Below, one piece after another: positions 1-64,000 of a DNA stretch of 64,000 nt; the first letter of the stretch is position 1; each line of letters begins with the position of its first letter. The stretch is taken from NCBI GenBank assembly GCA_044229975.1, contig JBGARZ010000001.1, positions 928,001-992,000 on the forward strand. The letters are read 5' to 3'. The position numbers and the translations under genes are program-made. The stretch comes from Polyangiales bacterium. GTDB lineage: Bacteria > Myxococcota_A > Polyangia > Polyangiales > Ga0077539. The notes beneath the pieces were generated by a model. The model did not search any database. It worked only from the letters and a program-made list of their open reading frames with translations, and had not been told where the DNA came from.

Positions 1-405
1 GTCATTGAAGTAGAGCGTGAACGTGTAGAGCGCCCCGGCTGCGGTGCCGAGCGAGAGGGCGAGCAGCGGATAGAACCAGCGCTCCAGCAGCGGCACCACC
101 TGCGCCGCCTTCCCGTAGCGGAACAGCTGGTAGAGGATGACCACGTCGAAGACGAACCAGAGGCGGTTGCCGTAGTGGAAGAACCAGTGCAGCCGCGCGT
201 CGGTGAGCTCGAAGGAGTAGATGGCCTCCCACACCACGTTGAGCACGATGCACGGCCACGGGAGCCCGTAGGTCTTCTCCTTGAATCCCCGGTAGATGAT
301 GATGGCGTAGGCCGCCGTCCAGCCGAGGTACATCACCGCCCCGATGGCGACCTGCAACGGGGAGAACCCCGGCTGCCGCATGAGTTCGTCCCAGATGCGT
401 TCCAT
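1..405 (-). CDS. Pyr4/PaxB/XiaH-like integral membrane terpene cyclase family protein (partial, runs off left edge)
   Basis: Manual minus-strand translation from ATG 405 (alt. 414): MERIWDELMRQPGFSPLQVAIGAVMYLGWTAAYAIIIYRGFKEKTYGLPWPCIVLNVVWEAIYSF...RLWFVFDVVILYQLFRYG; WxxxY, YGxP, NxxWE and WxxxD..QxxRYG motifs with several TM helices; no stop before base 1. Confidence 0.75.
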   Translation of the reverse strand, partial: MERIWDELMRQPGFSPLQVAIGAVMYLGWTAAYAIIIYRGFKEKTYGLPWPCIVLNVVWEAIYSFELTDARLHWFFHYGNRLWFVFDVVILYQLFRYGKAAQVVPLLERWFYPLLALSLGTAAGALYTFTLYFND

Positions 406-452
406 GCGAGGCATCTTCGCCCCCGCGCAGGGTTAGCGTCCACGGTTCTCCC

Positions 453-803
453 GTGAGGCTGCACCACCTCGCGCTGCGCACGGCCGACCCGACCGCCCTC
501 GCCCGTTGGTACGCCGCGCTCTTCCTCCTGCCGACGCTCCGTGAGCAGCCCGGCTACTCGGTGTGGCTGTCGCTCGACGGCGCTGCCCTGATGATCGAGC
601 GCGCCTCAACCAACGAGCCCACGGTGCCCGTCGGGTCGATGGAGTTCTTCGCGCTGAGGGTGACGCCGGACGATCGCGACGCCTTCGTCGCGCGCTGCCT
701 CTCGCTGGCGGTGCCCATCGAGCACCGCACGGAGTTCACGGTCTACGTGCGCGACCCCGACGGCCGCCGCGTGGGCGTCTCGTGCTTCGACGGCTTCCCT
801 TGA
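453..803 (+). CDS. VOC/glyoxalase family protein
   Basis: HHLALRTAD..LARWY N-terminus and VYVRDPDGRRV C-terminal motif, 116 aa. Confidence 0.8.
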   Translation: MRLHHLALRTADPTALARWYAALFLLPTLREQPGYSVWLSLDGAALMIERASTNEPTVPVGSMEFFALRVTPDDRDAFVARCLSLAVPIEHRTEFTVYVRDPDGRRVGVSCFDGFP

Positions 804-832
804 AAGCACCGCTGCGGTAGACCGCCCGGCCT

Positions 833-2152
833 ATGGCACACGTCACCGTATTGGGCGCCGGACTCGTGGCAGGGCCCGTGGTCAGGCACATCCTCGAAGC
901 GTCGTCGCACACCGTCACGGTGGCGGCCCGCTCCATCGACCGCGCCAATGAACTGGTGCGCGGCCACGACCGCGGCAGCGCGGCGGCCTTCGACATCGAC
1001 GACGCCGACGCGCTCGACCGCCTCGCCGCCAAGAGCGACGTGATGGTCTCGATGCTCCCGTACCTGCACCATGTGAAGGTCGCCGAGCGCTGCATCGCGC
1101 ACGGCCACCACCTCGTCACGACGTCGTACGTGTCGCCCGCGATGCGCGCCCTCCACGACCGCGCGCAGGCCGCGGGCGTGGTGCTCCTCAACGAGCTCGG
1201 CCTCGACCCGGGCATCGACCACATGTCCGCGATGAAGATCATCCACGGCATCCGCGCGGCGGGCGGGAAGGTCACCTCCTTCCGCTCGTACTGCGGCGGG
1301 CTCCCGGCGCCGGAGGCCAACGACAACCCCTTCGGGTACAAGTTCTCGTGGTCGCCGCGCGGCGTGGTGCTCGCCGCCCGCAACGCCGCGAAGTACCTCC
1401 GCGACGGCGTCGAGGTGGTCATCCCGGGCCCGGAGCTCTTCGCCAATCCAGAGCGCGTCGTCGTCGAAGGGGCGGGCACCTTCGAGGGCTATCCCAACCG
1501 CGACTCCACCGCCTACGTCGCCACCTACGACGTCGCCGGCGTGCAGACGATGTTTCGCGGAACGCTGCGCAACCTCGGCCACTGCGAGACCTGGAAGGCG
1601 ATGGCCGATGTCGGCCTCTTCGACGACGGCACGCGCAGCTACGACAGCGCCACCTTCCGCGGCGTGCTCGCGGCCCTCGCGGGTGTGCCGGTCGACGGTG
1701 ACGTCGAGGGCGCCATCGCCGCCAAGGCCCGCGTCGCCAAGGACAGCGCGCCCATCGCCAAGCTCACCTGGCTGGGGATGTTCGATCGCACCGCACTGCC
1801 CGAGGCCAACCTCTCTCCGCTCGACGCCCTCGTCACGCGCATGCTGGAGAAGCTCCAGTACAAGCCCGGCGAGCGCGACATGATCGCCCTCCAACACGAG
1901 TTCATCGCCGAGTACCCCGACCGCAAGGAGTTCCTGCGCTCGACGCTGGTGGACTTCGGCGTGCCCGGCGGCGAGACCGCGATGTCGCGCACCGTGGGCC
2001 TGCCCGCGGCCATCGGCGTGCTCCGCGTCCTCGACGGAACCATCCGCGACCGCGGCGTCGTCGTGCCCGTCACCCCGGAGGTCTACAACCCGATCCTCGA
2101 CGAGCTCGAAGGCGCGGGCATCCGCTTCCGCGAAGAGCGCCGCCCCGCCTGA
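833..2152 (+). CDS. Saccharopine dehydrogenase (L-glutamate-forming, Lys9-like)
   Basis: GAGLV Rossmann motif, LVTTSY, NELGLDPGIDHM, SYCGGLPAPEANDNPFGYKFSWSPRG, RGTLR, TAMSRTVG. Confidence 0.9.
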   Translation: MAHVTVLGAGLVAGPVVRHILEASSHTVTVAARSIDRANELVRGHDRGSAAAFDIDDADALDRLAAKSDVMVSMLPYLHHVKVAERCIAHGHHLVTTSYVSPAMRALHDRAQAAGVVLLNELGLDPGIDHMSAMKIIHGIRAAGGKVTSFRSYCGGLPAPEANDNPFGYKFSWSPRGVVLAARNAAKYLRDGVEVVIPGPELFANPERVVVEGAGTFEGYPNRDSTAYVATYDVAGVQTMFRGTLRNLGHCETWKAMADVGLFDDGTRSYDSATFRGVLAALAGVPVDGDVEGAIAAKARVAKDSAPIAKLTWLGMFDRTALPEANLSPLDALVTRMLEKLQYKPGERDMIALQHEFIAEYPDRKEFLRSTLVDFGVPGGETAMSRTVGLPAAIGVLRVLDGTIRDRGVVVPVTPEVYNPILDELEGAGIRFREERRPA

Positions 2153-2153
2153 G

Positions 2154-2915
2154 ATGACCCCCGCTCGGGTCTTCGATCACGCCCTCCTCCTCCTCGCGCT
2201 CCTCGGTGTGGTGCTGCTCGTGCTCAAGCGCGAGCTGCTCATCCCGTCGCGACGCGCCCGCTGGGCCCTGCGCCTCGGCTTCGTCGCGTGGGCATTGCTC
2301 TGGGTATCCGCCACGCCCGCGGTGTCCGGCGCCCTCGTTCGCGCGCTCGAACCGTCGCTCCCGTTGGCCGCCGCGGTCGTCCCTGTTGCGACGCGCGCAC
2401 AGACGGCCTTCGTGGTGCTGGGTTCGGGTGTGCTGCCCGCGATGGCGGGTGTGCCTCCCCGCGAGCGGCTCGACAGCGCAGCGCGCGCTCGCACCTACGG
2501 GGCCGCGCGGTGGTTTCAGCCCACCCAACCCGCGGCGGTGATCGTCTCGGGCGCGAGCGCCGGCCCCAACCCCAACGCCTCGGCCGAGGCCATGGCGGAC
2601 GCGCTCGTGTACGCGGGCGTTCCGCGCGAGCGCATCTGGTTGGAGCCGCGCGCCACCGACACCCGCGACAACGCGCGGTACAGCGTCGAGCTCGGTCGCA
2701 CCCGCGGCATCACGCGCTTCGTGGTCGTGACGTCGGCGCTGCACATGCCCAGGGCGCTGCGCGAGTTCCGTCGCGCGGGGGTCGATCCCGTCGCGGCGCC
2801 GGTCGAGTACCTCGGGCCGAGCTTTGGCGGCGTGACCGAGTGGTTTCCGGCGGCCTCATCGCTCGGCCGCACGCAGCAGGTGCTGCACGAGCTGCTCGGG
2901 ATGCTGAAGCCGTGA
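2154..2915 (+). CDS. YdcF/ElyC (DUF218) family membrane protein
   Basis: Two N-terminal TM helices, VVLGSG, VIVSG, EAMA, LEPRATDTRDNA, VVTSALHMPRA, LHELLG. Confidence 0.9.
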   Translation: MTPARVFDHALLLLALLGVVLLVLKRELLIPSRRARWALRLGFVAWALLWVSATPAVSGALVRALEPSLPLAAAVVPVATRAQTAFVVLGSGVLPAMAGVPPRERLDSAARARTYGAARWFQPTQPAAVIVSGASAGPNPNASAEAMADALVYAGVPRERIWLEPRATDTRDNARYSVELGRTRGITRFVVVTSALHMPRALREFRRAGVDPVAAPVEYLGPSFGGVTEWFPAASSLGRTQQVLHELLGMLKP

Positions 2916-3023
2916 CATAGACTGTCCGCCGAAAATTCAGTGATCTGTTCAGTGCTGGTCAGAATCACACCGTTGCCAGCGACCCCACCAAAGGGGAAAG
3001 CAGTACGGAAGGGTAGAGACGCC

Positions 3024-3209
3024 ATGCACGACGACGATCAGGACGAGGGGCTCACCACGGCGGGGGCCCGCTACCTCATCAGCGACCGCGACCTCGACGC
3101 CCTCGCGGAGGCCGAGATGGCCTTCGCGCGTTGGGAGCAGACGCGCCGCTGGTGGCTCGTCGGCTGCCTCGACGACCGGGCCGCGCTCGACAAGGCCAAC
3201 AGCGCCTGA
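3024..3209 (+). CDS. Small acidic hypothetical protein (61 aa)
   Basis: ATG 3024 after a purine-rich stretch, GC3-biased codons; MHDDDQDEGLTTAGARYLISDRDLDALAEAEMAFARWEQTRRWWLVGCLDDRAALDKANSA. Confidence 0.5.
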   Translation: MHDDDQDEGLTTAGARYLISDRDLDALAEAEMAFARWEQTRRWWLVGCLDDRAALDKANSA

Positions 3210-3229
3210 CCGACGCGCAACCAACGCGC

Positions 3230-4087
3230 ATGGCCACCCGGTTGAAGGCTGGTGCTGTTCAGGCGCTGCTGCTCTCCCGTCAGCGGGAGCTGCTCCGAGA
3301 CGTGGCGCGCGAGGTCGGCGCGGAGGTGTTGTTCCTGAAGGCGGCGTGGGCAGACGCCGCGCTGTTTGGAGGGCGCGGCGATCGGGTGGGCAGCGACCTC
3401 GACGTGCTCGTCACCCCGGAGCGCTTCACCGACTACGCCAACGCGCTCGAAGCCCGCGGCTTCACCCGCTACGAGCCGGTCACCCACCGCGCGACCGTCA
3501 CCCTCGGCTCCAAGGAGTGGACCTACTCCCACCCCGGCGCGTGGATGCCCGTCGACCTGCACCGCGAGCTCGCCGAGCCGCCGTGGTTCACGTTCGATGT
3601 CGCAGCGGTGCTCTCGCGCGCCGTGGAGTGGCCCGCGGTGGGCGGCCCCATCCGCTCGCTGGGCCCTGAAGACCAGGTGCTCTACGCGGCGGTTCACTAC
3701 GCCAACCATCTCTACGAGATCGACGATCGACACGCGGGGGACATCGCCCGCCTGCTCACGTCGCACGCCGTGGACTGGTCGCTGATCTACCGCGAGGCCG
3801 ACCGCGGGGGCATGCGACTCATCGCGGAGGTCTTCGCCGAGCACCTGCGCGCACGCGGCCTCGACGTGCCCGCGCCGCCGTGGCCCGCGTCGGCGTTCAC
3901 ACGACTGCGACGCGACTGGGTCGGCCGCTGGGTCGACGTGGGCGCGACCTTCGCGCGGCGGAGTGCTGTGGGGAGGTACACCGGGCTGCTGTTGGAGCGC
4001 CCGGTGTTGAGTGATCGATGGGAGGCGCTGCCCCGTTGGGCGCTCAGGTACGCGGCCTTGCGTGCGCTCGACCGCGTCCTGCGCTGA
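3230..4087 (+). CDS. Nucleotidyltransferase family protein (NTP_transf_5-like)
   Basis: FLKAAW (LKG-like), RVGSDLDVLV, VDLH, PEDQVLYAAVH, DIARLL..VDW; start placed at ATG 3230. Confidence 0.85.
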   Translation: MATRLKAGAVQALLLSRQRELLRDVAREVGAEVLFLKAAWADAALFGGRGDRVGSDLDVLVTPERFTDYANALEARGFTRYEPVTHRATVTLGSKEWTYSHPGAWMPVDLHRELAEPPWFTFDVAAVLSRAVEWPAVGGPIRSLGPEDQVLYAAVHYANHLYEIDDRHAGDIARLLTSHAVDWSLIYREADRGGMRLIAEVFAEHLRARGLDVPAPPWPASAFTRLRRDWVGRWVDVGATFARRSAVGRYTGLLLERPVLSDRWEALPRWALRYAALRALDRVLR

Positions 4088-4101
4088 CCCTCCCGGGTCA
4101 G
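4084..4101. terminator. Short hairpin between convergent genes containing both stop codons
   Basis: CTGACCC-TCCC-GGGTCAG; TGA 4085-4087 (+) and TGA 4098-4100 (-) lie in the stem. Confidence 0.3.
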
Positions 4102-4265
4102 GTGTTGGCGAACCCGCCCTCTTCGTCACACGCGCCGGCGTTCTTCCCGCCGGAGCCCGTGTCACACGCGAGGCTATAGGTCTCCAGTGGAAGGTCTTCG
4201 ACGACGCGCGGTGCTTCGTACGGCAGGAGGGCGGAATGGTTGGGCATGGTGTTCTCGGGGGACAT
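4098..4265 (-). CDS. Putative RiPP precursor peptide (55 aa)
   Basis: GAGGAG SD 7 nt before ATG 4265; MSPENTMPNHSALLPYEAPRVVEDLPLETYSLACDTGSGGKNAGACDEEGGFANT; YxxPxV leader motif, two Cys in a Gly/acid-rich tail, last gene of a PqqD/rSAM gene run. Confidence 0.8.
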   Translation of the reverse strand: MSPENTMPNHSALLPYEAPRVVEDLPLETYSLACDTGSGGKNAGACDEEGGFANT

Positions 4266-4299
4266 GGAGTGACTCCTCATGGAAGGTTGAAGCGGCTGC

Positions 4300-7200
4300 T
4301 CACCGCACGATGAACAGCGCACCAGAAGCGGTCTGGGTGAAGGCCGCGTCGACGGCTCCGTCGCTGTCGATGTCGCCCACCCACGACGTGCTGGAGATCG
4401 TGGCGGCGCTGGTGCCTGTGGGCGACACCACGAAGCGATCGGCCGTGTCGGTGGTCTGCCCCGCCCAGGAAGCGCGGCCGCGGTATGCGTAGAAGCGTGC
4501 CGCGCTGTTGAGCTGATACGCGGCGCTGCCGAGGAGGAGGTCGGCCGAGGGGGCGCCGCTCAGCAGCAGCGAGGGGCGCACCTGCGTCGGGTCGGTGATG
4601 GAGGCGATGGAGCGACCGAAGATGTCGAGCAGGGCGCCAGCGGCCGTGGTGCGAACGCTCCCGCCCGCAGCGAGACCGCCGTCGGTGCCGCCGAAGTACA
4701 GGAACACCTCGCCCGCGCCGCCAGTGGTGCCGATGTTGCCCACGGCGAAGTCGCTACGACCATCGCCGTTGATGTCGCCGACACCCGCGACGACGTTCTG
4801 ACCGTTGGCCGCGGTCGAGCCGGTCACGCTGCCGGGCACCTGACCCGGGCGGGTGAAGGTCGCGTCGGTCGCGGTGAGCGAGAGCGGGGTCGCGAGCGAC
4901 CGGCCCGCGAACACATACGCCGCCGCCGGGGTGCCCGACGCGCCGCCGCCGATGGCGAGATCTTCGAGCAGGTCGTTGCCGACCAGGCGACCCGCGCCGG
5001 CGAGGGAGATGCCGAACACCGTCGCCGTGCCGCTGTTGCGGATGGTGAGGTCGGCACCGTTGGGGGAGAGCGTGGCGGGCCAGGTGCGGCGACCGCGGAA
5101 CAACACCACCGCGCCGCCGCCCGTCGCGATGGGCGCGGCGATGGCGACGTCGTTGAGGTTGTCGACGTCGCCATCGAAGTTGCCGACGCGAGCCAGCGTG
5201 GCGCCGAGGCGGGCCGGGGCGAAGTCGCCCGTGCCACCGCCGATGGTCACGTTGGCCTCGGACGCGAGGTAGGCCATCGCAGTGCCCGTGCGCCACATGG
5301 CGGCCGGGCGGCCGAAGAAGAGGTACACGCTGCCCGCGCGGGTGCCCGACGTCGGGCCCGGCTCGCCGATGGCGATGTCACCGACGCCGTCGCCGTTGAT
5401 GTCGCCGAGCGACGCGACCACGGTGCCGAAGCGACCGTCGGACACCGAGCCGCGGAACTCGGTGAAGTTGGTCTCGGAGAGCCCGGTCGCGGAGCCGAAG
5501 TAGATGCGCGCGAAGCCGCCGGCGCTCGTGCCCTGGGTGGACGAGGCCAGGAGCACGTCCGAGATGCCGTCGCCGTTGAGGTCGAACCCACCGGAGACGG
5601 CGTTGCCGAGCAACGGCGACGCCACGGTGATCTGATCGACCACCACGTCGGGCGTGAGCGGGCCGGCCGAGACCACCGTCGCGCTCGTGTTGCCCACTGC
5701 GTCGAAGGAGCGCATCGCGAAGTAGTAGGCCCGACCGAGCTGGAGGCCGTTGATGTCAGCGGTGTTCGCAGCGCCGGGGGTGCCCGGCGTGGCCGTGATG
5801 ACGGCGAGCGTGGCGCTGGAGAAGTTGGACGCGGTGATGGCGGCCGCGGAGTAGCGAACCTCGTAGCGGCCCACCGGGCGAGTGCCGGTGCCCGAGGGGT
5901 TGGCGTCGGAGCCGTCGTTCCAGGTGAGGCGGACGATGCCCGCGCGGCGCGCCGAGCGCGGGGTCGTCGGGATGGCAGCCACGAAGTCGGTCGGTGCCGT
6001 CGGGATGGCCGTGTCGACCACCACCGTGACCGATGCCGTGCCTACGCCGCGGCCCGTGACTTCGGCGGTGGTCGCCGTGAGGTTGACGGCGTCGCCCTGC
6101 GGGAGCGTGACGCCCGAGAAGGTCACCGTGCCGCCCGCAACGGTGCTCGTCACGGCGGTGCCGCCGTTGATGCGGAGGCTCACCACCGTGCCCGCCGGGG
6201 CGTCGGAGGTGAGCGTCACCGTGGTCGTCGCCGTGGTGAAGAGGGCGCCCGCGGTGGGGGCCGTAAACGCGAGCGTCGGGGGGTTGCCGACGGTGACGGT
6301 GCACATCCCGTTGGTGGTGCTCGCGTTGCCTGCCGGGTCGGTCGCCGCCAGCCGCAACGTGGTCACGCCCGGGAAGAACTGTAGATCGGAGAAGGTGCCC
6401 GTGCCGCCCGTCATGGTCGGCGCCGTCAGCGGAATCTGCCGCGGCATGTCGCCCATGCGTTCGAGCGTGAGGTTGATGGGATAGGCGTCGCTGCTCACGA
6501 TGACGGCGGCGCGCGCAGTGCCATCCGTGCCCGGCGCCACGATGCGGTTGCAGTTGAAGATGTTGAGCGTGGGGGCCGACGAGTCGACGTAGAGCACCGA
6601 GGCCACCGAGGCGCCGCGGTCGCCCGTGGTGTCGGTCACCTGCACGCGAATGGTCGGGCCGGTGGGCGCGGGAGAGGACGGGTCGGTGCGGGTCGGCGAG
6701 GTCTCCGGCAGCGTGACGTTGGCGAAGCGGGCGATGCCGACGAAGCCCATGCCCAGCGTCGCGCAGGGGTCACCCGCCATGGTCGGGGACACCGTCGCCG
6801 TCGCGATGGGGGCCGCCACCATGTCGCGGAGGAGCTCGGCGGTGCCCGACATGCGGTCGGTGCAGGCCACCACCTCGGCCTGGAGGCCCGGCGCCGTGGT
6901 GTCGCGGTCGCGCGCCGCGTTGAGGATGGTGCCAGGGTCGGCCGCGTCGTACGCGACCGGGGCCACGATGCGCACCGACGGCAGCGCCGACTGACAGCGC
7001 ACGTTGGCGATGGTGCTGCGAGCGACGTTGCCCGCCGCGTCCTGCGTCGAGACCTCGACGGTGAAGGGAGCGCCGCCATCGGGACAGGTGACCTGCACGC
7101 ACGCGTCGGTGGTGGCCGAGGCCGGGACGTCGGCGCAGCCCGCCGGGTCGGCCGGGGTCGAGCCCATCACGTTGGCGCACACCCGGCGCCCCGCCGCGTC

Positions 7201-8100
7201 GCTGCGCGCGCACACGTTGAACTGCACGCCCGCGACCGCGGTGTTGACGTCACCCGAGAGGCCGATGGTCGCGTTGGCCATCGGGCTCTGCACGGTGAGC
7301 GTGGGCGCCACCGAGTCGACGGTGAAGCGGCCCTCGGCCGAGCGGCCCACGTTGCCCGCGCGGTTGGTGCACGTCGCGCGCGCCACGAACTCTCCGTCGG
7401 GCGCGAGCGCCACGTTGTTGAAGCGAGCGACCCCGGCCATGACGGCGGCGCGCAAGGGCGTCGCGGTGCCCGTGATGGCGAGCTCGACCTCGCGGCCGTC
7501 CTCCACGTCGGTGCCGACGGTGAAGGTCGTCGCGAAGGGCATGCCCGCGGCGGCGGTGCTGTCGGTCAGGTTGAGCGTCGAGCGCATCGGCGTCGCGATG
7601 GAGCAGCGGGGCACCGCGCAGCTGACCGAGAGCGTGGTGCGACCGCACGGCGCGCTCTCCCCGGCGACGCGCACCTCCAGCGAGGACATCGCGCCGGTGT
7701 CGAACTGCACCGCCTCGAAGCGCACCGTGGGGCCGCTCACGGTGGCGGTGGCCACGCTGCGGGTGTTGACGAAGAGCTCGAGCCGGGTGCCCACGGCCGC
7801 GTTGGTCGCGAGCTGCACCGTGTACGCGAAGCCGTTGCTGCAGTTGTTGTCGGCGTCGTCGGCGACGCCCAGCACCGCCGCGGCGGTCGGGCGCACGAAC
7901 TCGATGGACGGACAGAGCGCGCCCGCATCGTTGCCCGCGTCGTTGCCCGCATCGTTGCCAACGTCGGTCCCGGTGTCGCCGCCCACGTCGCCACCGGCGT
8001 CACCCGCGTCGCCCGCAGGGGCAGGCGGGTCGTCGGAGCAGCCCACGGCTGCGGCGGCGAGAAACGGAAGCAGCAAGCCCAAACGGATGCGATGCGCCAT
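4300..8100 (-). CDS. Large surface lipoprotein with Ig-like repeats, FN3 domain and FG-GAP (integrin-alpha-like) beta-propeller
   Basis: Signal LLLPFLAAAAVG-C; D/A/G linker; repeated DxAGN Ig-strand motifs; LTW...YYFAMRSFDAVGN FN3; DLNGDG/DINGDG repeats with G.VYLFFG. Confidence 0.85.
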   Translation of the reverse strand: MAHRIRLGLLLPFLAAAAVGCSDDPPAPAGDAGDAGGDVGGDTGTDVGNDAGNDAGNDAGALCPSIEFVRPTAAAVLGVADDADNNCSNGFAYTVQLATNAAVGTRLELFVNTRSVATATVSGPTVRFEAVQFDTGAMSSLEVRVAGESAPCGRTTLSVSCAVPRCSIATPMRSTLNLTDSTAAAGMPFATTFTVGTDVEDGREVELAITGTATPLRAAVMAGVARFNNVALAPDGEFVARATCTNRAGNVGRSAEGRFTVDSVAPTLTVQSPMANATIGLSGDVNTAVAGVQFNVCARSDAAGRRVCANVMGSTPADPAGCADVPASATTDACVQVTCPDGGAPFTVEVSTQDAAGNVARSTIANVRCQSALPSVRIVAPVAYDAADPGTILNAARDRDTTAPGLQAEVVACTDRMSGTAELLRDMVAAPIATATVSPTMAGDPCATLGMGFVGIARFANVTLPETSPTRTDPSSPAPTGPTIRVQVTDTTGDRGASVASVLYVDSSAPTLNIFNCNRIVAPGTDGTARAAVIVSSDAYPINLTLERMGDMPRQIPLTAPTMTGGTGTFSDLQFFPGVTTLRLAATDPAGNASTTNGMCTVTVGNPPTLAFTAPTAGALFTTATTTVTLTSDAPAGTVVSLRINGGTAVTSTVAGGTVTFSGVTLPQGDAVNLTATTAEVTGRGVGTASVTVVVDTAIPTAPTDFVAAIPTTPRSARRAGIVRLTWNDGSDANPSGTGTRPVGRYEVRYSAAAITASNFSSATLAVITATPGTPGAANTADINGLQLGRAYYFAMRSFDAVGNTSATVVSAGPLTPDVVVDQITVASPLLGNAVSGGFDLNGDGISDVLLASSTQGTSAGGFARIYFGSATGLSETNFTEFRGSVSDGRFGTVVASLGDINGDGVGDIAIGEPGPTSGTRAGSVYLFFGRPAAMWRTGTAMAYLASEANVTIGGGTGDFAPARLGATLARVGNFDGDVDNLNDVAIAAPIATGGGAVVLFRGRRTWPATLSPNGADLTIRNSGTATVFGISLAGAGRLVGNDLLEDLAIGGGASGTPAAAYVFAGRSLATPLSLTATDATFTRPGQVPGSVTGSTAANGQNVVAGVGDINGDGRSDFAVGNIGTTGGAGEVFLYFGGTDGGLAAGGSVRTTAAGALLDIFGRSIASITDPTQVRPSLLLSGAPSADLLLGSAAYQLNSAARFYAYRGRASWAGQTTDTADRFVVSPTGTSAATISSTSWVGDIDSDGAVDAAFTQTASGALFIVR
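7921..7956. repeat. 12-nt coding tandem repeat x3 (NDAG linker)
   Basis: GCCCGC(A/G)TCGTT three times. Confidence 0.7.
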
Positions 8101-8153
8101 GGTGGATCCCCGTCAGAATGGAAGGTTCGAAGCGTGTGAGGTCGCGGGTTCTA

Positions 8154-9446
8154 TCACACCCGGTCGCTCGCCGGTGTGCTGCATGGTTCAGAGGGTGACG
8201 CGTGTAAAGGTGCGCCGTCTCGCCGTCGCCGGAGGGTCACGAGCTCTCCGCCGTCGGCTTTGTTCCCGTGCGCCGGACGGAGCCACTCGAACCTCCGCGC
8301 GAGGGCCTCGTCACCCGGGCTACGCACGTCGCGCTCGGGTCGGATGACCCCGCTCGCCACGATGGAAAACGGGCCCACCGCCGGATCGCGGTCGGGGCCG
8401 CAGTCCGCCGACGGCGGGAGCACATCCAGGCCGCCGGCCGCCGCGGCATACCGAGCGCGAGCGCGGGCGCAGGCCGAGGCGTAGGGCCCCAGGTAGTCGC
8501 CGCCCTCGTGGAGCGCCGTCGCGTGGCAGCGCTGACAGGCCGGAAGCAGGTCGCAGTCCCGACAGCCGTGAATCCGCGACCAGGTCAAGCCCTCGAACAG
8601 CGCCCGCTCGGGCGCCGCATCGAGCGCCGCGGAGAGGGACTCGCGCGTGAGGTCGGCGAGGATGGATGGGGTATCTGTGCACGCTTGCAGCCGCCCGTCG
8701 GGCAGCACGACGAGGCCCGAGCGGCCGACCCCGCACGGATACTTCGCGAGCTTCTCGGCGCGCGCCGCTTCGGCATCGGCGGGCGGCGACCAGGGTTGGA
8801 GCAAGCCCTCGCGCAGCAGGTCTTCCGGGGTGACCCGAACGGCCCATGGGTCGTCCGCGCCGTCTTCGCGCATCGTGAGGTCGGTCGAGGGGTGATGCTC
8901 GCAGCCGAGCCGCAGGGCGAGGGCCTCGACGGAGCGTGTCCCCTTGAGCGAGAGCGTGGTGGCGGGCGTCTTGAGCACCACCCGCACACCGCGCTCGCGG
9001 AGGGCCGAGATGGCGCCCGCCGTGCGAACGAAGGAGCCCGGAACGCGGGTGACGGCGTCGTGCTCGGCCGCCTCTCCCGAGTAGAGGCTGATGTGGACTT
9101 CGAGCAGGCCGATGAGCGCCAGCGCGTCGGCGTAGGCCGCGTCGATGAGGAACCCATTGGTGAAGAGCCGCACCGCGAATCCACGGCCGCGCGCGTGGCG
9201 CAGGATGTCGAGCAGGTCGGGCCGCAGCGTCGCCTCGCCGCCGCTCACGTTGAGCGTGAACACCCCTGCGTCAGCGATGCCGTCGATGACTCCGCGGAGC
9301 TCGTCGAGGGACAGCTCGCCCTTCTCGCCCTGCACCTGGTAGCAGTGCTGGCAGGCGTGGTTGCAGCGGTCGGCCACCTGGAGGTGAACGCCCATGGGCC
9401 GCCCCTGCCGCGTGGCGAGCGAGCGCAGGAGGTCGGAGCCCTTCAC
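8154..9446 (-). CDS. Radical SAM/SPASM peptide maturase
   Basis: CNHACQHC, SGGEA, FTNG, ISLY; SPASM cysteines CGVG...DGRLQAC and CRDCDLLPACQRC...C; GTG start overlaps PqqD stop (GTGA). Confidence 0.92.
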   Translation of the reverse strand: MKGSDLLRSLATRQGRPMGVHLQVADRCNHACQHCYQVQGEKGELSLDELRGVIDGIADAGVFTLNVSGGEATLRPDLLDILRHARGRGFAVRLFTNGFLIDAAYADALALIGLLEVHISLYSGEAAEHDAVTRVPGSFVRTAGAISALRERGVRVVLKTPATTLSLKGTRSVEALALRLGCEHHPSTDLTMREDGADDPWAVRVTPEDLLREGLLQPWSPPADAEAARAEKLAKYPCGVGRSGLVVLPDGRLQACTDTPSILADLTRESLSAALDAAPERALFEGLTWSRIHGCRDCDLLPACQRCHATALHEGGDYLGPYASACARARARYAAAAGGLDVLPPSADCGPDRDPAVGPFSIVASGVIRPERDVRSPGDEALARRFEWLRPAHGNKADGGELVTLRRRRDGAPLHASPSEPCSTPASDRV

Positions 9447-9724
9447 GGGGCCTCCACCGCGGGGCGCAGGAGGCCGCGGGCCACGAGGTCGTCGAGGAAG
9501 GCCACCACGTCGGCGTTGGCGGTGGCCTCGTCGACCGCGAAGCGCTCGCGCACGGCGGCCACGAGCTGGTCGATGGTGGCGCCGTCGCAGCGCTCCCAGA
9601 GGAAGCTCCCGACGGCGTTGAAGAGGCGCACCCGGCTGGTGTCGAGGGAGATCACCGCCACCTGGTCGTCGTAGCGTCGCCAGACCGCATCGCGTGCGTG
9701 GTGGACGGTTCGTTGGGCGTTCAT
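9443..9724 (-). CDS. PqqD family RiPP recognition element (RRE)
   Basis: 93 aa; FNAVGSFLWERCDG.TIDQLV...RFAVDEATANADVVAFLDDLVARGLL. Confidence 0.93.
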   Translation of the reverse strand: MNAQRTVHHARDAVWRRYDDQVAVISLDTSRVRLFNAVGSFLWERCDGATIDQLVAAVRERFAVDEATANADVVAFLDDLVARGLLRPAVEAP

Positions 9725-10482
9725 GGCGGTGAGGTCGTCGGGTGGAGGGCGGTGTCGAGGGCCGCAAGATAGCCCGGCCCCCAGGGCAAGCCTAGCGTCA
9801 AAGCCCGCACGCGGCCGCCCAACGAGAGGGCGACGCCCGCCCGGACTCGTGCGTGGGGGTCCTCTCCCCGGGGGCGCGTCACATGAGACATCAGGCGCAT
9901 CGTTGCCGTAGAGCCCGGCATCCATTCAACCGTGGCCAGGGAATGGCGATGGACGAAGGCCAGGGCCACGAGCGGCGAGCGATCGGGCGCCTCCAGCTCG
10001 GGCGCGGCCTCGCGGTTGAACGGCATCGCGCGCACCCTCATCGACGAAGGCCCGTCGCCCCCTTCGACGAGCACCGAGTTGGACGCGAAGGCCCGCTCGC
10101 CCGCCGCGCGCACGGCGGTGGTCTTGCCCACCCCGGGTGCGGCGATCAGCAGCGCGACCCCGCCCTCGACCCGCACCGCCCCGGCGTGCAGGAGGAAGCA
10201 CCCGTGGAGGGGCGCGTCGCGCGCGACCAGCTCGCACACCGCGGCCAGCCACGGTGCGTGCCGGGCGGGGTCATCGATGATGGTGAGCTGATCGTGGTCA
10301 GGGTGCGCGGTGAGCGCGAAGCCGACCTCGGCATCGGTGGGGAGCGTGGGCGCCAACGAGACCGTCACGCGGCGCGCATCGACCGGTGGGTCGCAGAGCC
10401 ACGGTCGCAGAAGCGGATGGGGCGGCGGCCCTTCGAGGGCGAGCGCAACGGGACCGAAGCGCAAGCCGTAGGCAGCGCTCAC
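9721..10482 (-). CDS. HprK-related P-loop kinase-like protein 2 (Asp-Asp motif lost)
   Basis: FLLHAGAV...LLIAAPGVGKTT; ASNSVLV where SDD is expected; GTG start overlaps previous stop. Confidence 0.75.
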   Translation of the reverse strand: MSAAYGLRFGPVALALEGPPPHPLLRPWLCDPPVDARRVTVSLAPTLPTDAEVGFALTAHPDHDQLTIIDDPARHAPWLAAVCELVARDAPLHGCFLLHAGAVRVEGGVALLIAAPGVGKTTAVRAAGERAFASNSVLVEGGDGPSSMRVRAMPFNREAAPELEAPDRSPLVALAFVHRHSLATVEWMPGSTATMRLMSHVTRPRGEDPHARVRAGVALSLGGRVRALTLGLPWGPGYLAALDTALHPTTSPP

Positions 10483-11318
10483 GCGAGCCAGCGGTCGAGC
10501 AGCGGCAGCACCGGCGCCTCGCGCGGCAGGGCCAGCGTCACACACGGAACGGCGCCGACGAGGTGATGCGCGTGGTCGAGCAGCGACGCGGCCGCGGGGT
10601 CGCCCTGCGCGAACCACACCATCGACTGGAGCGCGTCGGCGAAGGCGGCCGACGGGGAGCACGCGCCGACCGCGAGCGTGTCGGCCTTGCGGAGAAACAC
10701 CAGCGCCCGCAGACGCGCCCGACGCGGGACCGTGGGTCGTCGCCACTCGCCGACGAAGGGCAGCGAGAGGGCGTCCCACCCATCGGCCGTGCGACGGATG
10801 GCGACGAGGTCGTCGGACAGAACGTGGGCCTCGGGGAGCTTGCGCGCGGTGGTGGTCTTGCCGCCGCCCGAGCGGGCGATGAAGAGCACCGCCCCGCGCT
10901 CGTCGGCGTAGCCGCAGGCGTGGACCATCGCTCCCTGGCGGGACGGGAGCTCGGTCGCAAGCTGGAGGCGCAGGGGCGTGTCGATGGGCGTGACGTCGTC
11001 CATGGGGACGTCGGTGTGGACGGTCGGACGCACGAGCGCTGTCGCGCGATGTCGACCCAGATGGACACGCGTCTCGCCGTCGGGTCGGAGGAAGCGCAGC
11101 GCGCCGTCGGGCTCGCGCCGCACGTCGACCCCCGGGAAGCGGTTGAGCACCGGCTCCGGCAGCGACCACGCGGGGTCGACGGTGATGTCGAGGTGCAGGT
11201 CGGGCGCCGCGCCGTCGTCGAGCGCGACGTAGCGACCGAAGCGCAGGTCGGCGTGACCCTCGTGGATGGGCCCGGTGGTGGCGACGGCGACGCGCAGCCC
11301 GGCGATGTCGAGGATCAC
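10479..11318 (-). CDS. HprK-related P-loop kinase 1
   Basis: MVHACG, LFIARSGGGKTT (Walker A), LSDDLVAI, LPFVGE. Confidence 0.85.
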   Translation of the reverse strand: MILDIAGLRVAVATTGPIHEGHADLRFGRYVALDDGAAPDLHLDITVDPAWSLPEPVLNRFPGVDVRREPDGALRFLRPDGETRVHLGRHRATALVRPTVHTDVPMDDVTPIDTPLRLQLATELPSRQGAMVHACGYADERGAVLFIARSGGGKTTTARKLPEAHVLSDDLVAIRRTADGWDALSLPFVGEWRRPTVPRRARLRALVFLRKADTLAVGACSPSAAFADALQSMVWFAQGDPAAASLLDHAHHLVGAVPCVTLALPREAPVLPLLDRWLA

Positions 11319-11710
11319 GCGAACACCCCACGCAGCGCAGCGAGCGCGACACGACCGAGGGCCCGCAGCTCACGACGACGCGGCCACCGAAGCGAGAGCG
11401 GTCGTTGCTCGACCACGGCCGCGCGACCGAGCACGTCGCCCCAGGACACGGCACCGTCATCGCGCGACAGGGCATCACCGCGGCAGGTCGGCCCCGCGGG
11501 CCCCAGGGAGGCGACCCGATGCACCACGAGGGCGCCTCCGCGGGAGTAGGCGATGACCTCGCCGACGCGGACGGCGCGCGGGTCGCACGGGGTCACCAGC
11601 ACGCTCGCCCCGTCGCGGACGGTCGGCCACATGCTCGCGCCGCGAACGACCCAACGGGTGGGGCGGCCTTCGCGGAGAGAGTCGACGATCACGCGTTCGG
11701 CGAGGCCCAT
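11315..11710 (-). CDS. S24/S26 family peptidase (soluble, Ser/His type)
   Basis: VRGASMWPTVRDG, GEVIAY, LVVHRV, RGDA...DVLGR; no TM anchor; ATG 11710. Confidence 0.85.
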   Translation of the reverse strand: MGLAERVIVDSLREGRPTRWVVRGASMWPTVRDGASVLVTPCDPRAVRVGEVIAYSRGGALVVHRVASLGPAGPTCRGDALSRDDGAVSWGDVLGRAAVVEQRPLSLRWPRRRELRALGRVALAALRGVFA

Positions 11711-11748
11711 CGTTGGTGCCGCTACGTTGCCAGCCTGAGGCCCGCGGT

Positions 11749-12633
11749 TCAACGCCAGTGACGGCAGACGGGCTTGAAGACACACGCCGTGCAGTCACCA
11801 GCGACGGGCTTGTCGGGGCACGGGCCGTCGATGCCCTTGTGGCAGAGCGTGAAGTCGTACTGCACCGGGTCGTCGGGGTTGAGGCGACGGAGGCTCGCGG
11901 TGATCTCCAGGGCGGTGCGCCACGAGGCGTCGGTGCGCGTCGTGAGCCCGAGGTTGTGCGCGATGCGCCCGATGTGAACGTCGACCGGGATGATGAGCGC
12001 CGACGCCGGGATCACCTCCGTGAGCCCAAGGTCGACCCCGGAGCGTCGAACCACCCAGCGCAGAAACAGCATGAGGCGTTTCGACGCGCTCGACCCGACG
12101 GGGTCGGGCAGGAGGTGCTTCTGGGTGCGGTCGGGTCCGTTGGGCCACGCGATGGCGCGCAGCGAAGCGACCCACTGCCCGAGGGCCGCACTCAGGTCGG
12201 GGCGGGATGACTCCCAGGCGCGTTCGAGAGGGGCGAGCACCCTGCCCTCGGCGCGGTACTGCTGCCCGATCGCGACGAGCAGGTCGGCGATGTCGGCGCC
12301 GCGAAAGGTGCGGTGCACGAAGCCCGCGAGGCGCGCTCGCAGCTCGTCCCGAGACGCTCCCGCAACGACCGCGATGGGCGACCGACTCGTCGATACGGTG
12401 AGCAGCGTGAGCAGCTCTTCGAGCTTGTCGATGATGGTGTCGACGCGGCCGAAGGCCATCAGCGCCGAGAGCAGCGCGACCAGCGCCCGATCGTCAGGGT
12501 CAGCGTAGCGGTGCGGGAACTTCAGCGGGTCGCGGTCGAGCGCCCGCTGGTGATCGAAGCTCCGGTGGTGCTCTCCGACGGCGCGCAACACGTCGTCCAT
12601 CGGAGCGGGCTTGCGAGCACGGGCCCTGGCCAT
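11749..12633 (-). CDS. TIGR02757/DUF2400 family protein (HhH-GPD-like, C-terminal Cys cluster)
   Basis: DPLKFPHRY, AFGRV, SASKRLMLFLRWVVR, VDLG, IPVDVH, DPVQYDFTLCH, C-terminal Cys cluster. Confidence 0.85.
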   Translation of the reverse strand: MARARARKPAPMDDVLRAVGEHHRSFDHQRALDRDPLKFPHRYADPDDRALVALLSALMAFGRVDTIIDKLEELLTLLTVSTSRSPIAVVAGASRDELRARLAGFVHRTFRGADIADLLVAIGQQYRAEGRVLAPLERAWESSRPDLSAALGQWVASLRAIAWPNGPDRTQKHLLPDPVGSSASKRLMLFLRWVVRRSGVDLGLTEVIPASALIIPVDVHIGRIAHNLGLTTRTDASWRTALEITASLRRLNPDDPVQYDFTLCHKGIDGPCPDKPVAGDCTACVFKPVCRHWR

Positions 12634-12699
12634 GGCGCGGGGATACCACGGCCGCGCGCACCGTGTTTCGAGGTGTCGCCGCGGGGGCGGTTGGCGATA

Positions 12700-14025
12700 G
12701 TGTCCCGCGCCGTGTCGAGAGCGAAGCTGGCCGCGTGGATGCTGACGACGTGGGCGCTGACGACGTCGGCGCTGCAAGGCACAGCGTGGGCCCTCGACCC
12801 GCTCGCCAAGGGCCCGTGGTTGATGGACCTCCGCACCGACAGCGTCGTGGTGATGGCCGAGCGGCGGAGCACCGGGAGGCTGGCGGTGACGGCGGTTCCG
12901 CAGGGGCCTGGTGGCGACCTCGCGACGGGGTCGGTGACGGCGCGCGCCGGGGTCGATGCGCTGCTCCATGAGCTCACCCTCTCGGGGCTTCAGCCTGGCA
13001 CCCGCTACCGCTACGAGGTGTCGGCCCCCGACGTCGAGCCCGTCGGCGGGACCTTCGGCACCGCGCCGACGACCCCAGGGCCCTTTCGCTTCATCATCTA
13101 CGGCGACACGCGCAGCCACGCTCGGCCGCACGCCGCGGTGGTCGACGCCATCCGGCGCGAGGCCGGGGAGTTCGCGGTGCACACCGGCGACCTCGTCGAG
13201 GACGGTCGCGACGAGGACGACTGGCAACGCTTCTTCGACATCGAAGCACCGCTGTTGCGATCAACGCCCTTCGTCCCTGTGATCGGCAACCACGAGATCG
13301 CGGTGCAGTTCTCCAGCGGCATCGACAACTACCGCCGCTACGTCCACGTCGCGCCGGGCGGGCCGAGCGCCGAGCTCGACTCGGTGTTTCGCTACGGCAA
13401 CACCCGCTTCGTGCTGGCCAACTCGTACGACGACTGGTCGGGCGCCGCGCGCGACTGGCTCGACCGGGAGCTCTCGCGCGCCCGCAGTGAAGGGCCCGAC
13501 GACTGGCTCTTCGTCGTCATGCACTGGGGCGCCCGCTCGTCGGGTCCTCACGGCGACAACCGCCTCGTCGAGCGCGCGGGCGTCGACACCATCCTGCGGC
13601 GCCACCGGGTCGACCTGCTCATCTCCGGGCACGACCACGCCTACGAGCGCGGTGACGATCGGGGGCTGCGCTTCATGGTGAGCGGCGGCGGCGGCGCGCC
13701 TCTCTACGAGCGCGAACAGGTGCGGGCGATGACCCGGGTGTTTGCGTCCGAGCACCACTACGTGCGCGCCGAGGTCGAGCGCGAGCGCATCGTCTTCACC
13801 ACGCTGCGTCCCGACGGCACCGCCCTCGACCGGGCCACCCTCCACCACGGCGGGTGGACCGACATGAACGCCGTCGAGCCTGAGCAACCGAGGCCGCGAC
13901 CGCCCGCAGCCCCGCCCGAACCACCGACGCCGCCCGAAGACTGGACCTGGCTCTGGAAGGTCGTCCCGGCGCTCGCGGCGGTCGGAGGCGGCGCGTGGTG
14001 GCTGCGCCGACGTTCGCGAGGCTGA
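12700..14025 (+). CDS. Secreted purple-acid-phosphatase-like metallophosphoesterase with FN3 domain and C-terminal membrane anchor
   Basis: [40 protein letters not shown]; Pro-rich linker, TM, RRR; start approximate. Confidence 0.85.
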
Positions 14026-14065
14026 GGGCTGTATCCAGATGCCGCCTCGCGACGTAGACGGCGGC

Positions 14066-14620
14066 ATGAACCGACGTCACTGGCTTCAAGGGATTTTCGG
14101 GATGGCCGCGACGGCGGCGTGTTCGCGCGCGGGGGCGTGGGTGCCGGGGCGCGCATCGTCACTGCCCGAGGCTTCGGTGATTCCGAGCCGCGCGGCCAAC
14201 GGGGACGCGGGCGTCGACCCCCCGGTGGGCGAGCGCGTCACGCTGGCCGATGCGGAGTGGCGACGGCGCCTCGGCAGCGAGCGCTACCACGTCATGCGCG
14301 AGGAGGGCACCGAGCGCGCCTTCTCGGGTGCGTACTGGGACCACCACGCCGCGGGCACCTACCGCTGCGCGGGCTGCGGGGCGCCGCTCTTCCGCTCGAC
14401 GGACAAGTTCGAGTCGGGCACCGGGTGGCCAAGCTTCACGCGGCCCGCCCAGGACGGCCGGGTCGACGAGCGCGTCGATGCGTCCATGGGGATGACGCGC
14501 ACGGAGGTCCACTGCGCGCGCTGCGGCGGGCACCTGGGTCACGTCTTCGACGACGGCCCCGCCCCGACGGGGATGCGGTACTGCATCAACTCGGTGTCGA
14601 TCACCTTCCAGGGGCGGTAG
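14066..14620 (+). CDS. msrB: Peptide-methionine (R)-S-oxide reductase with Tat signal
   Basis: [49 protein letters not shown]-terminus MNRRHWL...AATAAC. Confidence 0.95.
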
Positions 14621-15710
14621 CGTCCCCGGTCCCGGGCAGCGGGCACGCGTAGCGCTGGAGCACCGTCCGCGGCGACGTGTGCGACGTGTCGCGCGAGAGC
14701 AGCAGGACGGTCGACGGCGCCTCCACCACGAAGGTGGCCGGTCCCGGCAGGTGACTGCGCACCGCGATGAGCACCGACGCGCTGCCATCGGGCAGGAGCC
14801 GCGCGAGGAGGGTCTGTCGGCCGTTGGTCGGGGCGCTGACGAGCGCGAGCACGACCTCGTCGTCGAAGGCGAGCGCATCGAGGTGGGCGCGCGGCGCGAC
14901 GGCCGGGTCGGCGAGGGCCGTGGGCGCGGCGACGGCGGGGCTGCGGAGGAGCATCGGGTTGCCCTGCGGGTTGATCTGCGCGGCGAGCACCGCGCCGCCG
15001 AGGCGCACCGGGCCCAGCGCGCCGATGGGCCAGCGGGAGCGCGCGACCTCTGATCCGTCGGCGCGGAGCGTGAGCACCCACGGGTCCACCGCGGGGTCGT
15101 CGGGGTCGACGCGCAGGGTCGCGGTGCCGGTCCCGTCGAAGCGCAGCGCGCGCACCGCCGGCTGATCGAGCGCCACCCTCGATGGGCCGTGCGGAACCGA
15201 GTGGGCGTTGAGGGCCATCACCCGGACCTCCGTCGGGTGCGACCACGCGAGCAGCGCGCCCGTAGGCGTGACCGACGTGACGGCGAGCGCCGACACCGGG
15301 GCAGCGAGGTGCTCGACGACGCGCGGGACGTTCTGCGCGGCGAAGGCGTTGGAGAGGCGGGCGACGACGAGGTCATGCTCGCGCTCGACGTAGGCGATCG
15401 CGAGGCCCGTCGGGGTGCGCCCGAGGGCGAAGGCCCCGACGGCCTCACCGAGCACGCGAGGCGATTCGAGGAAGCGCAGGTCGGGTGCGAAGCGCTGAAC
15501 GCGGAGGGTTCCTGCGCGGCTGCGCCAGGCGACCACGGTGACGTCGCCGATCGCGAGCAGGGCGGGCGGCGCGCGCGGGTCGATGTCGTCGTCGGCGGTG
15601 ATCGCGGCGTGGGCGGTGATGGCGCAGCGAGGATGTGCGGGTGGACGGAGCTGCGCGCCGAGCGGCGCCGCGCAGGTGAGGGCGATGGCGAAGGCGAGGG
15701 CCCGTCGCAT
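14601..15710 (-). CDS. Secreted hypothetical protein (beta-rich)
   Basis: Signal peptide [23 protein letters not shown] overlaps upstream stop (TGATG). Confidence 0.6.
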
Positions 15711-16675
15711 CACCGGAGGGACGCGCGGTACCGGCGGCCCTGGCCGACGACGGTGGTGGTGAGCGGCCAGTTGCCAACGCGGGTGACGTTGACGTTGTAC
15801 GGGAGCACCGAGAGCAGCGCCTGACCGGGCGCGATCGGCGGGAGCTCGGCGAGGGCGCGCGCGGGGATGACGGCCCGCCCGGCGTTGCCGTAGCCCTGCA
15901 CGCTCGCACGGTAGCTGCGCGACTCGCCCGAGCTGTCGTCGTTGAGCGAGAGCACCACCCAGACCTCCCGCGCGGCGTTGGGCACCCACTCGATGACGAA
16001 GTCGCGGTCACGCGCGATGACGACGTCGGGGTCGGAGCCAGGCGACAGCACCACGAGCGCAGGCGGCACTTCGAGCGTGAGGTCGATGGCGGGCACGTCG
16101 CGCGTGCCGGGCGCCGTCACCCGCACGGTGCGCGGACCAGGAAACTGCGGCTGGTTGTTGAAGTACGGGCTGTACTGCCCGCTGCCCTGGAGGCGCAGCG
16201 TGACGGGCGCGAGGCCGCCGTTGATGGAGAGAATCCCGGCGTTGGGGAAGGTGCGCGGGTGCGGGTCGACGGGGCCGGCGCCGTCATTGCTGCACACGAT
16301 AAAGTCCCAGCTCCCGGCCGAGCGCTGGGAGCAGCGGAGGTCATCGGGATAGGGCACGTAGCGGAACGTCGCGCTCGCGTAGGTGCTGTCGTTGAGGTCG
16401 CCGGAGTTGCTGCCGACGTAGAGGGTTCCGTAGCGCTGGTCGAAGACGGTGGCGTCAGCGAAGGGCGAGGCTCCGGCGTCGGCGAGGCCCGCGTCGGGGG
16501 AGATGACGCCGGCCTCGACGGGACGGAAGGGGTCGAGCCCGTCGGGGTTGAAGCCGGGCGGAACGTCTTGCGCGAGGCCAGAGTCGGGCCCGGTGGCGGA
16601 GGTTCCGTCGACGGTAGCGGCGCAGGCGACGAGGTGCAGTGAGAAGCCAAGCAGCGCGACGACAGGAGGGCGCAT
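15710..16675 (-). CDS. Hypothetical lipoprotein
   Basis: Lipobox LVAC, DSG/DAG linker, beta-rich C-terminal domain. Confidence 0.65.
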   Translation of the reverse strand: MRPPVVALLGFSLHLVACAATVDGTSATGPDSGLAQDVPPGFNPDGLDPFRPVEAGVISPDAGLADAGASPFADATVFDQRYGTLYVGSNSGDLNDSTYASATFRYVPYPDDLRCSQRSAGSWDFIVCSNDGAGPVDPHPRTFPNAGILSINGGLAPVTLRLQGSGQYSPYFNNQPQFPGPRTVRVTAPGTRDVPAIDLTLEVPPALVVLSPGSDPDVVIARDRDFVIEWVPNAAREVWVVLSLNDDSSGESRSYRASVQGYGNAGRAVIPARALAELPPIAPGQALLSVLPYNVNVTRVGNWPLTTTVVGQGRRYRASLR

Positions 16676-16732
16676 GAGGCGGGAGTCTGGGTGAAGCGCC
16701 GCGCCGTGGTCAATCGGGCGCGCGGGCCGTGA

Positions 16733-17869
16733 TCAGAGGTCCTTGGTGTACATGCGGTAGCGCTTGTAGATCTTCGCGCCCATGGCGGCGATGCCGCTGT
16801 TGATGGGCGAGTCGTCCTCGCGGGTCCACGACAGCTCGCCCCACTGGTAGCCCTTCTTGGCGCCGCGGTCGGCGACCTCGGCGTACATCGCGGCCGAAAG
16901 CGGCATGTACTTACGGACGCCCCGGAGTTCTTTGCGGATGCCGAGGAGCATGAGGCGCGCGGACTTCGGCCGCGTCCACTTGAGGCGGTAGAACGCCTTC
17001 AAGATGCCGAAGGGGAATTCCTTGCCGCCGATGTCGCGGATGCACTCGTTCATGTTTGGCAGCAGGATGCACATCCCCATCGGCTTGCCATCGACCTCCG
17101 CGATGAACGCGAGGTCGGGGTCGATGATGAGCTTCAGGTCATCGGCCATCTTGTCGAGCTCGTCGGGCAGCGCCGGGACGAAGCCCCACTTGCCCTCCCA
17201 GGCGTCGTTGTAGATGTCCATGATGATCTTGATCTCGTCGCGCATCTTCGACGTGTCGACCGACCGCAGCTTGAGCTCGGGGATGGCCTTCATGTCCTGC
17301 CACGCCTTCTCCACCCGCTTCGGAAGCGTCCCCACGTCATAGCGCCACGCATAGAGGTCCTTCTCCTTGGTGAGACCCCACGCCTCGGTGACGCGCCCCT
17401 GCCACGTCCGCGAGTGCGCCATCAAGAGCTGCGGCGGCGAGTCGAAGCCCTCCACCAGCGTGCCGATCTCCTCGTTGGCGTAGAGCCCGAACGGCCCGCT
17501 CATGCGGGTCATGCCCTTCGCCTTCAACCACTCCGCCGCGCGGGACAGCAGCGCCGCCCCCACCGCGTCGTCGTCGATGGTGTCGAAGAGGCCGTAGAAG
17601 CCGGTCTTCTCCTTCCAGACCTTGTTGTGCTCGTGGTCGATGGAGGCCGTGATGCGACCCACCAGCTTGCCGTCGCGCTTGGCCACGAAATACACGGCCT
17701 CGCCGCGCTTGAAGAAGGGGTTCTTCTTCGGGTCGAGGCGCGGCTTGATGTCGAAGAACTCCAGCGGCGGGACGAAGTGGGGGTCGCCCTTGAACACCTC
17801 GTGTGCCGCGTCGATGAACTCGCGGGGATCGCTCCCCGCCGCAATCTCCCGGATCTCGATCTCACCCAT
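16733..17869 (-). CDS. YghO-like GNAT-fold N-acetyltransferase
   Basis: DPHFVPPL, NPFF, VGRITA, GFYGLFD, GTLVEGF, ELSWTREDD..IN, KRYRMY; ATG 17869. Confidence 0.75.
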   Translation of the reverse strand: MGEIEIREIAAGSDPREFIDAAHEVFKGDPHFVPPLEFFDIKPRLDPKKNPFFKRGEAVYFVAKRDGKLVGRITASIDHEHNKVWKEKTGFYGLFDTIDDDAVGAALLSRAAEWLKAKGMTRMSGPFGLYANEEIGTLVEGFDSPPQLLMAHSRTWQGRVTEAWGLTKEKDLYAWRYDVGTLPKRVEKAWQDMKAIPELKLRSVDTSKMRDEIKIIMDIYNDAWEGKWGFVPALPDELDKMADDLKLIIDPDLAFIAEVDGKPMGMCILLPNMNECIRDIGGKEFPFGILKAFYRLKWTRPKSARLMLLGIRKELRGVRKYMPLSAAMYAEVADRGAKKGYQWGELSWTREDDSPINSGIAAMGAKIYKRYRMYTKDL

Positions 17870-18006
17870 AGGGGCAGCGCTTGTATCCCCATCGGCGCTC
17901 CGACTCAAAGGTCGCTCGCGACGCATTCCCGCAATCGACGGTTGCCAACGCCCGCGCGATCGGGTTAGGACGCCGTCCGTCCGAGGGAGAGATCCTGAAG
18001 ATCACA

Positions 18007-18089
18007 TGGCCCGGCTGACCGATGGCTCGTGAACCCCGCCAGGTCGGAAACGAAGCAACGGTAGCGTAGATCGCGGTGCAGCCGGGCCA
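18007..18089 (+). ncRNA. ffs: Signal recognition particle RNA (conserved S-domain core)
   Basis: Helix 8 signature GAACC.CGCCAGG-TCG-GAAA-CGA-AGCAACGG closed by TGGCCCGGCTG/CAGCCGGGCCA; intergenic location. Confidence 0.9.
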
Positions 18090-18203
18090 CCCTCTCCTTC
18101 CAGCCGTCTCAGTCCCTCCACCCGGGACGACGGAGAAGGGAGACGGCCCGTGGCGGCAAGTCCGCCGTCCCCAACGACCTCAGCTCGTGCACAATGCGCG
18201 CGC

Positions 18204-18686
18204 ATGAGCGACCGGACCGTGGTCACCCTCAAGGAGACCGTTCACGTCGAGTACTGCACCGCGCGCGGTGTGGTCTCCCGCGGCGAGCTCTTCCTCCGAC
18301 CGCTCGACGCCAACACGCGCGGCGAGCGACTCATGGACGTGCTCTCCGAGCGAACGTTCATCCCGCTGCGCTCTGCAGAGGGCTTGGTGTTCCTGGCGAC
18401 GAAGCACCTCGCGTGGGTGCGCCTCGACCTCTTCGCCGCGCTCGACGAGCTCGACCCCGAGGCCGAGGACGACGTCGACTCGGTGGTCGCCCGCGTGGTG
18501 GTCGAGCTCGCGCAGGGCGCGGCCCTCGAAGGCACGCTCCGCTTCGCGCTGCCCGCCATGACCCGGCGACTCGGCGACTACCTGGAGCGCGTCTCGCCCT
18601 TCTTCCCGCTGCGCACCGACGACTGGATCTACCTCGTGAGCGCCGCGCAGGTGGCGTCAATCACCCCGCTCTCGGAGGGGCGCTGA
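18204..18686 (+). CDS. Hypothetical protein (two tandem DUF6812-like beta domains)
   Basis: Repeated motif G.L...RL.D.L....F.PL; ends 1 nt before pilT. Confidence 0.6.
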   Translation: MSDRTVVTLKETVHVEYCTARGVVSRGELFLRPLDANTRGERLMDVLSERTFIPLRSAEGLVFLATKHLAWVRLDLFAALDELDPEAEDDVDSVVARVVVELAQGAALEGTLRFALPAMTRRLGDYLERVSPFFPLRTDDWIYLVSAAQVASITPLSEGR

Positions 18687-18687
18687 C

Positions 18688-20217
18688 ATGGTCCGTCACA
18701 TCGACCGCTTCATCGCCGCCATGCGCCGCGAAGACGCCGAGGAGCTGGTGTTTGCCTCGGGCGAACCCGTGCGCGTCCGCAACGGCGACCACGTCCGCGT
18801 GGTGCTCGCGCAGGCCGTGCGGTCCGATCAGATCCTGGCCATCACGGCGGAGTTCGCGCCGCCCGAGGTGACCGAGGGGCTCACCGCCGACGGCGAGGTG
18901 ACCTTCGACTTCGACGCGCTCGGCGGCCCCGTGGTCGCGCGCTGCTGCTGTCGCGATGGGCTACTGGAGGTTGTTCTCCGTGAGCAGCATCAGCTCGAAG
19001 AGCTGGAGGTGATGCCGTCGCTCCCGCCGCCGCCCGAAGACCTGCCCGACGACTCGCGCACCGATCAGCCGCCACCGGACGAGGACGAGTTCGCGGCGTC
19101 GCCGATGGAGCGCACGGTGCAGCTCGTCATCGACGGGCCGCGCATCGACGGCCTGCTGCGAACGCTCGCCGACCTGCGCGCCTCGGACCTCCACCTCACG
19201 GCCGGGATGCAGCCGCGCATCCGCCTCGACGGCGACATGCAGCTCCTGCCGGGCGCCGACGAGCAGGTGCTCACGGGCGACGCCATCCGCGCGCTGCTCA
19301 TGGAGATCGCGCCCGCCGACGCGCAGCAGCGCTTCGAGCAGACCAAGGACACCGACTTCGCCTACGAGATCACCGGCGTGGCGCGCTTCCGCGTGAACAT
19401 GTTCCGCGACCGGCGGGGCGTGAGCGGGGTGCTGCGGGTGATTCCGCCGCGCATCCAGAGCGCCGATGAGCTCGGGCTGCCCTCGGCGGTGCGCGACTTC
19501 TGCGGGCTCACCAAGGGGCTCGTGCTGGTGACGGGGCCGACCGGGTCGGGCAAGTCCACGACGCTCGCCGCGATGATCGACCTCATCAACCAGTCGCGGC
19601 CCGACCACATCATCACGATCGAAGACCCGGTGGAGTTCGTCCACGAGTCCAAGAGCTGCCTGGTCAACCAGCGCGAGGTGCACGCCGACACGCGCAGCTT
19701 CGCGTCGGCGCTGCGGGCCGCCCTGCGCGAAGACCCGGACATCGTGCTGGTGGGCGAGCTGCGCGACCTGGAGACGACGTCCATCGCCATCGAGACGGCG
19801 GAGACGGGTCACCTCGTCTTCGGAACGCTCCACACCAACACGGCCATCAGCACCATCGATCGCATCATCGATCAGTTTCCGGCCGATCGGCAGGGGCAGA
19901 TCAGGGCGATGCTGGCGGTGTCGCTGCGCGGGGTCATCGCGCAGACGCTGTGCAAGCGCGTGGGCGGCGGGCGCGTCGCGGCGATGGAGGTGCTGGTCTC
20001 GTCGCACGCGGTCGCCAACATCATCCGCGAGGCGAAGACCTACCAGCTCACCTCGCTCATGCAGACCCAGCGCGCGCAGGGCAACCAGACCATGAACGAC
20101 GCGCTCCTCAAGCTCGTCGTGGACGGCGTGGTGAGCCCGCAGGAGGCGCTGACCAAGGCCGTCGACCGACAGGCGCTGCGCGGCATGATCGAGCGGGAGA
20201 CGGCGCCCGCGACCTGA
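18688..20217 (+). CDS. pilT: PilT/PilU family type IV pilus retraction ATPase with N-terminal extension
   Basis: ASDLHL, RFRVNMF, GPTGSGKSTT, TIEDPVE, LREDPD, ETGHLVFGTLHT, AVANIIRE (AIRNLIRE-like). Confidence 0.9.
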   Translation: MVRHIDRFIAAMRREDAEELVFASGEPVRVRNGDHVRVVLAQAVRSDQILAITAEFAPPEVTEGLTADGEVTFDFDALGGPVVARCCCRDGLLEVVLREQHQLEELEVMPSLPPPPEDLPDDSRTDQPPPDEDEFAASPMERTVQLVIDGPRIDGLLRTLADLRASDLHLTAGMQPRIRLDGDMQLLPGADEQVLTGDAIRALLMEIAPADAQQRFEQTKDTDFAYEITGVARFRVNMFRDRRGVSGVLRVIPPRIQSADELGLPSAVRDFCGLTKGLVLVTGPTGSGKSTTLAAMIDLINQSRPDHIITIEDPVEFVHESKSCLVNQREVHADTRSFASALRAALREDPDIVLVGELRDLETTSIAIETAETGHLVFGTLHTNTAISTIDRIIDQFPADRQGQIRAMLAVSLRGVIAQTLCKRVGGGRVAAMEVLVSSHAVANIIREAKTYQLTSLMQTQRAQGNQTMNDALLKLVVDGVVSPQEALTKAVDRQALRGMIERETAPAT

Positions 20218-20243
20218 GCGGCTTCGCTGTACCGTAGCGAGCG

Positions 20244-22116
<1,873 letters not shown>

Positions 22117-22127
<11 letters not shown>

Positions 22128-23136
22128 CCGCGACCTCGCCCTTCGAGACCGCGTCGACCCCGCCGCGCGCCTCGGCCCACGTCGCGAGCGAGCGCATCCC
22201 CTCCTCCACCGTCACCACCGGCGTCCACCCGAGCTCCTTGCGGGCGCGCTGCACGTTGAAGTACGCGCCCAGTCCGAGCCGCGACACCTCCGCCCGCCAG
22301 CACCCGGTGTCGCTGCCGGAGCGCTCGGCCCACCAGCCCAGCGCGTCGGCCGCCCAGTACGGCAGGCTCGACGCGACCACCTTCCCGCCGCCCGCCGCGG
22401 CCACCGCGCGCGTCACGAACTCCCGCGCCGTCACCCGCTCGTCGTCGGTCACGTAGTAGGTGCCCCACGCGCCCTTCTCCGTCGTCAGCGCACGCACCAT
22501 CGCGTCGACCACGCTCTCCACGTGGCTCGTCGGAACCATCGGCCGCCCCGCCTCGACCCACCGAAAGGTGCCCGCGCGCACGCGCCGCAGCACGTCCGGC
22601 AGCCACCGCGTGTCGTCGGCGCCCCACAGGATGCCCGGCCGGATGCACACCGTAGAGAAGCGCTCCGCGCCCGCCGCCATCACCAGCTCTTCGGCGAGCG
22701 CGAGCGCGTGGGCCGACGGGTCGCGGTACCGCTGCGGCGCCGGAAACTCCTCGTCGACGTAGCTCCGCGCGAGCGTTCCGCGCGTCACCGACTCGCTCGA
22801 CCGGAACACCAGCCGCCGCACCCCGAGCGACTCCGCCGCGCGCAGGACGTTCTCCGCGCCGACGAGGTTCACCGCCTCGGCCTCGGCGCGCGCGACCCGC
22901 GGGCCCACCTGGGCGCAGTGCACCACCGCCTCCATGCCGCGCACCGCCGCGCGCACCGCCGCGTCGTCGGTCACCGCCCCGATGCGCTCGACCACGCCCA
23001 GCGACCGCAGCCGCTCGCGCGCCCCGGGGTCGCCTGCCGCCCGCGTGAGCGCCGTCACCCGATGACCCTCGCGCACCAGCCGCGCGGCGAGATTTCGTCC
23101 CAAAAACCCCGTCGCGCCGGTGACCAGAATCTCCAC
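22117..23136 (-). CDS. NAD-dependent epimerase/dehydratase (3-beta-HSD-like)
   Basis: ILVTGATGFLG, VVHCA, IRPGILWG, ARKELGW; catalytic YxxxK appears degenerate. Confidence 0.85.
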
Positions 23137-23186
23137 GCGCGGAGTGTGTACCAGCGCGCCGGTCGGACGAAGTATCTTCCGCGGCC

Positions 23187-24110
23187 ATGCAGCAACCCCA
23201 TCGGTCGACGCAGGGCGCGAGCGATCTGGTGCTCCCCTTCTGGCAGGCGATCCCGGAGGGCGTGCGCCTCATCCTCGTCGCCGGGCTGCGCATCGCCATC
23301 GCCCTCCTCATCGCCCGCGCGCTGCTGAAACTCGTGCCGCGCCTGGAGAAGTTCATCACCAGGCGCGCCACGCGTGGGGTCACCAACGACTCGCTCGCCA
23401 CGGCGTCGATGATCCAGGAGAGCCAGCGCACCGAGACCCTCGTGCGGGTGTCGGGCTCGGTCGCGCGCGCCTTCGTCTACGCCTCGACGACGGTGACGGT
23501 GCTCGCCAGCGTGGGCCTCGACATCACGCCGGTGCTCGCCGGCGCCGGCATCGCGGGCGTGGCCGTCGGCTTCGGCGCGCAGGCCATCGTGAAGGACTTC
23601 TTCGGCGGCTTCTTCATCCTCATGGAGAACCAGTACGCGGTGGGCGACACCGTCACCATCGGCGCCATCACCGGCACCGTCGAGGAGATGACCATGCGCG
23701 TCACCGTGCTCCGCGACGCCACCGGCCCGCTGCACTTCATCCCCAACGGTGGCATCGGAACGGTCACCAACCGCACCCACTCCTGGCAGCGCGCCATTGT
23801 AGAAGTGAGCTCGCCGTGGAGCGTTCCCGTGGAGCGCGCCCGCAGCGCACTTCTGGCCGCGGTGCAGCCCCTCGTCGACGACCCGTCGAAGCACAACCTC
23901 CGCAGCCCGGTGGAGCTCGAAGGCCCGCTCGACTTCAACGGCGAGCGAGTCACGTGGCGCCTCTCCGCGCGCTGCGAACCCAAGAAGCTCCCGCTCGCCC
24001 GAGGCGCCATCCTCGACGCGCTCCAGCGGGCCCTCCCCCGCAGCGGCGACATCGAGCGCCCCGACTGGTCGAAGGTGCGCGACGAGGGTGGTCAGTCCGG
24101 CCCCGGTTGA
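23187..24110 (+). CDS. MscS family mechanosensitive channel
   Basis: LAGAGIAGVAVGFGAQ..KDFFGG, ENQYAVGD, G.LHFIPNG. Confidence 0.9.
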   Translation: MQQPHRSTQGASDLVLPFWQAIPEGVRLILVAGLRIAIALLIARALLKLVPRLEKFITRRATRGVTNDSLATASMIQESQRTETLVRVSGSVARAFVYASTTVTVLASVGLDITPVLAGAGIAGVAVGFGAQAIVKDFFGGFFILMENQYAVGDTVTIGAITGTVEEMTMRVTVLRDATGPLHFIPNGGIGTVTNRTHSWQRAIVEVSSPWSVPVERARSALLAAVQPLVDDPSKHNLRSPVELEGPLDFNGERVTWRLSARCEPKKLPLARGAILDALQRALPRSGDIERPDWSKVRDEGGQSGPG

Positions 24111-24134
24111 CGCCGTGCGCTCGCGCGCGGTGAA

Positions 24135-25829
24135 GTGTCCCCTGCCGTGTCCGCCCTGCTACGACCGCTCGCCCTGCTGATCGTTCTTGCCGGGTGCACG
24201 GGGCTCGTGGGCGACCGTCCGCCGCCGAGCGCCAACGCCGTCACGCCGCCGGTCGTCACGCCGACACCCGACGCGGGCAACACGCATCCCGACCCGGTGG
24301 TGCTCCCGCCTTTCGCCCCGGCGGGAACGGTGCTCGCTTCGCTCACCACCACGCAGTACCGCAACGCCGCGAGCGACCTCCTCGGCGCGGGCCTGCCCGA
24401 CGTGGCGCTGGAGCCCGACACCAACCCCTATCTCTTCACCGCCATCGGCGCCGCGCGAAGCACCGCCGCCGAGCGCACCGTGCGTGCGTGGGAAGCCGCC
24501 TCACACCGGCTCACCGAGGCAACCTTCGCCGTCCCCGAGCGCCGCGTCGCGCTGGTGGGCTGCACCCCGACCGCGCCCGATGCGCCCTGCGTGCGGACGT
24601 ACTTCGAGCGCTTCCTGCGCCGCGCGTGGCGACGCCCCGCCACCACCGAAGAGCTCGATCGCTTCGTCGCGCTCTGCCGTCGCCTCGGCGCCCGCGACGT
24701 CTGGACCGGGCTCCGCTACGCCACCGCGGCGGCGCTCCAATCACCGAGCTTCCTCTACCGCATCGAGCTCGGCGCCCCCGTCGTCGGCACGCCCGGTCAA
24801 CGCCGTTACACCGCCTACGAGATGGCCTCACGCCTCGCGTTCACCCTCTGGAACTCCGTTCCCGACGACGCCCTCCTCGACGCCGCCGCGCGCGGAGTGC
24901 TCGACCAGCCCGACACCCTTCGCACCGAGGCCCGTCGCCTTCTGCGCAACCCGCGCGCCCGCAACGCCGTGCGAGCGTTCTTCGTGCAGTACCTCGGCCT
25001 CGGCGGACTCGATGGGCTCGCGCGCGACCGGACGCTCTACCCCGACGTCACGCCCGCGCTCACAGCCTCCATGCGCGAGGAGGTCGAGCGCCTCGTCGAG
25101 GACGTCGTCTTCACCCACGACGGGGATTTCCGCGCGGTGTTTTCGGGCGACAGCACCTTCCTCGATACGCGCCTCGCGACCCTCTACGGGATCACGCTCC
25201 CGGCCGGTACCGTGGGCTTCAACCGCGTAGAGCTCCCGGCCCACAGCGGGCGCGGCAGCCTGCTCACCACCGCCGCACTTCTCGCCGTGACCGCGCACCC
25301 CAACGCCACCTCGCCCACGGCCCGCGGTCGCTACGTGCGCGAGCGCCTGCTGTGCGAACGCGTTCCCGATCCCCCGATGAACGTCCCGCTCAACCTCGAC
25401 GCGGGCGACAGCGGCGCGATGCCCACGCTCCGTGAGCGCCTCGAACGCCACCGCCGCGACCCCAACTGCGCGGGCTGCCACCTCCGCACCGATCCCGTTG
25501 GCCTCGGCTTCGAGGACTTCGACGCCATCGGTCGACGCCGCACCATGGAGGCCGGTCGCCCGGTCGACGCGCGCGGCGACCTCGACGGGGTGAGCTTCGT
25601 CGGCGCGAGGGCGCTCGGGGAGATCCTCGCGCGTGACCCGCGGGTGGCCTCGTGCGTCGTTCGGCAGGTGTACCGCTACGCGACGGCGCGGCTGGAGACC
25701 GAAGGCGAAGCCCGCGTGCTCGCCGACCTCGAAGAGCGCTTCGCCGCGCGCAACTACCGCTTCCTGGAGCTGCTGGTCGAGCTCGTGGCGAGCGAGGGCT
25801 TTCGCACCGTCGCCGACGGGGGGAGATAG
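24135..25829 (+). CDS. DUF1587/1595/1592/1588/1585 domain lipoprotein with c-type heme motif
   Basis: LAGC lipobox; LTTTQYRN; RAWRRP; SPSFLYR; EMASRLAFTLW..PD; TSPTARG; CAGCH; FEDFDAIG. Confidence 0.88.
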   Translation: MSPAVSALLRPLALLIVLAGCTGLVGDRPPPSANAVTPPVVTPTPDAGNTHPDPVVLPPFAPAGTVLASLTTTQYRNAASDLLGAGLPDVALEPDTNPYLFTAIGAARSTAAERTVRAWEAASHRLTEATFAVPERRVALVGCTPTAPDAPCVRTYFERFLRRAWRRPATTEELDRFVALCRRLGARDVWTGLRYATAAALQSPSFLYRIELGAPVVGTPGQRRYTAYEMASRLAFTLWNSVPDDALLDAAARGVLDQPDTLRTEARRLLRNPRARNAVRAFFVQYLGLGGLDGLARDRTLYPDVTPALTASMREEVERLVEDVVFTHDGDFRAVFSGDSTFLDTRLATLYGITLPAGTVGFNRVELPAHSGRGSLLTTAALLAVTAHPNATSPTARGRYVRERLLCERVPDPPMNVPLNLDAGDSGAMPTLRERLERHRRDPNCAGCHLRTDPVGLGFEDFDAIGRRRTMEAGRPVDARGDLDGVSFVGARALGEILARDPRVASCVVRQVYRYATARLETEGEARVLADLEERFAARNYRFLELLVELVASEGFRTVADGGR

Positions 25830-25837
25830 AGGTCCCG

Positions 25838-27223
25838 ATGCCCCGCACGCTCTCCCGACGAACGCTCCTGCGCGGCATGCTCGGCGGTTCACTCGTCTCG
25901 CTCGCCCTGCCGCCGCTGGAGGCAATGCTCAACTCCCACGGTGAGGCGTGGGCCGACGAGCCCGGTCCCATCCGCCGCTACGGCGTCTTCTTCTGGGGCA
26001 ACGGCTACGCCTGGAACACCCGCGGCCGCCCCGACCGCTGGACCCCGACGCCGGGCCCGATGGGATGGACCCCGTCCGATCAGCTCGCGCCGCTCGGCCC
26101 CGATGGTGCGGGTCGCACGATGACCCACCGCGTGAGCGTCGTCACGGGCCTCGAACCCAAGACGGCCATCCCGGATTCGCCCGGCGGACAGGGCGACGGG
26201 CACATGCGCGGCGTGGCCGTGGCGCTCTCGGGCGACCGTCCACGCTCGGAGGGGTTCCACCACCCCGACCACATCTTCGCGCTCAACCGCCCGACGCTCG
26301 ATCAGGTCATCGCGCGGCACCCGCGCTTCTACACGTCGGCTCCGCGCTTCCGCTCGCTGGAGCTGTCGGTGAGCGCCAACCGCTTCCACGACTACGGCAC
26401 CTGGACGGCCATCTCCTACAACGGCCAGGAGTCGCAGAACCTCCCCATCCGCTCGGTCGACGCCCTCTTCGATCAGCTCTTCGCCGTGCGCTCGTCGGAC
26501 ACCGTCGACCGCGCCCTGCTCCTCGACGCCGTCGCCGACGACGCGCGACGTCTCCAGGGTCTCCTCGGCGCGAGCGACCGCATGCGCGTCGATGCGCATC
26601 TGGAGCACGTTCGCACGCTTCAGCGCGAGCTCACCGGGTCGCAGGCTGCGTGCGGCATGCCCTCGCGCCCGACGCGCGGCGGAGGCTTCGACGGAACGCC
26701 CGGCAACGAGCCGCTCCTCGACAAGGTCGACGCCATGGCGCGGCTGCTCGCGCTCGCGTTGCAGTGCGACATGACCCGGGTGTTCTCGCTGATGTTCACG
26801 GGCCCCGGCTCGCAGACGGTCTTTCGCGACGTGGGCGCCACGACGGGTCTCCACCAGCTCTGCCACGACGAAAACTGGGAGCTGTCCCGCCGCGCCACCA
26901 TCTACTCGATGCAGTGCTTCCGGCGCGTGCTCGACATCCTCGCGGCGGCGCCCGACGTCGGCGGCGGCAGCGTGCTCGACAACCTGGTGCTGCTCGGCAC
27001 GAGCGAGTTCTCCGCGGGCGACATCCACGAGGTGGGTAACTTCCCGGTGCTCCTCGCGGGTGGTGGCTCTGGCGCGCTGCGACCGGGCGCGCACATCCAC
27101 ATGCCGTCGGGCAACCTCGCGAGCGTTCATCTGACCATCCAGCAGGCGCTCGGCCTCGGGGTGGACGCGTTTGGCTACAACGGCGGTGAGACCCGGGACG
27201 CCATCGCGCAGGTGCTGCGTTGA
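25838..27223 (+). CDS. DUF1552 domain protein (Tat-exported)
   Basis: LSRRTLLRG...LPPLEAM; TLDQVIA; SLEL; D.MRVDAHL; ALQCDMTRV; SVLDN; FPVLLAG. Confidence 0.88.
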   Translation: MPRTLSRRTLLRGMLGGSLVSLALPPLEAMLNSHGEAWADEPGPIRRYGVFFWGNGYAWNTRGRPDRWTPTPGPMGWTPSDQLAPLGPDGAGRTMTHRVSVVTGLEPKTAIPDSPGGQGDGHMRGVAVALSGDRPRSEGFHHPDHIFALNRPTLDQVIARHPRFYTSAPRFRSLELSVSANRFHDYGTWTAISYNGQESQNLPIRSVDALFDQLFAVRSSDTVDRALLLDAVADDARRLQGLLGASDRMRVDAHLEHVRTLQRELTGSQAACGMPSRPTRGGGFDGTPGNEPLLDKVDAMARLLALALQCDMTRVFSLMFTGPGSQTVFRDVGATTGLHQLCHDENWELSRRATIYSMQCFRRVLDILAAAPDVGGGSVLDNLVLLGTSEFSAGDIHEVGNFPVLLAGGGSGALRPGAHIHMPSGNLASVHLTIQQALGLGVDAFGYNGGETRDAIAQVLR

Positions 27224-28218
27224 CGGTGCGCCCGCTCGTCGCGACGCTGGCTTGCCTGCTCGCGGCCTGTAGCGAAGCGACCCCCGACATCGACGACGAC
27301 GCCGAGGTGGTCACTCCGAAAGAGGACGCGGCGGTCGACCGCGACGTGACGCCGCCCGAAGCGGGGACGGCCCGCTGCGCCTCGTGGAGCGACTGCGCGG
27401 GCAACCGCGAGCGCCCGAGCTGTGACGTGAGCGCGGGACGCTGCGTGGAGTGCCTCGTGAGCGACGACCGCTGCGCCCCCGCCGACCACTGCGAGGCGAG
27501 CACGCAGCGCTGCGCGCCCGGGTGCCGCAATGACGAGGGATGCGCCAACCCGACGCCCCGCTGCGACGTGGCGCGGCACCAGTGCGTGGCGTGCACGGCG
27601 ACAGCCCATTGCCCCGGCGGCGCGGCCTGCGTCGAGGGCCGCTGCGCCGCAACCGCGTGCCCCGAGGGACGGGGGGACTGCAACCGCAACCCGGCCGACG
27701 GGTGTGAGGTCGACCTCGCGCGCGACGAGGCCCACTGCGGTGCCTGCGGTCGGCGCGGCGCCGAGACGTGCAACCTCGCCGACGACAACTGCAACGGCGC
27801 GTGCGACGACCTCGACGGGTGCCGCGTGGGCATCCACCGCAGCAACGGCCCCGAGCACTTCTACACGGCCAGCCGCGAAGAGGCGCAGTGCTGCGGCTTC
27901 ACCGTGGAGACCTACGATTACTTCTTCCTGTATGCGGCGATGGCCCCCGGGACGGTCGCGCTCTACCGCTGCTACGGCGGCGGGCACCACTTCTACACGT
28001 CGCGCGAAGGCTGCGAGGGCGGCGGCGTCGTCGAGGGGGTCATCGGGTACATCGCGACGACGGCGGTGTGCGGGTCGGTTCCGCTGTACCGGATGCGGCA
28101 CCCGGGGTCGGGCGACAACTTCTACACCGTGAGCGCGGCCGAGCGCGGCAGCGCGGAGGGCCTCGGGTACACCTCCGTCGAGCTCGCGGGCTACGTCTGG
28201 ACGAGGCCCCGGGGATGA
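27220..28218 (+). CDS. Cys-rich lipoprotein with C-terminal DUF5648-like (HFYT) repeats
   Basis: LAAC lipobox, many Cys modules, three (H/N)FYT repeats with LYR motifs; TTGA overlap with upstream stop. Confidence 0.75.
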   Translation: MTVRPLVATLACLLAACSEATPDIDDDAEVVTPKEDAAVDRDVTPPEAGTARCASWSDCAGNRERPSCDVSAGRCVECLVSDDRCAPADHCEASTQRCAPGCRNDEGCANPTPRCDVARHQCVACTATAHCPGGAACVEGRCAATACPEGRGDCNRNPADGCEVDLARDEAHCGACGRRGAETCNLADDNCNGACDDLDGCRVGIHRSNGPEHFYTASREEAQCCGFTVETYDYFFLYAAMAPGTVALYRCYGGGHHFYTSREGCEGGGVVEGVIGYIATTAVCGSVPLYRMRHPGSGDNFYTVSAAERGSAEGLGYTSVELAGYVWTRPRG

Positions 28219-29069
28219 AGCTTCGCCTCGCCGCGGCGCTCGCCGTTGCCCTCGCGCCGCGCGTCACGCTCGCCCAGAGCGACGAGTCCGACCCGTACAC
28301 CATCGCCGCGCGAAGGGCCGCCGGGCAGACCGTCGAACCCGCCACGTCGCAGTCCATCCAGATGCAGGCGCTTGACGTCTCCGCCGGCGTTCGCCTCTCG
28401 CACCGCGCCCTTCGCTGGAACGACGATCTCTTCGGCGAACAGCGCCCCTACACGCTGCCGCTCGCCCCGTGGCTCACCGTCGACGCGGAGTGGTTTCCCG
28501 GCGCTCACTTCACCAACGGATGGCTCGCGAACCTCGGCGTGTACGCAGGCGTCGGCCTCGCGGTGGGCGTCACCTCCGAGGACACCATGGGCCGCGCCTA
28601 CGACACCTCGGCGCTCGACGTGCGAGCGGGCCTGCGCGGTCGCCTCCCGCTCGGGCGGCACGCGCTCTACGCGGGCCTGGGCTACGAGCTGCGGAGCTTC
28701 TCCCTCGCGCCGCCCGACGACCCCGATGACCCTGGCGTGCCCAGCGTCTCCTACGGATCGGCCACGCTCGACCTCGACGCGCGCGTCGGGCTCGCCACGG
28801 CGTTCACGCTCATCGCGGGTGTCTCCGGCGCGCTCCCGCTCGCCTTCGGCGACCTCGGCGAGCGGCTCTTCCCGGCGACCTCGGGCGGCGCCGTGGAGCT
28901 GCGCGCGGGCCTCGCGTGGGCCTTCCTCTCGCACTACGAGGTGCGCGCCGTCGCCTCCTACCGCCGCTATTTCCTCGCGATGAACCCCTCGCCCGGTGAT
29001 CGCTGGGTGGCGGGCGGCCTCGTCGATGAGTTCGTCTCCCTCTCGCTCTCGGTGGCCCTCCGTCGATGA
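28215..29069 (+). CDS. Putative outer-membrane beta-barrel protein
   Basis: Signal MKLRLAAALAVALAPRVTLAQ; alternating amphipathic strands; ATGA overlap. Confidence 0.6.
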   Translation: MKLRLAAALAVALAPRVTLAQSDESDPYTIAARRAAGQTVEPATSQSIQMQALDVSAGVRLSHRALRWNDDLFGEQRPYTLPLAPWLTVDAEWFPGAHFTNGWLANLGVYAGVGLAVGVTSEDTMGRAYDTSALDVRAGLRGRLPLGRHALYAGLGYELRSFSLAPPDDPDDPGVPSVSYGSATLDLDARVGLATAFTLIAGVSGALPLAFGDLGERLFPATSGGAVELRAGLAWAFLSHYEVRAVASYRRYFLAMNPSPGDRWVAGGLVDEFVSLSLSVALRR

Positions 29070-29587
29070 TCGCCCTCCGTCCCTCCCTCGCGGTCGTGCT
29101 CTGCGCTGTCGGTCTGCTCGGTTGCCCCGGCGCCATCGACGACCCCGCTCCCTTCATCGCCGCGCGCATGGACTCCGGGGCCCCGCCCGCCCGCTGCCCC
29201 GAAGGCGTCTCGGTCACGCGCGACCTCTTCATCCCCCACTGCGCGACCGCGGGCTGCCACGACAGCACCACGCAGCTCATCAACCTCGACCTCCAGTCCA
29301 CTGGGGTCGCGGCGCGGCTCATCGGGCGTCGCGCCGCCGCCTGCGGTCAGCGGACCCTCGCCGACCCCAACGACCCCGAGCGCAGCGTGCTGCTCCTCAA
29401 GCTCCGCGCGGCGCCCCCCTGCGGCGACCGCATGCCGCTCGGAACGCCGCCGCTCTCCAACGAAGAGATCGCGTGCGTGCGCGCCTGGATCATCCGCCGC
29501 GGCGAAGAGCCCGACGCCGGAACCCTGCCCGACGCCGCGACGTCGGCGCCCACCGACAGCGGCGTCACGGATGACCTCTCCCGATGA
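29066..29587 (+). CDS. Lipoprotein with atypical CxxxxCH heme-binding motif
   Basis: LLGC lipobox; CATAGCH; S.LLLKL...RMP...LS.EEI..V.AWI cytochrome c-like tail. Confidence 0.7.
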   Translation: MIALRPSLAVVLCAVGLLGCPGAIDDPAPFIAARMDSGAPPARCPEGVSVTRDLFIPHCATAGCHDSTTQLINLDLQSTGVAARLIGRRAAACGQRTLADPNDPERSVLLLKLRAAPPCGDRMPLGTPPLSNEEIACVRAWIIRRGEEPDAGTLPDAATSAPTDSGVTDDLSR

Positions 29588-29710
29588 CCCCGGTCGGCCG
29601 CTGCCACAGGCCCACTCGACGAACCCCGCGCCGATGCACTAGCGTCGGGCGTTCGCTCCGTCCCCCAACGGCGCGCACGTCCTACCATCACCCCCAATGA
29701 GGCCCCTCTG

Positions 29711-31447
29711 ATGATCGCACTGGGTCGACTCCAGCGCTTCGTGTTTTCCCTCTGTGCCTTCGCCGCGCTGCTCGTCGGCGCGACCCGCGACGCCGAGGCC
29801 ATTCCCCTGCTCAATGGCTTCGGTGGCCCGACGGGCTATGGCACCCCCGACCATTGCGTTCATCCCAACGATGACGGCTCGTACATGAGCGCCATCGACC
29901 TGCGCCCCGCCTTCCCCGGCGGTCTCAGCTTCTTCGGCAGCACCTACAACAACTTCTATCTCAACAACAACGGCAACATCACGTTCCGCGGCGCGCTCGG
30001 AACGTACACGCCCGCGGCCTTCCCCATCGCCAACCAGCCGATGATCGCCCCGTGGTGGGCCGACGTGGACACCCGCGGCGGCGGTCAGCCGACCAACAAC
30101 TCGATCTGCTTCCACATCGAGCCCAACCGCATCGTCATCACCTGGCACAACGTCGGCTACTTCGCGTCGCACAACGACCGCCTCAACGACTTCCAGATGA
30201 TCCTCTCGACCTCCGGCACCTGCACCACCGGCGGCGACTTCGACGTGGAGTTTCGTTACAACCGCTGCGAGTGGATCACCGGCGACGCCTCCGGCGGCAC
30301 CGGCGGCTTCGGCGGCACGCCCGCCCAGGTGGGCTTCGACGCGGGCGACCGCACCAACTTCGTCGCGCTCACCGAGTCGCGCATGCCGACGATCATCAAC
30401 GTCTGCCGCACCACCAACGTGTCGGGCGGCTCTCCGGGCCTCTACCGCTTCCAGATTCGCGGCGGTCGCGTGGGCGGCGGCTGCACCGGCGCGGGCCTCC
30501 CGTGCACCATCGCCGGCCAGATGGGCGCCTGCGCCATGGGCGTGACGATCTGCGCGGGCACGGGCACCACCTGCCAGCAGGTCAACATGCCGCGCGCTCG
30601 CGCCTGCAACGGCTTCGACAACGACTGCGACGGCACGGTGGACGAGGGCAACGAGCTCTGCGCCTCCAACCAGGTGTGCGACCGCGGCGCCTGCGTCGAC
30701 CGCTGCCAGCCCGAGCTCGGCTGCCTCACGGGCCGCACCTGCTCAGACCGCGGAACCTGCGTCGAGACCTCCTGCCTCGACGTCACCTGCCCGTCGGGTC
30801 AGCGCTGCGCGGGCGGCCGATGCGTGGGCATCTGCGAGGGCGTCAACTGCCCGTGGGCCCAGAGCTGCCGCGCCGGCCGCTGCGTCAACCCGTGCACCGA
30901 CGTGGTGTGCGACGGCCGCGACGTCTGCGACGACGACCCCCGCTCGATGACCTTCGGCCAGTGTGTCGCAGGTTGCCAGTGCCGCCCCTGCCGCAGCGGC
31001 CTTAGCTGCCAGCCCGATGGCCACTGCACCGAAGACGCCTGCACCGGCGTGACCTGCCCGACCGGCCAGCACTGCGAAGAGGGCACCTGCCGCGACTCGT
31101 GCGCGACCGGCCCCGACACCCGGCTCTGCCCCGCGGGTGAAGTCTGCCGCCTCGGCGACTGCACCCCCGGCATGAGCACCACCAACCCCGACGCGGGCGT
31201 CATCCCGGCGACCGACGGCGGCCGACCCACCGGCGACACCGGGCCCGTCACCCGCACCGACAGCGGCGTCCGCACCGACGGCGCCGTTCGCGTCGACTCG
31301 GGCGTGACCTTCCGCTGGACGCCCGCCGACCGCGGTTGCCAGTGCCGCGCGGGCGCAGGCGAGACGTCCCCGCGCTGGGGTGGCCTCGGCGCCCTCGCGC
31401 TCGGTGCCGCCCTCGCCCTGCGTCGCCGCCGCCGCGCCGCGCGCTGA
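29711..31447 (+). CDS. Nidogen-like (NIDO) domain + Cys-rich repeats + MYXO-CTERM protein, copy 1
   Basis: NDDGS, FFG..Y..FYLNNNGNITF, IAPWWADVDTR, TWHNVGY, NDFQMIL; C-terminal GCQC...TM...RRRRR. Confidence 0.85.
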   Translation: MIALGRLQRFVFSLCAFAALLVGATRDAEAIPLLNGFGGPTGYGTPDHCVHPNDDGSYMSAIDLRPAFPGGLSFFGSTYNNFYLNNNGNITFRGALGTYTPAAFPIANQPMIAPWWADVDTRGGGQPTNNSICFHIEPNRIVITWHNVGYFASHNDRLNDFQMILSTSGTCTTGGDFDVEFRYNRCEWITGDASGGTGGFGGTPAQVGFDAGDRTNFVALTESRMPTIINVCRTTNVSGGSPGLYRFQIRGGRVGGGCTGAGLPCTIAGQMGACAMGVTICAGTGTTCQQVNMPRARACNGFDNDCDGTVDEGNELCASNQVCDRGACVDRCQPELGCLTGRTCSDRGTCVETSCLDVTCPSGQRCAGGRCVGICEGVNCPWAQSCRAGRCVNPCTDVVCDGRDVCDDDPRSMTFGQCVAGCQCRPCRSGLSCQPDGHCTEDACTGVTCPTGQHCEEGTCRDSCATGPDTRLCPAGEVCRLGDCTPGMSTTNPDAGVIPATDGGRPTGDTGPVTRTDSGVRTDGAVRVDSGVTFRWTPADRGCQCRAGAGETSPRWGGLGALALGAALALRRRRRAAR

Positions 31448-31618
31448 CCGCTCCTCCGCTCCCCCATCATCCGCGCGGCTGACGCGCCCCCGCCACTCTC
31501 GACGGGGGCCGCCGCGCTGCGCTATACGACCGACAAGCGCCGTGCGGCCGGTGTGCAAGCGCACCGCTCGGCTCTACTTCTCTTGTTGCGCTAGCGCGCA
31601 GAAACGAGCCGACCGTCC

Positions 31619-33370
31619 ATGACCGCCCCGGGCCAGCTCCGACGTCTCCTCCACGTGTGCGCCGCGATGGCCCTCACGACCCTCGGCGCCCGTGCGGCGG
31701 AGGCCATTCCCCTCATCAACGGCTTCGGTGGCCCGACGGGCTACGGCACGCCCGACCACTGCGTTCATCCCAACGACGACGGCTCGTACTCGGGCCCCAC
31801 GGGCACCGGCGCGGCGGTCGCCATCGACCTGCGCCCGGCCTTCCCCTCGGGCCTCGCGTTCTTCGGGCGCACCTTCGAGAGCTTCTATCTCAACACCAAC
31901 GGCAACATCACGTTCCGCGGGGGTCTCGGCACCTTCACGCCGGCGCCGTTTCCCGTGGCCGAGCAGCCGATGATCGCGCCGTGGTGGGCCGACGTGGACA
32001 CCCGCGGGGGGGGCCAGCCGAGCAACAACTCGATCTGCTACCACATCGAGGCCAACCGCATCGTCGTGACCTGGCACAACGTCGGCTACTTCGCGTCGCA
32101 CAACGACCGCCTCAACGACTTCCAGATGATCCTCTCGACCTCGGGCACCTGCACCCGGGTCGGCGACTTCGACGTCGAGTTTCGCTACAACCGCTGCGAG
32201 TGGGTGACGGGCGACGCGTCGGGCGGCATGGGCGGCTTCGGTGGGACGCCCGCCCAGGTGGGCTTCGACGCGGGCAACCGCACCAACTACGTGGCGCTCC
32301 CCGAGTCGCGCACCGCGGACATCATCAACGTGTGCCGCACCACCAACGTGCGCGGCGGCTCGCCCGGCCTCTACCGCTTCCAGATTCGCGGCGGCATCGT
32401 GGGCGGCGGCTGCACGGGCGCGGGCGTGCCGTGCACCGTCGCGGGGCAGATGGGCGCGTGCGCCATGGGCGTGACCATCTGCGCGGGCACCGGCGTCACC
32501 TGCCAGCAGGTCAACATGCCGCGCGCTCGCGCCTGCAACGGCTTCGACAACGACTGCGACGGCGCGCCCGACGAGGGCAACGACCTGTGCAGCTCCACCC
32601 AGGTCTGCGACCGCGGCACCTGCGTCGATCGCTGCCAGCCCGAGCTCGGCTGCCTCACCGGCCGCACCTGCTCCACCCGCGGCACCTGCGTCGAGACGTC
32701 CTGCCTCGACGTCGAGTGTGCGGCCGGCACGCGCTGCTCGGACGGTCGCTGCATCGGCGTCTGCGAAGGCGTGACGTGCCCCTACGCGCAGGTCTGCCGC
32801 GCGGGCCGCTGCGTCAATCCCTGCCAGGGCCTCGTGTGTGACGGCCGCGACATCTGCGACGGCGATCCGCGCTCGATGACCTTCGGCACGTGCATCCCGG
32901 GCTGCCAGTGCGTGCCCTGCGCCGAGGGGTCGAGCTGCCAGCCCGACGGCTACTGCGCGGCCGACCTCTGCGTCGGCGTGAGCTGCCCCACCGGCACGTA
33001 CTGCGAGGGCGGCATGTGCCGCGACGCCTGCGAGGCCGGGCCCGACACCACCCTCTGCCCCGCGGGCGAAGTGTGCCGCGACGGCAACTGCGTCCCGGGC
33101 AGCAACCCTGGGCCCACCCGCGACGCGGGCGTTGCCGACGGGGCGGTCACCGACGGCGGGCGCGTGCGCGACGCGGGCCGCAACGACAGCGGCATGGCGG
33201 GCGACGCAGCCCGTGACAGCGGCAGCGGGAGCGGCGGTCTGCCTCCCTCCAGCCGCGGGTGCAGCTGCCGCACGGCGTCGAGCGACACCGACGGGCGCTG
33301 GCCGGTCGGGCTGCTCGGCCTCGGGCTCGCCCTGACCCTGCGCCGGCGCCGACGCGCGAGCGCGCGCTGA
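31619..33370 (+). CDS. Nidogen-like (NIDO) domain + Cys-rich repeats + MYXO-CTERM protein, copy 2
   Basis: Closely similar to 29711-31447; C-terminal GCSC...TM...RRRRR. Confidence 0.85.
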   Translation: MTAPGQLRRLLHVCAAMALTTLGARAAEAIPLINGFGGPTGYGTPDHCVHPNDDGSYSGPTGTGAAVAIDLRPAFPSGLAFFGRTFESFYLNTNGNITFRGGLGTFTPAPFPVAEQPMIAPWWADVDTRGGGQPSNNSICYHIEANRIVVTWHNVGYFASHNDRLNDFQMILSTSGTCTRVGDFDVEFRYNRCEWVTGDASGGMGGFGGTPAQVGFDAGNRTNYVALPESRTADIINVCRTTNVRGGSPGLYRFQIRGGIVGGGCTGAGVPCTVAGQMGACAMGVTICAGTGVTCQQVNMPRARACNGFDNDCDGAPDEGNDLCSSTQVCDRGTCVDRCQPELGCLTGRTCSTRGTCVETSCLDVECAAGTRCSDGRCIGVCEGVTCPYAQVCRAGRCVNPCQGLVCDGRDICDGDPRSMTFGTCIPGCQCVPCAEGSSCQPDGYCAADLCVGVSCPTGTYCEGGMCRDACEAGPDTTLCPAGEVCRDGNCVPGSNPGPTRDAGVADGAVTDGGRVRDAGRNDSGMAGDAARDSGSGSGGLPPSSRGCSCRTASSDTDGRWPVGLLGLGLALTLRRRRRASAR

Positions 33371-33425
33371 CGCCACCGACACTTTTACCCTCCCTCGTAA
33401 CAACAGCCCCCGTGAGGATCTCCCG

Positions 33426-35561
33426 ATGAAGCGATCGAAGCTCGCCCCCATGGTGTGCGCCTGTCTGGCTGCGTTCTCTGTCGCGCACTGCGGCGACGAC
33501 ACCGGCTCGACGCCCGACGCCGGCGGCGGCGGCAACAACTGCGAGGCGGCCGCGAGCATGGTGCCGGGCACCTGGCGCACCGTCGCCAGCGGAACCACGG
33601 ACAACATCCTCTCGATGTGGGGCTCGGCGCCCGACCAGCTCTACGTGCTCGGCGAGCAGACGCTGCGTCGCTACAACGGCACCGCGTGGGTCGACGGCCC
33701 GGCGCTCGAACTCGCCGACGACATGGGTCGCCGCAACTTCCGCCTGGTGTCCATCGGCGGCTTCGGCGACGCGGTGTTTGGCGGCGGCGCGAGCATCCCC
33801 GAGGACGGCTCGGCCGATCCCCCGGAGGGCGCGATTCTCCGGTATCGGGGCTCGCCGCTGATGCCGCCGATGGCGGTCACGGCGCGGCTGGGCACCACCG
33901 AGCTGCGGATGTTCTGGGGCAGCTCGGCGACGGACCTCTGGGCCGTCGGCGGCAACATGGCCTGGCACTACGACGGCACCGCGTGGACGCAGCGCTCGAC
34001 GGGCATCGCGGGCGAGAGCGACCTGCAGGCGATCTACGGGTTCGGCACCAACGATCTGTGGGCGGTGGGCGCGAAGGTCTACCGCGGCGACGGCACCACC
34101 TGGACGCAGCAGCCGCTCACCGGATCGACCTACTACTACGGGGTGTGGGGACCGGCGGCCAACGACGTGTGGCTCGTCGGCACGAGCGCCGCGCAGCGGT
34201 GGGACGGGCAGCGCTTCAACCGCGTGCTCACGGGCACCACCGGGGTGCTGCGCGCGGTGTGGGGCAGCAGCGCGACGGACGTGTGGGCCGTCGGCGCGGG
34301 CGGCACGGCGGTGCACTGGAACGGCGCGGCCTGGGGGGCCGTCCCCTCCACGACGACGCGCGACCTGCGGGCCATCTGGGGTTTCGGCGCCAACAACATC
34401 TGGGCGGCCGGGGACAACGGGGCGATCGTCAACTACGTCGCGACGCGCCCGCCGACGCCCGCTGGCAACTGCAACATGAACATGGGCGGCACCGGCTTCG
34501 GTGACGGCATGGGCATCCGCCTCGCGGCGACGCAGTTCACGATCTGCGCGCGGCGGGCCGACTCCACGGCCGCGTGCTGGGGCGCCAACAACAACGGGAT
34601 GATCGCGGACGGCACGCGCGAGACGCGCTCGGCGCCGTCGGCCATCATGGGGCTGACGGACGTGGTCGACGTGGCGGTGGGGAGGTTCCACGGCTGCGCG
34701 GTGAAGAGCGACGGCAGCGCGTGGTGCTGGGGCACCGGTCGCAGCGGGCAGATCGGCAACGGCGACATGGTCGACCAGCCGACGCCGGTGCGGGTGACCG
34801 GCATCGACGACGCGCTCACGGTGGCCGTGGGCGATCAGCACTCGTGCGTCACGCGTCGCAGCGGCGCGGCCTCGTGCTGGGGCAACAACGCCGACGGGCA
34901 GGTGGGCGACGGAACCAACTCCAACCGGGCCTTTCCGGTGACGGTGTCGGGTCCATCGGACTTCGCGCAGCTCGACGCGGGCCCCAACCACACGTGCGGC
35001 ATCCGCTCCAACGGCGGCGTGGTGTGCTGGGGCCGCGGCACGCAGGGACAGCTCGGCGACGGCATGCGGATGAACAGCGCGACGCCCGTCGAGGTCGGCG
35101 GCATCGCCGATGCGACGGCGGTCTCGACGGGCCTCGGTCACACCTGCGTGGCGCGCATGTCAGGCGGGGTCTCCTGCTGGGGAGCCAACGCCCAGGGCCA
35201 GCTCGGTGATGGCACCACGATGGACCGCGCGACCCCCGTGGCAGTGCCCGGCATCGTGACGGCGACGTCGATCGGCGCCGGCAGCCAGCACTCCTGCGCG
35301 GTGCTGCGCTCGGGTGCTGCGCGCTGCTGGGGCGCCAACACGACGGGTCAGCTCGGCAACGGCACCACGGTCGCGAGCCCGACGCCCGTGGTGGTCTCGG
35401 TGGTCGACCGGGCCATCGGCATCGTGACGGGCTTCGACTTCACCTGCGCGCTCCGCGGCAACGGCGAGGTGCTCTGCTGGGGCAACAACATGAACGGCCA
35501 GCTCGGACGCGGAAACATCGGCGGCACCGGTCCCACGCCGGAGCGCGTGACGGGCTTCTGA
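33426..35561 (+). CDS. Lipoprotein with WG-xxxx-DvWAVG propeller repeats and RCC1/BLIP-II repeats
   Basis: VAHC signal; about 6 WGxxxxDxWAVG repeats; about 7 CWG.N..GQLGDG/HTC repeats. Confidence 0.85.
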   Translation: MKRSKLAPMVCACLAAFSVAHCGDDTGSTPDAGGGGNNCEAAASMVPGTWRTVASGTTDNILSMWGSAPDQLYVLGEQTLRRYNGTAWVDGPALELADDMGRRNFRLVSIGGFGDAVFGGGASIPEDGSADPPEGAILRYRGSPLMPPMAVTARLGTTELRMFWGSSATDLWAVGGNMAWHYDGTAWTQRSTGIAGESDLQAIYGFGTNDLWAVGAKVYRGDGTTWTQQPLTGSTYYYGVWGPAANDVWLVGTSAAQRWDGQRFNRVLTGTTGVLRAVWGSSATDVWAVGAGGTAVHWNGAAWGAVPSTTTRDLRAIWGFGANNIWAAGDNGAIVNYVATRPPTPAGNCNMNMGGTGFGDGMGIRLAATQFTICARRADSTAACWGANNNGMIADGTRETRSAPSAIMGLTDVVDVAVGRFHGCAVKSDGSAWCWGTGRSGQIGNGDMVDQPTPVRVTGIDDALTVAVGDQHSCVTRRSGAASCWGNNADGQVGDGTNSNRAFPVTVSGPSDFAQLDAGPNHTCGIRSNGGVVCWGRGTQGQLGDGMRMNSATPVEVGGIADATAVSTGLGHTCVARMSGGVSCWGANAQGQLGDGTTMDRATPVAVPGIVTATSIGAGSQHSCAVLRSGAARCWGANTTGQLGNGTTVASPTPVVVSVVDRAIGIVTGFDFTCALRGNGEVLCWGNNMNGQLGRGNIGGTGPTPERVTGF

Positions 35562-35638
35562 TCGGTCGGTCGGGGGGAGCAAACCCCCTCCTCGCAGGTG
35601 GCGATGGAGGGGGAAGAGGCGGTCGGGAGACCGATCAG
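35558..35638. repeat. 81-bp intergenic element with 10-bp terminal inverted repeats and internal hairpin (bidirectional terminator or REP/MITE-like)
   Basis: CTGATCGGTC (35558-35567) / GACCGATCAG (35629-35638); inner stem CCCCCTCC-TCGC..GCGA-T-GGAGGGGG (35584-35613). Confidence 0.55.
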
Positions 35639-37542
35639 GGCTGGGCGCTCTCGAGGCTGCTGCAGTTGCGCAGGGTGTTGGAGCCCGACCGACACGGGCC
35701 CGCGTTGCAGGCGCCCGGGCAGGTCGAGCACGCATACTGACTCGCCACGCGGCAGTAGGTGCCAAACACCGGGTCGGTAAACCCACCCGAGACGGCACAC
35801 TGCCAGTTGGCGGGGTCCGCGAGGTACGCGACCGGCTGGGTGGTGCACACCGTGGCGGCGAGCTTCCACGCGCGGCACGCGGCGGAGTCGCCGGTGTTGA
35901 AGGGGTACGTTCCGCCGAGAACGGTCGCGGCCGTGGTGTTGTAGGAGCTCGTGTCGCAGCCCGCGATGGGCGAGGTCCAGCCGTGATAGAGCGGCACCAC
36001 GCCGCACGCGCCGCGGACGCATCCCTGGCCCGCCGGGCACGCGTTGCCGCACACGCCGCAGTTGGTGCGGTCGCTCTGCGTGTTGACGCACGCGCTGCCG
36101 CAGCGGGTGGCGCCCGCCGAGCACGGCGCCGCGCAGGTGCCCGCCGCGCAGACGCGGTCGGTGGCGCAGGCGCGCGCGCACATCCCGCAGTTGGCGTTGT
36201 CGGTGCGCGGGTCGACGCACAGGCTGCCGCAGAGCAGGCTCGGCTCGCCGCACACGGCCGCGTCGACGCCCGCACGCGGGCGGCAGAGCCCCTCGCGGCA
36301 GGCGAAGCCGTCGAGGCAGGTGACGCCGCAGGCGCCGCAGTTGCCGGGGTCGTTCTGCGGGTCGACGCAGCGGCCCGAGCAGATGGTCTGGTTCATCGCG
36401 CACGAGGGCGCGCAGGCGCCGCCCGAGCAGAGCTGGCCCGCCGCGCAGGTGGTGCCACACGAGCCGCAGTTGAGGCGGTCGGTGGTGGTGTCCACGCAGA
36501 GGTCGCCGCAGCGCACCGAGCCCGTCGGGCAGATGAGCCGGCACATGCCCACCTCGCAGGTCTGTCCCCCGGCGCAGGCGCGGCCGCACATGCCGCAGTT
36601 GGTGCGATCGACGAGCGGGTTGATGCACGCGCCGCCGCAGGCGATGCGCCCGAAGGGGCACTCCGTGCGGCACATGCCCGCGCTGCAATACCCCGGCGCG
36701 GCGCAGGTGGTGCCGCAGGCGCCGCAGTTGTTGGTGTCGCTGTTGGTGTCGGTGCAGCGCCCGTTGCAGACGGCGAAGCCCGCCGGGCAGCCGAGGGCCA
36801 CGCACGCGCCCGCCACGCAGCGGCGGTCGACGGGGCAGGCGTTGTCACACGCGCCGCAGTGGGCGTTGCTGCTCGCGGTGTCGATGCACGCGTCGCCGCA
36901 GGTCTCCTGACCGGCGGGGCAGACGAGGCGACACGCGCCGGCCTCGCAGATGTGGCCGGTGGGGCAGCGGTTGCCGCAGCCGCCGCAGTTGCGCTCGTCG
37001 ACCTGGGTGTCCGAGCAGATGGAGCCGACCACCGCGGCCGCCGTGCCGGTGTCGCGCGCGACGCCGCCGTCGGGCTCGCGCAGCACGTCGCAGCGGGCGT
37101 ACATCGGGCCGCACTCCACGGAGCACGCGCCCTCCGAGCACACGAGGCCCGCGGCGCAAGCGCGGCCGCAGGCGCCGCAGTGGCCGCGGTCGGTCTGGAC
37201 GTTGACGCAGTTCTGCCCGCAGCGCTCCTGGCCCGTCGGGCAGGCGCCGAGGCAGCGGCCGCTCACGCACATCTGGTCGCTGGCGCAGGCGAAGCCGCAG
37301 GTGCCGCAGTTGGCGGGGTCGGCGCTGAGGTCGAGGCAGGTGCCGCGGCAGGCCGAGAGGGGCGCGTCGCAGACCAGCTTGCCGAGGTCGGTGGTGCTGG
37401 CGTCGGTCTGCGGCACGAAGCGGGTCTCCGTCGGGCCGCAGCCGTGCGCGAGCGCGAAGAGGACGAGCGCCGCGAAGGGAGCGACAGCGCGGGACGACGA
37501 TCGGGTGGGCATGGAGGGTTCCATCGTTCGCTGGGCGTTCAT
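35635..37542 (-). CDS. Cys-rich repeat (Stig1/MXAN_6577-like) lipoprotein
   Basis: LAHGC signal; about 10 CxDxxxDxxNCGxCGxxC repeats; start at 37542 (ATGA overlap) or 37512. Confidence 0.8.
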   Translation of the reverse strand: MNAQRTMEPSMPTRSSSRAVAPFAALVLFALAHGCGPTETRFVPQTDASTTDLGKLVCDAPLSACRGTCLDLSADPANCGTCGFACASDQMCVSGRCLGACPTGQERCGQNCVNVQTDRGHCGACGRACAAGLVCSEGACSVECGPMYARCDVLREPDGGVARDTGTAAAVVGSICSDTQVDERNCGGCGNRCPTGHICEAGACRLVCPAGQETCGDACIDTASSNAHCGACDNACPVDRRCVAGACVALGCPAGFAVCNGRCTDTNSDTNNCGACGTTCAAPGYCSAGMCRTECPFGRIACGGACINPLVDRTNCGMCGRACAGGQTCEVGMCRLICPTGSVRCGDLCVDTTTDRLNCGSCGTTCAAGQLCSGGACAPSCAMNQTICSGRCVDPQNDPGNCGACGVTCLDGFACREGLCRPRAGVDAAVCGEPSLLCGSLCVDPRTDNANCGMCARACATDRVCAAGTCAAPCSAGATRCGSACVNTQSDRTNCGVCGNACPAGQGCVRGACGVVPLYHGWTSPIAGCDTSSYNTTAATVLGGTYPFNTGDSAACRAWKLAATVCTTQPVAYLADPANWQCAVSGGFTDPVFGTYCRVASQYACSTCPGACNAGPCRSGSNTLRNCSSLESAQP

Positions 37543-39545
37543 GGGATGGGCGAGAAGCGGACGGTGCTGTTGGCCGACGGGACGCACACGGACGAGGTGT
37601 CCGAGGGGCAGCCCGAGATGGCGGCCGAGCCGTCACCGTTTTCGACGCCCACGGTGGCGGGCTCGGTGATGGCGAACTCGCGGTAGATCAGGTCGATCAC
37701 GTTGCTGCCCTCGTTGAAGACGATCTCCCCCGTGAAGGTGTCGGTGTCGCCGAGGAGCCGGGCCTGGTTCCACTCGATGACCCAGCGGCGGGTGGGCGCC
37801 GTGCCCGCCGTCGCCACGCACACGCCGGGGTTGTTCGTCGCGAGGTCGTCCCAGAAGAGGGCGACCACGGCGTTGGGCGCGCTCGCCGACGGAATCGACC
37901 CGCCGAGGGATGCGCTCGCCGCGCCATCGAGGCCGATCCAGCCGTTGCTGGCGAGGTTGACCATCGACCCCGTGGGGACGTCGACGGCCCAGTAGCGAAT
38001 CGCGAAGGGCGTCGGCGCGCGCACCGAGCCGTCGTCCGTCGTCGACAGGACGCGCAGCGACCCCTCGGCCGCGCACGCGTCGAAGAACCCGGCCGCGTTG
38101 GCGATGATCTCGCGGCGGTAGCGCGTCGGCGGCGCGTCGGTGCACATCCCGGCGAAGCACACGTCGCGGCCCGTGCAGGCGCGGCCGCACATCCCGCAGT
38201 TGGTCGCGCTCGACGTGAGGTCGATGCAGATCGAGCCGCAGCGGGTCGCCCCGGCGCCGCACACCTCGACGCAGGTGCCGTTGACGCACGCCCGGTCGCC
38301 CGCGCAGGGCCGCCCGCACATGCCGCAGTTGGCGCTGTCGTTGCGAACGTCGGTGCAGACCGCGCCGCATCGCAGGCTGGGCGACGGGCAGAACGGATCC
38401 GTCGACAGCACCGTGGTGCACACCCCGGCCGCGCAGACCTCACCGGCCGCGCAGGCCGTGCCGCACGCGCTGCAGTTGGCGGGGTCGGACGCGAGCACCG
38501 TGCAGGTGGTGCCGCAGAGCGCCTGACCCGTCGCGCAGGTGACGGCGCAGGCGCCGCCCGAGCAGACCTGCGACCCGACGCAGGTGGTGCCGCACGCTCC
38601 GCAGTTGGTGCGGTTGGACGTCGTGTCGACGCAGCGATCGCCGCAGCGGGTCTGCCCCGTCGCGCACGCCTGCCCGCAGACCCCTTCGATGCAGACCTGG
38701 CCCGTCGTGCACGTGGTGCCGCACGCTCCGCAGTTGGTCGCGCTGGTCTGCGTGTCGACGCAGTCGCCGTCGCAGCGGGTCTGGCTCGCCGCACACGCGC
38801 GGACGCACGCCCCGGCCTGACAGATGTCGCCCATGTTGCAGAGAGCGCCGCAGCGGCCGCAGTTTTCGCGGTCGGTCTGCAGGTCGGTGCAGCGCGCCCC
38901 GCACGCGGTCTGCCCCGCTCCGCACGCGCCCGGTCGGCACCGCGACGCCTGGCAGGTGAAGCCCGTCGCGCACGCCGCGCGGCAGGCGCCGCAGTTGGCG
39001 TTGTCGTTGGAGAGGTCGGCGCAGGTGGTACCGCACACCGACTCCCCGGCGGGGCACCCGGCCCGGCAGGTGGCCGCGACGCAGAGCTGCCCATCGTCGC
39101 AGGTGCGGCCGCAGGCGCCGCAGTTGGTGCGGTCGTTGGTGACGTTGACGCAGCGGGCGCCCGACGCGACGTCGCAGCGGATCGTCCCCGCCGCGCACTG
39201 CACCGCGCACTCGCCCTCGACACAGAGCTGGCCCGCGGCGCACGCGTTGCCACAAGCGCCGCAGTTGGCCTGGCTGTCCCAGGTGTCGACGCACTGGCCG
39301 CCGCAGAAGCTCTGCTTGTCGCCGCAGATGGAGAGGCAGGTGCTCGACACGCAGCGGAAGCCGTCGCCACAGGCGTTGCCGCACGCCCCGCAGTGTTGCC
39401 CGCTCGTCGAGAGGTCGACACAGGCCGCGCCGCACTGTGTCTGCGGCGGATTGCAGGTCACCCCGCCAGTGCCATCGGACGAACAACCCACCGCCGCGCT
39501 CAGCGCGACTCCTGCGGCAAGGAGCCGCCACCAGCGAAACGTCAC
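37539..39545 (-). CDS. Cys-rich repeat lipoprotein with C-terminal NIDO-like domain
   Basis: AGGAGG SD before GTG 39545; AAVGC signal; about 10 NCGACG repeats; SNGWI...ALFWDDL...WVIEW. Confidence 0.8.
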   Translation of the reverse strand: MTFRWWRLLAAGVALSAAVGCSSDGTGGVTCNPPQTQCGAACVDLSTSGQHCGACGNACGDGFRCVSSTCLSICGDKQSFCGGQCVDTWDSQANCGACGNACAAGQLCVEGECAVQCAAGTIRCDVASGARCVNVTNDRTNCGACGRTCDDGQLCVAATCRAGCPAGESVCGTTCADLSNDNANCGACRAACATGFTCQASRCRPGACGAGQTACGARCTDLQTDRENCGRCGALCNMGDICQAGACVRACAASQTRCDGDCVDTQTSATNCGACGTTCTTGQVCIEGVCGQACATGQTRCGDRCVDTTSNRTNCGACGTTCVGSQVCSGGACAVTCATGQALCGTTCTVLASDPANCSACGTACAAGEVCAAGVCTTVLSTDPFCPSPSLRCGAVCTDVRNDSANCGMCGRPCAGDRACVNGTCVEVCGAGATRCGSICIDLTSSATNCGMCGRACTGRDVCFAGMCTDAPPTRYRREIIANAAGFFDACAAEGSLRVLSTTDDGSVRAPTPFAIRYWAVDVPTGSMVNLASNGWIGLDGAASASLGGSIPSASAPNAVVALFWDDLATNNPGVCVATAGTAPTRRWVIEWNQARLLGDTDTFTGEIVFNEGSNVIDLIYREFAITEPATVGVENGDGSAAISGCPSDTSSVCVPSANSTVRFSPIP

Positions 39546-39628
39546 TTGAACCTCCTGAAGGGTGCGGGCGCAGTCTCGCCCCCTTGCCCGACGTCGGTCA
39601 ATCCAGTACCTGTCCGCCCGCACGCGCC

Positions 39629-41116
39629 GTGAGCCACCCCAACCGCGCACCGTCCGACGAGCGATCGCCGCTCGGCGTCCTCGCGCGGCAGTCGTCGGTG
39701 TACGCGCTCACGATGCTCGCCTCGCGGGCGATGTCCTTCGTGATGGTGCCCGTCTACACGCACCGCCTCGGCGCCGCGGACTACGGCGTCATCGAGCTCC
39801 TCGACACCGTCGACCTCGTGGTGCTCGTGCTCTTCTCCTCGGCCGTCGCCGACCCCTTCTTGCGACACCTCCACGACGCGCCCGACGAGCGCGCCCGCGA
39901 CCGTGTCACCTCCACCGCCATCCTCTTCCTCGTCGCCTTCGGCGCCCTCATCGCCCTCGTCGGTGCGCTCACCGCCCCCGCCCTCGCGGGCCCTCTCCTG
40001 CGCGGCGCCCACCGCGCGCCGCTCCTCCAACTCACCTTCGCCTCGGTGGCCTTCCAGGCCGCGTTGGAGATCCCCCTCGCCCGCTTCCGCGCCGCCGACC
40101 AGCCGGTGCGCTTCGCCGCGTGGACGCTCGTTCGCACCGCCCTCGGCCTCGCGCTCAACCTCACCTTCATCGCGGCCCTCGACCTCGGCGTCCGCGGCCT
40201 CGCCCTGTCCACCCTCATCGCCTCGGCCGCCACCGCCACCACGCTCTGCGCCCTCACCCTCCGCCGCACCGGCCTCGCCTTCGACCCGCTCGCGCTGCGC
40301 CGCATGCTCGCCTTCGGGTGGCCGCTCGTCCCCGGTGCGCTCGCGCTCATCGCGCTTCAGCACGGCCGCAGCTACGTGCTCAACCACTACTGCTCGCTCG
40401 AAGACGTCGGCCGCTGGGCGCTCGGGTTCAAGTTCGGCGCGCTCATCACGCAGGTCATCGGCAACCCCCTCCGCAACGCGTGGACCGCCCAGATGTACCC
40501 GCTCTGGGAATCGCCCGACGGGCGCGAGCGCTACCCCCGTGCGCTCACCGTCTTCGTCGCACTCTTCGCCTGGGCCGCGCTCGCGCTCTCGGTCGCCGCG
40601 CCCGACGTCATCGCCACGCTCGCCCCGCGCACCTTCGCGCCCGCCGCGCTCGTCATCCCCGCCGTCGCTTCCGCCTTCGCGCTGCGCGAGGTCGCGGAGT
40701 TCTTCCGCAACGGCCTCGTGCTCGGGCGCAACCCGAGGCCCATCGCGTGGATCGAGCCCGCCCTCGCGCTCCTCGACCTCGGCATCGGCATCGCGCTCGT
40801 GTCGCGCTCCGGCCTGCACGGCGCCATCGTCGCCACGCCGCTGGTCTTCGGCCTCTACGCGCTCGCCCTCCACGCCGCCGTGCGCCGCGTGCTCCCCGTC
40901 GCCTACGAGTACAAGCGCCTCGCCGCCCTCGCCGCCCTCGCCGTCGCCCTCGGGGCGGTCGGCTTCCACGGCGTCGGCGACTCGCGCGCGGTCAACGTCG
41001 CCCTGCGACTGGCCATCATCGCGGCCTACCCCGCGCTGTGCGTTGCGCTGGTGTTTCGCGCGGACGACGAGCGCGCGGCGCTGCATGCGTTGCGGCGGCG
41101 TTTGCGCTGGTGGTAG
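39629..41116 (+). CDS. Wzx-like polysaccharide flippase (MOP superfamily)
   Basis: SSVYAL...VPVYTHRLGAADYG, RRMLAFGWPL, about 12-14 TM helices. Confidence 0.85.
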   Translation: MSHPNRAPSDERSPLGVLARQSSVYALTMLASRAMSFVMVPVYTHRLGAADYGVIELLDTVDLVVLVLFSSAVADPFLRHLHDAPDERARDRVTSTAILFLVAFGALIALVGALTAPALAGPLLRGAHRAPLLQLTFASVAFQAALEIPLARFRAADQPVRFAAWTLVRTALGLALNLTFIAALDLGVRGLALSTLIASAATATTLCALTLRRTGLAFDPLALRRMLAFGWPLVPGALALIALQHGRSYVLNHYCSLEDVGRWALGFKFGALITQVIGNPLRNAWTAQMYPLWESPDGRERYPRALTVFVALFAWAALALSVAAPDVIATLAPRTFAPAALVIPAVASAFALREVAEFFRNGLVLGRNPRPIAWIEPALALLDLGIGIALVSRSGLHGAIVATPLVFGLYALALHAAVRRVLPVAYEYKRLAALAALAVALGAVGFHGVGDSRAVNVALRLAIIAAYPALCVALVFRADDERAALHALRRRLRWW

Positions 41117-41132
41117 ACCGTCGACCGTCGTG

Positions 41133-42113
41133 ATGCGAACCGTTGCCCCGCGCCTCCTCGTCCTCCTCGGGCTCTGCGCGTCGTGCCGCTGCTCGCCGCA
41201 GCGGTCGTTCAGGGCGGTGCAGCGCGCGACGACGGGCGTGACCAACGTGCCCGCGCAGCCGACCTCGCACGGCCTGCCCACCGTCGGCGGTTGCACCGTC
41301 TTCCCCGCCGACAACCCCTGGAACCGCGACATCTCCAACGACCCCGTCGACCCGCGCTCGGCGGCGTACATCGCCAACATCCAGGCGCACGGGCCGCAGT
41401 TTCTCCACCCCGACTTCGGCTCCAACCCGCAGTACGGGATTCCGTACGTGGTGGTTCCGGCGACGCAGGCGCGAGTGCCGGTGCGGTACACGGAGTACGG
41501 CGACGAGAGCGACCCGGGGCCGCACCCGATTCCCCTCACGGCCCCCATCGAGGGCGGACGCGACCGCCACGTCATCGCCATCCAGAGCGGCACGTGTCGC
41601 CTGTTCGAGCTCTATCACTCCGAGCGCGAGGCCAACGGCTGGGCGGCCGGGTCGGGCGCCACCTTCGACCTCACCTCCAACGCCCTGCGCCCCGACACCT
41701 GGACCTCCTGCGACCAGGCGGGTCTCCCCATCTTCCCGGGCCTCGCGCGCTTCGACGAGGTGAGCGCGGGCATCATCCGCCACGCGCTGCGCGTGACCTT
41801 CGAGCACACCCAGGACGGCTGGATCCTCCCCGCCACGCACCCCGGCGGCGACAGCGACCTCGACGCACCGCCCATGGGTCTGCGGTTTCGCCTCAAGCGC
41901 TCCTTCGACATCAGCGGCTACCGCGGCGCGGCGCGCGTCATCCTCCAGGCGCTTCGCACCTACGGGATGTTCACCGCCGACACGGGCGGCAACTGGTACC
42001 TCTCCGGCGAGACCTCGCGCTCCTGGAACGACGCGGACCTCGACCAGCTCAAGGACGTTCCCGGCACGGCCTTCGAGGTCGTCGCGAGCGGCGTCATCCG
42101 TCGGCGCCCCTGA
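41133..42113 (+). CDS. Conserved secreted hypothetical protein
   Basis: Signal peptide; FPADNPWNRDIS, HPDFG, YGIPY, YGDESDPGP, DRHV, GLPIFPGL, PPMGLRFRL. Confidence 0.7.
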   Translation: MRTVAPRLLVLLGLCASCRCSPQRSFRAVQRATTGVTNVPAQPTSHGLPTVGGCTVFPADNPWNRDISNDPVDPRSAAYIANIQAHGPQFLHPDFGSNPQYGIPYVVVPATQARVPVRYTEYGDESDPGPHPIPLTAPIEGGRDRHVIAIQSGTCRLFELYHSEREANGWAAGSGATFDLTSNALRPDTWTSCDQAGLPIFPGLARFDEVSAGIIRHALRVTFEHTQDGWILPATHPGGDSDLDAPPMGLRFRLKRSFDISGYRGAARVILQALRTYGMFTADTGGNWYLSGETSRSWNDADLDQLKDVPGTAFEVVASGVIRRRP

Positions 42114-42144
42114 CGCGGAGGTCGGGCATCCAACCGTTACGCTG

Positions 42145-42816
42145 ATGTCCCCCTCCGAGATCTACTCCAGTCCCTGGCACCACCCCGGCCTGCTGCTCCC
42201 GCTGAGCGTCGCTGGGCTCGTCGCCGTCGTCGTCGCGCGCCTCCGCCACCCCGAAGCGTGGTCGCCCTTCCTCCGCGCGTGGCTGCTCGTCTTCGGCGTC
42301 GAGATCGTCCTCGACGCCTCGCTCACCGGCTTCGCGACGCCGCTCCACGGTCACGCCTCGGCCGAGCGCGTGGCGGGCATCGTCTTCGTCATCCTCGGCG
42401 ACCTCCGCGCGTACCTGCTGCTGGAGCGCCTCGTCGCCCCGACCCGCGCGTGGCCCGCGACCCTCGCCCGCGCGCTCGGCTGGAGTCTCATCGCCTCCCT
42501 CGCCGTCGCCGTCGCCACCCGCGTGGCGCCCGCGACCTTCAGCAACACCCGCCACATCTTCCTCTTCTACGAGTGCATCTCGCTCGCGCTCTTCTCCGCG
42601 TGGCGCTTCGCCATCGTCCCCCGGCGTGACTCCACGCTCGCCCGCGACGTGTCGCTCTTCTTCGTGGTGCAGTACGCGATGTGGGTCTGCGCCGACGTGC
42701 TCATCCTGTCGGGCATCGACCTCGCGTACCTCTTCCGCATCGTCCCCAACGCGACCTACTACGGGCTCTTCGTCCCCTTCGTGCTCCGCCGCGCGCCGCG
42801 CGACCTGCGACCATGA
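42145..42816 (+). CDS. Integral membrane hypothetical protein (about 7 TM)
   Basis: Hydrophobic helices throughout; ATGA-coupled to next gene. Confidence 0.65.
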   Translation: MSPSEIYSSPWHHPGLLLPLSVAGLVAVVVARLRHPEAWSPFLRAWLLVFGVEIVLDASLTGFATPLHGHASAERVAGIVFVILGDLRAYLLLERLVAPTRAWPATLARALGWSLIASLAVAVATRVAPATFSNTRHIFLFYECISLALFSAWRFAIVPRRDSTLARDVSLFFVVQYAMWVCADVLILSGIDLAYLFRIVPNATYYGLFVPFVLRRAPRDLRP

Positions 42817-43697
42817 CCCGCCGCGCCGCGCTGCTCCTGTCGCTCCTTGCGCTCTCCTGCGGTCGCTCTCCACCCGGCGTCGCACCCGTCGACCCGCCCA
42901 CCGCCGCGGTCTCCGAAGAGCCGTCGGCCCGACTGGAGTTCCGGGTCGATGGTCGCACCGTGCGCATCCTTACGCTGGCTGAGCTGGAGCGCGCCGTCCC
43001 ACCGGAGACCGTCGAGAACTTCGACGGCTACTACCATCGCGCCAAGCGCTTCCGCGCGCTGCGCCTCGACCGCGTGCTCGACGAAGCCTTCCGCGGCGTC
43101 ATCCACGAGCCGCTCCGCTCGCGTCAGTTCGTGCTGCGCGCCCGCGACGGGTACACCGTCCCGATGGCGGGCGAGCGCCTGCTCGAACCCGGCGCCTACC
43201 TCGCCGTCCGCGACCTCGACCGCCCCGGCTGGGAACCCATCGGCCCGCAGCGCGCCAACCCCGGCCCCGTGTACCTCGTGTGGCGCGAGCCGTCGCAGGT
43301 CGACCTCGAAACCCACCCGCGCCCGTGGCAGCTCGCCGTCATCGAGGTCGCGCGCTTCGAGACGGTGTTCCCGCACACTGCACCGACGGGTGAACCCGAC
43401 GGGTCGCCCGCCCGCCGCGGGTACGCCATCTTTACCGAGCTCTGTATCCGCTGCCACGCCGTCAACCGCGAGGGCGGACGCGTCGGCCCCGACCTCAACG
43501 TCCCCCGCAGCATCACCGAATACCGTCCCGAGGATCAGATCCGGGCGTACGTTCGCAACCCGATGACGTTCCGCTACGGGACCATGCCCGCGCACCCGAA
43601 CCTCACCGACGGCGACCTCGACGGGCTCATCGCGTACCTGCGCGCCATGGCCTCCCGCAAGCACGACCCCGACGCCCGCCCCGACGCCGGAACGTGA
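42813..43697 (+). CDS. Lipoprotein: molybdopterin-oxidoreductase-like N-domain fused to cytochrome c
   Basis: LALSC lipobox; ARDGY, PGPVYLVW, RPWQL..IE; CIRCH...GPDL...MP. Confidence 0.75.
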   Translation: MTRRAALLLSLLALSCGRSPPGVAPVDPPTAAVSEEPSARLEFRVDGRTVRILTLAELERAVPPETVENFDGYYHRAKRFRALRLDRVLDEAFRGVIHEPLRSRQFVLRARDGYTVPMAGERLLEPGAYLAVRDLDRPGWEPIGPQRANPGPVYLVWREPSQVDLETHPRPWQLAVIEVARFETVFPHTAPTGEPDGSPARRGYAIFTELCIRCHAVNREGGRVGPDLNVPRSITEYRPEDQIRAYVRNPMTFRYGTMPAHPNLTDGDLDGLIAYLRAMASRKHDPDARPDAGT

Positions 43698-44734
43698 TGA
43701 CCAACGACGGACTCGCCCTCCTGCGTGAGCGCTGCGCCGAGGTTCCCGCCGTGCTCCGGGCCACCCTCGCCGCGCGGCTGCCATCGCTGACCCATGTCGC
43801 CCGCCGCGTGCGCTGGGTCGTCACCGCCGCGGGCGCCTCCGAGGGCCCCGCCCGCCTCTTCGCCGCGCTCCTGCGCCGCCACCTCCACGCCTGCGCCGCC
43901 TTCGTCCCGCTGTCCGCGTTTGCGCCCCACCGCGCGGCCGACGTCACCGACCCCGCCGCCGTGCTCGTCGTCGTCACCCAGGGTGGCGCGCCCAACGCCC
44001 GCCTCGCCCTCGCGCACGCTCCGTCCTTCGCCGACTGCGTGGTGGTCACCTCGTGCCCCGAGCACGCCGGCCTCCAGGGCGCGCGTGACCTCGGCGCCAC
44101 GCTGGTCATCCATCCGCCGGGCCCCGAGCACGGGCTCCTGCTCCGTGTGCAGGGCCCTGCCGCCGCGACGCTCGTGCTGCTCCGGGTCATCGACGCGCTC
44201 GCCACCGCCCGCGGCGACGCGGCTCCCTTCGAGGGCCACCTCGACGCCGCACCGGAGACCACTTCCGACGAACCCCTGCTTCTCGACGAACGCGCGGGCG
44301 CGCTCGCGGCCGCGGGACAGGTCGCCATCGTGAGCTGCGACCCGGGGCTCGAGCTCGCGCACGGGCTGCGTTGGAAGTGGTTGGAGGGCCCCGCGACCTG
44401 CGACCCGCCGTGCTGGGACGCGCTCCAGATGGTGCACGGCCCGTTGCAGCACGTGCTCGAACGCCCGCGCCTGCTGCTCGCGCTCGAGCCCGTCGACGAC
44501 CCTGGTGCGACGGCGCTCCTCGACGCGCTCGTGTCCCTCGTCGGCGAGACGAGCCCGCTGCTGCGGCTGCGCGCGCGACGCCACGGGGCGCTGGGCTTCT
44601 TCGACCTCGACGCGCGGTGCAACGAGCTCGTGTGTGCGGTGCTCGCCCGCTGCCCGCGCGACCTCGTGCACTGGCCCGGCTACGGTCGCGACGCCGCTCT
44701 CTACGACCTCGGCGCCGCTGACAAACAGCCCTGA
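43694..44734 (+). CDS. SIS (sugar isomerase) domain-like protein
   Basis: VVTAAGASEG, LVVVTQGG.PNA, VVVTS, QMVHGP resemble the GlmS-type double SIS fold. Confidence 0.55.
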   Translation: MMTNDGLALLRERCAEVPAVLRATLAARLPSLTHVARRVRWVVTAAGASEGPARLFAALLRRHLHACAAFVPLSAFAPHRAADVTDPAAVLVVVTQGGAPNARLALAHAPSFADCVVVTSCPEHAGLQGARDLGATLVIHPPGPEHGLLLRVQGPAAATLVLLRVIDALATARGDAAPFEGHLDAAPETTSDEPLLLDERAGALAAAGQVAIVSCDPGLELAHGLRWKWLEGPATCDPPCWDALQMVHGPLQHVLERPRLLLALEPVDDPGATALLDALVSLVGETSPLLRLRARRHGALGFFDLDARCNELVCAVLARCPRDLVHWPGYGRDAALYDLGAADKQP

Positions 44735-44781
44735 CGGGCGTTGACGGGCGCGCGCCGAAGCGCTCCCATGCGCCGCCTCCC

Positions 44782-46626
44782 ATGGGCCCCTCCCCCCGAT
44801 TGTCCTGGCTGGCCGCGCCGATCGTCGCGCTGCTCGCGGGCTGCGCCGACGACGCGACGCCCACCAACGCCACCGCGGCCGACGCCAGCGCCGACGCGCA
44901 CGCCGCCGACGTGCAGCCCGCGGATGTTCCGCCGCCGCGGCCGCGGGTGCGCCTGCTGGTCGACGCCAACCGCGACGGAACGGTGTCCGACACGGGCGAC
45001 GACGAGACCTACCGCGCGGCCTGGGACGGCACCCACGGCGCGGTCTTTCTCGCCAACGTGGACGACGACGACGACGACGACGCGCTCGACGCGGCGGACG
45101 ACGTGGTCAACGGCGACGCCGACGCGCTCGACCTCGCGCGCATCCGCATCGCACCGATGGTCGGCCTCGCGGACGGAGCGACCGGGCACCTGTCCATGGT
45201 GGCGCCGGAGAGCCCATCGGTGCGGGTGTTTCGCAACGAGGGCGGGGCGTGGCGCTCCGTCGACCTCGCGGCCGAGACGATCTCGGCGGACGACCTGCGC
45301 GCGGGCGTGGAGTTCGGCATCGAGGCGAGCGAGTTTCCGACCGCCGCATGGAACGGCGAGGTCTCCCTCACCCTCGCCGTGAGCCAGGGGGAAGAGTCGC
45401 TCGGCGAAGACCGGGCGGTGCTCCGCGTGGCGCCCTTCGTCGTGAGCACCTCCCTCGACGAGGCGGTGCGCGTCTACGCGACGGGCGGCGCCGGGGTGTT
45501 GCCGCTCGCGCGCTTCCTCAACGACCTGTCGGCCATCACCGAGGAAGACCGCATGGAGCTGGAGGTCATCGACGGCCTCGACCCCGACTGGCGCGAGCGC
45601 AACTTCGGCCCCGACGTCTGGACCCAGGACTACATGGAGCACGGCTGGGCGGCGATGCCCGGCGGCGCCGAGCCGCACGGCATGAACGTCGTCCTCCGCA
45701 CCGCCAACCCCCAACGCGCCATCGCGCAGTGGACGCGGCGCGACTTCGTCGGCCCCGACCGCGGTTACACCTGGCACCACCAGTCGCCCTACCCCGGCAA
45801 CCGCACCCACGACATCAGCCTCGACTCCTACGGCAACCTCGAGGTGATCCCGCCGTACGCGGGACACCCCTTCGGGCGCATCTTCCACGGCAACGTCACG
45901 GCGCGACAGAGCGACCGCGAGCTGCGCGCCTTCCTCAACGCCCAGCGCGTGCAGGGGCCGGTGCTGGAGGTCGACACCTCGTGGCTCCACGTCGGGCACG
46001 TCGACGAGGTCGCGAGCTTCATCCCGGTGGCGTCACCGCGCGGGTGGAAGTTCCTCGTGGCGTCGCCGCGGGCGGCGCGGGCGCAGCTCCAGGCGCTCGT
46101 CGACGCCAACCCGGCCAACGGCGAGCAGGTGATGTTCCGCGGGCAGTACTGGTTCTATCCCGAGGGGCACCCGATGGAGGGCAGGGCGTACTCCGCCGCG
46201 CGCACCATCAACAGCATCCTCGCCGACCCCGAGCTCATGGCCACCAACCAGCACGCCCAGGCCGAGATCGACATCATCCGCGAGACGATCCAGACCGAGG
46301 CGGGGCTCGACGACGCCGAGATCATCGAGATCCCCTTCCTCATGTGGGAGATCGAAAACGCCCAGGTCGCCGCGTACATGCCGGGCACCGTCAACCTCCT
46401 GATGTACGGCCGCTCCGTGACGATGGCGCGGCCTCACTCCGCGGTCATCGACGGGGAGGACTTCTCCCAGCGGCGGCTCCACGAGCTGCTCTCCCCCGAC
46501 GGCATCAACGTCCATTTCGCCGAGCAGTGGGACATCCTCCACGCGGCCGAGGGCGAGGTGCACTGCGGCACCAACGCGCTCCGAAGAATCCCCGCGCACG
46601 GCGCGTGGTGGGAGGTGACCCCGTGA
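44782..46626 (+). CDS. Protein-arginine deiminase (PAD family) lipoprotein
   Basis: LLAGC lipobox; VDANRDG, FLANVDDD, LRVAPF, WTQD, SLDSYGNLEV.PP, SWLHVGHVDE, GEVHCGTN. Confidence 0.92.
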   Translation: MGPSPRLSWLAAPIVALLAGCADDATPTNATAADASADAHAADVQPADVPPPRPRVRLLVDANRDGTVSDTGDDETYRAAWDGTHGAVFLANVDDDDDDDALDAADDVVNGDADALDLARIRIAPMVGLADGATGHLSMVAPESPSVRVFRNEGGAWRSVDLAAETISADDLRAGVEFGIEASEFPTAAWNGEVSLTLAVSQGEESLGEDRAVLRVAPFVVSTSLDEAVRVYATGGAGVLPLARFLNDLSAITEEDRMELEVIDGLDPDWRERNFGPDVWTQDYMEHGWAAMPGGAEPHGMNVVLRTANPQRAIAQWTRRDFVGPDRGYTWHHQSPYPGNRTHDISLDSYGNLEVIPPYAGHPFGRIFHGNVTARQSDRELRAFLNAQRVQGPVLEVDTSWLHVGHVDEVASFIPVASPRGWKFLVASPRAARAQLQALVDANPANGEQVMFRGQYWFYPEGHPMEGRAYSAARTINSILADPELMATNQHAQAEIDIIRETIQTEAGLDDAEIIEIPFLMWEIENAQVAAYMPGTVNLLMYGRSVTMARPHSAVIDGEDFSQRRLHELLSPDGINVHFAEQWDILHAAEGEVHCGTNALRRIPAHGAWWEVTP

Positions 46627-47519
46627 AGATCCGCTCGGCCTTCGTGACCCTCGCGCTCACCATCCTCCCGGCGCTCTCCTCCGCCGCGCCGCTGCTCGAC
46701 CCGCGCGCCGTCCCCGACGACGTCGCCCGCACGCTCGCGACCACCGTGCGCGCCGACCGCGCTCGTCGACCCGACGCGTACCGCCGCGTCGCCGACCTCG
46801 AAGGGCTGCGCCCCGAGCGCTACCGACGCTCCCGCCGCGGGCGCCCCTCGGTGACCATCGAGCTGCGCGCGATGGGCGCCTCGGCGCTGCTCCCGATGCT
46901 CGACACGCTCGCGCTCAGCGGGTACCCGACCGCCCTCTCCGCGGAAGAGAGCGATGCCCTCCGCCTGGGCCTGCTCGAAGCCGTCAGCGACCTCCGCGAT
47001 GTTCGTGCACTGCCGGTGCTGCGCGGGGTCTTCGCGACCGCCACCGAGCCCGCGGAGCTGCGCGCTGCGGCGCGTGGCCTCGCCCGCGTCTGCCAGGACG
47101 CCGACCGCCGCACGCTCACCACCGCGACGGGTGCGCGACGCGACGCCGCCGTGGCCGCGCTCGGTCTGTGCGGCCACCCCGATGCTGCGCGCTGGCTCGT
47201 CTCGCAGCTCGACGCCGAGCGCGACCCCGCTCGCGTCACGGCCCTCGCCACCGGCGTCGCCGAGGCGTCGTCGAGCTGGGCCCGTCCCGCGGGTCGATCG
47301 ACGGTCGACCCTGCGCTCCGCACCACCGCGGCCCGCGCCATGGTGCGCCGCTGGGTGGAGCTTCCGGCATCACGCTCCGCCCTCGGCGTGGCCGTGCTCA
47401 CCATGGGCGGCGCCGAGGCGCTCGCCGCGGTGCGCGCCGCTCAGGCGACCGCCGCGCCCGACGCCCGCCCCGGCCTGCGCGTGCTCGAACGCTCCCTCAC
47501 TCGCGACCTGGGACGCTGA
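46623..47519 (+). CDS. Secreted HEAT-repeat-like helical protein
   Basis: GTGA overlap with PAD stop; signal VKIRSAFVTLALTILPALSSA; RAAARGLA / DAAVAALG helical repeats. Confidence 0.6.
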   Translation: MKIRSAFVTLALTILPALSSAAPLLDPRAVPDDVARTLATTVRADRARRPDAYRRVADLEGLRPERYRRSRRGRPSVTIELRAMGASALLPMLDTLALSGYPTALSAEESDALRLGLLEAVSDLRDVRALPVLRGVFATATEPAELRAAARGLARVCQDADRRTLTTATGARRDAAVAALGLCGHPDAARWLVSQLDAERDPARVTALATGVAEASSSWARPAGRSTVDPALRTTAARAMVRRWVELPASRSALGVAVLTMGGAEALAAVRAAQATAAPDARPGLRVLERSLTRDLGR

Positions 47520-48552
47520 TCGTCCCGGCGACGATCTGCCCGCGCAGCGCCTCGACCCGCGCCACCGTGTCGGGGCGCAGGCCGCGCGCGTGCGGTCCCT
47601 CGTGCACCCAGTCGATGCCGCCCTCGCGCAGACCGAAGGTGCGCAACCCACGCGGGCCTCGCACGTAGCGACCCTCGGTTGCCTCGCGGATCATCTCGAA
47701 CACCACCACGTCGACGCGCTTGAGCATCGAGGTCATCACGACCCCGGGCATCTCGTCGTACTGGTCGGCGTCCACCCCGATGGCGCGACCGCCCAACCGA
47801 CGCGCCGCCTGAAACACCCCGAAGCCCGTGCTCCCTGATGCGTGGAAGATCACGTCGGCGCCCGCCGCGAGCTGCGCCGTGGCGAGCTGCGCGCCGCGCT
47901 CCGGGTCCTTGAAGGCCTGCGGCGTACTGCCGGCGTAGGCCGAGAGCACCCGGCACGCGGGGCACACCGCGAGCGCCCCTGCACGGTAGCCCGCCTCGAA
48001 GCGACGGATGAGGGGAATCTCCATGCCCCCGACGAAGCCCACCGCGTCGTGGTGGGTGCTGAGCCCCGCCGCGGCGCCCACGAGGAAGGCCCCTTCCTCC
48101 TCGCGAAACTTCAACCCGACCACGTTGGGCGGCGCCTCTCCGCGCTCGGGCGGCGCGTAGTCGACGCACGCAAAGCGCACCCCGGGGTGATCGAGCGCCA
48201 CCTCGTCGACATCCCTGGAAAACACGTAGCCCACGCCGATGACCCGATCGAAGCCGCGCGCGGCGAAGAGGCGCAACGCACCGGCGCGGTCGTCACCGTC
48301 GGCGGGCTCGACGTACTCCACGGTGACGCCAAGCTCGCGGCGCGCGCGGTCGAGGCCCGCCCACGCGGCGTCGTTGAAGCTCTTGTCCCCGCGCCCCCCG
48401 ACGTCGAACACCAGCCCGACGCGCAGGGGGTGACGCGGCGCGTTCGCGGATTCACGCCCTTCGCCCCGCGGGGGCAATCGCAGTGTGATGGCAGCGAGGA
48501 CGATCCACACCCAGTGCCACGGGGTCGAGCCGACGAAACGCGTCACCCACAC
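47497..48552 (-). CDS. BMP/PnrA family substrate-binding protein
   Basis: GGRGDKSFNDAAWAG, FREEEGAFLVG, GFVGGM, ADVIFHASG, AIGVDADQ, TSMLKRVD. Confidence 0.9.
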   Translation of the reverse strand: MWVTRFVGSTPWHWVWIVLAAITLRLPPRGEGRESANAPRHPLRVGLVFDVGGRGDKSFNDAAWAGLDRARRELGVTVEYVEPADGDDRAGALRLFAARGFDRVIGVGYVFSRDVDEVALDHPGVRFACVDYAPPERGEAPPNVVGLKFREEEGAFLVGAAAGLSTHHDAVGFVGGMEIPLIRRFEAGYRAGALAVCPACRVLSAYAGSTPQAFKDPERGAQLATAQLAAGADVIFHASGSTGFGVFQAARRLGGRAIGVDADQYDEMPGVVMTSMLKRVDVVVFEMIREATEGRYVRGPRGLRTFGLREGGIDWVHEGPHARGLRPDTVARVEALRGQIVAGTISVPGRE

Positions 48553-48653
48553 AGGGGTATCACGGGGCGCGTGTTCTGCGATGCAACGGGGCGGGCATCT
48601 GGACTATCGTCGGCGCTCCCGATGTCACTCCCATCCTCGCTGGAGCGTGCTCG

Positions 48654-50891
48654 TTGATCGCAGTCGGTGACCCTCTCGGCAAGCGTTTCACTGTCTCCAG
48701 GGCGCCCGACGAGGAGCGCACCGGCGCGTTGTTCGAGGTCATCGACCGCGACGCGGCGGTGGTGACCGCGCAGCTCCTCGGCGTCACCGCGAGCGCCACC
48801 GAACACCTCGCCGACCTGCGCCCCGTGCTCGGCGCCGTGCCCTCCAACAGCTCGCTGCTTCGGCCGCGCGAGATCACCGTCAACCGCGCCTCGCTGCCCG
48901 TCGCGATCTTCCCCGTCGCGTCGCTCGTGCCCGTGAGCGAGCGCCTCGCCGACGTGGTGACCGCCCTCGGCAAGCCTGCGACGGTGGCCTCGCTCTTCAA
49001 CTGGATCGCCGCCATCGCGACGGACCTCGACCGCGTGCACGCGGCCAACGTCTGCCACGGCGTCATCCGCGCGCAGTACCTCGTGTGCCCCGCCGCGGTG
49101 GTCGTCGAGCGCTGCGTGCTCGTGGGCTTCGGCATCGACGCGCTCGCGCGCCGCAGCACGCCCGACCTCGAAGCGGCCACGCCCCGCAAAGACCTCGTCG
49201 ACCTCCTCGGCGCGCTGCACGACCTCTTCATCCTCGCGGGGCTGAGCCCGGAGGGCGGCTCCGCCGGCAAGTGGACGCTCCTGCGACACTCCTCGCAGCA
49301 CGGCGAGCACCCCGCCCTCGCGTCGGGCACCGAGCTCGGCAAGACCCTCGTCGAGCTCGCCAAGCTGAGCGTCGAGCCCACCGCGCCGATGCCCTCGATG
49401 CGCCCCATGCGCGGCAACACGCTCGCCCCGCCGGGCCGCAGCAACACCGGGTCGACGCGCAACCCCAGCATGCCGCCGCCGCGCGGCAACGCCGCGCCCC
49501 GCGAAGACTCCATCGGCCCCGGCGGGCGAGGCGATCGTTCGGTGCGCGCGCCCAAGGGCGGCACGGCGCCCCCTCCGGTCGAAGAGCGCCGCTCCATGCC
49601 TCGATGGGCGCGCGGGCTCCTGCTCGGCGTCGGGCTCGCCGTGGTGATCGGCGGCGCGGGCGTGGCCTACCTCTCGACGGTGAAGGACTCGCCCATCTCC
49701 CTCGGCATCCTCCACCCCGGGCGTCGCCGCGTCGCGGCGCCGTTGCGCTGCGAGGGCGAGTCGCTCGACCCCCCGGCGGGCTACGAGGTCGAGGCGCAGG
49801 AGTTCGACGTGGCGTGCGCCCCCGACGGCCGCACCCTCATCACGGTGGCGAGGCGCGAGACGCAGGTGCTCACGGCCACGCGCGAGGCGAGGCGCGGCCA
49901 GGCGTGGCGGCACCTCGACACCTCCGACGCAACGGGCGCGGTCGAGCTCGGCGCGGCGGTCAACACGGGCGACGGCCTGTGGGCCATCTGGCGCAACGGC
50001 GTCGGTGACCCGGTGGGGCTCGCCGAGGTGTCGCACGACCCGCACGCCCACGCGCCGGTGCACCTCGCGGGGTGGGACAGCGTTCCGCTGCGGGGGGTGA
50101 TGCTGCTGCACCGCGACGCGAGCACCACCTGGCTGGTGAGCAACGTCGAGTCCGAAGGCGGCGCCCACCCGGTGCTCTTCCAGGTGTCGTCGGGCGACGG
50201 CCGCGGCCGACCCTCCGTGCAGACCTGGTACCTCGGCGCCGGAACCGTCGAGTCCACCATCCCCGGCCCCTCCCCCGCGCTGCTCTTCCATCAGGGCGAA
50301 GGCCAGTCGCACCGCCTGAGCGTGCTGTGGCCGCAGCTCGGGCTCCTCGCCGCCGCCCACCCCGGCGGCGACGCCACGTCCGTGCGCGGCGCCACGCCCT
50401 CCGACAACGCCCTGCGCCGCAGCGCTCCAGTCGCCCTCACCGGCGAGGTCTTCGCCGCCACCATCACCGGCGCCTCCCTCGGCGACGAAGCCGGCTTCGC
50501 CGTCACCCTCGGCGTCGCGCGACCCGCCGAGCAGTGCCCCACCCGCGCCCGCTGCGTGGGCCCCGGCGCGGTGCACCTGCTGCGCTACAGCGCCGCGCGC
50601 CCCGTGCCCGTCGACGTCACCGTCGCGACCGAGTCCGTCGCCCTCGACCTCTCCTCCGAGGCGCCCGACCGTTGGCTCGTGCTGCATCAGCCCGCGGGTG
50701 TGGCCGTGCACCCGGCCCTTCAGCTCAGCACCGTGGCAGGGGCGTCCCCCACCCACGCCACGATCTCCAACCCTGGCTCCAACCGCGGGCGACTCGTTCG
50801 CTGCGGCGGAAGCCTCTGGCTGGGTCAACAACTCTCGCGCCCCACCCCCCGAATCGTGGCGGTACCCACGGAGTGCTTGACCTCACGGTAG
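48654..50891 (+). CDS. Receptor-like pseudokinase 1 (degenerate kinase, Pro-rich linker, TM, extracytoplasmic domain)
   Basis: G..LGKRF start; CHGVI for HRDL, LVGFGI for DFG, no VAxK lysine; TM GLLLGVGLAVVIGGAGVAYL. Confidence 0.7.
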   Translation: MIAVGDPLGKRFTVSRAPDEERTGALFEVIDRDAAVVTAQLLGVTASATEHLADLRPVLGAVPSNSSLLRPREITVNRASLPVAIFPVASLVPVSERLADVVTALGKPATVASLFNWIAAIATDLDRVHAANVCHGVIRAQYLVCPAAVVVERCVLVGFGIDALARRSTPDLEAATPRKDLVDLLGALHDLFILAGLSPEGGSAGKWTLLRHSSQHGEHPALASGTELGKTLVELAKLSVEPTAPMPSMRPMRGNTLAPPGRSNTGSTRNPSMPPPRGNAAPREDSIGPGGRGDRSVRAPKGGTAPPPVEERRSMPRWARGLLLGVGLAVVIGGAGVAYLSTVKDSPISLGILHPGRRRVAAPLRCEGESLDPPAGYEVEAQEFDVACAPDGRTLITVARRETQVLTATREARRGQAWRHLDTSDATGAVELGAAVNTGDGLWAIWRNGVGDPVGLAEVSHDPHAHAPVHLAGWDSVPLRGVMLLHRDASTTWLVSNVESEGGAHPVLFQVSSGDGRGRPSVQTWYLGAGTVESTIPGPSPALLFHQGEGQSHRLSVLWPQLGLLAAAHPGGDATSVRGATPSDNALRRSAPVALTGEVFAATITGASLGDEAGFAVTLGVARPAEQCPTRARCVGPGAVHLLRYSAARPVPVDVTVATESVALDLSSEAPDRWLVLHQPAGVAVHPALQLSTVAGASPTHATISNPGSNRGRLVRCGGSLWLGQQLSRPTPRIVAVPTECLTSR

Positions 50892-50924
50892 AAGTTCGCG
50901 AAGCGTGACGACTGGAAGATTTCC

Positions 50925-53135
50925 GTGATCCCTGTCGGCGAGAAGCTTGGTGGTCGGTACTTCGTCCTTCAACCCATCGACCCTACGGCGTTGGGCACCC
51001 TCCACGAGGTGCGTGACGCCCAAGGGACGGTCTCCTACGCGCAGGTGCTGCACCCGGCGGTGATCCCGCTGCCGGTGTTCGAGGCCCTGCGCAGCGAGCT
51101 CGGGGCCATCCCCGCGAGCCGGGTGTACCGCCGCCCCGACGAGGTGCTGCGCAGCACCGAAGGCATCCCCGTGGTGATCTTCCGCCAGGCCCCGCCGCCA
51201 GGGCTGGGTGAGCGCCTCGCGGGGCTCTTCACGGGCGACATCGACGAGCGCCGACGGGCCGCGCTGCGGGCGCTCGTGGGCTGGTTCGCGCCGCTGGCCG
51301 AGGAGCTCAACAACCTCCACGCCGTCGGCATCGTGCACGGCGCCATCACCCTGGAGCGCCTGCACATCCTCGAAGACCGCGGCTCCGAGCGCCTCGCGGT
51401 GTCGGGCTTCGGCGTCGAGCCGGTCACGCGCCTCCTCGCCGCCAGGCCGCGCCCCGCGCCCCGCGCCGACTTCGCCGCGCTCGCGCTCGCGCTCCAGGCC
51501 GCGATGGAGCGCACCGGCGCGCGCCCCGATGGCCCGGCGGTGGTGCGCTGGGAGATGATCCGCAACTGCGCGCGCGCGGGTGATCACCCCGCGCTCCAGT
51601 CGGGCCTCGCGCTCGCCAACGCCATCCGCCACCTCATCGACGAGCCCGCGCGGCGCATCTCCAGCGGGCACCTCACGGCCGTCGGCGGAACCACCTCGGC
51701 GGCGCCGAGCCGTGGGCCGCAGACCAACCCGCCGGGCACCGCCCCGACCGACGCGGGCCCCAACGTCCCGAGCCTGCCGTCGGGCCGCATGGTGTCGCCG
51801 TTTACGGCGCCCCCGGAGGTTCGCACCGAGCACAACACCCGGCGGCGCCGCTTCGTCATCGCGGCGGCGGTCGCGGGCGCGATGCTGCTCACGGCCGCGG
51901 TGGTGACGCTCGCCAACAACAACGCCCACATCGACTCGTTGATCCCCGGGCGGGTGGTGGTCTCGGTGCCCACGCGCTGCGGCGACGAGCCGCTCGCACC
52001 GCCGCGCTCCTTCGCGGTGGCGTCGGCCCCGCGGGAGCTCTCGGCGCTCTGCGTGGGCGACACCCAGCAGGTGGTGGTGCTCTCGCAGCTCGACGACACG
52101 CTCACCATCGACCGTCGCCGGAGCGCGCGCGGGTCGCGCTTCGAGACCGCGAGCGCCGTCATCGCCGAGGGGGTCTTGCAGAGCGGCACCGCGCTCTCGG
52201 GCCCGACCTCCTGGGCCACCTGGATCGCTCGCGAGGGAGCGGTCTTCGGCCTCGCGCGCATCGACCGCGACGTGCGGCGCATCCCGATGCATACGCCCGG
52301 GCTGACGGCGGCGATGTTCCAGGGCGCGCTGCTGTTGCGCGCCGACACCACCGGCGCGTGGATCGGCACCACCTTCGTCGACGGCGGCCGCGAGCGCGCC
52401 GCCATCGTGGAGTTTCCCGCGCGCACCAACGATGAGCCCCGCGAGGCGACGGTGTACCTCGTCGCCGACGGTGCCGTCGCGGCGGCGGTTCCTGGCGACC
52501 CGGCGACTCTGCTGCTCCGCTCGCGCGACGCGACGGGCACGAGCTTCGCGGTGGCGTCGCTGCCGCTCAACACCCTGGCGGGTCTCTCCACCGCGGTCGC
52601 GGGGGGCGACGCGGGCACTCCCAACGCGGGCGCCGAGGTGGCGCCGCTGCGGGAGCTCCAGGCACAGCTCCTCCAGCGTTCGGCGGCGTGGCGGGCTCCG
52701 GCCGGGGTCGTCAGCTTTGCGCCATTGGGCGTGGGCAACGCCGGCTCGTCGCGGCGCTTCCTCGCGACGGTGGTCGCGGGCTCCGACGCGGGTTGCACGG
52801 GCACGCGCTGCGAGGGCAGCGGGTCGGTGGTGGTGGTGGAGTTTCCCCCGCGCGGCGACGTGATGACGCGCGAGATCGAGCGACAGGGCCGCGGGATGAT
52901 GATCGCGGGCGGCGTCAACGGCGCGGTGCTCGCGGCGGTGACGAGGGCGCGCGACGGCGAGCTGATCCCGCTGCTCATCGATGGCGGGAGCGAGGCGCGC
53001 GGCGGCCACTGGGTGCTGGGCGGGCTCGACCGCGTGGCGGTGGTGACCTGCGGCGACGAGCCGTGGCTGGCCTTCTCGCAGGGCTCGCCGCAGCTCCGGG
53101 CGGGGCTCGTCCCGCTGGCCTGCGCGCTGCGCTAG
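50925..53135 (+). CDS. Receptor-like pseudokinase 2 (paralogue)
   Basis: GEKLGGRY; IVHGAI, VSGFGV; shared HPAL.SG, RC..E.L and CG...WL...P..C motifs; one TM. Confidence 0.7.
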   Translation: MIPVGEKLGGRYFVLQPIDPTALGTLHEVRDAQGTVSYAQVLHPAVIPLPVFEALRSELGAIPASRVYRRPDEVLRSTEGIPVVIFRQAPPPGLGERLAGLFTGDIDERRRAALRALVGWFAPLAEELNNLHAVGIVHGAITLERLHILEDRGSERLAVSGFGVEPVTRLLAARPRPAPRADFAALALALQAAMERTGARPDGPAVVRWEMIRNCARAGDHPALQSGLALANAIRHLIDEPARRISSGHLTAVGGTTSAAPSRGPQTNPPGTAPTDAGPNVPSLPSGRMVSPFTAPPEVRTEHNTRRRRFVIAAAVAGAMLLTAAVVTLANNNAHIDSLIPGRVVVSVPTRCGDEPLAPPRSFAVASAPRELSALCVGDTQQVVVLSQLDDTLTIDRRRSARGSRFETASAVIAEGVLQSGTALSGPTSWATWIAREGAVFGLARIDRDVRRIPMHTPGLTAAMFQGALLLRADTTGAWIGTTFVDGGRERAAIVEFPARTNDEPREATVYLVADGAVAAAVPGDPATLLLRSRDATGTSFAVASLPLNTLAGLSTAVAGGDAGTPNAGAEVAPLRELQAQLLQRSAAWRAPAGVVSFAPLGVGNAGSSRRFLATVVAGSDAGCTGTRCEGSGSVVVVEFPPRGDVMTREIERQGRGMMIAGGVNGAVLAAVTRARDGELIPLLIDGGSEARGGHWVLGGLDRVAVVTCGDEPWLAFSQGSPQLRAGLVPLACALR

Positions 53136-53698
53136 GCGCGGCGTCCGAACTCGTCGAGAAACACGCCCACCGTGGGCGCGTCGATGTTGGTGAACCGCAG
53201 CTCGCGCAGGACGCTCTGCGGGCGCGCCGCAAACCACGCCTCGACGCGGTCGAACAAGATCTCCGCGCAGCGCTCCTTGGGAAACCCGAAGATCCCGGAG
53301 CTGATGGCGGGCATCGCGACGGTGGCGCAGCCCTCGCGCTCGGCGAGGTCGAGGGTGTTGGTCACCGCAGACGCGAGCTCGGCCTCCTCGTTGCGACCGC
53401 CGCCATGCCAGACGGGCCCGACGGCGTGGATGACCCGCTTCGCCGGGAGCATGTAGCCCTCCGTGAGCGCCACGCCCCCGTTGGGAATCTCCCCGTAGCG
53501 CTCGACCCAGGCGTCGCTCTCCAGTTGGAGGTCGAAGCCCGCGCGACGGAGGATGGCTCCGGCTACGCCGCCGCCGTGGGCGAGCCAGCCGTTGGCGGGG
53601 TTGACGATGGCGTCGACGTCCTCGCGCGTGATGTCGCCGTGCACGACGACGAGGCGCTGTCCGGACGGGAGAGCGCGGGTGGCCTTGATGTCGTTCAT
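53132..53698 (-). CDS. Macro domain protein (ADP-ribose/O-acetyl-ADP-ribose hydrolase)
   Basis: GDIT, DAIVNPAN, HGGGVAGAI, VIHAVGP, MPAISSGIFGFP. Confidence 0.93.
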   Translation of the reverse strand: MNDIKATRALPSGQRLVVVHGDITREDVDAIVNPANGWLAHGGGVAGAILRRAGFDLQLESDAWVERYGEIPNGGVALTEGYMLPAKRVIHAVGPVWHGGGRNEEAELASAVTNTLDLAEREGCATVAMPAISSGIFGFPKERCAEILFDRVEAWFAARPQSVLRELRFTNIDAPTVGVFLDEFGRRA

Positions 53699-53792
53699 CG
53701 GCGTGGGGAGACAGTGTAGAAAGGGTCGCGCGCCGAAGTCCAAGACGCGACCGAAGGGCGACCCCAGCCGCCGCCCTCCGGAGGAGCCAACG

Positions 53793-54341
53793 ATGTCCGA
53801 CGCGGTACGCCACGCCCACGCCGACCTCCTCCAGCGCTACCTCGCCGCGGTCCGCACCGTGAGCGGCGAGCTGCCCATGACCGAGCACGACCCCGCGCAC
53901 CCGTCGCCCTGCGAGGTGACCCCGCCCGACGCGGACGGCAACGTGCTCTGGCAGCCGCTCGCGCGCGTCCCCGCGTCGGACCTCGCGACCCTCCAGCGCG
54001 ACGCCGACGTCACCCTCTCGGACGACCTTCGCGCCTGGCTCGGCGCGTGGTGGTGCCTCCCCTTCGAGGCCTCCCTCGGGAGCGAGTCCATCATCCTGTT
54101 GGGCCTCGGTGGACCCGCCGACGAAGCGGCCTTCGGTGCACAGCTCGCCGCTCACCTCAGCGCGCGACGAGCGCGGTCGGAGCCCGACACCGTCCCCATC
54201 GGAGCGCTCGGTGATGGGCGCTTCCTCACCGTCGATAACGTCAGCGGTCGGGTGCTGTTGGAGTCTCCCGCGAAGACCCTCGGCGTCGTCGCTCCGTCCC
54301 TTGCCGCGCTGCTCTCGCGGCTCATCCCGCTGGCGCTGTGA
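53793..54341 (+). CDS. syd: Syd-like protein (SUKH superfamily)
   Basis: GGAGGAG SD; PSPC, WQP, HL..RR...PDT..IG, VDNVSGRVLLE, APSLAALL.RLIPL follow the E. coli Syd motif order; about 182 aa. Confidence 0.7.
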   Translation: MSDAVRHAHADLLQRYLAAVRTVSGELPMTEHDPAHPSPCEVTPPDADGNVLWQPLARVPASDLATLQRDADVTLSDDLRAWLGAWWCLPFEASLGSESIILLGLGGPADEAAFGAQLAAHLSARRARSEPDTVPIGALGDGRFLTVDNVSGRVLLESPAKTLGVVAPSLAALLSRLIPLAL

Positions 54342-54344
54342 CCG

Positions 54345-54986
54345 CTACGGCGCGAGGCGCGCGATCACCCAGCCGTCGCCCGACCGTCGGTAGCGCAGCC
54401 GGTCATGCAGGCGACTCCGACGCCCCTGCCAGAACTCCACCATCGACGGCACCACCCGATAGCCGCCCCAGTGCGCGGGGCGCTCCACCGTCGTCCCTTC
54501 GTAGCGTGCCTCCGCTTCGGCGAAGGAGCGTTCGAGCGCCGCGCGGTTGGCCACCACGGCGCTCTGCGGCGAGGCCACGGCGCCGAGCTGGCTCGCCCTC
54601 GGCCGCACCGCGAAGTACGCGTCGGACTCCGCGGCCGTGACGCGCTCGACGACGCCCTCCACGCGCACCGATCGCTCCAGCGGCAGCCACACGAACACCA
54701 GCGCGGCGGCGGGTCGCGCCGCGAGCTCGCGGCCCTTGTCGCTGTCGTAGTTGGTGAAGAACACGAAGCCCGCCGCGTCGAGGTCTTTGAGCAGGACGAT
54801 GCGGGCGTGGGGCGAGCCGTCGGCGTCGACGGTCGCGAGGGTCATCGCGTTGGGTTCGTCGACCTCCGCCGCCCGCGCCTCGGCAAACCACCGCCTGAAC
54901 TGCTCCCACGGCTCGCCCGCCACCGCCGACTCGTCGAGCGACCCGGCCCGGTAGTCCCTGCGCAACCTCGCCAGATCGTCGTCCAT
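54345..54986 (-). CDS. pdxH: Pyridoxamine 5'-phosphate oxidase
   Basis: [56 protein letters not shown]. Confidence 0.96.
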
Positions 54987-55093
54987 CGCACGCCGTCGTA
55001 GCGCCGCGGCCGCGCCCTGTGAAGCATCATCGGCAGTGCTTGCATTGCCCCCCGAATACGGCGAGAAACCGCTGCACACCCGCGAGGAACCTC

Positions 55094-56134
55094 ATGCGCC
55101 GCGCTCTTCCCTTCGCCTTCGCCTCCGTCTTCCTGGCCGCCTGCTCCGACGACGTCGTCAATCAGCCCACCGACGCGGGCAACGGCACCGACCTCGGCGT
55201 CGTCCCCGACGTGCAACCCGGCGCCGACGTGCAGCCCGGCGCCGACGTGCAGCCCGGCGCCGACGTGCAGCCCGGCACCGACGTCCCCGCCGCTGCGGAC
55301 GTGCCCACGGCGGGCGACGGCGGCACGGCGCCCACCTGCGGCTCGGGTCGACCCACGATCACCTCGGTGCGCGGCAGCGAAGGGCTCGTCATCGCCGTTG
55401 ATGGGACGATCTACTACTCACAGTCGCGCGCCGTGGGCCGCATCCGCCCCGGGATGGCGCCCGAGTCCACCTGGGCCTCCCTCCCCACGGCGGCGTCCAC
55501 GGTGTGGGGCCTCGCCCTCGACGTCGCCAACCAGCGCCTCTACGTCGGCTCTCCCTCGGCCGGCACCATCTATGCGGTCGACCTCACCGCCGAGGCCCCG
55601 ATGGGCACCGCGTACCTGCCGGGCGCGGGCTCGCCCAACGGCCTCACCATGGGCCCCGACGGCGCGCTGTACTACAGCAACTTCTCCGCGTCGGGGCACG
55701 TGTACCGGGTGGTCGACGGGATGCGCACGCAGGTCACCACGGCGACCATCCGCCAACCCAACGGCGTCGCCTTCCACCGCGACGGGTCTCTCTACGTCGA
55801 CAGCTACGGCGCCGGGTCGCTCATCAAGCTGACGCTCGCCGACAACCGTGAGACGGCGCGCGAGACCGTCGCGACCGACCTGGGCAACCCCGACGGACTC
55901 GCCTTCGACGCGACGGGCCGCATCTACATCGGCGACAACTCGGGCGGGCGGCTCATCCGCCTCGACGCCGACGGCACCAACCCCGAGGTGCTGCGCACGG
56001 GCATCTCCGCGGCCGCCAACATCGAGTTCGGCGTCGGCGCCCTGCGCTGCACGGACATCTACGTCGCGTCGGGCGGCGCGCTCGTACGCTACGAGATGGG
56101 CGACACCAACGGCGCCGCCGTCCCCTGGCACTGA
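55094..56134 (+). CDS. SMP-30/gluconolactonase-like beta-propeller lipoprotein
   Basis: GAGGA SD; LAAC lipobox; SEGL, PNGL, PNGV, PDGL blade motifs. Confidence 0.8.
   Translation: MRRALPFAFASVFLAACSDDVVNQPTDAGNGTDLGVVPDVQPGADVQPGADVQPGADVQPGTDVPAAADVPTAGDGGTAPTCGSGRPTITSVRGSEGLVIAVDGTIYYSQSRAVGRIRPGMAPESTWASLPTAASTVWGLALDVANQRLYVGSPSAGTIYAVDLTAEAPMGTAYLPGAGSPNGLTMGPDGALYYSNFSASGHVYRVVDGMRTQVTTATIRQPNGVAFHRDGSLYVDSYGAGSLIKLTLADNRETARETVATDLGNPDGLAFDATGRIYIGDNSGGRLIRLDADGTNPEVLRTGISAAANIEFGVGALRCTDIYVASGGALVRYEMGDTNGAAVPWH
55208..55279. repeat. 18-nt coding tandem repeat x4 (DVQPGA)
   Basis: GACGTGCA(A/G)CCCGGC(G/A)CC four times. Confidence 0.85.
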
Positions 56135-56167
56135 CCGACACCCCTCTCACCGGGAGCTACGACCAGC

Positions 56168-56614
56168 ATGGCCGACCTCAAGAGCATCCTCACTGATCCC
56201 ACGCGCCGACAGCTTGTCGTGAAGGACGCCGAGCGTCTCCTCGACGACGAGGTGTCCGCCAAGTCGGGCCTGTCGGGCCTCGCCATCAAGGCCGCCGTGA
56301 AGGTGGTCAAGGGCGTCAAGCCGGGCATCATCCCCGACGTCATCGACGGCCTGCTCGACGACTTCGCCGGGCGCCTCGACCCCTTCTACCAGGCGCATGT
56401 CGCCAAGGGCGGGTCGATCGTCGACAACTTCACCGCGCGGAAGGGTGAGATCGCCGACGCGCTCCTCGGCATCACCGACGACCGCGCCAAGAACACCCGC
56501 CACAACGCCCTGCGCAGCGCCTACCAGCAGCTCCGCCCGCAGGGGAAGAAGAACGTCGAAGAAGCCGTCCCCGGCGTCGCCCGCCTCATCGACAAGCACG
56601 CCCGCACCCTCTAG
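56168..56614 (+). CDS. Conserved hypothetical protein (DUF6918-like)
   Basis: L.DEV..KSGLSGLAIK, KPG, ADALLGITD.RA, Y..LR....KNVEEA.P. Confidence 0.7.
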   Translation: MADLKSILTDPTRRQLVVKDAERLLDDEVSAKSGLSGLAIKAAVKVVKGVKPGIIPDVIDGLLDDFAGRLDPFYQAHVAKGGSIVDNFTARKGEIADALLGITDDRAKNTRHNALRSAYQQLRPQGKKNVEEAVPGVARLIDKHARTL

Positions 56615-56628
56615 ATCCACGCGAGCCC

Positions 56629-57471
<843 letters not shown>

Positions 57472-57554
57472 GACGCCTCTTTACAGCCCGCGACGCGGCG
57501 CATACACCCGCGGCGCGCGCGCTCACGGTCGTGAGGCGCCGCAGGAGATCAGCG

Positions 57555-58319
57555 ATGGAACTCAGCACGTTCAAGATCATCGTCACGGGCGGCGCGCAGG
57601 GCATGGGCGCGCACTTCGCGAAGCGGCTCGTCGAGGCGGGGGCGCAGGTCGCCGTGGGCGACGTGAAGGAAGAGGGCCTCGCCGCCCTCGCGGCCGAGGT
57701 GAAGGGCCCGGGCAAGCTGTTCACGCGCAAGCTGAACGTGGCCGACGAGGCCGAGGTGGTGGACTTCGTGACGTGGGCGCACGCTTCGATGGGCGGCCTC
57801 AACGGGCTCATCAACAACGCCGGCATCCTGCGCGACGGCCTCCTCGTGAAGCAGGACCGCACCACCGGCGCCATCACCAAGATGTCCCGCGAGCAGTGGA
57901 ACGCCGTCATCGACGTGAACCTCACCGGCGCGACGATGATCGCCCGCGAGGTCATCGCGAAGATGATGGAGACCGGCACTCGCCCCGGCGTCATCGTCAA
58001 CATGTCGAGCATCGCGCGCTACGGCAACCGCGGTCAGTCCAACTACTCCGCCGCGAAGGCGGCGCTCGCGGCCAACACGCTGACGTGGGCGCGCGAGTTC
58101 GGGGCGTACGGCATCCGCGTGGGCGCCATCGCCCCGGGGATGATCGAGACCCCGATGACCCAGGGCATGAACCAGAAGGCCCGCGACGCGCTGGTCGAGA
58201 AGGTTCCTGCGGGGCGCGTGGGCGTGCCCGAGGACATCTGGCTGGGCGTGCGCTTCGTGCTGGAGTGCGACTACTTCACCGGGCGCACCATCGACGTCGA
58301 CGGCGGCCTCTCGATGTAA
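57555..58319 (+). CDS. SDR family oxidoreductase (FabG-like)
   Basis: AGGAG SD; TGGAQGMG, NNAGILRD, NMSS, YSAAK, PGMIET. Confidence 0.9.
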   Translation: MELSTFKIIVTGGAQGMGAHFAKRLVEAGAQVAVGDVKEEGLAALAAEVKGPGKLFTRKLNVADEAEVVDFVTWAHASMGGLNGLINNAGILRDGLLVKQDRTTGAITKMSREQWNAVIDVNLTGATMIAREVIAKMMETGTRPGVIVNMSSIARYGNRGQSNYSAAKAALAANTLTWAREFGAYGIRVGAIAPGMIETPMTQGMNQKARDALVEKVPAGRVGVPEDIWLGVRFVLECDYFTGRTIDVDGGLSM

Positions 58320-58326
58320 TGGCCTC

Positions 58327-59643
58327 TCAGCGCCGCGGCCTCCTCAGCGAGATGACGTTCTGGCTGAGGAGGTTGTAGAGCGTCCGCAGCACTTCGAGCT
58401 GCGCCATGGTCGACACGTCGATGATCTCGTCGATGCTCGACGTCCCATCCACCAGAGACAGAACGAAGCCCGCGCGGTGGTCGAGCGCCAGCCAGCGCAG
58501 CTCGGCGTGCGGGATCATCATCACCGGCACCTGATCGAGCGACCCGAGGCGCCCGGTGTAGATCGCCCGCAGCTTGGTGCGCGACGTCTCGGCGATCTCG
58601 CGGGCCTCGCTGTCGATGCGGTCGGCTTCGAGGAGCGTCTCGGCCAGCGAGAGCGCGCCGGTGAAGTCGCCGAGCTCGAAGCGGTCGACCATCTCGCGCC
58701 GCGTCGACGGCGGCATCTGCGAGGGCCGCGGCTGGATGGCGTCGATGCGCGGCGGCAGCGGCGAGCGCTGGGCCTCCGGGGGAATGTCGCGGTTGACCAC
58801 CGGGGTCGGCTGGGCGCGCGGCGGACGGCTCACCGTCGACACCGGAATCGACTGCACCGGCGTGGGCTTCTCGGCGCGGGGCACCTCGCGCAGCGCGGGT
58901 CGCTCGGCGCGAGGACCACCCACCGCCCGCGGCGCCGAGACGTCCTGAAACTCCAGGTCGTCCACGTCGGCGGGTTCGAGCACCGAGGCGCGCGGCACGT
59001 GGGGCGGCGGCATCGACGAGGCCGCGGGCTTGTTGTGCAGCGGCCCCGGGACGGCGAAGCCCTGCGGCACCGCGCGGGGCACGGCAGCGCGGGGGATGGG
59101 CGTACGCCCGCGCAGCGGCGAGACCGACGCGGGCTTGTGCGACAGCGCCTCGGCCGGAACCGGCGGCGGCGTGCGCGGTACCGGAGGCAGCGGGGTCGGC
59201 GGCGGAGCCGTGGGCGGCGGCGCCGTGGGCGGCGGGGCCGTGGGCGGCGTCAGGAGGTTGTCAGGCGCCTCCGGGGTGGCGCCGAACATCATGGTGCCCT
59301 GGAAGCGCCGCGGGCTCCCTTCGACGCCCGGGAGGTTGGAGATGCTGGCCGTCGCCGCAGGGATGGCGAGCGGCAGCGGAGGCGGGCGGCCGAAGTCGGT
59401 GAACTCCTCCTCGGCATGCGCTTCGGGCGGCGGCTGGGCGGCCACCACCGGGGTCTCCATGTCCCAGTCCCAGGAGTCCGAGGCGCGCTGCTCGGCGACG
59501 GGCACCGGCGTGATTCTCCGAGACACCTCCGTGGCCGGACCGGGCGGCTTCGGCGGCAACGCCGACGCCTCCTCATCGAGGAGGTCGAACCAGTCGTCGA
59601 TCTCCGATCCGGTCGGTGTCTTGCGGCCCTCGCGGGTTGCCAT
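58327..59643 (-). CDS. Pro-rich disordered protein with conserved C-terminal helical/wHTH-like domain
   Basis: Long Pro/Ala-rich region; C-terminus GDFTGAL...LDHRAGFVLSLVDG.SSIDEIIDVS. Confidence 0.7.
   Translation of the reverse strand: MATREGRKTPTGSEIDDWFDLLDEEASALPPKPPGPATEVSRRITPVPVAEQRASDSWDWDMETPVVAAQPPPEAHAEEEFTDFGRPPPLPLAIPAATASISNLPGVEGSPRRFQGTMMFGATPEAPDNLLTPPTAPPPTAPPPTAPPPTPLPPVPRTPPPVPAEALSHKPASVSPLRGRTPIPRAAVPRAVPQGFAVPGPLHNKPAASSMPPPHVPRASVLEPADVDDLEFQDVSAPRAVGGPRAERPALREVPRAEKPTPVQSIPVSTVSRPPRAQPTPVVNRDIPPEAQRSPLPPRIDAIQPRPSQMPPSTRREMVDRFELGDFTGALSLAETLLEADRIDSEAREIAETSRTKLRAIYTGRLGSLDQVPVMMIPHAELRWLALDHRAGFVLSLVDGTSSIDEIIDVSTMAQLEVLRTLYNLLSQNVISLRRPRR
59207..59249. repeat. 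15-nt coding tandem repeat x3 (PPPTA)
   Basis: GCCGTGGGCGGCGGN three times. Confidence 0.65.
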
Positions 59644-59679
59644 CTAGCGCTGTTCCTCGTCCCCCTCCACTTACGCCGT

Positions 59680-61515
59680 TCAGGCCTTGGCGACCACTCC
59701 CTTGAACATCCGGAACGTGCGCGAGAGCGCCTCGACCTGCTCCTTCAGCGCCGTCGCATCGCGCCGGTCGATCGCCACCTTGGTGCGCTCGATGACCCCC
59801 TGGGCCTTGTCGAGGGCGTCGCGCCCATAGTCGCTGCCGCCGACCACCTTCGAGACCTTGTCGAAGAGCCGCTCGATCTCGTGCATCAGCCCCTCGGCCT
59901 CCTGCTTGCGGGCCTCGTACTCCTCGTCGCGCTTGCGCTCGACCGCGAACTCCTTGCCCGCGTCGATCATCGCCTCGATCTCCTCGCGGGTGAGCCCCGA
60001 GGTGGCCGTCACGGTGATCGACTGCTCCTTGCCCGTCTCGAGGTCCTTCGCGTGGACGCTGACGATGCCGTCGGCGTTGATCTCGAAGGTCACCTCGATC
60101 TCCACGACACCAGCCGGTGCGCGCCGCAGACCCGTCAGGATGAACTCCCCGAGGAGCTCGTTTTGATCGGCCTGGTCGCTCTCGCCCTGCATGACGAGGA
60201 TCTTCACCGCGGTCTGGTTGTCCCGCGACGTGGTGAAGGTCTTGCCGCGCGCCGTCGGGACCGTGGTGTCCTTCGGGATGAGCGGCTCCATGAGCCCGCC
60301 CGCCACCATCATGCCGAGGGTCTGCGGCGTCACGTCGAGCAGCACGACCTTGTTCATGTTGGGCGAGTCGTCTTCGAGCAGCGCCGACCCCTGGATCGAC
60401 GCCCCGATGGCCACCACCTCGTCGGGATGAACGCCCTTGCTCGGCTCGCGCCCGAGGAAGTCCGCCACGCTGCGCTCGACCAGCGGCATGCGGGTCATGC
60501 CGCCCACCAGGATCACGTCCTCCACGTCTTCGCGGCGCAGGCCCGCGTCGTCGAGGGTCTGCTTCATGATGTCGACGGTCTTCTGCACGAGGTCGCCCGT
60601 GAGCGCCTCGAAGTCGGCGCGCGAGAGCACCCGCTGGAGGTGCAGCGCCTCGTTGCGCCCCGACGAGATGATGAACGGGAGGTTGATCTCCACCTCGCGC
60701 ACCGATGACAGCTCGACCTTCGCCTTCTCCGCCGCGTCCTTCAGGCGCTGAAGGGCCATGCGGTCCTTGCGGAGGTCGATGCCGTGCTCTTCCTTGAAGC
60801 CGTCGACCAGCCAGTCGATGACCCGCGCGTCGAAGTCCTCGCCGCCGAGGAAGGTGTCACCCGCCGTCGAGATGACCTTGAACACACCCGTCGAGCCGAT
60901 CTCCAGGATGGAGACGTCGAAGGTTCCGCCGCCGAGGTCGTACACGGCCACGGTGCGGTCGATGTTGCGCCCGAAGCCGTAGGCCAGCGCCGCCGCCGTC
61001 GGCTCGTTGATGATGCGGATGACTTCGAGGCCCGCGATGGCCCCGGCGTCCTTGGTCGCCTGCCGCTGGTTGTCGTTGAAATACGCGGGCACCGTCACCA
61101 CGGCCTTCACGACCTCGTGCCCCAGGTACTCCTCGGCGATGAGCTTCATCTCCGCGAGCACCATCGCCGACACCTCGGGCACCGAGTGGGCCTTGTCGCG
61201 CAGCGAGATGCGGACGTCCCCGTGCGGGCCCTCGACGATGTTGTACGAGGCCGTCTGCGCGACCTGCTTCACCTGCGGGCTGTTCCACTTGCGGCCGATG
61301 AGCCGCTTGGCGGAGTAGACCGTGTTCTCCGCGTTGGTGATGGCCTGCCGCTTGGCGAGGTGCCCCACGAGGCGCTTGCCCGCCTCGGTCATCGCCACCA
61401 TCGACGGCGTGGTCTTGTACCCGCCACGGTTGGCGATCACCACCGCCGTCCCATTTTCAACCACGGCGACGCATGAGTTCGTCGTCCCAAGATCGATCCC
61501 GATGACCTTTTCCAT
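59680..61515 (-). CDS. dnaK: Molecular chaperone DnaK (Hsp70), probable paralogue
   Basis: [48 protein letters not shown]. Confidence 0.93.
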
Positions 61516-61641
61516 CCGAGAACCCGCTCGCTGTTATGACGACCCGTCGTCGCCTCTACGGTCGTCCAGTCCGCACCGCTTGGCAACGGGCTTGTGCCCC
61601 GCCCGGGACGATTCCCCCGGGCGCTCATGTGGCACCTGCGC

Positions 61642-62540
<899 letters not shown>

Positions 62541-62544
<4 letters not shown>

Positions 62545-63758
62545 GCCGCCCCCCTGGGAAGCTCACCGAGCACGGCGTCGAGCGTCTTGATGCCCTGGTC
62601 GAGCTCGGCCTCGCTCACGATGAGCGGCGGCGCGAAGCGCAGCACATGGTCGCCCGCCTGCGCGATGAGCACGCCCTTGTCGCGCATCGCGCCGAGCACC
62701 GCGCGGGCCTCGACGTGGTCGGCCAGCACCAGACCGCACAAGAGACCGCGACCGCGCGCCCCCTTCACCAGCGTCGGGTGCTTCGCCGCGAGGCTCTCCA
62801 ACGCCGAGAGGAAATACGCGCCCTTCTTCGCCGCCCCCTCGATGAGGTTCTCGCGGTCAAGCGTCTCCAGCACCGCGAGCGCCGCCGCGCAGGCCAACGG
62901 GTTGCCGCCGAAGGTGCTGCCGTGGGTGCCCGGCGCGAGCGCCTCGGCGTGCTTCTCCTTCACCAGAAATGCCCCGATGGGAACGCCACCCGCCACGCCC
63001 TTGGCGATGGTGAGCACGTCCGCCGCGACGCCCTCGTGCTGCGACGCGAGGTACTTCCCGCTGCGCCCGACGCCCGTCTGGATCTCATCGAGGATGAGCA
63101 GCGTCCCCGTCTCGTCGCAGAGCTGGCGCAGCCCCTGGAGGTAGCCCGCCGGGGCCGGCATCACGCCGCCTTCGCCCTGCACCGGCTCGACGATGATGAC
63201 GGCCGTGCGGTCGTTGACCCGCCGACGCATCGCTTCGAGGTCGCCGTACGCCACCTGCGAGACGCCCGAAAGACGCGGGCCGAAGCCCTCCCAGTACTTC
63301 GGGGTCCCCGTCATCGCGACGGCGCCCATGGAGCGCCCGTGAAACGAGCTCCACGTCGCCACGACGTCGGTGCGCTCGGGCTGCCCCTGCGTGAAGAACC
63401 ACCGACGCGCCAGCTTGAGCGCCCCCTCGTTGGCCTCGGTTCCGCTGTTGGTGAAGAAGACGCGGTCCATCCCGGTGCGGGCGCAGAGCTGGGCGGCGAG
63501 CTCGATCTGCCGGTCGTTGTAGTAGAGGTTGGCGATGTGCCCGAGGCGGCCGACCTGCTCGGTCACGGCCTTCACCAGCGCCGGGTGCGAGTGCCCGAGC
63601 ACGCACACCGCGATGCCCGCGTAGAGGTCGAGGTACGAGCGCCCTTCGGTGTCGTAGAGGCGACAGCCCTCGCCGCGCGTCATCACCAGCGGCGGCTGCT
63701 TGTAGGTCTTGAGCAGGTGGCGGCTTGCGAGGGCCAGCAACGCGTCGGTTTCAGCCAT
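62541..63758 (-). CDS. argD: Acetylornithine aminotransferase
   Basis: NSGTEANE, FHGRS, EPVQGEGG, DEIQTG, AKG, HGSTFGGNPL; overlaps argF. Confidence 0.93.
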
Positions 63759-63771
63759 AGATCTCGTTGAT

Positions 63772-63999
63772 CTACACCCCTCGCCCGAGCCTGACCAGCG
63801 CCGTGGCGGCCACCGCGCGTAGCGTCTCGCTGCACGGCTCGCAGCCGCCGCCGCAGCACCGCGGCCAACGCTCGACGGGCAGCCGCAACAGCGGCCGAAC
63901 CGACGAGCGGTAGTAGTCGGGGAGGCCGTGGTGGTCGGCGCTCTCGGCGAGGGCCCGATCGACGTCCTCGGGCGCGAGGTCGGCGATGCGGTCGTCGCT
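63772..63999 (-). CDS. Small Cys-cluster protein (CCGGGCEPC, oxidoreductase-like N-terminal motif), 5'-partial
   Basis: Manual translation ...SDDRIADLAPEDVDRALAESADHHGLPDYYRSSVRPLLRLPVERWPRCCGGGCEPCSETLRAVAATALVRLGRGV*; not in ORF track. Confidence 0.6.
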   Translation of the reverse strand, partial: SDDRIADLAPEDVDRALAESADHHGLPDYYRSSVRPLLRLPVERWPRCCGGGCEPCSETLRAVAATALVRLGRGV

Positions 64000-64000
64000 C

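Follow-up and report, generated by a model that had tools for sequence, protein, structure and literature searches.

A conserved eight-gene locus in uncultured myxobacteria

The window analysed here, a 64,000-nucleotide stretch from a Polyangiales bacterium, contains a compact group of genes predicted to make and modify a small peptide. Its minus strand encodes, in order, an S26-like (ER/archaeal-type) signal-peptidase homologue of 131 residues (11315..11710; length counted from M26 of the longest open reading frame (ORF)), two HprK/PEPCK-fold P-loop proteins, kinA (10479..11318) and kinB (9721..10482), a 93-residue PqqD-family RiPP recognition element (RRE; 9443..9724; PF05402, E 2.3e-18), a 430-residue radical SAM (rSAM)/SPASM enzyme (8154..9446; PF04055, E 5e-18), a 1266-residue lipoprotein in which Pfam identifies Big_13 Ig-like domains and a C-terminal FG-GAP region (4300..8100), and a 55-residue precursor peptide, MSPENTMPNHSALLPYEAPRVVEDLPLETYSLACDTGSGGKNAGACDEEGGFANT (4098..4265), recognized by its conservation and codon variation. 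A PF14907 (NTP_transf_5) nucleotidyltransferase gene on the plus strand (3230..4087; Pfam E 5.8e-25) converges on the peptide gene. Four 4-nt overlaps read from the sequence, GTGA at 11315-11318, GTGA at 10479-10482, ATGA at 9721-9724 and GTGA at 9443-9446, join the genes from the peptidase to the rSAM enzyme. The two convergent genes both end within an inverted repeat (TGACCC/GGGTCA, 4085..4100) that holds their stop codons; it was likewise read from the sequence, and no T-run was seen on inspection of it.

The order S26-like peptidase, kinA, kinB, PqqD, rSAM, lipoprotein, peptide was retained in all 17 related loci examined, once contig ends were allowed for. The kinA, kinB, PqqD and lipoprotein genes were each present in 17/17 loci, as was the rSAM gene, always within the operon, while the S26-like gene and the peptide were each present in 15/17, with contig ends explaining the absences. 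The initial annotation had placed the eight genes and four overlaps at these same positions, had assigned the gene identities that Pfam and NCBIfam profiles, folds and conserved residues now uphold, and had tied its reading to co-occurrence of the components and to a conserved short peptide in homologous loci; we found the components in synteny and the peptide in 15/15 related loci that extend far enough. The cluster is conserved in uncultured myxobacteria and combines a small two-Cys peptide, a predicted set of enzymes for its cross-linking, phosphorylation, decoration and trimming, and, in every case next to these, a giant surface lipoprotein. The conserved block holds no exporter or immunity gene. 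Pfam and NCBIfam detected no MsbA-like exporter among the eight genes or in the scanned flanks of the window, and an ABC_tran ORF lay beside the block in one related locus only (L025). The predicted peptide product is cytoplasmic and the lipoprotein extracytoplasmic, with no exporter in the conserved block between them.

The precursor peptide is under coding selection

The peptide gene begins 34 nt past the lipoprotein stop codon and is preceded by a GAGGAG Shine–Dalgarno sequence; a similar motif precedes it in 13/13 relatives. The predicted leader comprises residues 1-29 and the predicted core residues 30-55. All 34 unique family peptides share the motifs YxxPx[VIL] and L[AP]LE[TSA][YFM]SL[AT]C, in keeping with the YxxP...ETxxLAC pattern noted previously, and all have two Cys with a Lys in the loop between them and end in Ser or Thr (22 T, 12 S). 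Synonymous codons differ at invariant residues, with AGC as well as TCG used for Ser, and four different codons for Pro and four for Leu, indicating that the peptide is real and under coding selection.

Beyond this family, the peptide superfamily comprises 635 clusters at 50% identity. Among 120 homologues listed, 119 end in Ser or Thr and 118 have exactly two Cys; among the best 150 of the 635 representative clusters, we found 148 short peptides, of which 138 end in Ser or Thr and 132 have two Cys. Not all peptides of three type-A distant loci end in Ser or Thr. The cassette is a member of a large superfamily and not a one-off.

Predicted recognition and modification enzymes

Compared with structures in the PDB, the RRE profile matched the lasso protein TbiB1 best (E 2e-10), with LppB (9x8z_B) at E 5.8e-9 and true PqqD at E 0.7. 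The rSAM enzyme has a CX3CX2C motif in 15/15 sequences and, despite a weak Pfam match to SPASM (1.3e-3), a conserved set of Cys in the SPASM region (C238 in 14/15 sequences; C256, C295, C298, C304, C307, C326 and C349 in 15/15), which would hold two auxiliary clusters. NCBIfam matches to ScmD (1.4e-9), geo_PqqD (1.5e-10) and GeoRSP_rSAM (2.2e-27) fell below cut-off; no NCBIfam model was exceeded by the rSAM enzyme, for which GeoRSP_rSAM scored best (96.5 bits versus 400), and no model of a named rSAM-peptide system reached its cut-off at this locus or at the distant loci.

Neither kinA nor kinB has a significant sequence-family match in Pfam or NCBIfam, sequence profiles having missed HprK, so that their HprK-like identity is a fold assignment only. 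AF2 models of both (pLDDT 90.4 for kinA and 91.3 for kinB) resemble PEPCK at Z 12.7-13.7. For kinA, the PEPCK match (Z 13.7) extends across 240 residues and four HprK/P structures align over residues 128-279 at Z 9.4-9.8, the next unrelated match being at Z 5.0; kinB matches PEPCK at Z 12.8 and the four HprK/P structures at Z 9.9-10.5. The motif series H...GGKTTT...LSDD is intact in kinA. In kinB, H99 and GxGKT are invariant, but FAS-N aligns with LSDD of kinA and the acidic pair is missing; kinB proteins form a long-branched clan (support 100/99). HprK_rel_A matches kinB weakly (E 1e-3, 18 bits, cut-off 200), and ScmC, which is matched by kinases of distant loci (E 1e-9 to 4.5e-11), has no NCBIfam match to kinA or kinB.

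Residues G24, S26, M27, P29, H64, R65, G78 and D79 of the S26-like peptidase are invariant in 16 sequences, and D85 is nearly so. Its profile matched SEC11C (E 7e-8) and SEC11A (2.7e-7) ahead of bacterial SpsB (2.3e-6) in the PDB; sigpep_I_arch was hit at E 2.2e-9, below the NCBIfam cut-off, Peptidase_S24 at 2e-3 and sod_Ni_protease weakly at 2.3e-4. By eye, no hydrophobic segment was seen in the 131 residues. The nucleotidyltransferase, which starts at M34 of its ORF in agreement with relatives, directly follows the peptide gene in 12 of the 15 related loci with enough sequence beyond it; tblastn identified 10 of these and Pfam the other two, L022 and L025. Among these 15 loci, tblastn and Pfam found only a fragment in L017 and no copy in L020 and L024; it may be dispensable, given its absence from the latter two.

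A putative maturation pathway

The closest characterized precedent is the linear polyphosphorylated peptide (LPP) family of Bacillota (Popov et al., Nat Commun 2026; PMC13381572). According to the accessible part of that paper, its clusters encode LppA, the RRE LppB, the HprK-like kinase LppK, the archaeal-type SpI peptidase LppS, the NTP transferase LppN and the MsbA-like pump LppD; LppK polyphosphorylates a Ser of the core, and LppS (S29/H68/D93) requires the RRE and cleaves after F-3 E-2 T-1 of a YxxPxVLxHQxIxFETxxS leader (PMC13381572). At the myxobacterial locus, the conserved operon probably encodes a 55-residue ribosomal peptide matured by LPP-like machinery with an added rSAM/SPASM enzyme, a reading to which we assign a probability of about 70%. 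Against it stand the sub-threshold scores of every model of a named rSAM-peptide system, the recognition of the kinases by fold only, a Tyr to E-T spacing shorter by two residues than that of LPP, the lack of an exporter in the block, the two loci in which no nucleotidyltransferase was found, the differently placed phospho-site of LPP and the type-A peptides that do not end in Ser or Thr.

From the genes, their folds and families, their synteny, the conserved peptide and the sequence resemblance between the RRE and both LppB and the lasso RREs, we infer an order of maturation steps. The RRE would bind the leader motif Y16-x-x-P19-x-V21, and the rSAM/SPASM enzyme would form thioether cross-links of sactionine or ranthionine type at the invariant C34 and C46; with such an enzyme and two invariant Cys at the locus, the product is unlikely to be linear. 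With its HprK-type His, P-loop and Asp-Asp pair all retained, kinA likely phosphorylates a hydroxyl, the best candidate being T55, the invariant C-terminal Thr/Ser, and the second S31. The site is ambiguous because the LPP phospho-site, as far as the accessible text describes it, lies near the N-terminus of the core and not at the C-terminus (PMC13381572). kinB, having lost the Asp-Asp pair, is likely a non-catalytic or altered partner. The PF14907 transferase would attach a group to the phosphate, and the soluble Ser/His/Asp S26-like peptidase would, by analogy with LppS (F-E-T), cut the leader after L27-E28-T29 and free a 26-residue core, YSLAC...ANT.

Alternative readings of the product

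The lipoprotein has a lipobox (...AAVGC) with G20 and C21 invariant in 13/13 sequences; across the 13 sequences it also has many invariant Cys, plus invariant Asp/Gly positions in the FG-GAP region. At 14 of 18 distant same-phylum loci, which fall into two different gene orders, a giant ORF (876-2884 aa, with Big_13 and/or FG-GAP) lies directly upstream of a candidate peptide. Lipoprotein and peptide are a conserved gene pair across the phylum; this pairing went unseen in the initial annotation, which did count the giant lipoprotein among the components. Because the peptide gene directly follows the giant Ig/FG-GAP lipoprotein gene, the two products are suggested to act together. We regard as possible, but doubtful, that the mature peptide is a dedicated partner of the FG-GAP lipoprotein (ligand, cofactor or anchor) rather than a free antibiotic-like natural product. 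The short gap between the two genes (18-41 nt in 12/13 family loci), the persistence of the upstream giant ORF at distant loci despite two gene orders, and the lack of an exporter or immunity gene in the block are consistent with such a role, and there are analogies in QhpC, which is cross-linked by an rSAM enzyme and ends up as one of the subunits of a dehydrogenase in the periplasm, and in PQQ, which serves periplasmic beta-propeller enzymes. The basis for a partner role is gene adjacency only, however; the peptide lacks a signal peptide, no export route is visible, and its core varies in length and sequence, unlike a cofactor precursor. More speculatively still, a giant Ig/FG-GAP protein of the cell surface might have the cross-linked, phosphorylated peptide as its obligate small partner, in the role of ligand, cofactor or phospho-linked anchor; if so, a RiPP–protein pair would be conserved across Myxococcota in two operon layouts, and RiPP machinery would have a function of a new category.

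The rSAM reaction might also be something other than Cys thioether formation, such as an epimerization, a C-C cross-link or MftC-like chemistry on the conserved residue at the C-terminus, with the Cys pair forming a disulfide or binding metal after leader removal. MftC (83.9 bits), PqqE and NirJ-type models do appear among the top NCBIfam matches alongside the sactipeptide maturase StsB, all far below cut-offs, and the invariant C-terminal Ser/Thr could serve the rSAM enzyme instead of a kinase. In NiSOD, an S26-type maturation protease exposes an N-terminal metal-binding motif; the match of the peptidase here to sod_Ni_protease is only weak. We nevertheless consider this unlikely: two invariant Cys together with the full SPASM Cys set, both present here, are the usual signature of thioether-forming maturases, and the kinases would already account for the conserved terminal hydroxyl, judging from the accessible part of PMC8498205. 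It is very improbable that the giant lipoprotein itself is the enzymes' substrate, with the short ORF a regulator or non-substrate: cross-linking by SPASM rSAM enzymes can extend to entire Cys-rich proteins, in the available text of PMC13692751, and the lipoprotein has many invariant Cys, but its Sec/lipobox signal would take it out of the cytoplasm unfolded, and the short peptide is conserved under coding selection and has a YxxPxV...[F/L]ET leader of the kind bound by LPP and lasso RREs and cut by SpI-like peptidases (PMC13381572).

Comparison with known peptide systems

We compared the preferred reading, a ribosomal peptide matured by LPP-like machinery plus an rSAM/SPASM enzyme, with known pathways. 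Lasso clusters resemble it in tailoring: in the accessible text of PMC8498205, lasso precursors receive a phosphate on their C-terminal Ser from homologues of HPr kinase, and hexoses are then added to it by a nucleotidyltransferase, as with the paeninodin kinase PadeK and the pseudomycoidin kinase and nucleotidyltransferase, and the tailoring analogy drawn in the initial annotation agrees with this. The likeness extends to a YxxP leader bound by a B1-type RRE, TbiB1 being the best PDB match of the RRE here. In the eight genes and 11 flanking ORFs, Pfam and NCBIfam found no Asn-synthetase-like macrolactam cyclase (C) or transglutaminase-like B2 cysteine protease, in line with the proposed non-lasso RiPP cluster. 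Here the S26-like peptidase is instead assigned to leader removal, and the locus also has an rSAM enzyme.

The SynChlorMet (ScmC/D/E/F), GeoRSP and HPr-rel-A cassettes, which are defined by NCBIfam/TIGRFAM models only, presumably combine a PqqD-like protein, an rSAM/SPASM enzyme and an HprK-related protein, as here. Membership was rejected for SynChlorMet (TIGR04248-04251; ScmD 38 versus 100 bits, ScmE 54 versus 400, ScmF 50 versus 400), for GeoRSP (TIGR04302/04303; geo_PqqD 41 versus 100, GeoRSP_rSAM 96.5 versus 400) and for HPr-rel-A (TIGR04352/04353/04355; HprK_rel_A 18 versus 200 for kinB, PqqD_rel_X 18.5 versus 35). Sacti- and ranthipeptide pathways likewise pair an RRE with an rSAM enzyme carrying the full SPASM Cys set, the core here has invariant Cys and nearby Asp/Glu, and StsB, AlbA and SkfB models are among the weak matches, none at cut-off. 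In contrast to those pathways, the RRE here is separate, of lasso/LPP type and not fused, and neither the kinases and nucleotidyltransferase nor the S26 peptidase and giant lipoprotein belong to such pathways.

The LPP family shares more. Both have a discrete RRE, the profile here matching LppB; a soluble S26B-like Ser/His/Asp peptidase (S26, H64 and D79, with D85 near-invariant, versus S29/H68/D93 in LppS); an HprK-fold kinase, here recognized through HprK/P and PEPCK folds and not through LppK itself; a PF14907-type transferase, LppN being assigned to PF14907 from the wording of the accessible text; and, in part, the leader motif, with YxxPxV followed by hydrophobic-E-T ahead of the predicted cut, here [L/F]-E-[T/S/A]. 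LPP clusters were already known to be defined by the combination of RRE, kinase, peptidase and PF14907 transferase with a YxxPxV...[F/L]ET leader (PMC13381572). The RiPP reading of the initial annotation stands, but the novelty it claimed is smaller, given this characterized precedent and the large superfamily; its proposal that the S26 peptidase is the leader protease is plausible but, as an idea, is preceded by LppS.

Several features nonetheless separate the two. The leader lacks H-Q, a form found in 0 of the 148 representative peptides (among the best 150 of 635 clusters), and its spacing from Tyr to E-T is two residues shorter; the C-terminal Ser/Thr is invariant; the exporter is not in the block, as against the MsbA-like pump of LPP clusters; and the host is a myxococcote and not a member of Bacillota. 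Unlike LPP clusters, the locus has a second kinase-like gene, a paralog whose Asp-Asp pair is missing, and the giant Ig/FG-GAP lipoprotein gene is joined into the operon. Finally, the rSAM/SPASM enzyme and two invariant Cys have no counterpart in LPP clusters as described in the accessible text, in which 'radical SAM', 'rSAM', 'SPASM' and 'Myxococc' each occur 0 times (PMC13381572). The locus is a radical-SAM relative of the LPP family.

Organization of the cassette

The cassette begins with an S26-like peptidase of 131 amino acids (11315–11710, minus strand), followed on the same strand by two HprK/PEPCK-fold P-loop proteins, kinA (10479–11318) and kinB (9721–10482), a 93-aa PqqD protein that provides the RRE (9443–9724) and a 430-aa radical SAM (rSAM) protein (8154–9446). 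These five genes are joined by four 4-nt overlaps, GTGA, GTGA, ATGA and GTGA (11315–11318, 10479–10482, 9721–9724 and 9443–9446), exactly where the initial annotation had placed them. After a 53-nt gap the rSAM gene is followed by a gene for a 1,266-aa lipoprotein (4300–8100, minus strand; lipobox AAVGC, Big_13 domains and FG-GAP repeats) and, 34 nt further on, by a 55-aa ORF with a GAGGAG Shine–Dalgarno sequence (4098–4265, minus strand), hereafter the peptide. A PF14907 nucleotidyltransferase gene (3230–4087, plus strand) converges on the peptide gene, and one inverted repeat holds the stop codons of both. The lipoprotein, the short ORF and the convergent transferase had also been claimed, and all three were found when ORFs, families and the sequence itself were inspected. 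A promoter and terminator scan of 3000–12600, in a window of about 72% G+C, returned no promoter-like site and three terminator-like sites, versus 1.6 expected, and is uninformative. A search for sequencing runs listed four DNA runs, with small shares, and no RNA run.

Peptide and cassette are single copy in this genome. We considered a second cassette at another S26-like ORF (contig C34 of genome G000, 75841–76257, locus L080; E = 7e-12, one in-frame TAG) and rejected it, as no kinase, rSAM, PqqD or peptide gene lies nearby. Just upstream of the peptidase gene are a DUF2400 gene (11749–12540, minus strand) and a calcineurin-like metallophosphatase gene (about 12700–14025, plus strand). The two genes adjoin the cassette in genus g1 and, within genus g7, in two loci (L026 and L027), but not in other genera, and the placement of a phosphatase next to a kinase cassette may be coincidence. 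The 64-kb window also contains a bacterial small SRP RNA gene (18004–18095, plus strand; Rfam RF00169, 51.2 bits) and no tRNA genes.

Conservation of the cassette

Of 24 further genomes in this family, 17 gave a match to kinB, and 16 genomes drawn from the order's 16 other families gave none. When the eight window proteins were mapped by tblastn onto 17 related stretches of up to 20 kb each, kinA, kinB, PqqD, rSAM and the lipoprotein were present in all 17, in the same order. The peptidase was found in 15, the exceptions (L016 and L018) beginning at a contig edge, and the peptide likewise in 15, the exceptions (L015 and L019) ending within the lipoprotein. Co-occurrence of the cassette genes with a short peptide, which the initial annotation had proposed as a check, is thus borne out as synteny.

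Among the 15 loci that reach far enough, 12 have the nucleotidyltransferase after the peptide (10 by tblastn, L025 and L022 by Pfam); L017 retains only a fragment, and neither method found it after the peptide gene in L020 or L024. In the one genus that lacks it there, the position (L020:16194–18749) is taken by a paired response regulator and histidine kinase. In L017, from a metagenome-assembled genome (MAG; G002), kinA, kinB, rSAM and lipoprotein are split across frames, which could be an assembly error or a decaying copy. Because the flanking genes (saccharopine dehydrogenase, DUF218, DUF2400 and metallophosphatase) are common only within a genus and in part to one other, the conserved unit runs from peptidase to peptide, usually with the transferase. 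For 19 loci found among 185,579 species genomes, the source is in every case a MAG, with Myxococcales, Polyangiales, Myxococcaceae or Deltaproteobacteria as its label.

A conserved candidate precursor peptide

From 13 loci, 23 database clusters and the window we assembled 34 unique family peptides. All 34 contain YxxPx[VIL], L[AP]LE[TSA][YFM]SL[AT]C and a Lys between two Cys, and all end in Thr (22) or Ser (12); 32 have exactly two Cys, and the loop between the Cys spans 6 to 17 residues. Codon use at invariant residues differs (AGC and TCG for Ser, four codons each for Pro and Leu), and pairwise comparison of a 19-codon block gave 498 synonymous versus 318 non-synonymous codon differences. 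By these codon patterns, the ORF is a translated gene under selection. All database copies carry the label 'hypothetical protein' and no Pfam domain.

The peptide belongs to a larger superfamily. A 20-peptide profile matched 197 proteins at E ≤ 0.01 in a word-indexed collection; of the 120 matches listed, 119 end in Ser or Thr and 118 have exactly two Cys, and by source name they come from MAGs of Polyangiales, Kofleriaceae and other myxobacteria. When 1.84 billion representatives, in a library without taxonomy, were scanned exhaustively with HMMER, 635 peptide clusters drawn at 50% identity matched at E ≤ 1e-3. The best 150 of these include 148 short peptides: [Y/W]xxP occurs in all 148, a Ser or Thr terminus in 138 and a pair of Cys in 132. 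In the same search, a predicted protein of 714 residues (P0290) ended in 53 residues that form a superfamily peptide; this could reflect either genuine fusion with an upstream gene or a read-through annotation. Against the PDB the peptide profile had no matches, and it did not match the leader chain of LppA, the precursor of linear polyphosphorylated peptide (LPP) clusters (Popov et al. 2026, PMC13381572).

The giant lipoprotein and distant loci

Family lipoproteins share 63% mean column identity, with an invariant lipobox Gly-Cys, many further invariant Cys and an FG-GAP region with many invariant Asp and Gly positions. ESM Atlas returned generic FG-GAP clusters only (scores up to 0.84). In 12 of 13 family loci the peptide gene lies 18–41 nt past the lipoprotein gene.

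This pairing extends well beyond the family. At E ≤ 1e-5 the kinA profile found matches in 103 of 401 genomes searched across the phylum, and we sampled 18 of these distant loci in stretches of up to 20 kb. Within the fetched stretch, rSAM was present in 15 of 18, PqqD in 15, an S26-like peptidase in 11 and PF14907 in 4, together with related short ORFs that follow the pattern PYExPxV...[F/L]E.[L/M][A/S]L.C...C...S. A giant ORF (876–2884 aa) lies directly upstream of the short ORF in 14 of 18 loci, and all 14 giant ORFs contain Big_13 and/or FG-GAP; the remaining two of the 16 tested are a B12-rSAM and a glycosyltransferase. The pairing persists in two gene orders: one runs PqqD, giant Ig/FG-GAP protein, peptide, kinase, rSAM and S26 peptidase (among L059–L076), the other, as in the window, kinase, PqqD, rSAM, giant protein and peptide. 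The product may thus be a dedicated partner of the giant lipoprotein, a reading that accommodates the pairing in both orders and that we nevertheless consider rather unlikely.

In three distant loci (L059, L060 and L068) with the order PqqD, giant protein, peptide and kinase, the fetched stretch, at most 20 kb long, gave no rSAM match; such loci may represent LPP-like versions that lack rSAM and retain the giant protein. One cassette has a B12-binding radical SAM gene beside the kinase and another a GT4 glycosyltransferase gene (L062:7141–9381 and L065:4513–6690, respectively), which suggests further tailoring variants.

The enzymes

No curated NCBIfam cut-off was reached by any of the 8 window proteins or of 21 distant-locus proteins. 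The RRE matches PF05402 (E = 2.3e-18), and in the PDB its profile matched the lasso RRE TbiB1 (E = 2e-10) and 9x8z_B (E = 5.8e-9) ahead of true PqqD (E = 0.7). The data-availability section of the LPP paper gives 9x8z as LppB–LppA (PMC13381572), LppB being the RRE of that system.

The rSAM enzyme retains CX3CX2C and the SPASM-region Cys in 14–15 of 15 sequences, and it falls far short of the cut-off for every NCBIfam rSAM model. Beside a peptide with two conserved Cys, we favour cross-linking; that the enzyme performs a different chemistry is unlikely.

Recognition of the kinases as HprK-like required the fold, because sequence profiles against the PDB gave P-loop noise only, with no HprK; nor did kinA or kinB significantly match any sequence family. 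Their predicted models are confident (pLDDT 90.4 and 91.3). PEPCK matches the whole length of each (Z 13.7 and 12.8), four HprK/P structures match the C-terminal domain of both (Z 9.4–10.5 over 117–127 aligned residues), and the first unrelated structure follows at Z 5.0. With kinA, the top 50 Foldseek matches were all PEPCK and HprK was absent; the wider structure search recovered it. The two proteins are paralogs (hhalign probability 99.3%). kinA has an invariant His, GGKTTT and LSDD, which we take to be the HprK active-site pattern, whereas kinB retains the His and P-loop, has FAS-N in place of LSDD and is long-branched in the tree. Where a distant locus has a single kinase, D[DE] is mostly retained.

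The peptidase has invariant GxSMxP, H-R and G-D, and its profile matched SEC11C/A before bacterial SpsB. This pattern fits the Ser/His/Asp ER/archaeal type given for the LPP peptidase LppS (S29, H68 and D93; PMC13381572). It is probably cytoplasmic, because no hydrophobic segment was seen by eye. In the word-indexed search of 5.8 billion proteins, the S26 profile matched 43 proteins labelled hypothetical or 'signal peptidase I', none recognizably LppS.

A proposed pathway

We propose that the RRE binds Y16xxP19xV21 of the leader and that the rSAM enzyme would then cross-link the peptide through C34 and C46. kinA would phosphorylate T55 and/or S31, with kinB as a putative non-catalytic or altered partner, and the transferase may decorate the phosphate. 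The peptidase is predicted to cut past L27-E28-T29: we had considered cleavage after S-L-A, following the classical −3/−1 rule, and demoted it because the LppS site follows F-E-T and has a large residue at −3 (PMC13381572), and because all 20 peptides compared have E28. The mature product would act with the lipoprotein. That the substrate is instead a protein, namely the giant lipoprotein itself, is highly improbable beside a conserved peptide that carries the leader motif.

Relation to known systems

For phosphorylation of a C-terminal Ser and glycosylation of that phosphate, paeninodin and pseudomycoidin offer precedent (PMC8498205), but neither the lasso cyclase nor the B2 protease was found among the eight genes or the 11 flanking ORFs scanned. 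Its matches to the SynChlorMet, GeoRSP and HPr-rel-A models fall far under their cut-offs.

The closest relatives are the LPP clusters, described in 2026 as making linear peptides and called restricted to Bacillota. According to that paper (PMC13381572), the leader is YxxPxVLxHQxIxFETxxS; LppS requires the RRE and acts poorly on unphosphorylated peptide; LppK adds 1–4 phosphates to core Ser3; and in a heterologous host LppN had no effect. What these clusters finally make, and its role, are described as unknown, the only context link in Bacillota being to capsule loci, and the paper has no mention of radical SAM, SPASM or Myxococc-. Elsewhere in the literature, judged mostly by titles and abstract openings, no description of an rSAM-containing version was found.

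The window shares four of five LPP enzyme types; of the LPP leader it has YxxPxV and [L/F]-E-[T/S/A] but no H-Q. Our sequence comparison with LPP was with the PDB RRE only. It differs in having an rSAM enzyme with paired Cys, a duplicated and degenerate kinase, a giant lipoprotein and a terminal Ser or Thr, in lacking the pump within the conserved block, in a leader two residues shorter and in a host of another phylum. The initial claim of a new RiPP system holds in that the cassette is real, conserved and uncharacterized; its enzyme types and RRE similarity to LppB place it with the LPP family, of which it is a variant. Judged from sequence, a different phylum has combined the same recognition, trimming and phosphorylation module with a predicted radical-SAM cross-linker. 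The peptide superfamily comprises at least 635 clusters at 50% identity, and the terminal Ser or Thr and the pair of Cys seen in nearly all peptides sampled make clear predictions for mass spectrometry. Closed genomes of one or two contigs (G078, G357 and G087) hold several of the distant variants, and genetics would be feasible there if these come from cultured strains. Unlike the Bacillota systems, the cassette also offers, in its pairing with a giant surface protein, a handle on function.

Follow-up and report, generated by a model that had tools for sequence, protein, structure and literature searches.

A conserved peptide gene beside a radical-SAM/SPASM, PqqD, and HprK-like cassette in uncultured myxobacteria is a likely RiPP precursor gene

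Passages of PMC6993621 describe a lasso precursor whose C-terminal Ser receives a phosphate from an HprK-family kinase and then a hexose, attached to that phosphate by an uncharacterized NTP transferase. HPr kinase, PqqD, and uncharacterized nucleotidyltransferase genes co-occur in lasso clusters, as passages of PMC7533575 report. The enzyme set of the locus described here brings together modules otherwise known from two different kinds of RiPP pathway, lasso tailoring and radical-SAM (rSAM) maturation. The locus lies in a 64,000-nt window (the whole stretch of DNA that was analyzed, within which all coordinates are given), and the peptide gene and its operon occupy the minus strand. We assign a probability of roughly 80% to the reading that a 55-aa ORF at the end of this operon is a real conserved gene and most likely the precursor of an uncharacterized RiPP pathway encoded by the operon. 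The peptide is most likely a RiPP precursor because the gene is conserved, because its leader and Cys residues form a fixed signature, and because the enzyme cassette is kept. A literature search, which covered few subscription-journal papers, found no paper on an rSAM/HprK/PqqD/FG-GAP cassette or on the peptide family.

The peptide gene and its conservation

The locus contains the following features.

3131..4087, plus strand: NTP_transf_5 "uncharacterized nucleotidyltransferase" gene (PF14907, 5.8e-25), running toward the peptide gene, with an uncertain start codon; candidate for accessory tailoring
4085..4100, no strand assigned: hairpin TGACCC-N4-GGGTCA, containing the stop codons of both convergent genes
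4098..4265, minus strand: peptide precursor gene, 55 aa, stop included; leader residues 14-33 with Y16-x-x-P19, invariant C34 and C46, C-terminal T55
4273..4278, minus strand: Shine-Dalgarno (SD)-like GAGGAG, separated from the ATG by a 7-nt spacer (TCACTCC)
4300..8100, minus strand: predicted lipoprotein, 1266 aa, with a signal peptide ending AAVGC, a Big_13 Ig-like domain, FG-GAP repeats, and a C-terminal propeller at about residues 830-1266, between the rSAM and peptide genes
8154..9446, minus strand: rSAM/SPASM enzyme, 430 aa, with CxxxCxxC (C28, C32, C35) and seven Cys in the SPASM half
9443..9724, minus strand: PqqD-family protein, 93 aa (PF05402, 9.2e-18), predicted RRE for leader binding; start codon overlapping the stop of the upstream gene (ATGA)
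9721..10482, minus strand: HprK-like P-loop protein 2 (HprK2), a paralogue of protein 1, Walker A GVGKT
10479..11318, minus strand: HprK/PEPCK-fold P-loop protein 1 (HprK1), 279 aa, Walker A GGGKT
11315..11710, minus strand: S24/S26-like peptidase, small (131 aa), in which the R-G-x-S-M-W-P, H-R, and G-D motifs are invariant; predicted leader peptidase

The ORF of the preliminary description was found as it had been drawn, with an ATG at 4265-4263, a TGA at 4100-4098, GAGGAG 7 nt before the ATG, and a 55-aa translation, MSPENTMPNHSALLPYEAPRVVEDLPLETYSLACDTGSGGKNAGACDEEGGFANT. Among orthologous peptide ORFs from related loci, a purine-rich SD-like run preceded the ATG in 12/12. All 23 candidate database homologues matched at E<=0.01 and were 53 to 61 aa long. 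In a 19-codon conserved block, variable columns fell at the first, second, and third codon positions 8, 4, and 16 times, respectively, and codon differences in the leader block comprised 379 synonymous and 235 nonsynonymous changes. Conservation, on which the preliminary description had staked the ORF, was evident: of the 24 genomes sampled from this uncultured myxobacterial family, 19 carry an orthologue, and protein-level conservation reaches other families. Judged by these sequence comparisons, the 55-codon ORF is a genuine conserved small gene. The earlier remark that gene callers could easily miss it was partly wrong, since several public sources already call it as a "hypothetical protein."

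RNA downstream of the peptide gene is strongly structured (z = -3.45 versus 200 shuffles), and a scan of positions 3000-12500 for sigma-70 promoters and terminators yielded nothing exceeding shuffles. A 10-nt exact direct repeat (4125-4134 and 4161-4170, 36 nt apart) encodes both A-C-D units of the core. A duplicated A-C-D..GG motif had been proposed at the outset, and both A-C-D units are indeed present here; the first GG, and the Asp after either Cys, are lost in other genera. On this alignment evidence, the duplicated ACD..GG unit is lineage specific.

Leader and core of the peptide family

The reach of the family was assessed with a peptide profile against public metagenomes, which returned 608 representative sequence clusters (E<=0.001, 45-70 aa). 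Members of 10 representative metagenome clusters carried neither a taxonomy nor a name beyond "hypothetical protein," Pfam and NCBIfam scans of 24 members at E<=10 gave nothing meaningful, and the ESM Atlas neighbors of the peptide were unnamed clusters, with lasso-family leads only, all <0.8. No Pfam or NCBIfam model covers the family. It is a widespread, testable ribosomal-peptide family for which annotation pipelines give only "hypothetical protein."

A signature census was taken over 171 unique family sequences, with residues numbered relative to the first Cys (Cys1). The Tyr of YxxP lay at -18 and the Pro at -15 in 171/171 sequences, position -13 was V or I in 169/171, position -6 was E in 170/171, and position -3 was A or S in 169/171; because some of these features are built into the search profile, the matches are partly selected for the signature. 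The YxxP leader proposed for a precursor-like peptide is a family trait, with the Tyr at a fixed distance from Cys1. The residue preceding Cys1 was A, V, S, or T across the census and was V in 23 of 148 representatives. Exactly two Cys followed the leader in all 45 unique sequences examined for this feature and in 142/148 further representatives, and no core residue other than Cys34 and Cys46 is conserved universally. The remainder of the core varies in both sequence and length after the conserved, motif-bearing leader (inter-Cys stretch of 4-28 residues and tail of 4-24 residues in the 171 sequences).

The C-terminal residue was Ser in 138/171 sequences and Thr in 28/171, a total of 166/171; the terminal Ser/Thr was missing in 5/171. 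This fits the lasso precedent, in which passages of PMC6993621 place an HprK-family kinase on a C-terminal Ser. Three phospho-acceptor candidates had been named in the preliminary description: Thr55 fits the conservation, while Thr36 and Ser38 vary freely. The predicted roles of the two Cys as rSAM targets and of the C-terminal Ser/Thr as phospho-acceptor thus match what is conserved, and the signature (two Cys, YxxP with its Tyr exactly 18 residues ahead of Cys1, and a C-terminal Ser/Thr) pinpoints residues for mutation. Peptides at the three most distant loci end in A, A, and G, with -1 residues F, Q, and A.

Several candidates were set aside. Weak peptide matches in two related genomes were rejected because their loci lack the cassette; a weak match in another genome carries an internal TAG, and a second weak match in one further genome was likewise rejected. 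A role for the leader as a lipoprotein signal was also rejected, there being, by eye, no lipobox before Cys34 and no hydrophobic segment.

The enzyme cassette and a proposed pathway

The operon runs from the S24/S26-like peptidase through HprK1, HprK2, PqqD, rSAM/SPASM, and the FG-GAP lipoprotein to the peptide, and four successive 4-nt start/stop overlaps couple the peptidase through to the rSAM. Of 14 related loci (17-19 kb), 12 preserve the full order, and the remaining two were weak peptide matches with no cassette. The roughly 3.9 kb first noted between the ORF and the rSAM gene was borne out, and the gap is occupied by the 1266-aa gene. Farther afield, looser versions of the cassette occur in 11 distant loci. 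A search for the peptide near homologous rSAMs had been proposed as a check, and the pairing was recovered from both directions: an rSAM homologue lay <5 kb away in 8/8 distant loci found via the peptide (the same loci having HprK-like genes in 6/8, PqqD in 6/8, and FG-GAP in 5/8), and in loci located from the rSAM alone, a signature-bearing small ORF adjoined the FG-GAP gene in 3/3 that were long enough to judge. Across the family, the rSAM and peptide genes agree in their presence and absence: the rSAM gene was found in 17 of 24 genomes, and 5 genomes are without both.

The placement of the peptide beside a PqqD and an rSAM/SPASM enzyme, also part of the preliminary description, was upheld by the PqqD match listed above and by the Pfam matches of the 430-aa enzyme (Radical_SAM PF04055, 5.1e-18; SPASM PF13186, 1.3e-3). 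PqqD-type RREs bind short leader peptides. In the rSAM, C28, C32, C35, and the seven C-terminal Cys are conserved among homologues, and its predicted model (pLDDT 86.5) matched PqqE, SkfB, SuiB, CteB, EpeE, and anSME. All 59 NCBIfam matches fell under their cutoffs, the best sactipeptide/ranthipeptide maturase being StsB (68 bits versus 625). By sequence and fold searches together, the enzyme is equally near to SPASM enzymes that form thioethers, form C-C bonds, epimerize, or oxidize Cys. Thioether chemistry is accordingly one option among several for the modeled enzyme.

The strongest competing explanation retains the same precursor but not the two Cys as thioether donors. The rSAM would instead oxidize the Cys themselves, with SbtM (thiooxazoles) and anSME (an aldehyde) as possible models, and the pair of modified Cys could then make up a metal-binding site; or it would act elsewhere, leaving the Cys as a plain disulfide. 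We place this somewhat short of an even chance. Its appeal is that only the two Cys are universal, with neither an acceptor residue nor a spacing kept. Sactionine acceptors vary in known sactipeptides too, however, so conservation of the donors alone is compatible with thioethers. The fold matches include anSME and the epimerase EpeE, but the thioether-forming SkfB and CteB rank equally high. The match to SbtM (TIGR04082, 3.7e-17) is best in the SPASM half, whereas the other matches listed are best in the N-terminal half; at 62 bits, it is nevertheless far under the cutoff of 350. SbtM turns the Cys of a Gly-Cys motif into a thio(seleno)oxazole, according to passages of PMC9204691.

In the two HprK-like proteins, the Walker A, a His, and other residues are invariant among homologues. 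HprK is related to ATP-PEPCK, and the HprK1 model (pLDDT 91.7) matched ATP-PEPCK with an E value of about 1e-6. Among HprK1 family members, matches were obtained to ScmC in 10/16, HprK_rel_B in 6/16, and HprK_rel_A in 5/16 (best, 2.3e-8); the window's own kinase-like proteins scored far under the cutoffs (ScmC, 13.1 versus 125; HprK_rel_A, 18.2 versus 200). Profiles of both families against PDB sequences gave matches at the P-loop level only, with HprK itself at E = 0.45. For the peptidase, the Ser of S-M-x-P, the His of H-R, and the G-D motifs were present in 14/14 sequences, with scores below the cutoffs (TIGR02228, 37.4 bits versus 51.85; Peptidase_S24, 18.3 versus 23.3). In one genus, the peptidase Ser is replaced by Cys. 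As the HprK-like, peptidase, and rSAM matches are far under cutoffs, we infer the activities of these proteins from fold and motifs.

Two candidate small-x-small sites precede Cys1, after S31 and after A33; the cleavage site is ambiguous because the V found before Cys1 in some members is poor at the -1 position for a signal peptidase. In 4 cassette-bearing genomes, no match to NTP_transf_5 was obtained at E<=1e-5, so this gene is not essential.

A path for maturation of the precursor can be proposed from these assignments. PqqD would bind the leader via Y16-x-x-P19-x-V21, positioned a fixed 18 residues before Cys34. Modification of the core by the rSAM/SPASM enzyme would follow, with C34 and C46 the most probable targets and thioether cross-links or oxidation of Cys the candidate chemistries. 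One or both HprK-like proteins may phosphorylate T55, the conserved C-terminal Ser/Thr, by analogy with HprK-family kinases and lasso precursors, and the NTP_transf_5 enzyme, where present, may decorate the phosphate on that residue. The S24/S26-like peptidase would cut the leader off at a small-x-small site, after S31 or A33, and the FG-GAP lipoprotein is the predicted extracytoplasmic partner of the product.

Other readings and comparison with known systems

A second alternative is that the peptide is not the substrate of the enzymes at all, with the rSAM and PqqD maturing the FG-GAP lipoprotein and the peptide serving, for example, as a regulator or as an FG-GAP partner. Gene arrangement lends it something, since the FG-GAP gene lies between the rSAM and peptide genes in most lineages and the peptide gene comes 6-34 nt after it; the NCBIfam model TIGR04133 is called rSAM_w_lipo, a point of name alone. 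We consider this reading improbable. One genus keeps HprK, PqqD, rSAM, and peptide with the FG-GAP gene absent and the peptide directly after the rSAM, so it is the peptide, not FG-GAP, that is the constant partner of the rSAM. In addition, the Tyr-to-Cys spacing of 18, invariant in the census, is what leader-guided modification predicts.

That the peptide is itself a lasso precursor is very improbable, and we reject it, even though its YxxP leader, PqqD, HprK-like kinase, nucleotidyltransferase, and C-terminal Ser/Thr recall paeninodin- and pseudomycoidin-type clusters and Subterisin is among the nearest named ESM-Atlas clusters (0.79, a lead only). No cassette gene matches a lasso cyclase (Asn-synthetase-like) or a B2 peptidase (transglutaminase-like), a search of the entire genome (93% complete) did not find PF13471, no acidic residue is conserved 7-9 positions past Cys1 or past either candidate cleavage site, and the Pfam and NCBIfam lasso precursor models match 0/24 members even at E<=10. 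An untranslated chance ORF, of the kind common in high-GC DNA (107 ORFs of >=40 aa occur in 14 kb here), is scarcely credible and is rejected given the protein-level conservation into other families with third-position variation, the conserved SD and ATG, and the 608 related clusters of 45-70 aa. A search for sequencing runs with RNA turned up none, which counts neither for nor against translation.

Returning to the RiPP precursor reading, we raise a broader proposal, which we hold tentatively and at somewhat less than even odds. The locus may be the first known representative of a large RiPP class, as yet without a name and comprising at least 608 clusters, in which a lasso-type leader/kinase/NTP-transferase module is rewired to an rSAM/SPASM enzyme and to a leader peptidase that is soluble and S26-like. 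Its product would be a short peptide with two Cys, either cross-linked or oxidized at Cys, whose C-terminal Ser/Thr bears a phospho(glycosyl) moiety. Many myxobacteria would pair this product with a giant FG-GAP lipoprotein at the cell surface, the two acting like a ligand with its receptor or a cargo with its carrier. The structure of the product, once solved, would reveal how a new SPASM subfamily acts on Cys, would tell whether C-terminal phosphorylation is a general RiPP tailoring beyond lasso peptides, and would account for the retention of an integrin-like lipoprotein of 1266 aa beside a 55-aa peptide in uncultured myxobacteria.

Several described systems share parts of this cassette. 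S26-family maturation peptidases (archaeal/ER-type signal peptidase I and the NiSOD maturation protease) resemble the peptidase in profile matches (TIGR02228, 2.2e-9; TIGR02754, 2.3e-4), in the S-M-x-P, H-R, and G-D motifs, and in candidate small-x-small sites, whereas the protein here scores below cutoffs, is just 131 aa long, shows by eye no obvious membrane anchor, and has Cys for Ser in the one genus noted above. The thio(seleno)oxazole maturase SbtM is likewise an rSAM/SPASM enzyme acting on a small-peptide Cys, in the account given in passages of PMC9204691; unlike its substrate, the peptide family here has no selenocysteine and keeps no Gly-Cys motif.

The in-silico NCBIfam systems SynChlorMet (ScmC/ScmD/ScmE/ScmF), GeoRSP, and HPr-rel-A (HprK-related kinases A/B and PqqD) are also uncharacterized cassettes that combine HprK-like, PqqD, and rSAM/SPASM proteins. 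The best subthreshold matches of the present proteins point to them (HprK1 to ScmC, PqqD to GeoRSP and ScmD, and rSAM to GeoRSP), but all scores lie well under the cutoffs (for example, GeoRSP_rSAM, 96.5 bits versus 400; geo_PqqD, 38.9 versus 100) and the peptide matches no NCBIfam model. To our knowledge, FG-GAP and S26-like genes appear specific to the present cassette relative to these three.

Sactipeptides and ranthipeptides (subtilosin, SkfA, the CteA product, and freyrasin) share with this locus a predicted RRE-guided rSAM/SPASM maturase with seven SPASM Cys, conserved core Cys, and the SkfB/CteB fold matches. Here, in contrast, PqqD supplies the predicted RRE as a protein of its own, the core has just two Cys at variable spacing, and the enzyme lies far under every NCBIfam cutoff; we know of no sactipeptide or ranthipeptide cluster with kinase, NTP-transferase, or S26-like genes. 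Phosphorylated lasso peptides (paeninodin and pseudomycoidin) share a YxxP-type leader, a PqqD-family protein, an HprK-like P-loop protein, and a hydroxyl C-terminal residue, and pseudomycoidin-type tailoring (PsmN) is alike by annotation in its "uncharacterized nucleotidyltransferase" gene. The cassette described here differs in being without a ring-forming Asp/Glu and without the lasso cyclase and the B2 peptidase, whose places are taken by the rSAM/SPASM enzyme and the S24/S26-like peptidase, and in having two kinase paralogues.

Locus and reading frame of the peptide gene

The gene order of the cassette was derived by combining family scans with the reading frames and the junctions between stops and starts; in this GC-rich DNA, the first-listed long ORFs mask the true genes.

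Cassette genes and the convergent neighbor, with family matches
11315-11710, minus: S24/S26-like peptidase (TIGR02228, 2.2e-9; NiSOD maturation protease, 2.3e-4)
10479-11318, minus: HprK-like 1 (Walker A)
9721-10482, minus: HprK-like 2 (Walker A)
9443-9724, minus: PqqD (PF05402, 9.2e-18)
8154-9446, minus: radical-SAM (rSAM)/SPASM enzyme (PF04055, 5.1e-18; PF13186, 1.3e-3)
4300-8100, minus: FG-GAP/Big_13 protein, 1266 aa, lipoprotein-type signal (FG-GAP, 1.8e-11)
4098-4265, minus: peptide gene, 55 residues (ATG 4265-4263, TGA 4100-4098)
3131-4087, plus: NTP_transf_5 gene, convergent on the peptide gene (PF14907, 5.8e-25)

The preliminary description had placed a 55-residue ORF at 4098-4265, with GAGGAG as its Shine-Dalgarno (SD) sequence 7 nt 5' of the ATG, and both were confirmed; the ORF extends from ATG to TGA on the minus strand, and the product is MSPENTMPNHSALLPYEAPRVVEDLPLETYSLACDTGSGGKNAGACDEEGGFANT. 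An alternative in-frame GTG upstream would extend it to 74 aa, yet the alignment of every relative begins at the ATG. The proposed duplication of an A-C-D unit held in part: two units are present, encoded by an exact 10-nt direct repeat (4125-4134/4161-4170), but the first GG varies even in close relatives. The stop codon lies within a 6-bp hairpin (4085-4100, TGACCC-N4-GGGTCA), whose two arms carry the stops of the convergent NTP_transf_5 and peptide genes, and RNA downstream of the peptide stop folds unusually strongly (z = -3.45).

A probable precursor family with a fixed signature

No Pfam or NCBIfam model matches the peptide. Among 5.8 billion proteins, a word-indexed search picked out 23 candidates, all of them homologues (53-61 aa, 61-89% identity), labeled "hypothetical protein" or not at all and derived from MAGs marked Deltaproteobacteria or Myxococcaceae. 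A six-frame search (E<=0.1) matched 22 of 41 related genomes, the 10.0-Mb, 39-contig source genome included; 19 of these belong to the 24 other genomes of the window's family of uncultured myxobacteria. Four weak matches from this search were dropped. The orthologous ORFs read from related loci have an ATG after a purine-rich, SD-like run in 12/12 cases. Across their Y16-C34 block (19 codons), variable columns at codon positions 1, 2, and 3 number 8, 4, and 16, and all pairs together differ by 379 synonymous versus 235 nonsynonymous codons.

A 24-sequence HMMER profile found 608 proteins at E<=0.001 among 1.84 billion representatives, and the best 150 of the 608 were examined, 148 of them new. 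In all 148, the Tyr of YxxP is followed by a Cys at a distance of exactly 18 residues; from this Cys1 onward, 142 contain two Cys and no more, and the last residue is Ser in 132 and Thr in 11 (143 in total), although these features are present in the search profile and the matches are partly selected for them. Many matches align over the leader only, yet show the Cys pair and terminal Ser. By these sequence comparisons, the 55-aa ORF is a real gene and most likely belongs to a large RiPP precursor family that has a clear signature and no name.

Residues relative to Cys1 in 171 unique sequences
-21: R or K, 142/171
-19: P, 123/171
-18: Y, 171/171
-17: E, 141/171
-15: P, 171/171
-13: V or I, 169/171
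-7: L or F, 162/171
-6: E, 170/171
-5: T, A or S, 144/171
-3: A or S, 169/171
-1: A, V, S, T or G, 161/171
Last residue: S or T, 166/171

Among these 171, the length of the inter-Cys stretch ranges over 4-28 residues and that of the tail over 4-24. The family's three remotest members have A, A, and G as their final residues. Thr36 and Ser38, earlier put forward as candidate phospho-acceptors, are not supported in that role: both vary even among close relatives. The window's family has a Lys 3-4 residues before Cys2 and then an acidic Gly-rich tail, neither being universal beyond it. A large subfamily, comprising many of the 148 representatives, combines the tail C-P-x-G-P-[IV]-x-S with the leader R-E-P-L-E-A-[VM]-A, which differs from the window's leader type E-D-L-P-L-E-T-Y-S-L-A; such leader/tail subfamilies suggest several product subclasses. 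In the database proteins P0038 and P0066, the leader motif P-Y-E-x-P-R-I is tandemly duplicated ahead of a single two-Cys or short core. In three others, P0081 (714 aa), P0115 (280 aa), and P0175 (344 aa), the signature lies inside or ends a much longer called protein; each may be a fusion, or gene calling may have run through in the GC-rich sequence.

Conservation of the cassette

Four successive 4-nt start/stop overlaps (GTGA, GTGA, ATGA, GTGA) join the peptidase, both HprK-like, PqqD, and rSAM genes (9443-11318, minus), an arrangement that suggests translational coupling. Fourteen loci, each a stretch of 17-19 kb surrounding a peptide match, were searched by tblastn with the cassette proteins; 12 showed the full seven-gene order, 8 of them with a convergent NTP_transf_5 gene; the peptide matches at the other two were spurious. 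All 23 loci from GTDB species genomes come from MAGs of uncultured Myxococcota. A search with the rSAM alone in the window's family returned the same genomes as the peptide search (17/24 positive, 5 with neither gene); in one further genome, 77% complete, the peptide lies only at a contig edge. Four further remote loci came from the rSAM search, and in all three long enough to judge, a signature-bearing small ORF adjoins the FG-GAP gene.

Across the phylum, the peptide profile matched 19 of 401 sampled genomes. Eight distant loci taken from these all have an rSAM homologue <5 kb from the peptide, with HprK-like genes in 6, PqqD in 6, FG-GAP in 5, and an S26-like gene in 2. At the peptide loci of one genus with 4-5 Mb genomes, no FG-GAP gene was found; the order there is a small peptidase homologue, a single HprK-like gene, PqqD, rSAM, and peptide, with NTP_transf_5 again convergent (2.9e-23). 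Judged by gene content, NTP_transf_5 is accessory, because four cassette-bearing genomes gave no match at E<=1e-5.

The 1266-aa predicted lipoprotein (FG-GAP/Big_13; 4300-8100, minus) is wedged between the rSAM and peptide genes. It is kept at that position in several myxobacterial families, with 49-72% identity within the window's family. Because the peptide gene follows at only 6-34 nt, this linkage suggests a shared extracytoplasmic role for the two products. Upstream, a DUF2400/TIGR02757 gene (11749-13227, minus) lies 38 nt from the peptidase gene on the same strand, beside a divergent calcineurin-like phosphoesterase (12313-14025, plus). Both are probably mere neighbors, since their synteny is kept in the genus and at the related loci L021 and L022 and not elsewhere.

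Predicted maturation and comparison with known systems

The rSAM CxxxCxxC motif (C28, C32, C35) and seven more Cys of the SPASM half are kept across 21 sequences. All 59 NCBIfam matches fall far under cut-off (best, GeoRSP_rSAM, 96.5 bits versus 400); SbtM is the sole one, among those listed, with its best stretch in the SPASM half. The nearest solved sequences are BlsE, PqqE, and SkfB, and the AlphaFold model (pLDDT 86.5) resembles BlsE, PqqE, SkfB, SuiB, CteB, EpeE, and anSME about equally; therefore, homology does not give the chemistry. Sequence and model together indicate a SPASM enzyme that resembles peptide maturases and represents a new subfamily. The PqqD RRE would hold the leader and present Cys1 to an active site; the constant spacing of 18 residues between this Cys and the Tyr of YxxP fits such a role. 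The two Cys, as the sole universal core residues, are the likely targets of the rSAM. Sactipeptide thioether formation needs no conserved acceptor, and a thioether is one candidate outcome here, with a probability of roughly one in three. Oxidation of the Cys, as by SbtM (PMC9204691) or by anSME, is an equal candidate.

The leader would be cut at one of two candidate small-x-small sites before Cys1: [T/A/S]-x-[A/S], after S31, or [A/S]-x-[A/V/S/T/G], after A33, the former being better conserved among the 171 sequences. The peptidase motifs R-G-x-S-M-W-P, H-R, and G-D are kept in 14/14 sequences, and this Ser/His pattern is that of ER/archaeal-type S26 enzymes. In the FG-GAP-less genus, the peptidase homologue (hhalign 92.5%) has Cys in place of the catalytic Ser; the copy at locus L032 (12331-12723, minus) reads G-D-C-M-P-G versus G-x-S-M-W-P in the others and retains H-R.

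For the confident HprK-like 1 model (pLDDT 91.7), the structural matches are ATP-dependent PEP carboxykinases, with E near 1e-6 and TM near 0.5; HPr kinase belongs to that fold class. Family members match ScmC (10/16), PEP carboxykinase (7/16), HprK_rel_B (6/16), and HprK_rel_A (5/16), and both paralogues retain the Lys/Thr of Walker A along with a His. The near-universal terminal Ser/Thr, the HprK-like genes, and the frequent "uncharacterised nucleotidyltransferase" mirror lasso clusters. In the pseudomycoidin pathway, PsmK, a kinase of the HprK family, acts on the precursor's C-terminal Ser, and PsmN attaches a hexose to the resulting phosphate (PMC6993621); genes for an HPr kinase, PqqD, and an uncharacterized nucleotidyltransferase are reported together in lasso clusters (PMC7533575). 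By parallel, the HprK-like proteins may phosphorylate the terminal Ser/Thr, and the nucleotidyltransferase may decorate the phosphate.

A lasso peptide itself was rejected: neither a lasso cyclase nor a B2 peptidase was recognized among the cassette genes, and the peptide has no ring-forming acid. PF13471 was not found in the 93%-complete source genome. The rSAM reaches the cut-off of no curated maturase family of sactipeptides or ranthipeptides and a thioether is only a candidate product, so the peptide cannot be filed with either. The nearest database relatives are NCBIfam's uncharacterized SynChlorMet, GeoRSP, and HPr-rel-A cassettes, with all matches below cut-off. A literature search, with most subscription journals outside its scope, returned no description of the peptide family or cassette. 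As known here from sequences and models, the system resembles an RRE-guided radical-SAM RiPP pathway with lasso-style C-terminal tailing.
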